Shown: one piece after another, positions 1 through 64,000 of the stretch
How the letters are laid out: every line of letters begins with the position of its first letter
Numbering within the stretch: the stretch's first letter is position 1
Source of the DNA: Octopus vulgaris
Lineage: Eukaryota
Assembly (NCBI GenBank): GCA_951406725.2
Contig: OX597818.1
Span: 114,886,001 to 114,950,000, forward strand
Direction of reading: 5' to 3'
DNA: 64,000 nucleotides
Notes under the pieces: generated by a model
What the model was told of the DNA's origin: nothing
Database searches by the model: none
What the model saw: only the letters and a program-made list of their open reading frames with translations
Program-made: the position numbers and the translations under genes

Positions 1-854
1 GGAACTTTTTCATATGGTTTGCAACTTCTATCGATTCATTGTCCTTTAGTAATTTCCAACAAAATTAAAACGAGTGAGAGTAAAACGGATCCAGGCATAT
101 AATTGTATGAATCGATTACAATAAAATGTAAATATACACTGTGAGGGTTTTTGATATGTATACAAAGTAATACCTTTTAATGAAAGTCATGCAAACCGGG
201 GTTAGCTCTGAGCACCCTAATTTTGGCTCAGTGAACGCACCGGCCGCCTTGGACGCTTTGATAGGTTATTTCCTCGAGATTGGTCGAATGAAGTTCAAAG
301 TCGAGCTTAACAACGTCAGAAAGCAGCACGTAAATGAGAACTAACGTAAGAGACAAGGAATTTTATTTGACCACTGTCTCTGCCATCCAGAGACCTTCAG
401 TGTTGGGCTACGGTTTGACATCTAACATACCTAAAACATCAAACCAAGGAAACAACTGTCGGAACACTTGTAATAAGCTCAATTCTATGACAGCGGATCA
501 TGAATATACCGATGACATAAATCATAAGTTTATGGAGATACTAATATTTACAGAGAAAGCAACAAGACTGAAGTCTATGAATACAGCAATTCTTCCGGTA
601 TAGAGAAGAACTTTGGATACAAGGAAAAACAAACAAAAAAATGAATGTCGTCTTGAACACATGTAATATTATTCATTGTGATATATTCCTTTGTGATGTA
701 TTCGTACTGAAATAAAACTACATTTCCGAAGAAATAATCAATCTTTTATACGAGAGAAATAATAAATTTTGAAAATATTCTTGCAATGTGGAAAATCCGG
801 TTTATAGAAACGTAACCATTACTAAGCCGGTTCTACGTTTATTTATTTATCGTT

Positions 855-1318
855 TACCTTTTACTTGTTTTCAGCTATTGGCTGCGGCCATACTGGAGCA
901 CAGCTTTTAAGAGTTTAGTCGAACAAATCGACACTACTACTAATTTAAGTCTGGTACTTATAGTATCGTTCTCTTTTGCCGAGCCGCTAAGTTACGGTGA
1001 CGTAATCGAACCAACAGCGGGTGTAAAACGGTGGTAGGAACGAACATATTCACAATAACGCACTCACACACACACAAATACACACAAACACATACAAACA
1101 TACAAACACACACAAGCACGCACATACATATACACAAATACACACATCCATACATGTGTATTATCCGCATGTATACAAGACGGGTTTCAACACACTTTCC
1201 GTTTATAAAATTCACTTAAAAGCATTGTTCGACCCGGAGCACTTGTCTTAGGTGCTGCGCAGTGGGACTGAACCCAATACCACGTCATAAATCGAGCTAC
1301 TTAACCACACACACTCAT
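855..1318 (-). mobile_element. tRNA-derived SINE, family A (diverged full-length copy)
   Basis: Matches the family A layout seen at 16006-16418 and 24186-24590: tRNA-like head, central (CA/TA) tract, tail GCTCCAGYATGGCCGCAG...GAAACAAGTAAAA. Confidence 0.8.
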
Positions 1319-1411
1319 AGCTTCATGACGTATGCTGTTTCAGCCTACTTTTATTTCACACTGATGTTGATGCATGTCCAGTATCGAACTGTATTTATTA
1401 ACAACTCAGCT

Positions 1412-1630
1412 AAGGTGGATGCGTTAGCAGAGTCGTTAGCACGCCGGGCAAAATGATTAGCGGCATTTCGTTCGCCTTTTCGTTCCGAGTTCAAATCCCG
1501 CCGAGCTTGACTTAGCCTTTTATTCTTTCGGGGTCGATAAATTAAGTACCATTGAAACCCCTGGGGTTGATGAAATCGACTACCCCCCTCCCCCAAATTT
1601 CAAACCTTGTGATTATAGTAGAAAGGATTA
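1412..1630 (+). mobile_element. tRNA-derived SINE, family B
   Basis: GTTAGCACGCCGGGC head, B-box-like GAGTTCAAATCCC, core TTTCGGGGTCGATAAATTAAGTACC, and a tail ending GTAGAAAGGAT shared with many copies in the window. Confidence 0.85.
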
Positions 1631-1719
1631 GTATGTATGTATAAAAAGTGACATTCGATCACAGCACTAGTAACAGTTAAGCTTCGTGCACTGGCCATAC
1701 TCGATAACGAGGGGAAGCC

Positions 1720-1794
<75 letters not shown>

Positions 1795-2544
1795 CTGCAT
1801 CCTCGTTACACGAGAAAAGACATCGACAAGTAGACTTACTGAAATGATTCATAATTGTTGCCATGTGATACCCTTATATGACTTTTAAGACCGGCCAAGC
1901 TTTTACACATTTTATTACATACTAGACGACTGTACTGGCTAGCAGGAGAAACACGTGTCACCATATGCACTCTCTTAACATGTATATATATATATACATA
2001 TTTATCCTTTCTACTATAGTAACTTTATACGACTGTCCCCCTCCTCCCAAATTTCGAGCCTTGTACCTTGAGTAGAAAAGAATATATAATTTGTCCCAGT
2101 ATTGTTGCAGAGCGTTAAACTTTGCAATAAATGAATCTTATCTGATGTCACTCTATACGGAAGCGGTCATTTCGTATTTCGAAGTTTTAGTTTTACGTCT
2201 CTGATCTTTAACGAAAGTCTTTTGGCTTGAAGATCGAAGACCTGTAACTTTGGGTTACGCGATGTGAAACGTATACATTGTTATGTACGTGTATGTGTGT
2301 GCACGCCTGTGAACGTGTGGAACATACAGTGTGTATGAATGTGTATGAATGTGTGAGTATATGTGAATGTTTATGTGTGTGTATTTATCTTTGTATGCAT
2401 GTAATCTAATATGTAGAAAACAAAAGATAATATTGAACAATAATAATTTCAGAAGTTATATTTTGTTTCTAGCCGTCTCCGAAATTCGTACAGTATCTTT
2501 GATTAGCTGTCCAAAATGAAGCTCAATATTTCTAAGTTATACAT

Positions 2545-2571
2545 ACAAACATACATACATTCATTTATATG

Positions 2572-2607
<36 letters not shown>

Positions 2608-2640
2608 CATATATATACATATATATACATATATATATAC

Positions 2641-2708
<68 letters not shown>

Positions 2709-2755
2709 TATATATGTATATATATAAATATATATATATACATATATATAAATAT
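2545..2755. repeat. (TA)n/(TACA)n microsatellite
   Basis: Directly visible. Representative of dozens of (TA)n tracts, e.g. 1723-1793, 8338-8410, 20800-20945, 21434-21750. Confidence 0.95.
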
Positions 2756-5384
2756 GCGTGTTCTGATACAACAACAAATTGACCAATAGCCAATTTCCTC
2801 TATATAGAATTTCAGTATATTCTTGCTGAGATAGTATCGAACGACTAGTGAGGTCACGACAAAAAGTTACTGATACGAAATTATTTTAATCTCGAACTTC
2901 CATTTCTTACCAAATTTCTGCATTCAGCAATTATTGTCTTTATCATTCATGACTTACGAAATACACCAAAAGTTTTCTTTCATAAAACAAGTATTAGATG
3001 TAACTTGGAGAGCGCATAAAAAGTTTTGAAGGTTAACTAGGGTTCTTACGATAAGCGAAAGTGTTCAAGTTTATCAAGCTGATATTAAATAGTAAACGCG
3101 GAACGGAAATTTTTTGAAGTCGACAAATGCAGCCGGGTTTAAGTTTGCATTTCAACCTTTAAGGGTTGATAAAATAAATACCTGTTGGATATTTGGGTTC
3201 ATGTAATCGACTTAGATCCTCCTCGAAATTGCTGCCGTTAAGTTAAAATTCGAAACCAATTTCATTCGAGTTTTAAAGATATTTTGATAATTAACAAAGG
3301 TAAACAACGTGAGCAAAAATTCGGAAATCCAACAAATATTATAAATATTGAAGGTGAGTAAAAGTAATCGGTAAAGAATTACTAAGGACTGGATAACGAG
3401 AGCAACAACAGCAGTGGAGGCGAAATGGCACAGTGGGTGGGGCAGGGGACTCGCGGTCGTAAATGTTTATTGAGGAAAAACACCTAAGCTCCACGAGGCA
3501 TCGGCGGGGTTGCTGGAGTGATCTCCGATGTACTCTGAGCCTGGATGTGCATTCATCCATCCGTCGATGCTCTCGGTGTCGGGGGTTGACCTGCTTTCTC
3601 TTCTGCGGGTCTTACGAATAGCAAAGGACCACGTTTCGGACTTCTCCCACTCTGGGACGAAGACCGCTTCGCTCAACAAACAAACAAACAAACAGCAGCA
3701 GCATTATATCCAACAGCTATACCTCATTGCTTTATTAAACATGATACCTTCGATTATAATCCATTACGAAGTATCGTAAGACCGAATTTGATCAACCGGT
3801 GGTTAATTTGTAAATCATCAGAATATTTTAACATAGTTACAGGCTCAGAGCAATTATTAATTATAATCACAATGATATGAATATATTCAAAATATAGAAA
3901 GAAATAAGAAAATTCTGTCTTGCAAGAAGCATGTATAATTTAGGAACATAATTTGATCAGACCGCTGCAACTAAATGTGCAGCCATTTGCAAATAAGTAG
4001 GAGAATTAGGAAACATATTGTAAATCTAACAGGCATAAATCTGAATTCATTGATTGTCTCGTTTGATCCAGAGAAGCTCCAACACACGCAGATTTACACG
4101 TAGAAGCACACATACAGACACACAAGCACACATGCACTCAAGCACACACACGTATGTTTACGCACAAACAGACGTGCGCATGCATGCACACAATTCCCCT
4201 ACACACGCACGCGCACGCCTGCAGAGCCATATATTTCACATGAAAGTACCACAAAATCGATATCTGGTTCTATTCTCATACGCTGTGAAGGCTTTCGATT
4301 TACACATTTACAATAAATCACGGCAAATCGACTCAAAAGCTTGACAGTTGTGGTGTCCTTACCTTCTGGAATATTGAAACAACCTGGGTATTGCATGCTA
4401 AAACGTAGCATTATTCATTCGAGAGAATGAATATAAACCGTTATTCGGTTTAAAACCATTGACTGCTTCTTGGACCTTTTAGCAATTTTTAAATTTTTAC
4501 ACCGTTATAAACATTGAAGACATTTTTGTCTCAGGATAAACTGTTCCTCCACCCCCGATCCCTCTAGCGGTTTTAAAGGCTTTAAAAAGAATCGTGTTTG
4601 ATTCTATTACTTCCATGAATAAGCGATAAAATATTATCTACAATATAATACTCTAGTTTTATTCCTAATAATTCGATTAGCTATTTCTGTGTCAATGCTT
4701 CTCTTTGCTCCAGTAATGGTTTCTGAAGAGATTGAGTAAACACAATTAATAAACAATAAAGCTTACAAAAAATAACGGACAAAATGTTCGACAGAATAAC
4801 CAAAGCGGAAATATGAATATTAACATTACAGACTCTCACTTGCATAAAATTTGATGTAAGGAGAAACCGCTACATGGTTACTCGACATGTATGAAGTGGC
4901 AGCACAGCAGATTCCCAAATTACATTCTGTCGGTCTTCTAAGAGAAGAAGTGTACATCGGATTGTATGAACCTGGCTGTAATGTGACTGACATAACAGCG
5001 TTGGGTATGATCGATCATCGCCAACAAATACATCATCATCATTCTTTACTCTACAATCCTCAGAAAAATCAACACCACCACTACCACCATGCCCAGGACA
5101 ACTGCAGTAGCAGCAGTAACAACATTGTTAGCTGCAAAATTTCGGGCCTTGTGCCTAGAGTAGAAATGATTATACAGATCTATTTAATCTGGACTGTTTT
5201 TTAGTCAAACTAGAACATCGGCTGTGTTGCGAATAACGGAACATTCATTAACATTTGTAATAAGCAAATGTTTCTTAAAAGAGCAAATAACCAACACTAC
5301 CTTTACCACCCACCACCACCACCATCATAACAGCTAGAAATAGAAGCTAAATCTCAAATGTCGTCTTGCACTTTAAGAACCTTT

Positions 5385-5575
5385 CTAGGCACATTTTTGC
5401 GGCGAGAAAACTAGTCTATTACATCGATCCCAGTGCTTAACTGGTACTTGTTTCATCGACCCTGAAAGAATGAATGACAAAGTCGACCTCGGCAGAATTT
5501 GAACTTTGGACATAAGGACGGACGAAATGCCGCTAAGCATTTTGACCGGTGTGCTAAGGATTCTCGTAATTCGCA
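5385..5575 (-). mobile_element. SINE family B
   Basis: Reverse complement of the family B core (AAAGTCGACCTCGGCAGAATTTGAACT). Other partial copies lie at about 3090-3260, 8665-8825, 25420-25610, 54060-54300, 54740-55100 and 59185-59390. Confidence 0.8.
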
Positions 5576-8101
5576 GCTCTTTCTGACACAGTAAAAATAA
5601 AATACATTTTCTATAAGTGGATACCAGATAAAATTTATCTGTAAAAAACAAGGAAATATTATGGTGTCAGCTGGAATGACTTTTTCTAGTAGGTTTCATT
5701 GATTAGAGCTGATCTTGAGCTAAACAACATCATCATCATGATCAGCAAAAACAGCACTCTCTCACTCGCTCTGTTTCTTTCTTTCTTTCTCACACATGCT
5801 CGCGCACGCACATACACACAGACAAATGTGAGATCAAAATCGTTCATCTTGTATTTCAGCGACTGACTGAAATATCTGCAAAAAAGATCTGCTCCATTTC
5901 ACAGACCAACAAGCAACTTGAATTCCTATGTGCATTATTTCAGAGATAAATACTTCGACTTCACATAGTTGTTTGCTCGAAAGATATTACATTCCGTCAA
6001 ACAGAAGTCAAATAACCTAATTCGCTTTGCCCTTCCTTCTTATGCAAATATCATTCTATATAAATACATGCGATCGTGTACATGTGAGATTCAATATTTC
6101 CTATCACTGAAGTGGAATTGGCTGAAAGGTTATCAAAAGAATACACAGTTTCTTTAAATACCATATTTACTAAAAGTAGCGCTCATTGACAAATATCTAT
6201 AGGCTTGGAGAAGTAAAACTAGCCAGGTCTACAACAGAAAGATATATCATGTTATTTCCTCGCTGGTGGAAAAAGCTAAATCAGGGTAATTTTATTCGAA
6301 ATCACTAGTCTGTAGGATATATCTCTGATGTGTACTAATAGCACGAGCAACTCACATAAACACGCATACACACACAAACACACACACACACACACACATA
6401 TACATACACACACAAAATCATGCAAGCACACGGGCGTTCATATCCATGGATATAAACGTATTGTAGAGAATGAAATCATAGACATTCTTTACTTAAAATT
6501 TACTACAATTGTTTCGACTGCAATCAAAAAGAACATTATTATTGAATAAAGAAAACATTATCTTACATAACAGATGTAAAATACGCCTCCTCGGATGACC
6601 GTCGAAACTCATACATCGTTAGATTCTCTCGCCATTTCATTCGGTGTGATAATGATTACCCAAAGCGATGTGTCATTCCTAGCAGTTTATAGACACATAC
6701 ACATACACACACTTTTGCTTTGGATTTCGGGCCCCGTACAGTCTCTTGATGCTGTCATCTTAGGCTGAGAGTGCAAGGGCACATGCAAATCAATTCGAGA
6801 TTCCACCTTTTCTGACTCATACGTGTGGCATATGCGTGGTTTGATCAACAAGTATCCAGACTGTTACCATATTAACAAAGCTAATGCACGCAGAGCGAAG
6901 CCGCTTGGCAAATATTGACCATGGAACTCTGCTGTGCACGCACAATAAGTTTTAACGATCTATCTTACATCTGCTGTTTACAGCAGTACTTGGTAGGAAA
7001 GTGTGTAGCGTGTGATCGTCGCACTGAGCATTGCAGAGAAAGTTGTCATGTCGCTACCTGCTCAGAGGACTACGCAGATTAACAGAAACCATTATACACT
7101 TTTACTAGTTTCAATCGATTCTGGGACACCCTGTCTGAATGAGTTTCATCGGCAAAATTATTTTGACTTTGGTAGTCATCTTAACGTACTCTTATTGTTG
7201 GAATACCAAAATACAGGGAAGAAAATACGTAAACACCAGCGAATTAAATCCTGGAATCGATTCATTCAATTAAAATCCTGGGGTACCGTCTTGATGGGTT
7301 TCTTCGATCAAATCGGCGAAATTATTTTATCGTTTATGTGTACATGTGTACATGTATGTTTGTATTTCTGTATAACTGTATGTATGTCCTTATTCAGTTT
7401 ATTTCAAGATTTCTTGCCAATAGAGAAAGAACCGGTTTCTAACCAAGATCCAAGATTCCTTCATTGGAATTTCAACATCAACAACATACATACATTTTGT
7501 ATGTATGTATATACCACAATAGAAGGAGGAAAAGAAATTATATGGAAATAGTTAAATATTTATTGTGGTAAAAGTTTGATATATACTCATATGTATTCAT
7601 AAATTTCTATCCTTTTGTTACAATATTCTTCTTAATAATCTTTTGAATAACGTTAAACTTCAACTGTATACAATATAGCAACATTGTTTTAAAGTATTTA
7701 ACTATAATACTACATGACAGGACTTCCCCTGTTTCATTATTAGTAGTCTGCTAATGGGCAACCCCTTAATTATCAGCTAACATCTTGTTTTAATAAATCT
7801 TGATTTTTATGATTAGAATGTCTGTCTACTCATTCAATTCTACTCCAAACAAATACGGCCCTCTGTTTCTCTCGGCCTTTAATATACAAGGGATTTGATA
7901 AACTAGTCTATAAATTAAAACTGACCCCATAAAAAAACAAAAAATCAGTGACAGGCAATGTCTCCTTGAAAAGTTTAGTTACGGCTATGCTGTTGTAGGT
8001 ACAACTTGTTCTTTGTCTATCTCCTTAACTTCTTGGTGACTTTAAGTATAATTATACTAATGTGTCCATCTGTTCTAATTTAATTAAATTCTATGTCTTT
8101 G

Positions 8102-8188
8102 TGCAACTGAAGATTGCTCTACATTTTAAATTGATGTAATGATTGCATTGTTCAATTAAATGGAGGTTCATGAAACGATCGTACTGCA
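8102..8188 (+). ncRNA. type I hammerhead ribozyme motif with long stem II
   Basis: TGCA-a-CTGAAGA (8107-8113), long imperfect hairpin, GAAA (8172-8175), palindromic CGATCG, TA, c-TGCA. The element ends at a (TA)n tract near 8340. Confidence 0.7.
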
Positions 8189-8337
8189 TTACCTCTGGAT
8201 ATCCTTGTTGCTTATTTTGATTTTAATCACCTTATTTTGAAATTGTATGGATAATACCGTACTAAATTCTGGTGCCTCAACTTACGTACCATATTCATCT
8301 GAATCTAAATTTTTGCGGAACTCATCTACCATACCCA

Positions 8338-8413
<76 letters not shown>

Positions 8414-9299
8414 AAAAAGAGAATGGATGGAGATTGGAAAGTTAGTAATTGTTTATTATTAACAGTAAATTAACCATGTTCACTTACAGCCATTTCATTT
8501 AATACACAGTAAATACTAAGTGAATATCAAATTTATATTTATATGTCCTGAGCATAATAGTGCTTGCTGTTTCCTTCTACCGAATTCACTCAGTGTTGCT
8601 TACAGCAGAAGACACTTCCCAAAGATACTGCGCAGTGGCATTGAACCCCAAACCGCATGTTTGAAAGTGGAATTTTTTACCATAGATTCTTAAAATATGA
8701 AATATATTGGTTTCAAATTCGAGGTCAGCAATTTCGTGTCCGAGAGGAAGAAAGGCAAAATCGTAAAGCCAGACCAAATACCGCTAAGCATTCTTCCTGG
8801 CGTGTTTCCTACCAGCTCGCCGCCTTCCTGGTAACTAAAAGGTATTAATATTCATCCCTGTACCTGTAGACACAATAATTATGGCGGACCTAACTTTCAT
8901 GGTAGATTTAATATAACAGGATAGACTTAACTATGAATGACAGACTTAACTAGGTTTTGGATTTAATCACAGACTTGTGAACTTTATCAGACGGAATCCT
9001 CCTTTCAAGCGTGGAATTTGTATAAGTGATGTTAGTAAAATATTTCTACGTACATCAATGTGCTAAAGAAGCGTTCCCAAACTTCTTTCCAAGAAGCAAG
9101 TGATCTCACGCATAGCAATGTTCAATGAAGTCCATAATATATAATTTAATTATTACATATATAATACATATAATATGGATAAACTGTTACAGAAAATAAC
9201 AATCAAAGACTTGAAGCAGAGCATGTTCTACTACAGTCTACATTCCGGACATAGGGCCTAAAAATATTAATATATATATAATGCATTTCGACATGATAG

Positions 9300-9483
9300 A
9301 TCGCTAGCCACTACACATTCTTTATTTTCTCTCCTTGTTTCTTTCTGTGTCCCTTTCTGTGGAAGAGCGTAGGCTCGAGACGTTAAAGACTTTTTCAATT
9401 CCCGAGCGTTATACTAATACATCTGTTTGTTTTCTACACCACCTGTCTTCGTCATTTGATTTTCTTTTTTTGTGAATTCTCCC
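9300..9483 (+). mobile_element. short hammerhead-bearing repeat, family H1 (degenerate core)
   Basis: Homologous to 36070-36255(-), 63160-63310(+) and 22808-22914(-). Stem GAGC-GTAG-GCTC is kept, but the core is mutated (CTGTGGA, GAGA). Ends in (TA)n. Confidence 0.7.
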
Positions 9484-9581
9484 TATATATATATAATATA
9501 TATATATATGTGTGTGTGTGTGTGTACGTGTGTGTATATATATATATACATATATATACTCATATATATACACATATATAT

Positions 9582-9643
<62 letters not shown>

Positions 9644-9849
9644 CAAAACACTCTGCGGACTGCGATAGTAAAAATAAAATAGAAATAAAGTTTTAAAATG
9701 CATTTTGTTTATGGAAACCATTATTTTGGGCACCTTATTCTAAAGAGTAACCGCTGGTTCTCAATTTCCCTTCTTTCTCGTGCACATTTGTCAATGAAGA
9801 TAGATTTTGTGTCCTTTCTCCCACCTCAAAATTTTATGTTTCATTTTAG

Positions 9850-9953
9850 CAGATGACTCTGTTCTATTACAGAGTTTTTACCAACTGCCGCCGGCGTTAT
9901 TCAACCTGGATAACCAAATACCATGTGATATTAAATACTTAATTGATTTACTT
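9850..9953 (+). CDS. candidate internal exon of a host gene (possibly large lipid transfer protein-like)
   Basis: TTTTAG acceptor, GTAAGA donor, open frame DDSVLLQSFYQLPPALFNLDNQIPCDIKYLIDLL. Splices in phase to 10976. Not verified. Confidence 0.25.
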
Positions 9954-10339
9954 GTAAGAAATGTCTTTCTTATAAATCTACAGGACGGATCGATCACTGA
10001 ATTCTTAAATATTTGTATAGTTTGTAAAGAAACTTAATGTTTTCGTATCCGTAGCCCTGCCGCCTAAAGCCCGTTAATTATCTTCCCTCGATATAGTACT
10101 GAGCCAATTAATTATGCTCTAATTCAAATGACACTGATGTTGACATCATGTTTATCCATTCAGAATCGATAACTTAATATAACAGTGAATCACATGCATC
10201 TGTATCTACTGTAACCTCCAGAAAGCATGCAGCCTTGTGTGTACTTTGCAAACTGAAATTTTATTCTCCGATCTTTACAGATATTTTTTATCTTTTCTGC
10301 TCATTTGATCAGAAAAATTAGATCAATAACGAATATCTT

Positions 10340-10562
10340 CAAATAGTGCCTTGCATATATTGGTTTCACAAGGCCAGCAATTTCGAGGGAAGGAGTTAAG
10401 TCAGTTACATCCACCCTAGCGTTCAACTGGTGTTTATTTTATCGACTGCAAAAACATGAAAGGTAAAGTCGACCTCAGCGGAATTTGAACTCAGAACGTA
10501 AGGACAGACGAAGTACCAAGCATTTTGACCCGGCCTGCTAACCATTCTGCCAGCTCGCCGCC
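10340..10562 (-). mobile_element. SINE family B
   Basis: Ends in CTGCCAGCTCGCCGCC (reverse complement of the head) and contains the reverse-complemented core. Confidence 0.85.
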
Positions 10563-10975
10563 TAAGCGCTTTGTATGCATTAGTACTTAGTATTTAACTT
10601 ATTAAAATGCTTAGAATACTATTTCAGGTTTATATTTTTATCAAGTACCATTAGTTAATCTTTTACCATCTTTGGAACACAGTTTTCTGTTAGTGATTTT
10701 GAAACTTTTATTCAACAACGATTCTTTCTGTTTTATTTCCTTTTGTCACATTATCGAATTTTTCTTTGATAAGTCTCAAGATAGTCGGTAAAATTTGATT
10801 GTGGCGCCAATCAAATCATTTGCTTAAGTGCTCTATGACAGTTTGTCAATATATGAACCAGAATATAACACTTGCATCTGCAAATGCAAACACTCTTTTC
10901 TACTGGAATATTTCCATATTTCCCGTGCATTGATGTAGATGTAATTTCACTGAGAAACAAAATTTGTCTTTGCAG

Positions 10976-11047
10976 ACCCAATCGGGTTCGGTGACTGCCT
11001 TAACCTTCGTAACCGACATGATGATATCATCGAAAAACGAAATATTC
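10976..11047 (+). CDS. candidate exon following 9850-9953
   Basis: TTGTCTTTGCAG acceptor; reads TQSGSVTALTFVTDMMISSKNEIF. Only weak donors (GTAACA/GTAACC) occur before the stop. Confidence 0.2.
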
Positions 11048-11343
11048 GTAACACACATGTAACACTTGCATGAGACTATTTCGTTGTTTCAGTTGCTCCA
11101 TTAGTATTTTTAGCAATAGTCTGACGATTATCTCAAATTTGTTTCCTAAAATTAGAAACGACCTGTTAGTTTCAGACCGCAGACGCCGCTGTGCAGTGAA
11201 GAAGCTTATTTCCTAATCATGTGGTCTTGGGATCAATCCCGCGGTAAGACACCTTGAGCAATGGTCTTATGCTATTGCTGTGAGCCAACCAAAGCCTTAT
11301 GAATGGATTTGGTAAACCGAAGCTGAAGAAAACAGTCGTGTGT

Positions 11344-11451
11344 GTATACCTAATTATATATACACGTATGCATCATGACCAGTTCAAGATGCCCGCCTGC
11401 GAGCATTTTGTACTGGTCATGATGCATACGTGTATATAAATGTAGGTATAC
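11344..11451. repeat. near-perfect 108-bp palindrome (hairpin)
   Basis: Left arm GTATACCTAATTATATATACACGTATGCATCATGACCAGTTCAAGATGCCCGC is the reverse complement of the right arm with few mismatches; 2-nt loop. Confidence 0.9.
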
Positions 11452-11522
11452 GTTCGTATATGTAAGTATTGGTATGTTGTGCTTCTATGTATATGTATTT
11501 ATGTTTCTCTTCTGTGTGTATT

Positions 11523-11575
11523 CTACTGACGAGGCAAAGCATTCATAAATGCAAAGTCAGAAATCCAGGATCTAG
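11523..11575 (+). ncRNA. type I hammerhead ribozyme motif
   Basis: CTA-CTGACGA (11526-11532)-GGC..GCATT/AATGC..GTC-a-GAAA (11560-11563)-TCCAGGA-TC-TAG. The element ends in (TA)n near 11730. Confidence 0.65.
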
Positions 11576-11725
11576 TATTATCCAGTAAATTTTACTAGTT
11601 TCATCTTGTCTCTTTGTTTTCTCTCCGTGTTGATATATGGACACTTAAAGTGGTTTTAGAGTCAGATCATGGTTGCTATTTTCAGCATGGTGGTATCTTG
11701 TAGATACCCTAATTTATAATTTTAA

Positions 11726-11762
<37 letters not shown>

Positions 11763-11835
11763 CTGAGAGAAGGGGGTAGCTATACAGATAGATACATACA
11801 TACATGCACAGACACACAGGCCGGCAGACAGACAG

Positions 11836-11886
<51 letters not shown>

Positions 11887-11905
11887 AACAGACAGACAGA
11901 CAGAC

Positions 11906-11977
<72 letters not shown>

Positions 11978-13664
11978 TGATAGAATATATGTGTGTGTGT
12001 GTGTGTGGCAAGGCTTTAACAAGTAGAAGATCACTCGATCAGCTTAAGAAAGTAAAGAAAATATTATAATGAAATGCAGCTACCCAGAATTTTGTGGGTG
12101 AAACATTAATTCATTTAGCCACTTGTCAAGCTGAGAGCAAGAACGTTTGTCCCTTGCTTTCAAAGCAGATGGCGTTTGAACAGGGAAATCTCATAAGGAA
12201 GAAGACTGAAAGAAGTAGCAATAAAAATACAGAAAAGAGCAACGACGATGATGCGGTTTGTCTTCCAGTGTGTGAAACCTATATGAACAAACCCCTTCAT
12301 ATAGCAAGGCGCCAAATCCCACCTGTAAACAACTGTCCTCGTTCCAGCAATGAGTTATACCTGTGAGACAAGGAAAAAGACATCCGAATCTAAAGAATTG
12401 TAGATGTCTTGCAAAGAGGTTGCCATTACTAAAATTCTTTGCAGAGGGTTACATAACGAATAAATAAGCCATGGTAAAGGACGAGCTTAGAAGTCTATGG
12501 GATACTATCATTGTGAGCTGCAGAAGATTCTGGGCTACGTAATATGCATGCCCAAAAAACAAGCCACTCTTAAACCTCTCCAGAATGTAAGCAAGTGGTT
12601 GCATACATATAAGGATCTGATTGAAAATTCTGGGCGAGGGCGTGATAGATATGATCCTGGTTTGGCAGCGGGTTCATGACAGGTCATACGACTGTGCCGC
12701 ACGGAGAACTCACTTCACTCAATGTTCAGAAGTAAGAGCAGCTAAGATCTATAGAAAGATTTCCTTTTATTTCGTTCGCTAATATTCTCCTTAATACAGT
12801 TCGTAATTATCCCAATTCTGTAGCAAAAGGAATAATAATGATGTGTTTCTTGAACGCAATTGCATTATTTAAACGAATATAAAACGGCCCGCTGTTGCTA
12901 CTTCACTACAATATTAGAATAAAGACAGATAGGAATCTTTTCTTCAGCACGACGCTGTATTTCCCTGGACAAAATCCTGGTAAGAAGCTATTCTCTAGAG
13001 ATGTGTGAGCTGAGATTAAGTGCATATGTCCCAACAAGGGAAGAACTTACAACAGAGTTGCTCCAGTTCGTAACCCAAGAGCTGTTAGTTCAATAATTTG
13101 GTTCACTCTACCACATTACTACCACACCATCTCATTTAATTATATTTTTCAGCACAAGCATTATTGTTCATCAAATAAACAATTTACACAAGCGAATATG
13201 TGTGTCTATTTCTATATGCTGATGTAAATAATAATTACATAGATTATTAAAATATACCATACTGACATTTCCAATCTGAAATCTTTACCAGCTTAAACAA
13301 TTTAGAAATAAAGATGCATTTAATTCGAATTGCACATATCTGCGCTATTGTTACATAGCTGCCGCATTTGTCTTGCATTCAGGTATACACTGCTTGAAGT
13401 ATCAATAGAAAACGAATGTCTTTCTCAGACATGAATTACTTGTATTCATTCTTTAAGTATAAACTTGGTAAAAGGCCAATTTTGGCAGGGACAGCATACA
13501 GACGGTCGATCGATTTCATTTCAGCCGGATTTAAACTGCAAGCCTGAAGAGAAGCGACTAAAGTTGCAAGGCGGGTAGAATGTTGTCTGATTTACCTGAG
13601 AAATATGCAGAAAATAAAATAAGCTTTACCTGAGTTTGTACGTGGTTTTATCTAATAGTTCATG

Positions 13665-14000
13665 CACGCATGTATGTATGTATGTATGCATGCATGTATG
13701 TATGTATGTATCTATATATGTATGTATGTATATATGTATGTGTGTATGTATGTATGTATGTATATATGTATGTATGTATGTATGTATCTATGTATCTATG
13801 TATGTATGTATATATGTATGTATGTATGTATGTATGCATGCATGCATGTATGTATGTATGTATGTATGTATGTATGCATGCATGTATGTATGTATGTATG
13901 CATGTATATATGTATGTATGCATGTATGTATGTATGTATATAAGTATGTATGTATGTATGTATGTATGTATGTATGTATGTATGTATGAATGCATGTATG
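13665..14000. repeat. (GTAT)n microsatellite
   Basis: Directly visible; source of the MYVC/HTYI ORFs. Confidence 0.95.
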
Positions 14001-14239
14001 TGCGTATAAATTCCAATATATTCTTTTATATTTGTCGTTGTTTCAGTCATTAGGCTGTGGCATTGCTGGGGCACCGCCTTAGCTGAACGAATCGCCCCCA
14101 GTACATTAAAAAAAAAATCTGGTACTTATTCAACTGATCTCTTTTGCCGAAACCGTTAAGATACGGGGACGTAAACATACCAACACTGGCTGTCAATCGG
14201 TGGTGTGAAACAAGCAGACGCGCAAAAAACATTATTCTT

Positions 14240-14480
14240 CCACCTTTCTACTTCCGGTCTTTCAATATGTGACCTCGTGAGTACCGCTGGCGATTTTTTT
14301 CCTCTGTCTTCCCTTCTCGGGATCTTTCCTTATCCTATGTTTCCGACGAAGAGCTCCGCTCGAAACGTTAAACCCTCCTTCTTCCCTTCTTTCCTGAGCG
14401 TCCAATAATACTTTATTTGTTCCACGTCCTCGCGTTGTGTTTTTTGTCTTTTTTTGTGTTTTCTTGTTTGGATTATCTAT
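14240..14480 (+). mobile_element. hammerhead-bearing repeat, H1-related subfamily
   Basis: GTTT-CCGACGA-a-GAGC-TCC-GCTC-GAAA-CG-TT-AAAC at 14339-14373. Homologous to 22995-23165; ends at (TA)n. Confidence 0.65.
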
Positions 14481-14490
14481 ATATATATAT

Positions 14491-14955
14491 ATATTCTTTA
14501 TTAAAAAGCAGCAAAAATATCACAAAAGCTGTTACTCAGATTTTCACGTTTCGTTCGTCGGAAAGTTTTGTTTAGAATGGAACAAAAATAAGTTTATAAG
14601 CAAACATATACAATTAGTTTTATGGATACACATTTGAAAATGGTTTTGTTTCATTGGTCCTTTTAACTAACGATCTTTACAATGACCGATTGCATGCAAT
14701 GAACAAATTTCGGTATAAAATCATCTTATTATGAAATCAAAGAAAACCTTAAATCAAAAATAGCTTATAAAGGAGAGAATCAAAGTACCCAGGGTAAATA
14801 ATTATTTGTAGATTATTATTCAATTACGACATTAAAAGTTATATCCTTATTTCTGTTCCGTTCGAAACAAAACTGTCCGACGAACGGGAACGTGAAACTC
14901 TGTGTAACGAGTAAGAGCTTTCGTGATATTTGTGTTGCTTTTCAATAAAGCATAT
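14491..14955. mobile_element. inverted pair of hammerhead-like termini (Penelope pLTR-like)
   Basis: 14491-14584 is the reverse complement of about 14854-14955. Each arm has CCGACGA-ACG..CGT-GAAA-(C/A)TCTG(A/T)G-TA-AC. Confidence 0.65.
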
Positions 14956-15019
14956 TACTCTACTCTTGGTATTCGAGTACTATTTTCTCCATCTTGTTTT
15001 GCATTTATGTGATTACTCT

Positions 15020-15144
<125 letters not shown>

Positions 15145-15285
15145 AAATACACATACGACGGGCTTCTTCCAGTTTCCGTCTACCAAATTCACTCACAAGG
15201 TCGGCCCGAGGTTATAGTGGAAGACACTGAACCCGGGACCATGTGGTTGGTAAGCAAGCTACTTACCACACAGCCACTCCTGCAC

Positions 15286-15320
<35 letters not shown>

Positions 15321-15732
15321 CTGCTGTTAGGTTAAACTGTCGTATGTCCAAATGCATTTTTTTTTTCAATATTTAATTTTACTTGCTGTAGCCGGTTCTT
15401 TTGGACAAACTGTCGTCTTTCCAGATGCTTCAGATGGCAATGTGGCAAAAATTGTCAAAGTGTAGTACAACGGTTTATTTTTCAACATTGTAGTAAGTCC
15501 TACATACAACAGTTTGGCAATAATATTTCTCACTGAAAATATTATACATGCATGGAGTTACGAATTTATGCACCCAACAAAGTAATATTGCTAAATTAAA
15601 ACTGTTGCTAACGTATATGGTATATGGATTGTTGCTAAGAAATGGAACGGTGAAACTACTTTTGCGTTTTCTGAAAAAGCAACGTTATAGACTTACGACA
15701 CTTTTGCATAATAGCAACGATATATTTATATG

Positions 15733-15767
<35 letters not shown>

Positions 15768-15942
15768 TCACATCCAAGGGTCTTCTTTCAATTTCCGGCA
15801 ACCAAATCCGCTTACAAGGGTTTAGTTGGCCCGAGTCTATAGAAGAAGACACTTGCCCAAGATGACATGCAGTGGGACTGAACCCAGACAACATGTGTTT
15901 GGGAAGCAAGATTCTTATCACACGGCCACGCCTGCACCTAGA

Positions 15943-16005
<63 letters not shown>

Positions 16006-16006
<1 letters not shown>

Positions 16007-16415
16007 CTCTTTTTACTCTTTTTACTTGTTTCAGTCATTTGACTGCGGCCATGCTGGAGCACCGCCTTTAGTCGAGCAAATCGACCCCGGGACTTATTCT
16101 TTGTAAGCCCAGTACTTATTCTATCAGTCTCTTTTGCCGAACCGCTAAGTTACGGGGACGTAAACACACCAGCATCGGTTGTCAAGCAATGCTAGGGGAA
16201 CAAACACAGACACACAAACATATTCACACACACTTATATATATATACATATATACGACAGGCTTCTTTCAGTTTCCGTCTACCAAATCCACTCACAAGGC
16301 ATTGGTCGGCCCGGGGCTATAGCAGAAGACACGTGCCCAAGATGCCACGCAGTGGGACTGAACCCGGAACCATGTGGTTGGTTAGCAAGCTACTTACCAA
16401 ACAGCCACTCCTGCG

Positions 16416-16418
<3 letters not shown>
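16006..16418 (-). mobile_element. SINE family A, full length
   Basis: Head GGCGCAGGAGTGGCTG..TGGTAAG with B-box GGGTTCAGTCCC, TTGGGCA.GTGTCTTC block, internal microsatellite, tail GAAACAAGTAAAAAGAGTAAAAAGAG; embedded in (TA)n. Confidence 0.9.
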
Positions 16419-16499
<81 letters not shown>

Positions 16500-17430
16500 C
16501 TTATCAATCATTTTATGTTTTTCAAAACACGCACACACACTCACACACTCTTACACACAAATTCACACAACATACATACATACATACATACATACATACA
16601 TACATACATACATACATACATACATACATACATACATACATACATACATACATGCATACATACATACATATGTGTGGGGGGATGGATGGATGGATGTTTT
16701 TTTGCATACTCGTATAGACACAGACAGACATAAACATTCGTAGTCCGTTTTCAATTATGTTGCCAGTCCCATGCCGATCCAGGTAGCTTGACTAAGATTC
16801 ATGGCCGGCATCCAATCTCGCGGTGACACCGAGAAGCAGTTGTTTTACCTGGTTGAAATGTCCTGACCTGTACATGAGAGTTGATCGTAGAATTCGTTCT
16901 TTCTGCCTTGTGTAGAGTGACGTTTAGATATATATACACAGTAACAAGCCCATCGGTAGTATGGAATCGAAGAGGGAAGATGCGTTCGATCCTCTCTCCC
17001 TGCGCTCCATCATATGTAGTAGTGTGTTTCTCCCAGCAGAGCCAACACCATGGTTTCATCTAAGACTCTTTCCCTGCCTGAATAATATATAATAGCTTTT
17101 GCGTTCAGTTCTTCATTCTGCATGACGTGTTTCTTGTAGCGTTGCGATGTTCACTTGAAATTTTAACTCTTGCTTATTAATTGTCGAAGTTTATCGCGTG
17201 TCGCTGATCTTCAGGACATAATCTGATAATCCCAGGATTATAGTCAGTACGTTCGAGCATTCTAATCCAATGTGAGTAGTGGATTCTTTTGTCTTTTTGT
17301 TATGTTTGATACAATGTAAACCAACCGTGATTCGGGACACTTGCATCCCTAAGCCTTATACACCCAGTTAAGCGGGGTACTGAGTCGGGACGGCACCTAA
17401 TTGGCAAGGGATTGATAGACAGATAGATAA

Positions 17431-17502
<72 letters not shown>

Positions 17503-17879
17503 TCAGACAGACAGGCAAGCAGACAGACAGAGAGCAAACAGACGGACGGACGGATAGATGGACGGACGGACGGATAGATGGACGGACGGACGGACGGTCG
17601 GATGGATGGATTGATGAATGAAGGGATAAAACCGATTATATAATAAAGGATATCTTTTAATGACTAAAATTTACTTACGGAGTTTATTGTGTGTCATTAT
17701 TAAGTGTTAAGCGCAAGTATATAACGAATAGAAATTATGTGTCAAACCTATCAAAGACAGACAGACAGACAGATCAAAAGGGATCGTGTATCACAGAAAG
17801 AAATTTTTTAAAAGTAAGAAACAAGCTTATGTTTATCCGTGGAAAGAAAGGCCTGCGGAAAAAACCACGGTAACCTCAA

Positions 17880-18290
17880 GCAGGGAGGAAATAAACAAAT
17901 GAGAGCAAAGTGCTCTCTCTTTCTCTCTCTCTCTCTTTACGATTTATAAGATCATGTTCAAAGTGGTTTCGTCACTCGCACGGACCATCTTTGCTACATT
18001 CACCCACGTTTTTTTGAAACTTTCACGAGATAAAACCGCCTCTCCATTCTCACCTTCCTTTTCACGTGGTACTTGAAAAAGTTGATGAGCGATTGGCCAG
18101 AAAGGTAACTGTTTGTTTCTAATCCTTTCGCACGGGTCCACCACACAGATTCTTTTACCATGGCCATCAGTACGATGAACACTGCTTTGCCTTCCCGGTT
18201 GAGTGAAGGTGGCGGAGCAAATATCACGATAGACTCGGCCGACAGGCGGACTCGTCTCACACGTAACAGCAGCCGTTCGTCATAAGTCGA
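17880..18290 (-). mobile_element. L1/Tx1-like non-LTR retrotransposon, ORF2 C-terminal fragment
   Basis: Frameshifted peptide RVRLSAESIV..VWWTRAKG..LINFFKYHVKRKVRMER..FKKTW resembles the ends of L1/Tx1 ORF2. A second homologous copy lies at 38780-39290. Clade assigned from memory. Confidence 0.55.
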
Positions 18291-18321
18291 ACAGCTGGCT
18301 AGATAGATAGGTAGGTAGATT

Positions 18322-18420
<99 letters not shown>

Positions 18421-19326
18421 GGACGGACAGACAGTGACAGACATACTTAAAGGAGAATCGGGATTAATTGTGATTTCCAGAAAGAGAAATCGACCGGCTA
18501 ATTCGTACATTACAAGTGCAATCTGTGAGTAGAACAATAAAAATATGCAAGACTTTTCTCAAGTTCCAAATGTGAATTTGTGTGAGCTAACTACATCCCA
18601 AAGATGGAGCCTTTTATATTTGTTGAAAACCGGCTCCCTCCTCAGTGAAAGATTTATAATAATCAAAAAATAGAAGAGACATACATACAACAAAAGTGTC
18701 TGAAGCATGTATGTGTATGTGTGTGTGTGTTTTTGTACATGTGCATGTATATTGCTGTATAACTATGTGCGAATGGTTGTATCAAAGAATAAATACAAGT
18801 ATTTCGTTATGCTTAGTTTTTACACAAATGCGTGATTTTTAACGTACCAGTGGAATTTTACTGAGCTGTCATTTAAAACAAACACGTTATCGACCGACTG
18901 TTCATCGAAGCAATGTTAGGTTATTCCTACAACTAGAATGGATTATCCAACGAGATGGATTTTGACAGCAAGCCGAAGGGGAAGATCACATAACACACTG
19001 GAATGCATCTGATTTAGATAATTCTGTATAAGAATATATATATATATGGTAATCTGAACTGATTTTCTTAGATGATGTAAGTACATAGGAAATATTATTT
19101 TTTCTAATGATATTCGCTCTTAGGTAATAAATACACATACATGTTGCGTGTTCAGGAAAGTTAACTACAGCACGGATTGCTACGGGAGGTTTACGCAGTA
19201 CATGCAGATAAACCAGAAGTTGTTGACGTGGAATGTTATGACGCAAGATTGATTTTTATAGAAGTTGATGAAACAATTGTAAAATAATAAATGTTATTAA
19301 CTAATTCCATTCTTTGCTATCATTTT

Positions 19327-19418
<92 letters not shown>

Positions 19419-19419
<1 letters not shown>

Positions 19420-19670
19420 TGTGCGGCTTAGTGGTTAGAGTATTCGGCATACGATCGTATGGTTCTGAGTTTGATTCACCACGGCGCGTTGGGCTCTTGA
19501 GAGAGAGAGAGAGCGTCATTTCACTTTCCTCGAGTCCACTCAGCTCCTCACAAAATTGACTTGTACCTATAAAGGCCAACCATGTCACACTGAATCTCCC
19601 GAAGAGTTACGTTAATGGTACACAGGTCTATGAAGTGCCCAGCCATTTGCACCTTAATTTCCCTAGTTAA
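19419..19670 (+). mobile_element. tRNA-derived SINE, third family (diverged)
   Basis: A-box-like GGCTTAGTGGTT and B-box-like GAGTTTGATTC, followed by a body unrelated to families A and B. Confidence 0.5.
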
Positions 19671-20337
19671 TGTGTTAAGTTTTAGTTTAATAGAACCTAA
19701 ATGTGTTGACCATCGAAACTTTGAATTTGTGTAGAAGGTACGCGTTTGGATTCTAGGTTCAGTCCTGAATAACACAGACCTAATCCTTTGACAGATTATA
19801 CATGATATATTGGCTTTGTTTTTAATTGTATTAGAAGCTATTACGGGATGTTCCTGGTGCGAAAGACCTGCAGTGTCTTGTTTGTTTTCTTCATACCTCA
19901 TCTTATCAAATTAACTGTCTAAATAGAGACCTGTAACTTGGGTTAAATTTATATGATGAAGAAGAATAGTCGACGAACACGTCGAAGGAATGGAAGAATG
20001 AATACAAAACACAGAAGACAGGATACCGAATAAATCTGACAATATCCCTTTAAAAGATATTACTGTAGCTGTTAGAAAACCTCATCAGCCACACAATAGA
20101 GTTATCGTCTGCATGTTACATTACTACACGAGATATGGCGCACAAGTATCGATAGCTGTAGTTAGTCAATAAAGGCTTTATTGTAAAAAGGAACATTTTC
20201 ACAATTTATTAGAATTATTCTTTAATCTTTCTCAGTCATTAAGTTGTAGCCATGCTGGAGCACCGCCTTATTATGAATATTTTACAAATCAACACTTGTA
20301 GCTATTTGAAACATATTACGTATTCTATTCTAGTATA

Positions 20338-20381
<44 letters not shown>

Positions 20382-20452
20382 CATGTAGTATGTATGCATG
20401 CGTTTATGTTTATATATATATACATACATGCATACATACATACATACATACA

Positions 20453-20541
<89 letters not shown>

Positions 20542-20544
20542 AAG

Positions 20545-21555
<1,011 letters not shown>

Positions 21556-21591
21556 ATATGTATATATGTATATATGTATACATATATATAT

Positions 21592-21628
<37 letters not shown>

Positions 21629-22560
21629 TACATATATACACACATATATATATATATTTATATAAATATATACGTATATATATACATATATATATATACA
21701 TATATACATATAATATATATATATGCATATGCATATTCATGTATATATTTATGTGTGTCTTTGTGTCTATGCTTTTCCCCCGCCATCACTTAACGGCCGA
21801 CGTTGATGTGTTTACGTAACCGTAACTTAGCTGTTCGACAAACGATTCCGATGGAATAAGTACTAGGCTTACAAAAAGTAAGTCCTGGGGTCTGTTTTTT
21901 CCACTAAAAAAAACCCTTTGAAGCGGTGCTCCAGCATGGCCACAATAAAATTACTGAAGCAAATAAAAAAAATAGAGAGAGAGAGAAGGGGAGAGATATA
22001 TATATAACCTTTTGTTTTGTTTTCTACTTACGTAAACACTTATAGCTCCCTCTGTCGGCATTATTCTCTCTGTCTTTATTCCTTACCCATTTCTCTTTCC
22101 TGCCTTTGCACCCTCTGTCTTGCAATTTTTTCTCGTCTTTCTGTCTCGTTTGCATCAAACTTTAATTTATAATGCTATTTTGATTTACGTTTACTTTCGT
22201 TCTGTCCTGACGAGTTAGATTCGCCGTTGCATATCAGTTAATTATGTATGTTAATTAATTACACAATTATGTCAATGACGTTTTTCTCCCATCGTCAAAC
22301 ACAAATTAAGAAGCGTATGAAAAATTTACGCTTCCTTGCCGTTTATTATTCCATATATGTTAGTTTGCGTGTGAGAAATTATATGTGTGTGTGTGTGGGG
22401 GGTTAGTGTGTGTGTGTGTGTGTATGTGCTTGTATGTGTATATATGTGTGTGCGTGAGTAAAGGTAAGAGACAAAGATCAAGGTGTAGGAACTAAGTAAG
22501 CTTCGAGCAATCCATTCCTTGGATATCGATATTTATATATATATATATATATATATACAG

Positions 22561-22644
<84 letters not shown>

Positions 22645-22807
22645 GATTGGCTGCTTTCCAGCCGTCTACCAAATCCACTCACAAGGCTTTGGTCGGCTGG
22701 AGGTTATAGTAGAAAACTTGCCCAAGGTGCCACATAGTGGAACTGAACCTGGAATCATATGATTAGGAAGCAATCTTCTTACCACACACCCAGACATGCG
22801 TATATAT

Positions 22808-22920
22808 AGGAGTAGAATTCACAAAAAAAAAGACGAAGACAGATGGGGTAGACAACAAACAGATGTATTAATTTAACGCTCAGGAAGTGAAAAAGTCTTC
22901 AACGTTTCGAGCGTATATAT

Positions 22921-22997
<77 letters not shown>

Positions 22998-23165
22998 TGA
23001 TTTTCTTCCTCCGTCTTCCTTTCTATTGGACTTTCCTCTATTTCTGATGAAGAGCATTGCTCGAAACTTTAAACCATCTGTCTTTCCTTCCCTGAACCTC
23101 TGCTAATACTCTACATGTACCACGTTGTTGTTTTTTTGTGTTTGTTCTCCTTTTTGGGGATTTAC
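22808..23165. mobile_element. head-to-head H1(-) fragment and H1-related(+) copy around a (TA)n(GA)n tract
   Basis: Minus fragment 22808-22914 ends inside the hammerhead (ACGTTTCGAGC). The plus copy has TTT-CTGATGA-a-GAGC-ATT-GCTC-GAAA-CTTT-AAA at 23041-23073. Confidence 0.65.
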
Positions 23166-23599
23166 TATATATATATATATTATATTATATTATACCATAT
23201 TATATTATATTATGTTATATTATATTATATCATATGGCGTGTGCATAAATTAAAAACAAATTGCGTACAAAATTCACGATGGCTGTTTTGGAAAAATTTT
23301 ATTTAATGCAGTCATAAAAGATCGCATCATAATATATAATCCGCCATTCCATTTTCATATAACATTTTAAACAGGTAAGATCTTAAACATTCACCTGGAC
23401 ATAGCCAACGTTCATTGGACGAGTCTACCAAAACAGCTGTTTTAAATTTCAGACGCCATTTGGGTTTACTTCTTACATCTGTGTCATATATACCAAATCA
23501 AATTGAAATCTATGGCTTAAATTAGATTTGGTACTCGCATATCTACGGTATCCTACCATCACTTGATGTATTCAACGTTGTTTATTTCAAAGAGAACTA

Positions 23600-23626
23600 T
23601 ACAGACAGACAGATAAAGAAATAAAC

Positions 23627-23713
<87 letters not shown>

Positions 23714-23764
23714 CAGACAGAGTTAGATAGATGGAAAGACAGACAGACAGATAGAAATAAATAT

Positions 23765-23817
<53 letters not shown>

Positions 23818-23874
23818 CAGGGTTAGATAGATGGAAAGACAGACAGACAGATTGAGATAAATATATAGGTAGAT

Positions 23875-23960
<86 letters not shown>
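23600..23960. repeat. (GATA)n/(GACA)n compound microsatellite with a duplicated interruption
   Basis: Visible. GTTAGATAGATGGAAAGACAGACAGACAGAT occurs twice. Confidence 0.9.
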
Positions 23961-24185
23961 CTGCACTCTTGGCAGTATTTTTTTAGTTCATTATATTAAT
24001 CTACTCTGTTTGTAGTGAGTGATTTTCAAGATCTACTACGCTAATATTTTAGCTATTTTTAACTAGATTGTCCTCTGGCAAATGTCTGTGATCATTATTA
24101 TAGCAATGTTTGATGTTGCACTCTACAATCAAACTACAGTTATTATTTCCTCATTTTGTCTTCTAACTAACTTATTTTCAATTTT

Positions 24186-24343
24186 GGCTGTGTGGTAAGT
24201 AGCTTGCTAACCAACCACATGGTTCCGGATTCAGTCCCACTGCGTTGCATCTTGGGCAAGTGTCTTCTACTATAGCCCCGGGCCGACCAATGCCTTGTGA
24301 GTGGATTTGGTAGACGGAAACTGAAAGAAGCCTGTCGTATATG

Positions 24344-24374
<31 letters not shown>

Positions 24375-24590
24375 TTGTGTGTCTGTGTTTGTCCCCCTAG
24401 CATTGCTTGACAACCCATGCTGTTGTGTTTACATCCCCGTCACTTAGCGGTTCGGCAAAAGAGACCGATAGAATAAGTACTGGGCTTACAAAGAATAAGT
24501 CCCGAGGTCGATTTGCTCGACTAAAGGCGGTGCTCCAGCATGGCCGCAGTCAAATGACTGAAACAAGTAAAAGAGAGAAAGAGAAAGAGA
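24186..24590 (+). mobile_element. SINE family A, full length
   Basis: TGGCTGTGTGGTAAGTAGCTTG head through the GAAACAAGTAAAAGAG tail. Confidence 0.9.
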
Positions 24591-25820
24591 GACTAGATAT
24601 TATTATTGGTGTAGTTGTTACATTGATGTCTACTAATTATTCTCTTTTTAAAATTTTCCAGTAAATAACAAGATTAAACATGTAACGCGTTTTTGCATGT
24701 ATCACTCTTAAATATCATTTCTAAATGATTTTAGCCAGTTAATTTCAAGTATTTTCAAATGCGTATTACACCTCATCATAAATTTCTTTTACTTAAACAG
24801 CACTAAATTATAATTCTCTCAATATTTTCTTCTTCATGAAGGCTTTACTCGAATTATATCCTCATATATTTTCCACAATCCAACACAGAATCTTTAATTG
24901 ATCGCACTATCTTACATATAGCTTTTATATAATCTCTCTCCTCGCCATGAATCACAGCAAACTCAAAACATTCGTATCCAAATCACAACTTATTCTTACA
25001 CATTCTATTAACATTTAACTTTGTTTCATTGCTAACTTCGCGTATTAATGAGAGTCGATAATATCATTTGACGATGCAATCATTACCATTTCCGTTATTT
25101 CTTAAATTTACAGTCTTCTACTTACGATTTCTTCCTTGTTTTTGTCTTTGGTTGTGAAAAGTCTTCATGCACAGCATTTGTGTGACTTGTATTTATGAGC
25201 TTCATTTTGAATGCAGGTCACCTGTTCGATTGTAATCGTTTAAATTTTTCCCCTATCTAGTTTGTTAATCTTGCATTCTTTTATTCGTTACTCTCTAAAC
25301 TAAGGCCGTTACTTGGGACGTAAATAATAATGAATGTCGAACTTACTTTACTGATCGCTTAATAACAAAAAGTAAGACTCAACTGCGCTTAAAGGGAGGT
25401 AACCTAAACTGATCGAAATTTTGGCGCAAAGCCAGCAATTTTAAGGGAGGGTTTAAGTCGATTATATCGACCCCAGTGCACGACTGGTACTTTTATTATC
25501 GATTTCGAAAGGATGAAATTCGAAGTTGATCTCGACGGAATTTTAACTAAAACCGTAAAGAAGGATAAAATACCCTAAGCATTTTAGCATTTTGCCCAGC
25601 GTGCTAAATGATTGAAACTGGCTGTTTTTGTTCAATAAACTGGTTTTTTTTTGTCGTGCACCGATATTTACATTTACCATTTGTGTGCAAGAGTGCCGGC
25701 ACACACATATATTGTAACATTAATAAATAAAGAACCTTATAGTGTACAGCTATTAAAGATATGGTGCTACAGCTAACGTTTAACTTTCAAATACAAAAAG
25801 ACAATATTAATACCGAAGAA

Positions 25821-26385
25821 GGTGGCGAGCTGGCAGAAACATTAGCACGCCGGGCGAAATGCTTAGAGGTATTTCGTCTACCGCTACGTTCTGAGTTCAC
25901 ATTCTGCCGAGGTCGACTTTGCCTTTCATCCTTTCGAGGTCGATAACCTAAGTACCAGTTACGCATTGGAGTCGATGTACTCGACTTAATCCGTTTGTCC
26001 TCTCTGCGTTTAGCCCCTTGTGGGTAGTAAAGAAATAGGTATTTCGTCTGTCGTTACGTTCTGAGTTCACATTCCGCCGAGGTCGACTTTGCCTTTCATC
26101 CTTTCGGGGTCGATTAAATAAGTACCAGTTACGCACTGGGGTCGATATAATCGACTTAATTCGGTTGTCTGTCCTTGTTTGTCCTCTCTGTGTTTAGCCC
26201 CTTGTGGGTAGAAATAGGTATTTCTTCTCCCTTTATGTTCTGAGCTCAGATTCCACCGAGGTCGACTTTGTCTTTCATCCTTTCGGGGCCGATAAATTAA
26301 GTATCAGTTGCGTACTGGGGTAGATCTAATCGACTGGCCCCCTCCCCAAAAATTTCGGACCATATGCCTGGAATAGAAAAGAATA
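25821..26385 (+). mobile_element. SINE family B, head-to-tail trimer
   Basis: One head and three repeats of GGTATTTC..GTTCTGAG..GAGGTCGACTTTG..CTTTCGGGG; the last unit has the alternative tail. Confidence 0.9.
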
Positions 26386-26979
26386 TTCATGCTGAAAAAC
26401 CGATTTACAGAAACCTAACTTAAAGTACAAAACGGAACCTGGGACCTTGCAGAAATTTCTGGGGATTAAAAAATTTATGGAACAAGATGAATGATCATCG
26501 CGTAGCTCTTTCATCAGTGATTTATGAATAGAAAATGAAACGAATAGAAGAAAATATTCTCTTTTCATTCGTTTAAGGTTTTAGTGTGGTTCCACTATGT
26601 AAACGTACCAAATATGCCGTACATAAACAATAAGCATTGTGACAACAGCTTCCGCGATTCTTACTAGATTAGCGCAGATAAATTCCAACATTCATCTTTA
26701 TGCGTGAAAGTAATTTATGATTAAAACCATCATTAACAAAAATAAAAGAATAATTGGAATCGTTTATAATGGGGAGTGCAATTGGAAAATATCCAGATGC
26801 AATAAATTATTTAATGATACAACTCAAGAGACAGATATGCAGGCGTAGCTGCGTGGAAAGAAGTTTGCATCCCAAAATAAAAGGTTTATCATTCAGTCAC
26901 ACTATTTAACATCAAGGGCAAGTGTCTTCTGCAACAGTCTCGGACCGATCAAATGAGAAAATACGAGAACGGAGCGGAA

Positions 26980-27190
26980 TGAGCGATGTAATCGTAGAAT
27001 GACACGACGTAATGTTCAAAGACCACTGTAGAACCCGTGCAGTTGCCGAGTTGTATTCAAGAAATTGGAAAAGGCTACTTGGAAGGCCTCTACGCTGATG
27101 CGAGGGCGATCTAGTTGGGCAATTTTGATTAAAATGGTAAAGAATGGCACAATCACAACAGAACTGAAAGTGCATTGTGACTAGCGATGC
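26980..27190 (+). mobile_element. RTE-like LINE C-terminal remnant
   Basis: Reads LYSRNWKRLLGRPLR*..W*RMAQS, resembling the KRxxGRPxxRW..W..AQ motif of RTE-clade ORF ends; contains stops. Confidence 0.5.
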
Positions 27191-27551
27191 ATAACCTCAT
27201 CTGATGATCTGGTGAACACTGTGATACTGAGATATTATATCTATTGTAAACCCACCGAAATCAGCATAGCCTTTCGTCCTGTCGGAATCAAGTGGAGAAC
27301 TGGAATCGATCAAATTGACAGGCCCATCCCCATAAATGTTCAAGCCTTGTTCCTATAACAGAAAGAATTATGCATATCATGAACTATAACTGCGTTGGTG
27401 ATACATTTCCAACGAGAAGACCGCTAGTTAAATGGATTTCCATTGGTAAAAGTGATAAGGGGATGTCTGTGAAACTCGGGCGTAATTAATACAACAGCGT
27501 ACCTGCATTTTCCCGAAGACACATGTTTAGGAATTTTTTTTTTCTTTTCTG

Positions 27552-27590
<39 letters not shown>

Positions 27591-28030
27591 TTTTTCTTAA
27601 GTGTATATCTTTGTTCCAAGTATACCGGTGTAAGACATATACGATCTACGTCTTCGTGTATCCTTCATCCGTTTCTGCGATATTCTTCAGTTTTCCAATC
27701 AATTGTACTACCTATTCGTTGGATTAACGTGCATGAAAGTGCGCATGTCCTATACGCAATTACACTTAGAATATTAATCGTCCTACAGTGTGTAACAAAG
27801 CAGAACCATTTAAATACATGCACAATCCGCGCACATCCACAGTCCGTATCTACTAAGATTTCAGTCAACCCGAAGCTATAGTAATAGACAGACGTCTCAA
27901 GTGCTAAACGGAATTGAACGTAAACCTCAGGTTTCCAAAAGGCACTTCTATAACTCTAAGCCATGCCGGCATCCAGAAAAATGCACAAATTAGAAACATT
28001 CCCGTTCACACGCATACAAACATACACTCG

Positions 28031-28087
<57 letters not shown>

Positions 28088-28674
28088 ACCACCCCACACG
28101 GCAAACGTACACACGCACGCACGCAAGCACACAAATACTGCGTGACACAGACACACAAACATACACACACACACACATACACTACACGACGCTTATCTGT
28201 AAGCTTTTATAGGGATGTGCACATGCGCAGAAAGATATATATTCACACTTCCTCAAATATAATGAATCACATTATTTTCATATTGCCCTTCTTTGCTGTT
28301 TTAATCCTATTTTCATGCATATTTGAAGTGATGCACACAATAGATTCACAAGCATACACGCAACCAAAGCTAAATACACACACACGCACACACACACACA
28401 CACACACACAGAGAAACATATATATATATGGCACGGCCGTACAGTTCTCTGCAAACAGCGTATTTGATTCCCATAAGCAAATGTTTTTCTATGGATTAAA
28501 TATATTAAATATATATATTCAATAAGCATATTGTATGTCATAGCATATCTCCATACGTAGTTTGATTCCTTCAATGCGCAGCCGCTGCCATAAGCAATTG
28601 TGATTTGTTTGGTATCAACATTTCTGATCGGGTCTTGTGCCTTGATTAGAAAAGTATATCTGTTCAGGCTCTAA

Positions 28675-29040
28675 GGTGGCGAGATGGCAGAAACGTTAGC
28701 ACGCTGGGCGAAATGCGTAGCCGTATTTCGTCTGCCGCTACGTTCTGAGTTCAAATTCCGCCGAGGTCGACTTTGCCTTACACACTCGGGTCGACATTAA
28801 TCGACTTAATCCGTTTGTCTGTCCTTGTTTGTCCTCTCTGTATTTAGCCCCTTGTGAGTAGTAAAGAAATAGGTATTTCGTCTGCCGCTACGTCCTGAGT
28901 TCAAATTCTGCCGAGGTCGACTTTGCCTTTCATCCTTTCGGGGGTCGATAAATTAAGTTGCAGCTGCGTACTTGGGTCGATTTAATCGACTGGCTCCCTC
29001 CCCCAAAATTTCGGGTTTGTGCCTAGAGTAGAACAGAATA
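28675..29040 (+). mobile_element. SINE family B dimer
   Basis: Head, a unit ending GTAGTAAAGAAATAGGTATTTCG, and a second unit with the CCCCAAAATTTCGGG..GCCTAGAGTAGAA tail. Confidence 0.9.
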
Positions 29041-29592
29041 ATTTCTAATTATGTTGCTGGTTAAATGTGAGCATACACACACGTGAGTTTAGTGCATACA
29101 TGATCACAAAGCGAGTTAGCTATCAACTTGGTGTTAATAAGAATTGGGAGGTTAAAAGTAAACTTAATTCATCCTTACCTTAAAGTAAATTAAGTTAAGT
29201 TAGCGGTTACTAAAAAATGCATTCTCATTCATGGTGCAAAATTACATTTATATACGAGTAGGCAACTCGACAGTCGTTCAGAAATTCTATTAACTATTTT
29301 CTTGTTAGTCTACAGAATAGACAGAGATTCCATGAAGTAAAGACGGCATTTCCTGGAAATTATATTGTATGGTTTCGCATACCTTAGTATGGACCAATTA
29401 ATGCTGTATTTCGTTTTATCCACCTTCAGTCGCCAAATCCATTCTCAAGACTTTGGTCGGCCCGAAGCTAAAATAGAAGACACTTGCCCAGGGTTCTTCG
29501 TAAAGGGGACTGGCCAGGGACTACGTGGTTGGGAAGCAAACTTCGCACCACACAGCCACGCTTCTTCTTTATATTACATCAATTTGATGTGT

Positions 29593-29656
<64 letters not shown>

Positions 29657-29819
29657 ACGCACCCGCGCGCATCTGTTTGCGTTTTTTCTCGACGTAATTT
29701 GTCTCCTTAACACATTCTGAAAACTGGTGTTGGTTTTTTTACGTCTCTGTTACGACAAAAAGATACAAGATAGCTTCGTCTTTTGGTAGCCGTCGTAGCT
29801 CTTATGTATTCTTATATTC

Positions 29820-30240
29820 TTTTCTTTTGTTCCAGTCATTTTGACTGCTGCCATACTGGAGCACCACCTATAGTCGAACTAATCGACCGCAGGACTTATT
29901 CTTTGTAAGCCTAGTACTTATTCTATTGGTCACTTAGGCCGAACCGCTAAGTTACGAGGACGTAAACACACCAGCATCGGTTGTCAAGCGATGGTGGTGG
30001 GGGGGGGGGCAAATACAGACACAAAACCATGAACACACACAAACACACACACACACACACACACTCACACACATATATATATATATACGATGAGCTTCTT
30101 TCAGTTTCCGTCTATCAAATCCACTCACAAGGCTTTTGTCAGGCCGTGGCTATAGTAGAAGATAATTGCCCAAGGTACCACGCAAGGGGTCTGAACCCAG
30201 AACCATGTGGTTGGTAAGCAAGCTAGCTACCTACCACGCA
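29820..30240 (-). mobile_element. SINE family A
   Basis: Full layout on the minus strand. Further partial copies at about 11180-11340, 14020-14225, 15150-15287, 15770-15940, 21745-21970, 22642-22800, 30515-30850, 31285-31386 and 42090-42240. Confidence 0.85.
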
Positions 30241-31915
30241 ATTAATTTATATAAATTTTATCAGTCTTTCTCTGGCGTTATTTGCTGAAATATTTGACCA
30301 AAGAATGATTTCCTCGTTTCCTTCTTTTAATGGCTATTATTTTGCTTTCTAAATATTTATCGACCACATTACAATCTCCTTTCTAATTCTTGTGATTCTG
30401 ATATTTACACCCACGTGGTTTTCGTAATTGCTTTTTTGTTTGTGTTGTGTCTCAGCTACGATTCTTTTGCTTTCGCAATTTGCAGAACGGCAGTAATTTC
30501 TCTTAAAATTTCTGTACCTACTTGTTTCAGTCAATTGACTGCGGCTATGCTGGAGCACCGCCTTCAAGATCTTTACACAATCCAATCTACCCTAGAACTT
30601 ATTCCTTTAAAAAAAACCGTATAGGTAATCATTATTGCAGATATGTTCTTTTTACTCTTTTACTTGTTATAGTCATTTGACTGCAGTCATGCTGGAGCAT
30701 CACCTGTAGTCGAACAAATCGACCCCAGGACTTATCCTTTGTAAGCCTAATACTTATTCTATCGGCCACTTTTGTCGAACTACTAATGTTACGGAGATGT
30801 AAACACACCGACATCTGTTGTCAAGTAACACAGACAGATAGACAGACAGACACACACACACATACACACACACACACACACACACATACATATACACAGA
30901 GTAATCAAGCATTGCGAGCGATACACATACCTCACGTGAGGGCAGCGCAAACGACAATGAGAGTTACCAAGAACAAACTAACGTATTTGGCATTGCACAA
31001 AATACATCAGCGCCATCTATTGCTGAACTAAATAATGAACTTTCTCTTCGTTCGTTTTATTGCTGTTATTTCTTTAATTTTGAATTAAGGCCGCTTTCAT
31101 TTTAGCAAATTTTATATAATACGGTCTATATCTGGCCGAAAGTATAGTTATAATCTTGCGCGTGTGCATAACTCAAACTCCTGACGTGTCAGAACAATTC
31201 TGAGTGCGGGTTCGGAATCAGCATCCTGGATTTAGTCTAAAACACCTGCTTTTACCCCAACAGCAAAATCTTTGTTGTCTAGTGTTATAGTAGAAGACAC
31301 CTGCCGAAGGTGCCACGCAGTGGTACTGAACACGAAACCTTGTGATCGAGAAGCAAGCTTCACGCCACACAGCCACGCCTGCGCCTAAGAATACTTATTT
31401 CTCAAACTTAAAGAACGTCCATTTCCACGTTTGTTTTTCTGTCTCCTGGTATTTTCTTGCCTGATCTCTTCGTATTGCTCTGTAATTTACAGGTTGTATT
31501 ATTTTATCGTTTATCAGTAACGTTTTAGTTCTTTGTTCATGATGTTAGTTCTCTGAAAGCAAGTATCGGTATAGTGTCCACCAACTAAATTACACCTCAA
31601 TCTACTAAACACACATATTCTTCACTATTGCATTCTACAGAGAACGAAAACCCTTCTTACTTCTCTCGAACTTCAAAAGATTATAATTACCTTCGGTTGT
31701 TATCAGAAAATGGAATATATATAAGGAAACAAAAAGTCGAAATCAAACCTATCATTTCTGTTAGGGTTTTCCAAAATCGCTTATACAGTAAAAGCTACAG
31801 CAAGATGTTTAACAAGATATATAACCCTGACCAATATAACTTCGTAGTATATAATCGTCTGATCTTAATACATAATAGTAGGTTTTTAATATAAAATATA
31901 CTTCTGTACATGCAT

Positions 31916-31987
<72 letters not shown>

Positions 31988-32017
31988 TATATGTGTATAT
32001 ATACTGAAACAAGTAAG

Positions 32018-32053
<36 letters not shown>

Positions 32054-32165
32054 GAGAGGGGGGGCGATGTATACAATAGTTTTGCATACATACATAGATA
32101 TATATATATATGTGTAACACTTGTAAGCACACACACACAGGAACACATACAAACATACACGCATA

Positions 32166-32200
<35 letters not shown>

Positions 32201-33522
32201 TTGTATGTGTGTGTCTGTGTGTGTCTGTGTGTGTCTGTGTGTGTCTGTATGTGTTTGTGTTTGTGTGTAAAACCGCGTTTTTTGTAACGTATTGAAGTTT
32301 GGACTGGCATAACATTTACCCCACCCACCCAACACTGGATGGGTTGCCTGCGTTTTCACTGACCACTCTAAAAACTTCAGAAATTTCCCGAGAATCTACA
32401 CTAAACTATTCAGATCTGGTTTCACACTTGCATCTTCCATTGAGAGCATCAATCTTTGTTAATATTGACAAATATTTGAGGACATAAAATTCTAAATTGA
32501 GCTCCTGTGGAGATATCATATTATTTTATTAAGCTTCAGGCTTTAACCTATCTTGGTCTCTCGCCAACATAGATTAAGTTAAACATTTCGATAGCCATGG
32601 CATGTGGTCAGCGTCCTGGCGAGAAAGATAGTCATTGTCCACAGTTTGGTTTGTTACTGAATAACAGATTGTGGCAAGAAGTGTTATTGGAATCTGTTCA
32701 AATGTTTCCTTATTTCTATTCCAGCATAATTTTGCTCTTAGCAAACAAACATTATTCCAAGATGAGACAGGTGTGGCTGTAGGAAAAACAATTTAATTCC
32801 TGGCGCCAAAAGAGACCATCTTCCCGGATACTTAATTCACTTCGAATTACAACTAACTCACCTTGTCTACTTTTACTTTGACTAGACAGTTGATACCAGC
32901 TTTACGTATTGCTGTTTTAAGATCATTGTTTTCAGTTTATTTAGGTTTCTTTTTTATTATTATTATTTCCATTTACAAGTCGTAAATCTTCACGTTTATC
33001 TGAAATAATTCCAAATCTCTCTAGCTTCTGCCTGCAAATTGACTGATAAAAAGAATCGCTCTAAAACCTTAATTAATTTAAATTTTCAATTTAGATTCAA
33101 AAGAGACTATAACTAAGAAAGATAAAAGAAACAATAAAAATAAAGACGAAATGACAGATGAAAAAATACAAAGTACGAAGACGTTATTAGTCATGCGAAG
33201 CTTTTTAACAGCATCAAATCTCGTTTTCCACCACCGCATAACATTCAGTCTTAATGTCCTGTATTTTAGATACGACATGAATGATTCTTAAATATTTATA
33301 CCGATAGTGTTCTAGCTGTCAGTTGTTGGTGGGAACATATGTCATGAGAAGAATCTGTATTCTTCAAATGCAAAGAAAAACCCACATTAATAAGGAGAGA
33401 CGGCGGGAAACAGATTAAGAATAAGAGATTAAAATCAAGAAAAATGAAAGATCAACAAAATATTCTCCAGTTACTGCAAATTATAGTAGTAATTATAAAC
33501 GTATACGCACATAAATACAGAT

Positions 33523-33596
<74 letters not shown>

Positions 33597-33777
33597 TATA
33601 TATATACATATTTGTGTATGTGTTTTTGTGCTTATGTGTGTCTGTGTGTGTGCAGATATGGTTTCACCAGGGCGATGAATTACAGGACTTATTAATAAAG
33701 TAGAGTATTTCTTTAATATGTTATGACTGAAAGGTTCCAGTAAGTGTGTATGTGTGTATATTATACACACAAACACA

Positions 33778-33990
33778 CCTGGCAGAATCGTTAGCACGCC
33801 GGGCAAAAAGCTTAGCGGTATTTCGTCTGCCGTTACGTTCTGAGTTCAAATTCTGCCGAGGTCAACTTTGCCATTCATCCTTTCGGGGTCGATTAAATAA
33901 GTACCAGTTACGCACTGGGGTGGTTGTATCGACTTAATCCCTTTCTCTATCCCTTGTTTGTCTCCTCTATGTGCAATAAAGAAATAAATA
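33778..33990 (+). mobile_element. SINE family B monomer
   Basis: CTGGCAGAATCGTTAGCACGCCGGGC head and core. Confidence 0.85.
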
Positions 33991-34000
33991 CACACACACA

Positions 34001-34060
<60 letters not shown>

Positions 34061-34139
34061 TATATATATATATGTTTATATATATAATATACATATTTAT
34101 AATCACGCATATGTATATATACGTTTATGAATTTGTATA

Positions 34140-34345
34140 GCAAGATCGTGAGTTGAAACAGATATAGTTGTATTTCGGGATGGTCATTTTATTTTATTTT
34201 ATTTATGATTTTTTTTACCAAAATAAACACACGCACTCTATATTCGTTCTTCACTCGTTTATTAATGTTCTTATCTTAACTCATGTCCACTGTCCGGAGA
34301 TCTTCCGTCACACATCTGTGACCTCTTCAGTGCAACTTCTTGTCT
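34140..34345 (-). mobile_element. repeat with hammerhead-like motif, family H2
   Basis: Reverse complement of 54520-54720; CTGAAGA-G-GTCACA-GATG-TGTGAC-GGAAG. Confidence 0.6.
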
Positions 34346-34370
34346 TCGTGCCCTAGCTCCACTTATTTCA

Positions 34371-34417
<47 letters not shown>

Positions 34418-34541
34418 CATCTTCTGTTTTTCATTTCCTATAAAAGATCACTCTGAAAGTGACAGTGTTTTAACAGTAAGCTACCAGGTATATATACCTA
34501 TATACACATACATACATATACGTATACACATATATATATAA

Positions 34542-34625
<84 letters not shown>

Positions 34626-34820
34626 TAGTAAGAAGTGAAAAAACTACAGAAGGCTTAAAGGTTAAAAAATATATATATTTGCGTCAATATGTCTGAAGAA
34701 TATTAAAAAAATTTTTCTTACAATGACATAATTTAGAAGAAAGCCCGGTTTCGCGTTTAGCTTTTCAAATTTCTTGCGACATTATGTTTATCTTGAACAG
34801 AGTTATCTTTATGTTTATCT

Positions 34821-35397
34821 TTAAAATAGTTCTAAATAAGGGGAGGTAATAAGTGATTTCTTCCGGTGTAAGGGAGATAATCGCTTAAAATTTTTTAAAT
34901 TTTTTTTTCCTTTCCCTTGGTGTGAATTTCTCTGTATCAGTATGTTGGCATGGTTAAGTCTGGGCTTGTACTTTTCAATGAAGAATGTTTCCTTGTTTAG
35001 TCTAATTTGTGTTGATGATCCGATAGCACATTGGTAAAATGGAAAGATTAAACATTGTGGTCGTAGTTGCGTTGCGCATTTCTCAATGTGCTCACTAAAA
35101 GGTATCGTTCTGTATTCTGGGAATGCAATCTGTTGTCGATGCAGTGTGCATCTACGTCTGAGTGATAGTCCCATGGATCCCACGTAGTCTTGGTGGCAGC
35201 CCGAGCATTTTATGACATAAATTATGTTTTCAGAGGCACAAGTAAAGTTAGATTTGATCTTGAATTTCTGTCCCTCTTTAAAGAGGAATTCTGATCCTTC
35301 TAGCAGGTTTGGACATGTTGCACAGTTCGATCTACCACATTTTTTTACTTTTGCATCCGTAATTTCAGAAAACAATTTTGCCTTTGTGAGAATCTTT
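34821..35397 (-). pseudogene. 5'-truncated PLE GIY-YIG endonuclease domain with Cys-rich linker
   Basis: KCGRSNCATC linker; NFTCASENIIYVIKCSGCHQDYVGS..SLRRRCTLH..FSEH..RLNKETFFIEKYKPRLN fits the GIY-YIG with CCHH motif of Penelope-like elements. The CxxxxCxxC linker suggests the Neptune type. No RT is present. Confidence 0.85.
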
Positions 35398-35824
35398 CGG
35401 GCTGCCACCAAGACTACGTGGGATCCACGGGACTATCACTCAGACGTAGATGCACACTGCATCGACAACAGATTGCATTCCCAGAATACAGAATGATACC
35501 TTTTAGTGAGCACATTGAGAAATGCGCAAAGCAACTACAACCACAATTTTTAATCTTTCCATTTTACCAATGTGCTATCGGATCATCAACACAAATTAGA
35601 CTAAACAAGGAAACATTCTTCATTGAAAAGTACAAGCCCAGACTTAACCATGCCAACATACTGATACAGAGAAATTCACACCAAGGGAAAGGAGAAAAAT
35701 TTTTTTTAATTTTAAGCGATTATCTCCCTTACACCGGAAGAAATCACTCATTACCTCCCCTTATTTAGAACTCTTTTAAACATAAACATAAAGATAACTC
35801 TGTTCAAGATAAACATAACGTCGC

Positions 35825-35863
35825 AAGAAATTTGAAAAGCTAAACACGAAACCGGTCTTTCTT
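35825..35863 (+). ncRNA. minimal hammerhead-like motif with U3-A8 core variant
   Basis: AAGAAA-t-TTGAAAA-GC-TAAAC-AC-GAAA-CCGG-TC-TTTCTT. The mirror copy at about 34737-34775 has an intact GC/GC stem II. Confidence 0.55.
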
Positions 35864-36014
35864 CTAAACTATGTCATTGTAAGAAAAAATTTTTTAATCT
35901 TCTTCAGACATATTGACGCAAATATATATATTTTTTAACCTTTAAGCCTTCTGTAGTTTTTCACTTCTTGCTATTTTCTATATATTCAACCACGTGCTTT
36001 TACAAACCAACTTT

Positions 36015-36069
<55 letters not shown>

Positions 36070-36070
<1 letters not shown>

Positions 36071-36255
36071 GAGAACTTACAATAAAACAAAAGACGAAGA
36101 CGGGTGTGTAAACAACAAACAGATGTATTAGTTTAACGCTCGGCAAGTTAGAAAGTCTTTTACGTTTCGAGCCTACGCTCTTCGTCAGAAAGGAACACAG
36201 AAATGAACAGGGAGAGAAAATAGAAAAAGGTATAACAAAAATCGTACTGCAGACG
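36070..36255 (-). mobile_element. family H1 repeat with intact minimal hammerhead
   Basis: Minus strand 36157-36192 reads CTTT-CTGACGA-a-GAGC-GTAG-GCTC-GAAA-CG-TA-AAAG. The 3' end abuts (TA)n. Confidence 0.75.
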
Positions 36256-36265
36256 TACACATATA

Positions 36266-36430
36266 AGCGCAGGAATCGCTGTGTGGTAAGGTGCTTGCTT
36301 ACCAACCACATGGTTCCGGGTTCTGTCCCACTGCGTGGCACCTTGGGCAAGTGTCTTCTACTATAGCCTCGGGCTGACCAAAGCCTTGTGAGTAGATTTG
36401 GTAGACGGAAACTGAAAGAAGCCCGTCATA

Positions 36431-36479
<49 letters not shown>

Positions 36480-36700
36480 ATGTCTGTCTGTCTGTTTCCA
36501 ACCACTCCAACATCGCTTGACATCGGAATCTGGTGTGTTTACGTCCTCGTAACTTAGCGGTTCGGCAATAAGAAACCGATAGAATAAATACTAGGCTTAC
36601 AAAAAATAAGTCCTTAGATCGATTTGCTCGACTTAAAGGTCGTGCTGCAGCATGGCCGCAGTCAGATGACTGAAACAAGTAAAAGAATAAAAGAACAAAA
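36266..36700 (+). mobile_element. SINE family A, full length
   Basis: GCGCAGGAATCGCTGTGTGGTAAG head to the GAAACAAGTAAAAGAATAAAAG tail. Confidence 0.9.
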
Positions 36701-38174
36701 GGATAATAGAATATAGGCAACAATTGCCGGCTCTGCCTCCTACTCTTCCCTTCTATCACATCTACCTCTGTTAATACTCTCTACTTATATACTCTCTACT
36801 CCTATTCTTTACTATAAATAACTCTCTACACCTAAGATATCTCTCACCATATCTCAACATACTTCATACTTAAAAATACTCTACTTCTCTTACTCTCCAC
36901 TCCTCTGATTCTCTCGCTAACTTCTCTTCCTCTGCAATGCTTCTTCTTTACCTCTCTGTTTCTTCTTCCTAGTTCTTTTCACCAATATCTCATTCATTAT
37001 CTTTCTACTTAAGTGTTTTCATATTTCACTCGTCTATTCTAACAGCATTTTGCAAATTTTTATATCGTTTTATGTAGTCTAATTTCTTGCTCGTTTTCTA
37101 TGTGTTAGAATTGTTTTGTTTTTTTTTCTTAAATGAAGTTTGGGTGGCTGAATAATTAAATGTAGAGTTTACTATCGAATCATTACTTGTGTGTGTCTGT
37201 GTGTACGTGTATGTGTGTATGTGTGTACGTGTATGTGTGTATGTGCGCATGTGTGTGTGTGCGTGCGTGTGTGTATATATGTGTGTGTGTGGATTATGCT
37301 ATAAGATCAGGTAGTCGCGCAAATATAAAACAAATAAACTTAAGTTTGCGCATAGGTGTATGAGTCTACACACACATGTAGAATTTTTGTATGCATATAT
37401 ATATAGTTCATACACATGTCGTTTGTTTTTCTGTGGCCTTTCACACCGGCCATTTTTTAGATATCCACCCACCTTTCAACAAATTTGCTAGAAAGCAACA
37501 ATTCTCTTTCCACCATCACTTTTTATGAGGTCTTGGCCAAAGATGAAAGTGTCTGTCTTTAGCAATTTCAAACGTGTCTACCATACAACCTTTTTTGCTA
37601 CAGCCACCAGACAAATAAAAACTGTCTGCCTCTCCCGGCCAAAGGAGGGGGCGGGGAAATCTTCACTATAGATTCAGCTGATAGCTGAATAATGACTGTC
37701 ATGATGCAATACCAAGTCCTGGTATTCATGGCTCCTTATCTTAACTGCTTAGAAGTGTTACCATGGACATTGTTTTGTCATGGTATAAAAGATGGGCTAC
37801 AGCAAATATTATACTAAATTGCGCAGATTTGCTTGTCAGTTGTTCGACCTTAACCAGTTTGAGCATGTTCTTTGGTGGCTGACTATATGTCCATCTCTGA
37901 TAACGAGCAGAAGTAGTGGGGGGGACATCATAGCCATGTGTTGAGATGAATTTTTGGGAGTTTGAATAATTCACCTCTGGAAACATGGCGTATCTTGTTC
38001 GACATCTCTAAACAAATCTTATTTAAGCACCTTTTGAGCGGGATGGGTCCCACCTGCAAGGTCATATGCTGTTTATCTTTATATAAGATCACCATGTCGC
38101 ACACATATGGTTGTGATGCATGTTCCTTGTGTACCCTTATCAGACGGGTAGCCATGATTGGTATTAATCATAAA

Positions 38175-38384
<210 letters not shown>

Positions 38385-38391
<7 letters not shown>

Positions 38392-38690
38392 GATGTAAGT
38401 GTTCCCACTGATGAAAATATATCTGTAAAGGAATTTGACAATTTAAGTAAATATAAGGACCTAGAAATTGAAATACAAACGATGTTGCATCTTAAAGCGA
38501 GAACTGTTCCTGTTATTGTGGGTGCCCTAGGTATGATAAGAAAGGGATGTCAGAAATATCTAAATAATATCCAGGAGAACCATGTCTCAGAGAAATCCAA
38601 CAGGTTGTGCTGACAGGTACTGCTTACATCCTTAGAAACAACAAGAAAAATTACCCCCTAAAGATTACGTAATGTAACTTGAGGTCAACC
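38385..38690 (+). mobile_element. R4/Dong-like non-LTR retrotransposon 3' fragment (restriction-like endonuclease)
   Basis: IDVSVPTDENISVKEFDNLSKYKDLEIEIQTMLHLKARTVPVIVGALG matches the C-terminal half of RLE domains. It begins directly after (AAT)n. Confidence 0.8.
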
Positions 38691-38779
38691 CCACCACGAA
38701 TAATTAGGGTTTATCCTGCTCTATCCAAGGATTGAAGTCTGCCAGCTTTCAATTTCTTCTGTCTTTCATAGAAAAGCAG

Positions 38780-39290
38780 ATTCAATTGAAATCCATTCAT
38801 CCACATCACTCTTGCCTCTTTCACCTGTCCTTCGATAAACACACTACCAATCAGCAACTGCTTCTCTACTCTTACCTTCCTCTTCGAGTGGCACTTGAAG
38901 AAGTTAACCTGTTTAAAAATACAACTTCAGTCTTTTGGATCAGAACACCATTGCATCATTTTCGGTACAATCACGAGGCAAAGATTCCTTTCTAAACCAA
39001 AGCAAAATAGGACGTCAATTTCCACTCGACTGGATTCGTCCCACATGCGACAACAGTTTTCCCACACGAGTCAACAAGACAACAAATCGCTGATGCACAG
39101 CCAATGGGCGATGGAGACGTGCACGAGTGCTTTGTCCCCTACACGTATCACGAACACTTTCGGTTTTTGGTGCTTTCATGCTTGTAAAACATCTTGCATG
39201 CAGATAATGCTTCCTGATAATGCCAAAGTCCTTTCAAAATTCTTCTTGGTCCTCGACGTGACAGTCCTCCACAAGAAGCTGTTCCCACTA
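38780..39290 (-). mobile_element. second, decayed L1/Tx1-like ORF2 C-terminal fragment
   Basis: Minus-strand peptides LLSHVGRIQ and VNFFKCHSKRKVRVE align with 17880-18290. Confidence 0.55.
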
Positions 39291-39330
39291 TTCTCCTCGC
39301 CACACAGAGTCTCTCACAGGCCAACTTTAC

Positions 39331-39562
39331 CTATTTCTTTATTACCCACAAGGGGCTAAACATAGAGGGGACAAACAAGGATAGACATAGGTATTAAGTC
39401 GATTACATCGACCCCAGTGCGTAACTGATACTTAATTTATCGACCCCGAAAGGATGAAAGGCAAAGTCGACCTCGGCGGAATTTGAACTCAGAACGTAGC
39501 AGAAGACGAAATACGGTTCAGCATTTCGCCCGCCGTGCTAACGCTTCTGCCATCTCGCCGCC
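39331..39562 (-). mobile_element. SINE family B monomer
   Basis: Near-consensus reverse complement of family B. Confidence 0.9.
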
Positions 39563-39863
39563 TCAGGCCAACATTACCCACACCCTCAACTTACCCACTA
39601 TAGAAATCTAGGGCTCTTTTCACATCACCCGCATTTCCCATCCGGTCTAGTGTTGTCATCCTCTAAAATCTTAACTCGTGTTTGAGGCTCGGTCAAGGAA
39701 TGAGCCGCCAAACGACATGCAACACTAAAGACATCCACAAGCGTTCGCTAATTTACTTCATTTTCACTATCACATATGATACATACACTAGACTGGCCTA
39801 AATAACGTGTGTGCGTGTGCGTGTATTTGTGTATGTGTGTATAGTCGATTGTACGCATATGTA

Positions 39864-39992
39864 GGGCGGCGAGCTGGCAGAATCGTTAGCACACCGGGCG
39901 AAATGCATAACAGTATTTCGTCTGCGGCTACGTTCTGAGTTCAAATTCTGCCGAGGTCGACTTTGCCTTGCATCCTTTGGGGCTCGATAAAT
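39864..39992 (+). mobile_element. SINE family B, truncated by gap
   Basis: GGCGGCGAGCTGGCAGAATCGTTAGC head running into Ns. Confidence 0.85.
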
Positions 39993-40092
39993 NNNNNNNN
40001 NNNNNNNNNNNNNNNNNNNNNNNNNNNNNNNNNNNNNNNNNNNNNNNNNNNNNNNNNNNNNNNNNNNNNNNNNNNNNNNNNNNNNNNNNNNN
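39993..40092. other. assembly gap (100 N)
   Basis: Run of n characters. Confidence 1.
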
Positions 40093-40827
40093 GGCTTTAC
40101 AAAGAATAAGTCCTTGAGGTCGATTTGCCGACTAAAGGCGGTGCTGCATGGCCACAGTCAAATGACTGAAACAATGTAAACAAGAGATAAAATGTGTATC
40201 TGCAATATCCCACAACATTTATTTGTATCAGATATTTATCAGTGTCAAAGATTAGTTTGTGTTTTCTTGATTTCTTTCTTTTGGAGACAATATTAGGAAT
40301 GTTAACATTGTCCAAAGAGTCTCACACATTTGTTTATATATTTATTTTAAAAGCATGGTCATTGAGGTTAATATTGCTTGCTTGGCAACGTCGTATGCAT
40401 ATGCTTTAGAGTTCAATACCATTGCCCAGCAGTTTAAGTGTCTTCTGCTATAGACCTGTACCTACCAACAATTTTTGAAAGCGAATATGCTTGAAGGAAA
40501 CCATGCGGTTTCTATTGCGCTGACAAAATTGCGCTTGCGCGGTGGATTTGAAAAATTATAATGTACAAGAAGAGGCACATGCTGGATTTGCCTTGTACTT
40601 ATATGTTTGATCTAGGCATACCTGTTGATGAAGACTTCGCCTGGCAAATTATTTTATTTGCTAAAAAAGTCTGAAAACCATGGTCCAGGTAATAGTTGGT
40701 AAATGTTTTTATTATTCACTCTGAAATTACTATCCCTAATTAGTGGTTTGGACTTAAGACTGTTCCTTCTAGCTGACCATCTTAATGCATTTAAGTGTAC
40801 ATTTATCATATATATATATATAATTGT

Positions 40828-41443
40828 AATCACAATAAGGGTGAAAAAAATTGAATATTAATTAATAACATCAATTTAAAACACCAAGTGGCCTAGCGTA
40901 TAAAGACTGGGATACAGTAAAAATTATTAATACAAGTAATGAGAGAGTCCACATGTGGTCACTCTAACGCTAGATATAGATCCACGAAGGGAATCCACCA
41001 CTAAAGAATTGTTCTCAAGAATTAGTTCAACGCGCCAAGAATGTAAGCGAGCAGGACAAATGAAAAATAACGAAAAATAGATTAACTCTATACAATTGTT
41101 TCACCGTTAATAGATTGTGTAATTTTACTTACATAATCATTTTCGATCTTCAGTAGAGTATACCAAAAAAATATAATTTGCTGAGTCGAACGCCAACATT
41201 CACACGAAGCCGAACAAAGGCGAATGGCACAGCCGATTATATCTGCAGTTACGTTCAAATATCCTCATTCTCACGCGCTAAACCCGGATGTAAATACTAC
41301 CCCAGTAATTTACTGCCGGTTTGAGAACATATTAATTTATAATTAAAATCACAATAAGGGTGAAAAAATTGAATATTAATTAATAACATCAATTTAAACA
41401 CCAAGTGGCCTAGCGTATAAAAACTGGGATACAGTAAAAATTA

Positions 41444-41449
<6 letters not shown>
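40828..41449 (-). mobile_element. retrozyme-like non-coding element, about 519-bp monomer with about 105-bp terminal redundancy
   Basis: 40828-40932 is directly repeated at 41347-41449. Internal hammerhead; (TA)n on both sides; no listed ORF. Confidence 0.8.
41085..41159 (-). ncRNA. type I hammerhead ribozyme
   Basis: ACTCTA-CTGAAGA-[imperfect long stem II]-GAAA-CAATTG-TA-TAGAGT: perfect 6-bp stem I, palindromic stem III, GUA site. Confidence 0.8.
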
Positions 41450-41505
<56 letters not shown>

Positions 41506-41722
41506 ACAAACACAAAGCATGTGGGTTTAGTTCACAGTGATGAAGCGATTATACGCAAGGCACACTATGTGTCTGTAACGGACCTGCTAGGGATCCAAGA
41601 TTATCCCCGAGACGGAAGTTAGGAGCCATTGCAGATTTCCGATGCACCAGACATAATTGTTAAAGTATGTATTCAGTATCTTATGTGCAGGGCAGTAAAA
41701 CATCCATGTAAGTCATATGACG

Positions 41723-41908
41723 TTATTATTATTATTGCATAGAAATTAGAGTCAATGTCTTACAGCTGTTTGGATATTCTTGTCATCGGAAACAAATAGG
41801 GAAAATGAGAAGGGTATAGATAATTATTTGTTCTGATGACGAATATCTTATACTTTGAGATATTCCAAGAACAGTTGTATGACTGAACTCCTTTCCAATA
41901 ATAATAAT
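41723..41908. repeat. degenerate inverted pair of hammerhead-like remnants
   Basis: TACAGCTGTTTGGATATTCTTGTCATCGGAAACAAATA mirrors TATTTGTTCTGATGACGAATATC..GAACAGTTGTA. Confidence 0.45.
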
Positions 41909-41963
41909 GTATACGGCTTGAGATATTTGCCCTGGCTTAACTTTTGCTGGTCCCCCACAACAA

Positions 41964-42076
<113 letters not shown>

Positions 42077-42234
42077 TTATAGTTGATTACGTATGCTATG
42101 TGGTTAAGAAATACTCTTCACAACCTCGTGGTTTGGGTTCAGTCCTACTGCGCCGCACCTTAGGCAAGGGCCATTTACTGTAGCGGACTGATGTCTTATG
42201 AGTGAATTCTGGACGGAAACTCTGTGGAAGCCCG

Positions 42235-42268
<34 letters not shown>

Positions 42269-42524
42269 CCGTATGTGTCATCCCACATTGACAGTCCAAC
42301 GCCAACAATACTTAAGATTCGGCGAAAAACTGATGGCAAATACGAAACTTAAAGAAAATAGGATAATCTTGGCCTATTTATTTTATGAAACCGTTCATGA
42401 CTCCGGACGGTAGTCCAATGACTGCATCAAGAACATGATAAGTATCTCAGTACAAGACTCGGAATTTTCGTGCGAGGTGGGGGAACAAGTGATATATACT
42501 TTGACTTAATATTTTTACCTCTAA

Positions 42525-43100
42525 GCGGCGAGCTGTTCGTTAGCACGCCGGGCGAAATGCTTAGTGGTATTTCGTCTGCCGTTACGTTCTGAGTTCAAAT
42601 ACGCCGAGGTCGACTTTGCTATCCTTTCGGGGTCGATAAATTAATACCAGTTACGCACAGGGGTTGATGTAATCGATTTAATCCGTTTGTCTGTCTTATT
42701 GTCCCGTCATGTTTAGCCTTGTAGGTAGTAAAGAAATAGGTATTTCGTCTGCTGTTCTGAGTTCAACTTTCGCTGATATCGAGCTCTTCATCCTTTCAGG
42801 TTCGATAAATTAAGTACCAGTTACGCACTGGGGTCGATGTAATCGACTTAATCCCTTTGTCTGTCCTTGTTGTCCCCTCTATGTTTAGCCCCTTGTGAGC
42901 AATAAAGAAATAAGAAACGTTAGCGCGCTGAGCGAAATGCTTAGCATTTTTCGTCTGCTCTTACGTTCTGAGTTCAAATCTCTGATATCGACTTTGCCTT
43001 TCATCCTTTCGAGGGTCGATAAATTAAGTGCCAGTTGCGTACTGGCGTCGATCTAATCAACGTCCCCCCAAAAGTTCATTTTGTGCCTAGAATAGAAAAG
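42525..43100 (+). mobile_element. SINE family B multimer with many small deletions
   Basis: Three core units; indels relative to other copies. Confidence 0.85.
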
Positions 43101-45458
43101 ATATATTTCACTCTCTGCGCTTTGCACTCAAGCGAGCTTATGTGTATTTAACTCGGAACACATATTAAATTAACTAGTATAAGAGGTCATTTAGATTTCT
43201 ATCAGTTCACTATCGCTCTATCTATTTGAATTATAATATCCGTTTATTCCCTTTCTGACAACATTCAAACCGATGTTTTCATTCAACATATATATAAACG
43301 AATAGAATATAAAGTAGCATAATTTTTTTATATATATATATATATGGCACTACTGTATTAGAAATTATAAATCATATAAGGATTTATATGAATATATAAA
43401 GAAAGCCAGTCAAAAATGAATGAGAGGTCAGTACATTTTATTACCAAAAATATTTGTTCTGATTTATCATGATATATGTTCTTACGCTGTTGCTTGCAAA
43501 TTCTCTAAATCCCTGTCGACATTCGTTTTAACTGTCTGTTATGTTGTTCTGTAAATGTCTAAAGGATACCTATTTTCATCTGTCCAGTAAATATTTGGAG
43601 TTTCTAGGACTATAACTAAGAAATACAAATTTCGTGACAAAGTTTCCAATATTCTACTTCTGGCAAAAAAGGACATATTTTGATGTCAATATTAGATCAA
43701 TCCTGTATGTACATATCAATTTATGAGATAAAGAAAGATTATATGATTATCTCAGAATATACAAAGATGAATATATAAACATTGCTCACCCTAACTATTA
43801 AGATACTATGATGATGTATTATGTATGTGTATGTAATTATGTATGATGGAATTATGTATATGTATGTAAGATGCATATTTATGATGATGATGAGGTATGA
43901 GATGTTTATACGTATTATGTATGACATATGTATGATGATGTATGTATTTTAAGTATTATGTCTCAGAGTAGCTTTGTTTTATGTTTCTTCCATGATAGTT
44001 ACATAAGAATCCATATATAGTTTAAATGCTAAATTCGGAAAGCTGACTTTTACAGTTATGATATTATCTGGTTCTACATTTCTTCTCCTTTCGGAAATAT
44101 AGATGTTTTAGGATGTGTACATCCCACACCCTATAATTACAGTATAAACTAACTTTGCGGATATAATTGTAGATTTCTCAATAGTTCACATGATCTCTTT
44201 TAATTGATCTTACTATAATGTTAACATAGTAGTGTACAGTTGAAATTTATAGAATCAAAAAAAGGAAGGATGAACAAAAGAAATAATTATGACCAAGTTT
44301 AAAAATAAAAATATCTCTAAACTTATATATTCAAGCAAGGAATAAGAGAAAATAAAAGAAAAAGTTACATGTAATATGTTAAAGAGACATATATGTCTGT
44401 GTGACTATCTCTTGTATTATTTTGTATATATATATTATGTATGTATGTATATATTATATATATATATATATGTATGTGTGTGTTTGTGTGTGTGTGTGTA
44501 TGTATGTATGTGTGTGTGTGTGTGTGTATGTCGCGCGTGTGTGTATGTGTGTGCATATGTGTGTTATAAATTATTTATAGTTAAATTGATGTATATATAG
44601 ACCGATATGTTTTTCGTGTATGTATGATATATTTGTGTATATATATATGTATGTATATATATGTATATATATATTATGTGTGTGTGTGTGTGTGTATGTG
44701 TATTATGATGTGTGTATGTGTGTATGTATATGTGTGTGTGTGTATGTATGTATGTATGGTGAATGTATGTAAGCATCATGCAAGCATTAATTATTTGTTT
44801 ATATGTTATCTGGCATGCCCTATGATATATATAGAGAGTTATTGTCTGAAAGTAGAATACATTTTAAGCTCTTCACTATATCCATCTTCAAAGATATAAA
44901 GTCTTTTGGAGAAGCTTAGTAAGAAAGTGTTGAAAATATTCATTTCCGAAATTAATATCATAAACTTTGTTACTACCTCTTCACCAATGTGTCACACACA
45001 ACATATACAAACTACAAAAACAACTGTATATCCTGTCTGTGAATCTTACAGCCTTTTTTTCTTTTCATGACACACCACTTCTATATTATGTTGTTCTATG
45101 TATATTATCTTTTATTTTCTTCCAGTCATTAGATGGCATCCACCATGTCACTTCTTAGTCGACTATACTTATTCTTAAGTAGTACTTATTCTTATCTTTC
45201 CTCGAATACAGCATATTTGCTTGTATAATCTGCATGTCACGCAGAAAAAGAAAGAACACAAACATATACAACATTCATACACAGATACATACATTTGCTT
45301 CTATTTCCGACCATATCTTTTCGCATCATAGAAACATACTTCTATATTGAAGCCGCCGAATCTATCTATCTATCTATTCCACAGATCCTAATATTTTATT
45401 TCTTTTATATATATATATATTTTATTTCTACAAACAAACACCACACATAATTGACAGA

Positions 45459-45489
<31 letters not shown>

Positions 45490-47610
45490 GTGTGTGTATG
45501 CTAATACTGCTTTTTTTATGCTCAGCGACGTTCCTATCAGTGTTTGCCAGACAGCTCGTATGTGTGCGTAATACTGTGACAAATTGCTGAGAAAATCCTA
45601 CCTCTTTTTATTCAAGCAGTAGATGGCTGTTGCTACTGACCAGTTTGTAAATAATATTTACTTTCGTTATAAATAACAAAAAATATTAAAAAAGAACCAT
45701 TGGTAATATTTAACATCATCGTAAGAATAAAGTTACTTCCCTTAAAAAAATATGATGAAACTGAAAAAAATGATGAAAGTATCGATCTATGTGAGCGTAA
45801 TAGCTATATAACTGTCTACAAATAGTTTGTCTGAAATTAGTTCATCTAAAGTAAGAAAAAACATTTGGTTATATAAATATTTATCAGATAACGTTAAAGG
45901 CCCAATATCAAGTTCTGATAAAGGAATTTGGACAGATATATATATCACAAGTTTCAGCAAATATTCATATGGTTCGTTATATCATATTATGTTTGAATTC
46001 GTGTGCAATAACATATTTATTCGTCAATAAAATTTCGAGACCTAGAGCAACAAAAGAATAAATAATGAAATAAAATAGAAGAAAAAAGAGATAAAAATAA
46101 AAGAAAAAATTTTACATGTAAATGTTCGCTGTTGTACCATTACTTCATAACAATAAACGCGTCCATTTAAGTAATAACTGTTTACTTAGCATAGTGCGCC
46201 TGATAGAGAACATGATTTACTTATTAAACATAACACTACCTACGTAGTGCATGTGTGATGTTCGTTTTCTCATCATTATTACATTTCAGGAATATTGCTA
46301 TATCACATTCAATATATGTATTATATATAAAACATTATAAACATATATATGCATAGCTTACTTATTATAAAACAACAACTTAGTAATGCATAACATACAG
46401 GCAAAATTAGAGAGAGAGAGATAAAAAAAAATAAGAGTAAGTATATGCTATGAAATCTTTGAGATGAGTGCCTTAGAAACAAATAGTATTCAGATTAACA
46501 CATTATTGAATCCAGGGATGGGGCGACAATTCTAATATTACCCTATCATTGTATCAAACTGATTCTTCTGTGGCTGGATTTTTCCTTATCTTACAAGAAT
46601 ATCTTAAAAGTATATATTATACATAAATATACTTCTAAATTTGTCCCCAGGAGCACACCGAAAACACACACACACAAACCCATATATATCTCCATTGGAT
46701 CTTACTGGTGGCATCTTGTGTGCAAGTCTGACTATAGCCTGGGCCGACCAAACCTAATTTAAGATTAAACAAGCTTCTATATATGTATATATCTGTGTGT
46801 GTTTGTGTGTTGGTTTTAAAAGCTTGACAATACTGTTTTGTTTCTCCAGACGTACGGTTCCAAAAAGGACCGATAGAATAAGACTATGTGTTTCAAAGAA
46901 TAACGTCTTTCAAAACTGAGTCACATGCACATCATGCTCAAGCTCATGAAGTCCACGACGTTTCGGATGCACAACAAACTTGTAAATTTATTGAAATTAT
47001 ATATTCTGACATTATTTAATTTGCTCAAGCAAAAATGAATTCATTATTCATTTCTCCGTTACCTCTCTTACTTTTGCTCACTCTGAAATTTTACAAATAT
47101 TTGACCTGAATGCTAACTAATCTTGTTCGGCATGTATGTATCTATATGTTCATTGCTATTTGGTTTTAATTTGTCTATACATAAGTACACTATGTATTGG
47201 AGTGTATCTCCTTTCTGTTCAAAACTTGAAATAATATATGTCCACAATCACTTCTATCTATTATAAACACATGCTAGTGGTCTTATATTCGATCAACTTT
47301 TGTTTACAAAGAGCCTCTAAAACCAATTTTGTACTAAACTGGAAATGTAGCTTACAGATATTATAGATTATTTGAAACAAACAGGATAGGTATGGATGTT
47401 TATATAAGATGAAATGTATAAAGTAACACAACGTGTTGCATCGACCATATCAAGACAAACATGGCATTAAGAGAGCAAATCTCCTGTAGTTTAGATTGAC
47501 TCCACATATAATTAGTTATCCTAGTAGTAGCATAATGTGTGTGTGGCTTTAAGAATATGTGTGTCAGAGAAGAAATGTATGCAAAACTCTTGCCATATAT
47601 ATATATATAT

Positions 47611-47658
<48 letters not shown>

Positions 47659-48103
47659 TAATAATAAATATTAGGAATAACACCAACACTTACAAAAATC
47701 AGATTTGTTGGTAATTTATAGTAATATTATATTATATTAAATTATATTAAATTAGAGACAAAACCACTGAATAAACTGAAAAATTATCAACCGATGCTGG
47801 TAAGTTATTATCACAGTAACTAGCGGTTCGGAAAAGAACGTAAAATAATCCTAGGCTTACAAAGAATAAGTTCGTATTTTACCAAAGGCGGTACGTGCAA
47901 CAATATATATCGAATAAATTGTATAGAGTATATATGACAATATATATATATATATTGTTGTATGAGTGTGTAGGACGTGTCAAAGAAATTCTTTTGTTTT
48001 TTTAATAATTTTGTTACATATTAAAATAATATAACTTAATCATATGTATTGGCTTAAGTTCTTCATTGTTTGAATTTGCCTAATAGTGGTTATGTCTCTA
48101 ATT

Positions 48104-48155
<52 letters not shown>

Positions 48156-49331
48156 TAGTAATGCAATACTAGAGTATTGCTTTCCCAGTAAAGAATAGCT
48201 CAGAGGGAAAATATATACAAAGAAGTAAATATATGGCACAACGAAGTACCGATATTTACTGGAAATAGCGTAAATGTAATAATACGACGCCAATGTATAG
48301 CTTCACCGCGTATGTACTAGCAAAAATGCGTGTGCAACAAACTAGAAAAAATTGTCTTACCTCCAGGGAGAACATCTGAAAGATGAAATACCTGGAAAAG
48401 GATAATGTGGGACCTGCGCAGGTTTCAGATTTTTCAAGATATGTCTGCACCCATATACTTGATCTATCTTCATCAGCCAAACATATGCCACGACAACATT
48501 TCAGATGTTACCACATTAATGCCATTACACTCCAACTGAAACGCCGAAACGCTAACAGCATCGAGAACGGTGAAGAAGTTTCAATAAATTAGTAATGCAA
48601 TACTAGAGTATTGCTTTCCAGTAAAGAATAGCCCGTAAGGGAAAAATATACAAGAAGTAAATATATTTTTGCTAGTAATATTACTGCCGGTGAAGCTATA
48701 CATTAGCGTCGTATCATTACGTTCGCTATTTCAAGTAAATATCTTTTATTCATATATATGTGTGTGGAGGCGTGTATTTGTGTTATGTGTGTGTATGTAT
48801 ATATATATACATATGTGTGTGTGTATGTGTGTAAATACACAGTATATGTTTGGCTGATGAAGATAGATCAAGTTTATGGGTGCAGATATATCTTGAAAAA
48901 TCTGAAACCTGCGCAGGTCCCACATTATCCTTTTCTAGGTATTTCATCTTTCAGATGTTCTCCCTGGAGGTAAGACAATTTTTCTAGTTTGTTGCACACA
49001 CGCATTTTTGCTAGTACATACGCGGTGAAGCTATACATTAGCGTCGTATTATTACGTTCGCTATTTCCAGTAAATATCGGTACTTCGTTGTGCCATATAT
49101 TTACTTATATATATATATATATATATATGTTTATATATATATAGTATATATATTGTATGTGTGTTGTATTTGTGTGTGCTTTGTCTCTAATTGGACGATG
49201 CTGGTGTTTTCCCGTACTTGCTTCGGCAAAAGAGACCGATGTTGTACTGTTTACAAAAGAATTCCCGGTCGATTTCCACACGGTGCTAGCATGTCAAATG
49301 TCAAATAACTGAAAAGTGAGATATACACTAT

Positions 49332-49363
<32 letters not shown>

Positions 49364-50496
49364 ATATATATCTGATTGAGTGCAATATATACTGTGGATA
49401 TAAGTGGGTTACATCTTTGGTGTTTATGATAATAATTTTGTCTAGAGAGAGGAGATCTGAAAGAGAAATAGTATCTGTTCAGAGAATCAGTATTTCATAC
49501 TCATTGAAGATTGTGAAAAATTTCTGAATGTTGTAATACGAGAAAATTTTAACAAAGCTAAATTTTCTTGTATCTATATTCACATTGTTAAATATCATTT
49601 TATGAAATTTTTTTTAAAATTTGTTTCAGTTGTCAACATATGTTACGCACAAATGACGTATATTGTTTTCTACTGGGTAAAATGTCAAACTTTGAATAAT
49701 TTTACATTTTTCTAAAGAATTGCTTTCATTTGAAATTGTTTGCATTTTATTTTATTGTTTTAGTGAAGAAGATACCAAGTCTGGTCGCCTTTTTGTGCAG
49801 TAAGGATTTGAAAGATTTGTTTTTTGTTCGTTTGAATGTATAAATTTCAAACAATCATGAAGCAAAACATACTTACCATAACATGTATCATTAATTGAAT
49901 ATTTTTCAGAATTTCTTCTTCGATGGATCTGTGCATTATAAAACAAGATATTTGTAAAGTAACTTGTGCCCTATTGAAGACAAATTATACACGCACATTA
50001 AACACAGTTCTTCATGAATAAAAAAATATAAGATGGATATTATTATATGTAAAAAAAAAAAGAGGCTTTATATTTTCAACCACAGGAAAATAGATACTAT
50101 GAAACTTACAAAATATATATATACATATATATATATATTAACAATGGTGTGCTTTTTTTACACAAAGGCGTTTAAAATAGCTATCGTTTCAGGGATATGA
50201 TAAAGAGTGAACACACAAAGACATAGGATATCTTATTGCAATATTAAAGTCCGATGAAATTTTGTTTACAAAACGAAATAAAGTTGAATTCATAAAGGGC
50301 AAAAGCATTGTAAAGATGTTTTATTACATTGTAGTTGATATAAATTGTAAATATCAACGACATCAGCACAGAGATCTTTCTTATTAATAACAATATGTTC
50401 TTCAACTGTTCTTATTTTCATATCAACTGAAATCTTATACTAGATTATAGTATTTTTTGGTGTGTTTATTCCATAGTGTATAGTGCGCATGTCTCT

Positions 50497-50527
<31 letters not shown>

Positions 50528-50994
50528 TTGTGTTGTACTGTGTGTGTGTTATATAAGGCAATTCTTTAGCAATTATATCCCGCCGTATAAATTATATCGA
50601 TGTGTTTGTGTTTAATTACAAAGGTAACACATTCGGAATTTGCTCAAAAGCGATAAAAGGAAATAGTTTATTGAAATAAATGTCGTTGCATTTTCAGTCT
50701 TACGATTAGACAGCGTAATAAAAGAATTTCAATCTTATATGTAACAAAATCACTAAAGTAATTTATTTTTGTCATTTTTTACTTCATCTATCTTTGTTTT
50801 CCTTTCGTAGTGTTTCATATTTTTGTACAATGGTCGCATCTTGTCCATTTGAAATTATTAAATCTTTATGTATTTTTAGAATGCAACGTATAATATACAC
50901 TTGTTATATATATAATTTATATATAAATGTATGTATGTTTATGAGCTTGTGTCCAAACACATTTAGCATTTATGTTCACACACGTATATATATT

Positions 50995-51029
<35 letters not shown>

Positions 51030-51910
51030 GAGAGAGAGAGAGAGAAAAAGTATATATATATATATATATATATTACTGTTTTTATACAACTATATATCTT
51101 TGGATTAATGTGTTTGTCAGTTATTATATTTATTACATATAAGCATATGATATATATATATATGTAATATTTATATATATATATATATATATATATTTCA
51201 TTTTATTATATACATACACACAAACACACATACATTCTTTACATATATATTTTAACATACACAACACACACACCATATTTTTAAAATCTTAATTCTCAGA
51301 ATATCCAGTGTTGCATTGGACTCTAAGGAACAAAATAAAGGCTCCAAGTATTTTCGTTTCAGCATAATTTCTGTCACCTAAAAAAACAGTTTAATTTATC
51401 TAATAGCAACAAAAAGTACCCTCTAGGCAGTACTTTCTGGTAGGTGAATATTCAGATAGTATCTATAAAATAAAAATAAAATATGTTTTTTAAATAGTTG
51501 TAATACATTGTAATTATACTTAAACTTTTGTATTTATTCTGAAAAAATATCATATACATATATAATACAAGTTCAAGTGATACGTCTTTTTTTTAGAAAT
51601 AAAATGTTTAGGGAAGAATGAGAACTTTGTAGAAATATATTTCGTCTCTGCATCACTTTTCTGATATCTGGAATTTAGAAGAGCCATAATAGATTACTGT
51701 ACGCACTGTCTATTCTATTCCCATCATCTGTATATCTTGTATGCAATAATTCACTTCAAACATTTGGAAAAGATAAATATCACTATGTCGGTCCAAATAC
51801 AATTTTAATATGAAGCAGAATACACACATTTCATCTGTATATTTGTGAAGTTTCAAGATATATTTACCGAATAAGATTAATACGGTAAACGAGGGGACAA
51901 ACAAATTGTA
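43100..51910 (-). repeat. degraded inverted copy of 51950-64000+ (probable fold-back read artefact)
   Basis: Colinear reverse-complement anchors: 43700~64000, 44120-44260~63300-63460, 47400-47600~58750-58970, 48100-49100~57120-58130, 50850-50940~53690-53800, 51320-51390~53030-53110, 51886-51904~52090-52110. The left boundary is approximate. Confidence 0.85.
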
Positions 51911-51952
51911 CTATACCGTTTGTGTCTGCATGCTTGTTTAATGCAAGAAATT

Positions 51953-52670
51953 GGTATTTCGCCCGTCGCTACGTTCTGAGTTCAAATTCCGCCGAGCTTG
52001 ACTTTACCTTTCATCCTTTCGGGATCGATTAAATAAGTACCAGTTACGCACTGGGTTCGATGTAATCGACTTAATTCCTTTGTATGTCCTTGTTTGTCCC
52101 CTCTGTGTTTAGCCCCTTGTGGGTAGTAAAGAAATAGGTATTTCGTCTGCCGCTACGTTCTGTACAGTTGCGTACTGGAGTCAATCTAATCGTCTAGCTC
52201 CTTCACCAAAAATTTCGGGCCTTGTGCCTAGACTAGAAAAGAATCGTTAGCACGCTGGACGAAAAACTTAGCGGTATTTCGCCTGCCGCTACGTTCTGAG
52301 TTCAAATTCCACCGTGGTCGACTTTGCCTTTCATCATTTCGGAGTCGATTAAATAAGTACCAGTTACGCACTGGAGTCGATATAATCGACTTAATCCGTT
52401 TGTCTGTCCTTGTTTGTCCGCTCTGTGTTTAGCCCCTTGTGGATAGTAAAGAAATTGGTATTTCGTCTGCTGTTACGTTCTGAGTTCAAATTCCGCCGAG
52501 GTCGACTTTGCCTTTTATCCTTTCGGGGTCGATAAATTAAGTACCAGTTGCGTACAGGGGTCAATCTAATTGACTGGCTCCCTCTCCCAAAATTCCGGGC
52601 CTTGTGCCTAGACCAGAAAAGAATCGTGAGCAGGCTGGACGGAAAACTTGGCGGTATTTCGCCCTCTCCG
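51953..52670 (+). mobile_element. SINE family B multimer (alternating tails)
   Basis: Units alternate between the TTAATCC..AAAGAAAT tail and the AAAATTTCGGGCCTTGTGCCTAGAC tail. Confidence 0.9.
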
Positions 52671-53321
52671 CTTCGTTTGCCGTTATTTCCCTTGAACCAT
52701 TTCCTATTTCTAAGAAAGCACGAGTACAAGTATACGCGAACTTATTGATTATATATGCAATCATTTATATTGCTTTTCAGATATAAACTTTACAAACAGC
52801 ATTGTATAAATTGGGGCACAATGTGTTACATCAATCCATACCAATAAAAAACCCACACTTAAGAGAGTAGATTGTTTGTTACAGACGTTCTCTTCAAGCG
52901 GCTACGTTCCCAATTCAGTCCAATATGTTGCAATATCTGCCATAAGATTAAGCGGAACAATATCTTGTTTGTTTGTTTGTTGTTCTTTTTTATTGTTGTT
53001 TTGGGGTGGATTTTTCTTGTTTTTTTTTAGAGTCAATTTGGTAGACAGAAATTGTGCTGAAACCCAATAAAATATCACATTGGATGGCCTTTTGCATTTT
53101 GTTCCTTAATCTACCTTATCGTTCTCCCAATTCTGCTGAATCGACTTCTATACATTCATGGTTACTGTTCTGTATGAATGCTTATATGTGTAGTTAAGTT
53201 ACGTTTTAGAGAGAACGATTTACTATATAGATGTGTGTGTGTGTGTGTATGTATGTATATATATATATGTATTTATTTATATATATGTATGTGTGTATGT
53301 GTGTATGTATGTATATATATA

Positions 53322-53389
<68 letters not shown>

Positions 53390-53554
53390 CATACATATGC
53401 ATGTATATGTATATATATATATATATAATTAACTGCGACAGAAGCAACATTAATGCCAAAAGATAACTACCATAAGGAGTTGTGGAGCATAAAAGCACTC
53501 GTCATATATATATATATATATATATATATAGCTTTCTCTCTCTCTCTCTCTCTC

Positions 53555-53601
<47 letters not shown>

Positions 53602-54386
53602 ACATATATATGTACGTGTGTGTGTATACATGCATATAAATGTATATATTTGCATGTATATATGTGTGTATATAAGCATACATACATACATACATACATT
53701 TATATATAAATTATTTAGAACAATTGTGTGTATTATAATGCGTTACATTACTGGAAATTGATACTCAATGACATTAATTAGTACAATTTAATAATTTCAA
53801 TTGCTAGAGATAAGGAAATGGAAGACGGCAATATTATTGAGAAACGACGAGTGATGTGAAAGGTGAGCGAGACAGCTGGAGTGGAGAAAGTTTTAGCTTA
53901 AGATGACGCTCTGAGGAAGGAAGTTTTAAACAAGAGAAGATAGGTCGGGAGTGAGGAAAATGGACAGCGGAAGGAGAGAAAGTTCAGAATTGCACATTAT
54001 ATGCGTTTGATTATATGTTCAGCAGATATAATGCAGTTGAAATGGTACTATGTCTATAAGGTGAGGCGGCAATCTATCAGAATCGTAAGCACGTCGGCCA
54101 AAGTGCTAAGCGACATTTATCCCGAATTTACCTTCTGAGTTCTGAGTTCAAATCCCAAATGTTTGGCGGCATTTTATCCGTCTTTAGGTTCTGAGTTCAA
54201 ATTCCACTGAGGTTGACTTTGCCTTTTCATCCTTTGGGGGAATTCAATTAACACACAAACACTGAAAGATACAGAAATTGTACCAAATTTTCGGGTCCTA
54301 ATGCAACAGCAGCACAGTGGGGTGAAAATATGGGGCTGAGGGGAAGGCAGTACTGCTGCTAATAACTATGACACACACACAAGTAT

Positions 54387-54419
<33 letters not shown>

Positions 54420-54519
54420 CACACACACACTTACACACAGAAACACGGACGCAAACACATGCGCACATAAGGATACACATCATAGAAGATCAAAATGGTG
54501 TGAGTGGAGCAAAAGCACA

Positions 54520-54720
54520 CACGAAAACGAAAAGTGCCGCTGAAGAGGTCACAGATGTGTGATGAAAGATTTCCGGACAATGGACATGAGTGAGACTAAG
54601 AACAGTAATAAACGAGTGAAGAACGAATATATAGTGCGTGTGTTTATTTGGCGAAAAAGAATGACCGTCCCGAAATACAACAATGATTTAATTATCGTTA
54701 TTGATTTACGTGGTATATAT
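54520..54720 (+). mobile_element. family H2 repeat with hammerhead-like motif
   Basis: CTGAAGA (54540-54546)-G-GTCACA-GATG-TGTGAT-GAAA (54564-54567); homologous to 34140-34345. Confidence 0.6.
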
Positions 54721-55114
54721 ATTTTTTTTCTTTTAAGTCGGTGAGATGGCAGACTCGTTAGCAGCTAAACAAAATACTTAGCTCAGCAGCATTTCATTTG
54801 GCTTTACATTCTGAGTTAAAATTCCAGGAAGATTGACTTTAACTTTCGTCTTTACGGGGTCGGGAAATAACCCCACCCCCACCCGTCAATACTGGGGTCG
54901 ATAAAATCGAGAAGGCCACGCCCCTAGGATTTCAGACCTCGTGCCTAGAGTTGAAAGGATCATCGTATATTCAACTAAGACGCCGAGCTGTCTGAAACGT
55001 CAACATGTCGGTCAAAATGCTTAGCGGCAGTTATTCTGCATTTACATTCTAAGTTCAAATTCCACCGCGTTTGACTTATCTTTACGGGTCCCTCAACCGA
55101 AAACTTAAGGCTTC

Positions 55115-55214
55115 CTCGACTCCAGGACTTATTCTTTTTAAGCCTGGTACTTATTCTATCGGTTGTCAAGCGATGTTGGGGGTACAAACATACACACACA
55201 CACACACACGCATA

Positions 55215-55249
<35 letters not shown>

Positions 55250-55410
55250 GGCGGCCTTCTTTCAGTTGCCGTCTACCAAATCCACTCACAAGGCTTTGGT
55301 CGGCCCGAGGCTATACTAGAAGACAGTGGTCCAAGGTGCCATGCAGTGGGATTGAACCCGGAACCATGTGGTTCGGTAAGCAAGCTACTTATCACACAGC
55401 CATTCCTGTG
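55115..55410 (-). mobile_element. SINE family A with internal deletion
   Basis: Head and middle match family A. Confidence 0.8.
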
Positions 55411-55669
55411 CCAATATATATATATATATATACATATGTATGTATCATGCTTTTATGGGAGTGTGTATGTATATTCTTTGCAGTTCTATATTCGCTTGTG
55501 TAATAATGTAGTACGTGTATATATATTTGCGCAGGACCGCCATAGACTATCTTCCTTTTTCCTGCTTAATTGTAATTATATTTATGTTTGTTGTGTAACT
55601 TACTGAAGAATTCTTTGATGCCATGCAGAATAGATCGTCCATCTTTTAGTTTTATAATGATTTCATGCA

Positions 55670-56030
55670 TATATTGGTTTATCAGATAAATTCTTTCGTT
55701 TCTTTTGAACATTATTTGAATTGACACGAAAAATAATTTGAATTAACAGGAAAAATATTTCATTGCAGTGTTTTATGGGGTTGGAAGGTGTATTCTTTCT
55801 CAACACCATTTGCTTATTGTTTTTTGAAATTTGGATACATTTAACCTTTTCAGACATGCGAAGATGAAACGACAAGTAGCATTTTCAATATTTGTTTCCT
55901 TCCACTGTCATTCAAGTTTCCAAAGCTGTCAGAGCCACTGGAAACATTTGTGCTGTGTTCGGAGAAGATGCTTCGGATCTAGTTGCTTTATTGCTGCCAG
56001 CATTTCAAAAATTGAAGTTTATTGAAAATT
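55670..56030 (+). mobile_element. decayed mariner transposon 5' part
   Basis: Peptide SKAVRATGNICAVFGEDA resembles the mariner N-terminal HTH motif KAAEAARNICAVYGEDA. TIR-like TATTGGTTTATCAGATAAATTC lies upstream. Confidence 0.55.
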
Positions 56031-56379
56031 TTAAAATTTGGCAAATTAATGTAGTTTTCCAAACTGAATTGCTGGAGTTGTTTCAATTTCTCCAGGAAAA
56101 TGTTTTAAAAAATTATAGGTCTAAAGTTTGATCATTTTTACCCAGTCAGGAAACAGGATATGGAAGCTGTCATTTTGTGCGTAACAGCACGTGTTGACAA
56201 CTGTAAACAAGTCAAATTTTGCTCTACGCACGCATATAATCTCTCATAACTTTATTTATTTTTTGATATTTCCAGAAGAATTTTGCGAATGTGTATTCTA
56301 CACATGGGAATTCATGCAATTGTCGAATGATAAAACAAAAGAATTGCTTTGTTAAAATTTTCTAAGCAAAGTAATTAAA

Positions 56380-56710
56380 ACAAGGGCACTCAGAGAGCGC
56401 AAACCTCCGCCAAGCAACACCAACGTCTTCTCAACGATTAGCCAGAGATGATTTTTAAAATGAGAATATCTGAAATAAACTCGATTGCCCTCATAAACGA
56501 GAATACTAAAATGAACCTGACCGCTCTCAAAAACTAAGTAAAAAATAAACAGGAAAAATAATCCAGAATCCTTGTCTGGTACCGGATTGATCCCAAAATC
56601 TAATCAGTTCGTGCCAGTCACAAGGCCAAACATCTCCGAAAGTTTTATCCGAATCCATCCAGCAGTTCTTTGAGATATCTTATCCACGGACAAACAAACA
56701 CGACTGAAAT
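56380..56710 (-). mobile_element. Helentron-associated (DINE/HINE-like) non-autonomous element
   Basis: Terminal ACAAGGGCACTCAGAGAGCGCAAACCTCCGCCAAG (short hairpin plus CCTCCGCC sub-TIR-like motif) and ATCCATCCAGCAGTTCTTTGAGATATC..ACAAACAAACAC resemble this class. Confidence 0.5.
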
Positions 56711-56725
56711 CAATAAATCGAAAAG

Positions 56726-56769
56726 AAAACAAAAGAATTTCTTTGACACGCCTACACACTCATACAACA

Positions 56770-56828
<59 letters not shown>

Positions 56829-57006
56829 CATATATACTCTTACTTCTTTCAGTTATTTGACTGTGGCCATGCTGGAGCACCGCCTTTAGTCGAGAAAATC
56901 GATCCCAGGACTTATTCTTTGTAAGCCTAGGACTTATTTTATCGGTCTCTTTTGCCGAACCGCTAAGTTACGGTGATGTAAACACACCAGCATCGGTTGT
57001 CAAGCG
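56726..57006 (+). repeat. segment duplicated at 58239-58478 (includes a SINE A tail)
   Basis: Near-identical except for (TA)n length. Confidence 0.9.
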
Positions 57007-57043
57007 ATGTTAGGAGGACAAACACTGACACACAAACATACGC

Positions 57044-57075
<32 letters not shown>

Positions 57076-57121
57076 AAACACACACACACACACACAAACA
57101 TATATATATATATATATATAT

Positions 57122-57389
57122 AAAGAAGTAAATATATGGCACAACGAAGTACCGATATTTACTGGAAATAGCGAACGTAATAATACGACGCTAATGTATA
57201 GCTTCACCGCGTATGTACTAGCAAAAATGCGTGAGTGCAACAAACTAGAAAAAATTGTCTTACCTCCAGGGAGAACATCTGAAAGATGAAATACCTGCAA
57301 AAGGATAATGTGGGACCTGCGCAGGTTTCAGATTTTTCAAGATATGTCTGCACCTTAAACTTGATCTATCTTCATCAGCCAAACATATG
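57122..57389 (-). mobile_element. inverted partial copy of the 429-bp retrozyme-like unit, including the hammerhead (57311-57382)
   Basis: Reverse complement of about 57749-58017. Confidence 0.85.
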
Positions 57390-57572
57390 TGTGTATTTAC
57401 ACACACATACACACACACACACATATGTATATATATATATACATACACACACACTGGCACACACAAATACCTCCTCCACACACATATATATGAATAAAAG
57501 ATATTTACTTGAAATAGCGAACGTAATGATACGACGCTAATGTATAGCTTCACCGCGTATGTACTAGCAAAA

Positions 57573-58079
57573 ATATATTTACTTCTTTGTATATTTTTCC
57601 CTTACGGGCTATTCTTTACTGGAAAGCAATACTCTAGTATTGCATTACTAATTTATTGAAACTTCTTCACCGTTCTCGTGCTGTTAGCGTTTCGGCGTTT
57701 CAGTTGAGTGTAATGGCATTAATGTGGTAATCTGAAATGTTGTCGTGGCATATGTTTGGCTGATGAAGATAGATCAAGTTTATGGGTGCAGACATATCTT
57801 GAAAAATCTGAAACCTGCGCAGGTCCCACATTATCCTTTTCCAGGTATTTCATCTTTCAGATGTTCTCCCTGGAGGTAAGACAATTTTTTCTAGTTTGTT
57901 GCACTCACGCATTTTTGCTAGTACATACGCGGTGAAGCTATACATTAGCGTCGTATTATTACGTTCGCTATTTCCAGTAAATATCGGTACTTCGTTGTGC
58001 CATATATTTACTTCTTTGTATATTTTTCCCTCACGGGCTATTCTTTACTGGAAAGCAATACTCTAGTATTGCATTACTA

Positions 58080-58085
<6 letters not shown>
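57573..58085 (+). mobile_element. retrozyme-like element, 429-bp monomer with 84-bp terminal redundancy
   Basis: 57573-57656 is repeated at 58002-58085, then (TA)n. Internal canonical hammerhead; no coding capacity. Confidence 0.85.
57757..57828 (+). ncRNA. type I hammerhead ribozyme, canonical core
   Basis: TGG-CTGATGA-AGAT..TCAAG..CTTGA..ATCT-GAAA-CCTGCGCAGG-TC-CCA; predicted cleavage after C57825. Confidence 0.85.
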
Positions 58086-58130
<45 letters not shown>

Positions 58131-58137
<7 letters not shown>

Positions 58138-58533
58138 ATTAGAGACATAACCACTATTAGGCAAATCAAACAATGAAGAACTTAAGCCAATACATATGAT
58201 TAAGTTATATTATTTTAATATGTAACAAAATTATTAAAAAAACAAAAGAATTTCTTTGACACGCCTACACACTCATACAACAATATATATATATATATTG
58301 TCATATATACTCTTACTTCTTTCAGTTATTTGACTGTGGCGATGCTGGAGCACCGCCTTTAGTCGAGAAAATCGATCCCAGGACTTATTCTTTGTAAGCC
58401 TAGGACTTATTTTATCGGTCTCTTTTGCCGAACCGCTAAGTTACTGTGATGTAAACACACCAGCATCGGTTGTCAAGCTTAAGTTTTTCATTGTTTGATT
58501 TGCCTAATAGTGGTTTTGTCTCTAATTTAATAT
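58131..58533. repeat. 57-bp inverted repeats bracketing the duplicated segment
   Basis: 58131-58187 is the reverse complement of about 58477-58533 with few mismatches. Confidence 0.85.
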
Positions 58534-58631
58534 AATTTAATATAATATAATATTTTACTATAAAATTGGATTCAATCCTAAATCTGATTTTTCCCTGTAA
58601 GTTTGGATTTATTCCCTAATATTTATTATTA

Positions 58632-58731
<100 letters not shown>

Positions 58732-59574
58732 ATATATATATATATATGGCAAGCTGGTTTTGCATAATTTCCTTCTCTGAAAATATTCTTAAATGACAGT
58801 GGATAGCAGATTATGCTACTGACTAGGATCGAACTGGGAACGTGTCCTTGTGGAGTCAATTTCTAAACTACAGGGAGATTCATGCTCTCTTAATGCCATG
58901 TTTGTCTTGATATGGATCGATGCAACACGTTGTGTCCTACTTTATACATTTCATCTTATATAAACATTGTATATCCATCCACCTATCCTGTTTGTTTCAA
59001 ATAATCTATAATATCTGTAAAGCTACATTTCCAGTTTGAAATTACACATAAGATTGGTTTATGAGGCTCTCTTAGCTAAACAAAAGTTCGATTTCTTTTT
59101 TAGTAATATGAAAGTATACACCATTTTATGCATGTTTCTATAATAGATAAAGCATGGGCGATTAAAGTGGACATTATATTGATTTCAAGTTTTCGCACAA
59201 GGCCAGCAATTGCAAGGAGATGTTGGTTAGAGGAACTCCAATGCTCAGTTGGTACTTATGTCATCGACAGAATTAAAGGCAAAGTCGACCCCGGCGGAAT
59301 TTGAACTCGGAACATAAAGACCGACGGAATGCCGCTAAGCAGATTAGTTAGCATTTTCCCCCGGCATACAAACGTATTCTGCCCTAAATTTCAGACGTGC
59401 GGCAATGAAGTACCAAGTACTTACGTGTCAACGCCTTGAGAAATGAATAATGAATTTCATTTTGGATGTTTTGTAGTCCAACATTAAATATTATGGTTCA
59501 GAATATAATTCAATAAATCCCTTTACAAGTTTGTTGTGCTCCTTTAAACGTTTCCAGCATGTTTAGGATGGCCT

Positions 59575-59920
59575 TACTCTTTACTCTTTTACTTGTTTCA
59601 GTCATTTGACTGTGGCCATGCTGGAGCACCGCCTTTAGTTGAGCAAATCGACCCCAGGACTTATTCTTTGTAAGCCTAGTACTTATTCTATCGGTCTCTT
59701 TTTGCCGAACCGCTACGTTACGGAGACATAAACACACAAGCATCGGTTGTCAAGCAATGTTGGTTGACAAACGCAGACACACAAACACACACACGCATAT
59801 ATATGCATATATACGACCGGCTTCTTTCAGTTTCCGTTTACCAAATCCACTCATAAGGCTTTGGTCGGCCCGAGGCTATAGTTGAAGACATTTGCCCAAG
59901 ATGCCACGCAGTGGGACTGA
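59575..59920 (-). mobile_element. SINE family A, head truncated
   Basis: Near-consensus tail and middle. Confidence 0.9.
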
Positions 59921-59941
59921 CCAAGTGGACGGCCATCATCA

Positions 59942-59995
<54 letters not shown>

Positions 59996-60899
59996 CGCGC
60001 GCGCGTATCTAAATTATAGAAGTATATTTATGTATAATAAGGTACTTATAAGTACGTGCTTGCTTTGCTAAAGATAAGACTCAAAAAACTCCCAAGCCAC
60101 AGAAGAATCATTAAATTGATACAGGCATGATAGGAAAAGAAATAAGTGAATTAGAATTGTGCCTTACCTCCGCAAAGGTTGCAGGAGGAATGTCAGTTAA
60201 TCTGATATCATGACTTTGGATTTAGCGCCTAAGGCACTCGATTCTCTTCGGCCAGATTTACCAGTAGCATATTATATATGTGTATTTCTATATTTTATAT
60301 ACATTTATTAATTTTGCCTGTACGGCTTTTATGCTTGCGGTCACTAACGTTGTTCGTTTTATGAATAATAATGTTCTTTTATTCATATATATGTGTGTGG
60401 AGGAGGTATTTGTGTGTGCCAGTGTGTGTGTATGTATATATATATACATATGTGTGTGTGTGTGTGTATGTGTGTGTAAATACACACATACATAAGCAGA
60501 CATACACACATGCGCGCGAGTGCACGTCAGGCCGGTTAAAAGTGTTATTTATGACTTGTAAGCAAGAATTAAATCTAGTTCTCTAGCTTCAGGCATACGG
60601 AATGCGTAATTTAAGTAAGAGCAGTTATTATTCTCTGGCCCCTACATGGACGCGTCCCCTGCTGAGAGTTGTTATGGTTACAGTAATTGGTCAGCAACAG
60701 ACGAACATCATTACATTAAACATCTTTTTCTTTCTACTTTTCTATCTCTTTTTTTCTTTATTTTATTTCATTATTTATTCTTTTGTTGCTCGTAGGTCAT
60801 CGCCAAATTTTATTGACGAATAATCATCATAGCACACACGAATTCAAACATACATGCATGTATATACACACGTATATACACAAAATATATGCACACATG

Positions 60900-61510
60900 C
60901 GATTGGGGTGCTGAAACGTCCCTGGCGTTAGGGATATCGCGAAAGGCCCGGCTGGAGGTCCAACCTTCCGTTTACTTTAACAGAACTTAGAAATATTGAA
61001 GGACCGCCGTAATAAGCGTGTGAATCTGAGAGGGGAATATCTTTATATATAAAAGAGTAGTTGTGTGTCTGTCTCCTACGATTTAGATTCCTAATTACTC
61101 CCACATTTTGCGGTGCAGTTTAACCAAAAGCGGGTATCTTATAGTCGTGATTCATATCGAGCCCTTCTGGGTATTAGCGCGCGTCTACGATGAATCTACG
61201 ATTTAAAAAAAAATTTACCATCATTTTTTTCCATTTTCATGCATATTTTTTTAAAGGGAAGTAACTCTCTAAAAATGTCTACGATGAGTCAACGATTTTT
61301 AAAAAAATTTACCATAATTTTTTTTCCATTTTTAATGCATTTTTTTGTTATTTTTTGGCTATAACTCTCTAAAAATGCTTATATAGTTATTTCCCTTACA
61401 AACCCGAGCAACGCCGGGCGATACTGCTAGTGTTTAATAAAATCATGATTAACTGGTACTGCTGTATTTTCTTTTACCTAAAGCCAGGAACTTTTCAGCA
61501 CGCCCTCGTA
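60900..61510 (+). mobile_element. mariner-derived MITE interrupted by a Helitron
   Basis: Left TIR GGGGTGCTGAAACGTCCCTGGCGTT versus right AAAGCCAGGAACTTTTCAGCACGCCCTCG-TA. Internal GTGAATCTGAGAGGGGAATA|TGTT encodes VNLRGEYV, like a mariner transposase C-terminus. Confidence 0.7.
61040..61430 (+). mobile_element. non-autonomous Helitron (391 bp)
   Basis: 5' TCTTTATATATAAAAG, 3' hairpin CCCGAGCAACGCCGGG then CTAG; inserted between A and T without TSD; internal tandem duplication. Confidence 0.85.
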
Positions 61511-61771
61511 TATACACACATCTATGGGAGATCTGCTGTCTGGTGGGTGTAAATATCTTGTTTAAAATTGAGGAAAAGAACGTCGCTGATGCACTAAAAA
61601 ACAGCATTCGTATTCAGGCTATACCGTAATCCCTAGCCACGACGCGGTTCACCCATCGCGGTTCACCCATCGCGATTTATTATTTAAGCTTCTGTCAATT
61701 ATTCCGTGGTGTTGTTTTGCATTTATAATAAAATAAATATATAAAATTATGAAAATAGTTTTTTAAAGTAT

Positions 61772-62170
61772 TAGGAGTGGCTGTGTGGTAAGTAGCTTGC
61801 TTACCAACCACATAGTTCCGGGTTCATTCCCACTGCGTGGCACCTTGGTCAAGTGTCTTCTACTCTAGCTTCGGGCCGACCAAAGCCTTGAGTGGATTTG
61901 GTAGACGGAAACTGAAAGAAGCCCGTCGTATATATGTATCTGTATATGTATGTGAGTGTATATGTTTGTGTGTCTTTCTTTGTCCTCCAACATCGCTTGA
62001 CGACTGATGGTGGTGTATTTACATCCCCGTCACTTAGCTGTTCGGCAAAGGAAACCGATAGAATAAGTACTAGGCTTCCAAAGAATAAGTCCTGAGGGTC
62101 GATTTGCTCGACTAAAGGCGGTGCTCCAGCATGGCTGCAGTCATCTAATGACTGGAAGAAATAAAAGATA
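61772..62170 (+). mobile_element. SINE family A, full length
   Basis: AGGAGTGGCTGTGTGGTAAGTAGC head to the tail. Confidence 0.9.
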
Positions 62171-62574
62171 ATATACATACATACATGCATACATACATAT
62201 ATATGTGTGTGTGTGTGTGTATGAAAGAAAAAAGATGTTCAGATGTATATATATATACACAGAGAAAGAAGGAGGTAATTAGACGGATTGTTCGTTTTGT
62301 GAGTTTGTGAAGAGGGTGTTGTGTGTGAGTCTGACTGTGTGCAATTGTTACAGATGACGCTCTAGCTATGATAACTTTATTCATTAAGACACTATTCACG
62401 GAATAATCATTTTGGCAACACTGCTCTGGCTGTGACGCAAAGGCTTTACAATAGCCAAAGACTTTGCTGCTGAACGTTTGAGACTTACGGATAAATATAT
62501 TTTGTAAAAACGATTATTTAGCGTTGAAATGTATTTCTTTTGTTAAACGGAACTTAATACTAAATCTCGTATAC

Positions 62575-62662
62575 CATACATACATAGGGCGTACGTACGT
62601 ACATACATACATACATACATACATACATACATACATGCATGCATGCATGCATACATACATTC

Positions 62663-62695
<33 letters not shown>

Positions 62696-62770
62696 TATAC
62701 ATACACACATACACACATACATACATACATACATACATACCCCCCACACACACATACATACATACATACA

Positions 62771-62804
<34 letters not shown>

Positions 62805-63155
62805 CACACACATACATACATACACACATACATACATACAAGCATACATACATACATACATACACACATACATACATACATACATACATACATACATACA
62901 CACACATATACATACACACATACACACATACATACATACATACATACATACATACATACATACCCCCACACACACATACATACATACATACATACATACA
63001 AGCATACATACATACATACATACACACATACATACATACAAGCATACATACATACATACATACACACATACATACATACAAACATACATACATACATACA
63101 TACATACACACATACATACATACATACATACATATATACATACATACATACATAT
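62575..63155. repeat. (CATA)n/(CA)n microsatellite
   Basis: Directly visible; another tract at 63672-63845. Confidence 0.95.
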
Positions 63156-63159
63156 ATCA

Positions 63160-63310
63160 TTCTTTCTCCGTTTATTTTCTCTTATTCCTTGCTGTCGAAG
63201 AGCGTAGGCTCGAAACGTAAAATACTTTTTCATTTTTCCAAAGCGTCAAACTAATACATTTGCTTGTTGTTCATACACAGAGTTCGTTTTTTGTTATTCT
63301 ATAAATTTCA
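63160..63310 (+). mobile_element. family H1 repeat (hammerhead core A6 mutated)
   Basis: CTGTCGA-a-GAGC-GTAG-GCTC-GAAA-CG-TA at 63192-63219. Confidence 0.7.
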
Positions 63311-63326
63311 ACTCGATACATACATA

Positions 63327-63672
63327 ATGTTAACATATAGCTGAAGATCAGTAAAAAAGAGAACCTCCTATGCTGAACTATTGAGAAATCTACAATTACT
63401 CCATCCAGATTACAAGTTCAGGTTTATACCTGTAATTATTGGGGCTGTGGGATATGTAACACACTGCCTAAATATCAATCTTGAGAATTTAGGCTTCTCA
63501 AAACTAGAAAGGAGAAAGCTAATTCGAAGACTGCAGATCCAATCCATCACTGGAACTGTAAAAGTCAGTAAAACTTTCCAGAAGTTTACCATTTAAATAT
63601 ATATGAGTATGTCTAGATATGTAACTATAAGCATGAGAAGACATACATAAAACAAAGCATACAAATCTGCAG
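63327..63672 (+). mobile_element. RLE-type (R4/Dong-like) non-LTR retrotransposon 3' fragment
   Basis: YAELLRNLQLLHPDYKFRFIPVIIGAVG..LQIQSITGTVKVSKTF resembles an RLE C-terminus; flanked by (CATA)n. Confidence 0.65.
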
Positions 63673-63849
63673 ACATACATACTTACATGCATACATACAT
63701 ACATACATACATACATACATACATACATACATACATACGTACATACATACATACATACATACATACATACATACATAAATACATACATACATACATACAT
63801 ACATACATACATACATACATACATACATACATACATACATACATACGTC

Positions 63850-64000
63850 ATGGCCAGCTGGTAGAAACGTTAGGACGCCGGGCGAGATGCTTTGCAGTAT
63901 TTCGTCTGTCTTCATGTTCTGAGTTCAAATCACACCAAGGTCGGCTTTGCCTTTCATCCTTTCGGGGTCGATAAATTAAGCACTAGTTACATACTGGGAT
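63850..64000 (+). mobile_element. SINE family B, runs off the window
   Basis: Head and core CTTTGCCTTTCATCCTTTCGGGGTCGATAAATTAAG. Confidence 0.85.

Follow-up and report, generated by a model that had tools for sequence, protein, structure and literature searches.

Hammerhead-bearing non-coding units derived from Penelope-like elements (PLEs) are already known in many animals, and the repeat family described here, from Octopus vulgaris, is probably a further case. Circular RNAs have been proven for the retrozymes of coral, mussel and axolotl (PMC7229834) and proposed for PLEs (PMC4209133). PLEs themselves insert as partial tandems, in which a truncated copy precedes a complete one and an optional tail may follow, and they favour microsatellites as targets (PMC8557442). 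The anole PLE known as PAc, the one PLE reconstituted in vitro, nicks AT-rich DNA as a purified enzyme and initiates reverse transcription internally, at two sites 3' of the hammerhead in uncleaved RNA, so that hammerhead cleavage is dispensable; its authors propose a multi-copy transcript as template, and they report no RNA-seq reads ending at the cut site (PMC11167929). Li et al. define an active retrozyme by two hammerheads and observed cleavage in one of nine dimers tested (10.64898/2026.07.22.740005). The 2026 repeat annotation of Octopus vulgaris assigns 6.83% of the genome to PLEs, and the word 'ribozyme' is absent from its accessible text and supplement (PMC13282606); the giant squid paper, in its accessible part, counts 235 hammerhead matches and takes them no further (PMC6962438). 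High-copy repeats of slightly more than one unit with polymorphic terminal repeats offer a test case for circular against linear tandem RNA as the template from which PLEs and animal retrozymes insert.

A partial tandem in a TA microsatellite and its repeat family

The element lies at 40828-41449 of the window, by which we mean the whole 64-kb stretch of DNA analysed, and comprises 622 non-coding bases, or about 1.2 units of a repeat of ~519 nt with a GC content of 34% (Table 1). The 105-bp terminal direct repeat of the original prediction was recovered by alignment over 105 columns at 97.1% identity (E 5e-44); its two copies differ by one substitution and two single-base indels in A-runs, and the alignment can be extended to 40819/41338, giving 114 columns, at the cost of crossing two further mismatches. 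The repeat period is 517-519 bp. On the ribozyme strand the order is (TA)n, a partial unit of 103 nt, a full unit of 519 nt and again (TA)n, the two units standing head to tail as a partial tandem that forms a pseudo-LTR. The absence of an ORF held as well, the longest stop-free frame being 58 codons even when the unit was read as a circle. The (TA)n expected on both sides is present as a short array of 15 nt on the left and a longer one on the right, and both ends of the element share a TAT/ATA overlap with this target; any target-site duplication (>4 bp) is not discernible inside such flanks. The window carries 92 (TA)n arrays, and 17 of 37,105 array-free placements of 622 nt in it, the element locus included, have (TA)n within 10 nt of both ends. 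No further copies of the element were found within the window.

Table 1. Features of the element and its flanks (window coordinates; the ribozyme strand is the minus strand)
Feature	Position	Strand	Basis
Short (TA)n, left remnant of the target microsatellite	40808-40822	none	
Repeat copy R on the downstream side (105 bp, or 114 bp with the extension to 40819), where the insertion likely has its 3' end	40828-40932	-	
Unique body of the unit, 414 bp, non-coding, containing the hammerhead	40933-41346	-	
Type I hammerhead motif of PLE kind	41085-41159	-	Pattern match, shuffles, comparison with File S2 of PMC8557442
Competing hairpin, predicted to tie up the CUGAAGA core of the element's copy	41147-41169	-	Folding prediction
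Repeat copy R', a partial unit of 103 bp that stands upstream as the pseudo-LTR-like 5' copy when read on the ribozyme strand and meets (TA)n via a 3-nt TAT overlap	41347-41449	-	Repeat alignment
(TA)28, right part of the target microsatellite	41447-41502	none	

Part of the element is present in 20 of the 24 public sequencing runs listed, which come from 11 studies with four organism labels and of which none is on record as RNA. Contigs matching 40600-41375 numbered 1241, 1693, 157 and 14 in four runs, counts that include a separate repeat in the left flank. The RNA status of runs X9 and X15 is a guess and their contigs also cover this left-flank repeat, making them uninformative on transcription, strand and circles. 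In the two DNA runs (two organism labels; 1241 and 1693 contigs) about 70% of the contigs were less than 95% identical, and summed depth over the element ranged from 994 to 89,188 and from 2,360 to 176,953, against 223 and 374 at the left junction bin; these values, which are not copy numbers, are tens to thousands of times the depth of single listed contigs (35-119). Judged from these contigs, the element belongs to a large, diverged family. The contigs are short, the longest piece being 272 nt among the 32 listed of 3156, which is below dimer length; individual variants are likewise taken from 40 of 100 differences, 12 of 68 indels and 24 of 417 loose ends. Pattern scans of metagenome contigs, viral contigs and prokaryote genomes gave no further copies, and a literature search whose scope excluded subscription papers and Repbase/Dfam yielded no paper on the family.

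Depth at thousands runs through both unit junctions. By a 31-letter rule, one piece bridged each of them among the 32 pieces listed: junction 40932/3 was bridged by record 29 of X9, with nine other letters and seven gaps, and junction 41346/7 by record 16 of X15, with two differences, which could be the element locus itself or a near twin. In the last bin, 41354-75, depth was 5,534 and 20,371, and only 16 and 15 contigs fit two places. This recurrence of both junctions makes it unlikely that the direct repeat is a local duplication absent from other copies, the case that was to have refuted the original prediction. Among the loose ends listed, which are biased towards high-depth microsatellite contigs, a microsatellite adjoins other copies at 40836 (one and two contigs) and at ~40932 (four contigs). 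Family copies thus have their left end at more than one position, and R behaves like an optional tail, because some other copies have (TA)n at ~40932. Depth over 41146-41275, the 5' half of the hammerhead and the sequence upstream of it, is ~3 to 80 times below that over most of the unit in both DNA runs; the fall over 41120-41275 does not coincide with the predicted cut (41090/1), and truncation or diverged subfamilies may account for it.

Other repeats are present in the window. The left flank, 40600-40780, is a separate high-copy repeat without significant similarity to the element; its summed depth reaches 131,000, loose ends are numerous and some joints connect opposite strands. A dispersed repeat of ~170-180 bp, partly tandem, occurs at 25867-26335, ~39370-39990 and 42520-43000, and we take it to be SINE-like. 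A frame fragment at 38400-38613 (…SKYKDLEIEI…VPVIVGALG…) adjoins an (AAT)n tract and presumably resembles the end of a non-LTR retrotransposon protein. The segment 14500-15018, used as a folding control, folds far better than its shuffles (a gap of 57 kcal/mol, eight shuffles) and is probably an inverted repeat.

The hammerhead motif and its family variants

The single hammerhead with a perfect stem I that had been predicted was confirmed on the minus strand (41159-41085), where helix I pairs 41159-41154 with 41090-41085 (ACUCUA/UAGAGU) through six Watson-Crick pairs and leads into the core CUGAAGA (41153-41147). Helix II is long, with a U.U at its base and a 10-bp upper stem (41138-41129/41122-41113), GAAA lies at 41102-41099 and the 3' core reads GAAAC-AAUU-GUA. 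Helix III is the palindrome ACAAUUGU at 41099-41092, which has no space for a loop, and the predicted cut falls between 41091 and 41090, after GUA. The motif is the only one at the locus and sits wholly outside the terminal repeat, within the unique body at 40933-41346, again as predicted. Chance matches to a loose hammerhead descriptor were found for the element in 3 of 5000 dinucleotide shuffles, and in 0 of 5000 when six Watson-Crick pairs were required; over the whole window the loose descriptor gave one match against a mean of 0.2 in 40 shuffles. Rfam did not detect the hammerhead, neither at the gathering score nor at E<=10, and over the window it returned nothing at the gathering score; at E<=10 it gave six weak, unrelated matches in 40700-41600.

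When two 79-nt copies of the motif were co-folded without constraint, they formed a dimer hammerhead with an 8-bp intermolecular helix III, at -33.6 against 2 x -11.9 kcal/mol. This architecture is the same as that of the PLE minimal hammerheads, which cleave weakly and as dimers, and in the same work the G10.1-C11.1 pair, which the motif here does not have, is termed highly conserved (PMC4209133). Any cleavage is accordingly predicted by the co-fold to proceed as a dimer through the palindromic helix III. In a context of at least 131 nt the folding prediction gave helix I a pairing probability of 0.01 or less, because the local hairpin takes up the core, and the element's own copy is predicted to be a weak hammerhead of PLE type that is misfolded in its context.

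Variants among the family contigs appear to favour the hammerhead fold. One at 41117 closes the sole mismatch of upper helix II (18 and 20 contigs; 98% of the depth in X1 and 25% in X2), and another at 41163 would, judging the pairing by eye, break a G-C pair of the competing hairpin (5 and 8 contigs, 89% of the depth). A variant at 41087 retains its helix I pair as G.U, and a one-base insertion at 41145 (three contigs) gives a U.U and three pairs. The core was hit by none of the 40 differences listed of 100. Among the 24 loose ends listed of 417, three X9 contigs kept the core with another helix I strand, and one X15 contig carried a GUC triplet together with an altered G12. Stem II variants reportedly described by Lunse et al. 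in 2017 may bear on this hammerhead.

RNA template, rival origins and candidate mobiliser

The element is best read as a non-autonomous derivative of a PLE that inserted as a partial tandem and amounts to a solo animal retrozyme. More fully, we think it probable that the element is a copy of ~1.2 units of an abundant 519-base hammerhead repeat, which PLE enzymes inserted into a TA microsatellite, using as template a linear RNA with two slightly different units head to tail. A tandem source locus elsewhere would be transcribed on the strand that is minus here; a PLE GIY-YIG endonuclease would nick (TA)n, and a PLE reverse transcriptase would initiate internally on the RNA, 3' of the hammerhead, using one of a few AU-rich positions (~40820-40836 or ~40932), as known PLE biology suggests. 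Copying would then span one unit, cross the unit junction and end 103 nt into the next unit at the TAT overlap with the target. The product would be what is observed, two repeats and a single hammerhead with (TA)n at either end. The candidate mobiliser would be a PLE that targets (TA)n, for which the Hydra clade is the lead.

The form of the template turns largely on one site. The sole substitution between the two repeats, G at 40905 and A at 41422, lies in an A-run and is polymorphic in the family, A being carried by 9 X1 contigs (depth 3264 of 8613) and 16 X2 contigs (5102 of 7323), with both letters far above single-copy depth. Paired repeats read from one circle 1.2 times are identical at birth, those copied from tandem RNA need not be, so that two unlike units in one RNA fit better; a later private change is disfavoured because it would seldom coincide with a common family variant. 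The element thus leans towards a two-unit linear template rather than a single circle, on one A-run site at which recurrent change or gene conversion is plausible. Of the retrozyme-like mobile copy of more than unit length that had been proposed, the mobile non-coding unit stands, given that both junctions recur, and the tandem RNA that had been named as the alternative to a circle fits better as its template. Length as a pointer to a circle was not upheld, because PLEs make partial tandems and PAc initiates internally without cleavage, so that more than unit length needs no circle.

The circle of the original prediction nevertheless deserves weighing. On that view the element stems from a true retrozyme: tandem source loci would give rise to circular RNA of 519 nt, joined at the GUA site, and a PLE reverse transcriptase would have made the copy by running 1.2 times round one such circle. 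The recurrence of both junctions means that the family sequence closes into a loop, and the circles proven in coral, mussel and axolotl and proposed for PLEs provide precedent. The unit folded as a circle is also strongly self-paired (-128.7 kcal/mol, z -4.3, none of 60 shuffles as low, 62% paired), with a gap to its shuffles that 2 of 34 control segments (of 67 available) exceeded. However, the opposite strand as a circle reached z -4.6 and linear permutations fold equally well or better, so strong self-pairing is no sign of circularity. Further against this origin stand the difference at the family-polymorphic site, the weak PLE-type hammerhead predicted to misfold, the PAc reads that never end at the cut site, and the presence of one hammerhead per locus where the definition of an active retrozyme has two. 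Release of unit-length RNA takes two cleavages, and a locus with one hammerhead is open to one at most; for this reason the solo copy is a likely dead-end product. Circles could possibly be made by other, tandem loci of the family. On balance we regard the single circle as doubtful.

It is less likely still, in our view, that the element consists of two 5'-truncated tail ends of an autonomous PLE, 103 nt and 519 nt, joined head to tail with no independent non-autonomous family behind them. Such an arrangement is an ordinary outcome for PLEs (PMC8557442), whose hammerheads are located in the 3' part, and contig depth, followed along the ribozyme strand, is lower ahead of the hammerhead, as would be expected from 5' truncation. 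Yet the 187 nt upstream of the hammerhead hold neither an ORF remnant nor a PLE protein match, and depth at thousands passes through the 41346/7 junction, which truncated tails would be expected to keep private. Least credible of all is a SINE-like or satellite repeat in which the hammerhead-like motif arose by chance and the 105-bp repeat by local duplication. The silence of Rfam, the abundance of (TA)n across the window and a box-B-like GTTCGACTC at 41191 would suit it, but the strict hammerhead descriptor was matched in none of 5000 shuffles, the helices are kept in family variants, both junctions recur and ARAGORN called no tRNA genes. Runs of T stop Pol III, and the ribozyme strand has eight runs of at least five T that would do so. 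A tRNA or Pol III origin was rejected on the ARAGORN result, nothing beyond the box-B-like 9-mer being found. The box-B-like GTTCGACTC lies on the minus strand at 41191-41165, just upstream of the hammerhead, and is followed 12 nt later by seven T; it may be chance.

For the non-autonomous PLE derivative, the Hydra clade would be the lead candidate mobiliser, through hammerhead shape and (TA)n target. The frame CUGAnGA-U ... U-GAAA (U after A9, U before G12) is common to 14 of 26 Hydra-clade hammerhead rows in File S2 of PMC8557442 by our own count, in which one family supplies two rows and which, among PLE clades, covered Hydra; (TA)n targets are listed there for 26 of 27 Hydra families. The U.U is not diagnostic, a U.U at helix II being found also in the axolotl retrozyme (PMC7229834), and the clade is defined by its protein. 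We put forward tentatively that the element represents a retrozyme family, undescribed and of very high abundance, that lives as a parasite of Hydra-clade PLEs; it would be the first non-autonomous partner for the clade, with a long-helix-II hammerhead. If so, copies of slightly more than one unit would record the form of the RNA template in the match or mismatch of their paired repeats, and the genome alone could decide between circular and linear tandem RNA for PLE-type elements.

Searches for a direct relative among PLEs gave no match. The two PLE fragments in the window, compared over 34625-36010 and 17930-18300, and the flanks have no DNA similarity to the element (alignment scores within the range of 100 shuffles), tblastn of three PLE proteins against the element gave nothing, and motif look-ups in the supplement of PMC8557442 returned no matching element. 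The element was rejected as an autonomous PLE, having no ORF for RT and GIY-YIG endonuclease and no tblastn match, and no remnant of a PLE ORF was found in it. A link to Naiad, where an 'HHR_half_core' is named in Naiad_Ovul, found no support in the ends compared, the 3' end of Naiad_Obim and both 5' ends being unlike the element by eye.

The PLE 3' fragment at 34535-36068, 5 kb from the element, is an inverted pair of 3' ends with arms 92.7% alike over 675 bp and (TA)n flanks, and its stretch 34824-35432 is a C-terminal GIY-YIG region 53-70% identical to RT + GIY-YIG proteins; Pfam recognised none of the five window fragments queried. The fragment shows PLE use of (TA)n in this DNA and is not a proven partner of the element, because the two have no detectable DNA in common. 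Upstream of GIY-YIG it carries a CxxxxCxxC motif that is Neptune/Nematis-like by PMC8557442. It also holds a variant minimal hammerhead at 35832 on the plus strand, with a UUGAAAA core (U3-A8 variant) and an ACCGGU palindrome, and, by eye, an extension of ~40 nt at one end. At 17944-18300 on the minus strand, a stretch like a decayed PLE 3' end with hammerhead-like remains adjoins a microsatellite (seen by eye; no Pfam match). At 36188, also on the minus strand, a hammerhead-like core, CTGACGA ... GAAACGTA, has a helix I of only 4 bp and may be chance.

Comparison with known systems

Plant LTR retrozymes are, like the element, non-coding, with terminal direct repeats and a hammerhead (PMC7229834, 10.64898/2026.07.22.740005). 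Their hammerhead is of type III and lies inside each LTR, whereby one copy yields a circle, whereas that of the element is of type I and outside the repeat, and a plant-type LTR retrozyme is ruled out on these grounds. The non-autonomous Chlamys elements such as MRC1 share with it the state of non-coding PLE derivatives with pseudo-LTRs and head-to-tail insertions; they differ in residing in green algae, in mostly carrying no canonical hammerheads and in that many target (CA)n or (C)n (PMC8557442).

Animal non-LTR retrozymes come closer (PMC7229834; 10.64898/2026.07.22.740005). Common to both are a non-coding unit of low GC, one type I hammerhead per unit, a head-to-tail junction, many genomic copies, a self-paired predicted fold and the presence of PLEs in the same genome, and the element matches the class of solo 'monomer' copies described for retrozymes. 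At 519 bp the unit exceeds the 150-450 bp of PMC7229834 and falls inside the 51-972 bp of 10.64898/2026.07.22.740005. The element differs in having 1.2 units and a single hammerhead against the two of the active definition, in its PLE-type hammerhead variant with a long helix II and in (TA)n at both ends.

Among PLEs, the Hydra clade, e.g. Hydra-1_Obim and Hydra-1_Ajap (PMC8557442, Files S1 and S2), shares with the element the U.U frame in the rows counted above, a 4-bp helix III and (TA)n targeting. The element encodes no protein by which it could be placed and its helix II is far longer; Hydra-1_Obim, for its part, has a hammerhead without the U.U frame and ends unlike the element by eye. 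Compared with PLEs at large, the element has no RT or GIY-YIG ORF and no G10.1-C11.1 pair, and its optional 3' extension is ~105 nt as against 30-40 nt. With the pseudo-LTR tandems and minimal hammerheads of PLEs (PMC4209133, PMC8557442, PMC11167929) it shares a truncated upstream copy followed by a full unit, alternative 3' ends resembling an optional tail, a palindromic helix III, a long helix II, an AT-rich or (TA)n target and a hammerhead upstream of the 3' end.

Follow-up and report, generated by a model that had tools for sequence, protein, structure and literature searches.

A dispersed non-coding hammerhead element family of Octopus vulgaris with Penelope-type insertion ends

Introduction

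What kind of element is the 429-nt repeat with a hammerhead motif that sits in a TA run of the Octopus vulgaris genome, and how are such repeats inserted? We address this question at one locus within a 64,000-nt stretch of contig OX597818.1 (assembly GCA_951406725.2, positions 114,886,001 to 114,950,000, forward strand), hereafter called the window; coordinates refer to the window unless another locus is named. The genome comprises 2.8 Gb in 227 contigs and is rich in microsatellites.

Animal non-LTR retrozymes are described as short units of 150–450 bp with a GC content below 50% and a type I hammerhead (PMC7229834; bioRxiv 10.64898/2026.07.22.740005), and the Mytilus repeats measure 350–390 bp (Cervera and de la Pena 2020, PMC7229834). 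Li, Clavereau and Pollet view retrozymes as derivatives of Penelope-like elements (PLEs); in the same preprint an 'active' retrozyme is defined by head-to-tail repeats with two complete hammerheads (bioRxiv 10.64898/2026.07.22.740005). This 2026 study argues the PLE–retrozyme link from co-occurrence and phylogeny in vertebrates, and its sample, as its text describes it, includes no mollusc (bioRxiv 10.64898/2026.07.22.740005). PLE insertions are reported to consist of partial tandems next to an inverted 5′-truncated copy, with only one of the arms bearing a tail (PMC3846280, PMC8557442), and PLEs of the Hydra clade are described with canonical hammerheads and (TA)n targets (PMC8557442). For Anolis Poseidon, the tail is described as the sequence between two internal reverse transcriptase (RT) start sites, both strands being nicked and extended, and a dimer of the enzyme is predicted (PMC11167929). 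Our search of the literature on cephalopod retrozymes found none; Repbase, Dfam and supplementary element lists lay outside that search and might include the 429-nt family.

Results

The studied copy is one arm of a composite insertion

The whole locus is a single composite insertion into (TA)n, bounded on either side by a 3′ end of the element (Table 1). Three features of the initial annotation were recovered at the sequence level: an 84-bp redundancy (57573–57656 and 58002–58085, spacing 429) with a single mismatch (T57603/C58032), a 3′ end at a TA run (58083–58134), and an antisense hammerhead copy upstream (core 57378–57314). The antisense copy is the second arm of the main arm's own insertion, with the two fillers at 57386–57501 and 57500–57574 inside it. 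The inverted arm is 98.5% identical to 57749–58023; the difference between the arms is also given as 1.1%.

Table 1 Features of the composite insertion and its target.
Feature	Window coordinates	Strand	Basis or identity
(TA)n target, left half	57100..57121	.	sequence
Inverted 5′-truncated arm, unit positions ~177 to site A (first RT start), with complete antisense hammerhead	57122..57389	-	
Filler templated by host DNA at 60375-60490, in inverted orientation	57386..57501	-	97.4% over 116 nt
75-nt inverted unit fragment, positions 339-413, at the arm-arm junction	57500..57574	-	97%
Main arm, 1.2 units, 513 nt, with site B (second RT start) as its 3′ end	57573..58085	+	
Non-coding 429-nt unit, 38% GC	57573..58001	+	
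Type I hammerhead: bulged stem I, core, long stem II, GAAA, palindromic stem III	57747..57836	+	descriptor scan, covariation
Structured domain around the RT start sites	57971..58072	+	aligned monomers
62-nt 'tail', site A (58023) to site B (58085)	58024..58085	+	clustering of arm 3′ ends
(TA)n target, right half; common to a second, unrelated insertion	58083..58134	.	

The segment had been proposed as an intact, circle-producing unit, a description that does not hold. The studied copy carries one sense and one antisense hammerhead and no head-to-tail pair of complete hammerheads. Because only one sense hammerhead is present, no monomer can be released from it by double cleavage. It is probably a twin product that is a dead end for monomer production.

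The surroundings of the locus are themselves repetitive. The region at ~45990–50000 is a gap-rich inverted duplicate of ~56000–60850, with 282 of 2,334 positions being gaps and 83% identity overall. Its element part reaches 96–97% identity, and its junctions and filler are those of the 57 kb locus. This duplicate is probably a fold-back read artefact of the assembly rather than a second insertion; the copy at 48150–49116 was accordingly rejected as an independent insertion, given the matching junctions and filler and its position within the gap-rich duplicate. On the other side, a second, unrelated head-to-head insertion (58135–58634) uses the same TA run, and its right arm is ~100 nt longer than its left. 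Its filler (58236–58478) is a near-identical copy of a SINE-bearing stretch at 56723–57005. With the filler at 57386–57501, two adjacent twin insertions thus both carry patches from DNA 1.5–3 kb away. Elsewhere in the window, fragments of a Neptune-type GIY-YIG endonuclease lie in an inverted arrangement at 34953–35648 (tblastn E to 1e-43).

The hammerhead is conserved by compensatory change

The complete core expected from the initial reading is present in the main arm, with CTGATGA at 57760–57766, GAAA at 57810–57813 and GTC at 57823–57825; on this sequence, cleavage is predicted after C57825. Stem II opens with AGAT/ATCT (57767–57770/57806–57809), as had been noticed, and continues beyond a 3×3 purine loop as TCAAG/CTTGA and then TATG/CATA, the stem II region (57767–57809) measuring 43 nt. 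The palindromic stem III is likewise there: it reads CCTGCGCAGG and, with the flanking A and T, forms a 12-nt palindrome (57813–57824). Stem I, a bulged pairing of ATG(TT)TGG with CCACAT, was absent from the earlier description. A type I descriptor with pairing checks found four sites in the window (sense, antisense and two in the inverted duplicate) and none in 30 shuffled windows. The Rfam scan returned no hammerhead match at the gathering threshold or at E ≤ 10; the long stem II probably defeats the Rfam models.

We recovered 99 hammerhead regions from 82 distinct loci, some of which had been found via the hammerhead itself, and the core pattern was present in 93 of the regions. Among 15 distinct subfamily representatives, 98.2% of cells were paired and both sides had changed in 6 of 15 stem pairs, with such changes in all three stems. 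This number was equalled in 7 of 500 shuffles, a count that is not a probability because the sequences are related, and slid controls gave 0–2 pairs. In 36 close copies selected from the 99, 98.9% of cells were paired, with both-side changes in 2 of 27 pairs; the other covariation alignment drew on 16 hand-picked hammerhead copies. Stem III varies in length between 6, 10 and 12 nt, with pairing and a mostly palindromic form kept, and the cleavage-site triplet alternates between GUC and GUA. Judged from these alignments, the hammerhead is genuine and under selection.

The folding model disfavours easy self-cleavage. The hammerhead fold (−13.2 kcal/mol) lies 6.4 kcal/mol above the minimum (−19.6 kcal/mol) and is not the predicted ground state, and the pair probability of stem I is at most 0.07 in five contexts. 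The monomer 57595–58023 is strongly self-paired (z −4.55 as a linear molecule; about −5.0 as a circle, against 60 shuffles). Sequestration of the hammerhead, as predicted here, is reported for some mussel circles (PMC7229834; bioRxiv 10.64898/2026.07.22.740005), and eight of nine Xenopus retrozyme dimers are reported not to cleave in vitro (bioRxiv 10.64898/2026.07.22.740005). The 12-nt palindrome is modelled as far more stable as a duplex (−23.5 kcal/mol) than as a hairpin (−1.8 kcal/mol), so a dimeric hammerhead may be possible.

The unit belongs to a dispersed family

Three short exact patterns gave 142, 101 and 1,032 matches in the genome, the last with one 20-mer, all three counts being lower bounds on pieces rather than on full copies; reversed controls gave 0. 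This copy-number check revealed a dispersed family, with copies on many contigs and in unrelated flanks. The nearest copies are 97–98% identical, and subfamilies at 85–89% and ~80% retain the period and the ends. The suggestion that the family is young is therefore borne out for the nearest copies and for the studied insertion, whose own arms differ by about a hundredth; it does not extend to the subfamilies, which reach ~80%. Before counting, 28 of 110 and 6 of 30 locus identifiers were removed as the same place or as segmental or assembly duplicates. The resulting 106 distinct loci were mostly picked by similarity to the studied copy, 24 of them being position-ordered, and 29 further loci were read separately.

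Other hammerhead-like families occupy similar sites. On the minus strand at 40828–41448 lies a family with a 500-nt unit in (TA)n and a hammerhead-like core, CTGAAGA...GAAACAATTGTA, ~260 nt upstream of its own 3′ end; this core fails the strict stem II check. The two families had been called unrelated in sequence, and blastn agrees, finding just a 10-nt match (E 0.46). At L156 (890–994 and 1248–1351), another type I hammerhead family forms a twin insertion in the TA run beside a copy of the 429-nt unit.

Insertion ends fall at two fixed sites

The 3′ ends of the arms cluster 62 nt apart, at site A (window 58023, unit position ~22) and site B (58085, unit position ~84), and in 82 loci 113 of 117 ends at these sites are followed by (TA)n. 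The 5′ ends vary between copies, so that overlaps range from none to 710 nt. The 84-bp stretch, annotated as a terminal redundancy, is therefore mere overlap of an arm running 1.2 units, and not a defined terminal repeat: its 3′ end is fixed and its 5′ end variable. An LTR reading was rejected on the same grounds, as the 5′ ends differ between copies and the 3′ ends fall at two fixed sites.

Head-to-head twins account for 49 of the 106 loci. Both ends fall at a site in 41 twins, and in 40 of these one arm ends at A and the other at B (the 29 separately read loci are outside this count). The exceptions are one twin with both arms at site A (L133) and eight twins with an arm ending elsewhere. 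Of the 24 position-ordered loci, five are twins, all of them A/B; of the solo copies, 18 have their end at A and one at B. The ~80% subfamily is less regular: its five two-arm loci comprise two A/B, two with an atypical end and one A/A whose arms are separated by a TA run. For 30 of 33 twins, the divergence between the two arms is below that from the median other copy (1.6% versus 4.3%), and the arms usually have subfamily variants in common.

Sites A and B fit the two RT start sites described for Anolis Poseidon, with a tail of 62 nt between them. This one-arm tail is the known Penelope 'tail', which is also seen in Neptune-type elements of this genome. For Anolis Poseidon in vitro, start sites are reported to be alike on both strands (PMC11167929), unlike the one-site-per-arm rule seen in 40 of 41 twins. 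Around the sites, an 11-bp stem (57971–57981/58044–58054) and a hairpin (58055–58072) are kept in all or nearly all of 13 aligned monomers; the changes in these stems are G-U only, and the pattern used in the search had in part constrained the 5′ strand. We infer that the structured domain is a putative recognition signal for the mobilising enzyme.

The arms constrain the template

The cleavage site is crossed by 105 of 145 arms, and just two stop within 6 nt of it. The template was therefore not a linear monomer trimmed by the hammerhead, a candidate rejected because 5′ ends are not piled at the cleavage site (2 of 145). More than one unit is present in 70 of the 145 arms, the longest having 2.65 units (sampling favoured long arms), and in 40 of 47 cases the repeats inside one arm resemble each other more than they resemble other loci. 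Such seamless arms across the cleavage site favour a circular template, which would explain seamless periodicity without long arrays; on balance, we lean towards a circle.

The same element and PLE enzyme might instead use a linear, uncleaved read-through transcript of a few multi-unit loci, with no circle, the hammerhead being kept for another step or as a passenger. Precedent exists in Anolis Poseidon, for which insertion is reported not to need hammerhead cleavage and uncleaved RNA is described as the main template in vitro (PMC11167929). The disfavoured hammerhead fold in our model points the same way, and loci of 1.6–2.65 units exist as potential sources. However, copying from a fixed start only shortens arrays, yet subfamilies down to ~80% keep seamless arms of more than one unit. 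Long tandem arrays were absent among the places listed (the first 100 for each of the three patterns), although arrays collapsed in assembly would escape such a count, and the closeness of repeats within an arm also speaks against a linear source. We regard linear copying as a contender of less than even probability.

The unit is non-coding and is not the end of a longer element

Within the main arm, no sense-strand ATG open reading frame of 40 aa is present, and the arms have no match to a PLE protein. No coding body, shared upstream stretch or open frame joined to an arm was found in 135 loci. PLE fragments do occur near six copies (L005, L137, L173, L177, L192 and L198), all of them outside the arms. 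Two tandem cores, which could release monomers, are present in 6 of the 106 loci (L012, L026, L030, L101, L104 and L149). An intron inside the unit, considered on account of a conserved GAG/GTAAG, was unsupported, as the nearby acceptor is not conserved. These observations uphold the reading of the family as non-LTR retrozyme-like, that is, a non-coding, hammerhead-bearing retroelement with a 429-nt unit.

It had been cautioned that the copies might simply be the termini of a long coding PLE, and the twin and inverted layout, the tail and the (TA)n target are indeed traits reported for PLE insertions (PMC8557442). If the copies were such 5′-truncated ends (pLTRs), long arms should enter the coding element; instead, arms longer than 429 nt run on into the same unit and never into an open frame. 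No arm runs into an open frame or a common upstream body, and none of the 135 loci is joined to a coding element; the copies are therefore not such termini. This explanation is largely refuted and we give it very little credence. A satellite or segmental repeat with a chance hammerhead match, for which the missing Rfam match and the DNA-level or assembly duplication at 48150–49116 could be cited, is refuted by covariation and end data (compensatory changes, fixed 3′ ends, dispersed copies with unrelated flanks and no descriptor match in shuffles) and has a negligible probability.

Candidate machinery in the genome

The genome holds many elements with an RT plus, at the C terminus, a GIY-YIG endonuclease and with a CX4CX2C linker of the Neptune/Nematis type. 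Of 150 scored GIY-YIG matches, 16 sit in open frames of 781 aa, and every GIY-YIG element whose ends were read stops at (TA)n. Of three inspected twin insertions of Neptune type, two have a 30–40 nt extension on one arm only, and the third (L093) has equal ends. Comparing the 429-nt unit by blastn with 40 GIY-YIG loci, drawn from the 150 scored among 6,136 candidates in a sample that excludes the Hydra clade, gave no similarity. Searches for an autonomous partner by post-tail patterns, domain patterns and a diverged-subfamily query found none.

Two Neptune-type loci deserve description. At L091 (G000:C16:20835300-20840800), a 781-aa RT-endonuclease frame follows a separate open frame of 359 aa; elements of this type are apparently a recent family, as the 16 frames of equal length suggest, and their hammerhead core looks degenerate. 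At L173 (1439–1468), a 5′-truncated Neptune RT fragment lies ~30 nt past the unit's 3′ end in like orientation, with a short TA run between. We read it as a separate insertion into a shared TA run, that is, co-targeting; alternatively, the fragment may have been joined to the unit by a template switch.

Presumed RNA runs are uninformative on expression

Among the sequencing runs that contain the unit, none is on record as RNA. Most of the unit is covered by contigs of three runs presumed to be RNA and of one further run. On the neighbouring SINE these contigs reach a much higher summed depth, and the contig coverage therefore says nothing on expression. A joint that 'goes back 426' in two presumed-RNA runs reflects only the unit period, which is present in DNA too.

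Discussion

We conclude with good confidence that the locus belongs to an animal non-LTR retrozyme, a protein-free hammerhead element of 429 nt, which a PLE likely mobilises into (TA)n, probably from circular RNA. Taken by itself, PLE mobilisation of a non-coding hammerhead element is equally well founded, whereas the circular nature of the template is held with only modest preference.

In the proposed pathway, the rare loci with two tandem hammerheads would be transcribed and cut to monomers, possibly via a stem III formed by two molecules or assisted by a protein; ligation would then turn the monomers into circles. A PLE protein would then bind the structured domain near the tail and nick the TA repeat with its GIY-YIG endonuclease. 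Site A would be the starting point of reverse transcription, with an additional start at site B, on the other strand, in a minority of events. Microhomology would link the 5′ ends of the two resulting cDNAs, the studied copy having gained in addition a patch from DNA 3 kb away. We put forward tentatively a more specific form of this pathway, in which a Penelope-type enzyme, acting as a dimer, would copy a single RNA circle from two fixed start sites that lie 62 nt apart, with one site for each nicked DNA strand.

Like other animal non-LTR retrozymes, the family has a short non-coding unit of less than 50% GC with one type I hammerhead, strongly self-paired RNA and co-occurrence with PLEs. It differs in forming dispersed insertions of 1–2.65 units where the others form long tandem arrays, and in having (TA)n as its target and a precise double 3′ end of PLE type; moreover, it is known from genomic DNA, whereas the retrozymes of some animals yield abundant small circular RNAs. 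With endonuclease-bearing (EN+) PLEs (the Neptune/Nematis and Hydra clades, and Poseidon), it shares the partial tandem with an inverted 5′-truncated copy, the one-arm tail, the (TA)n target and, upstream of the two internal RT start sites, a canonical hammerhead. Unlike them, it has no RT or endonuclease gene, its tail measures 62 nt rather than 30–40, and none of the sampled coding families (40 loci) resembles it in sequence. Plant LTR retrozymes are likewise described as non-autonomous and hammerhead-bearing (PMC7229834; bioRxiv 10.64898/2026.07.22.740005), and the studied copy resembles them in being terminally redundant. The octopus hammerhead is, however, of type I and not type III, and its redundancy differs from copy to copy; a 4-bp target duplication is not discernible within (TA)n.

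The 429-nt family is thus new among animal non-LTR retrozymes and has insertion ends of Penelope type; it is real and well supported but ordinary in kind, as its element class has already been published, and so have the tail and the preference for (TA)n. It bears on how PLEs form tails and inverted arms and on whether PLEs mobilise retrozymes, and to that question it adds insertion-level evidence from an invertebrate. With its two mapped start sites, the unit is also short and defined enough to serve as substrate in a test-tube assay. If one circle is indeed read from two sites, the family would, as a minimal substrate of 430 nt that encodes no protein, account for both the PLE tail and the inverted arms, and would be a direct sign that PLE enzymes mobilise retrozyme circles.
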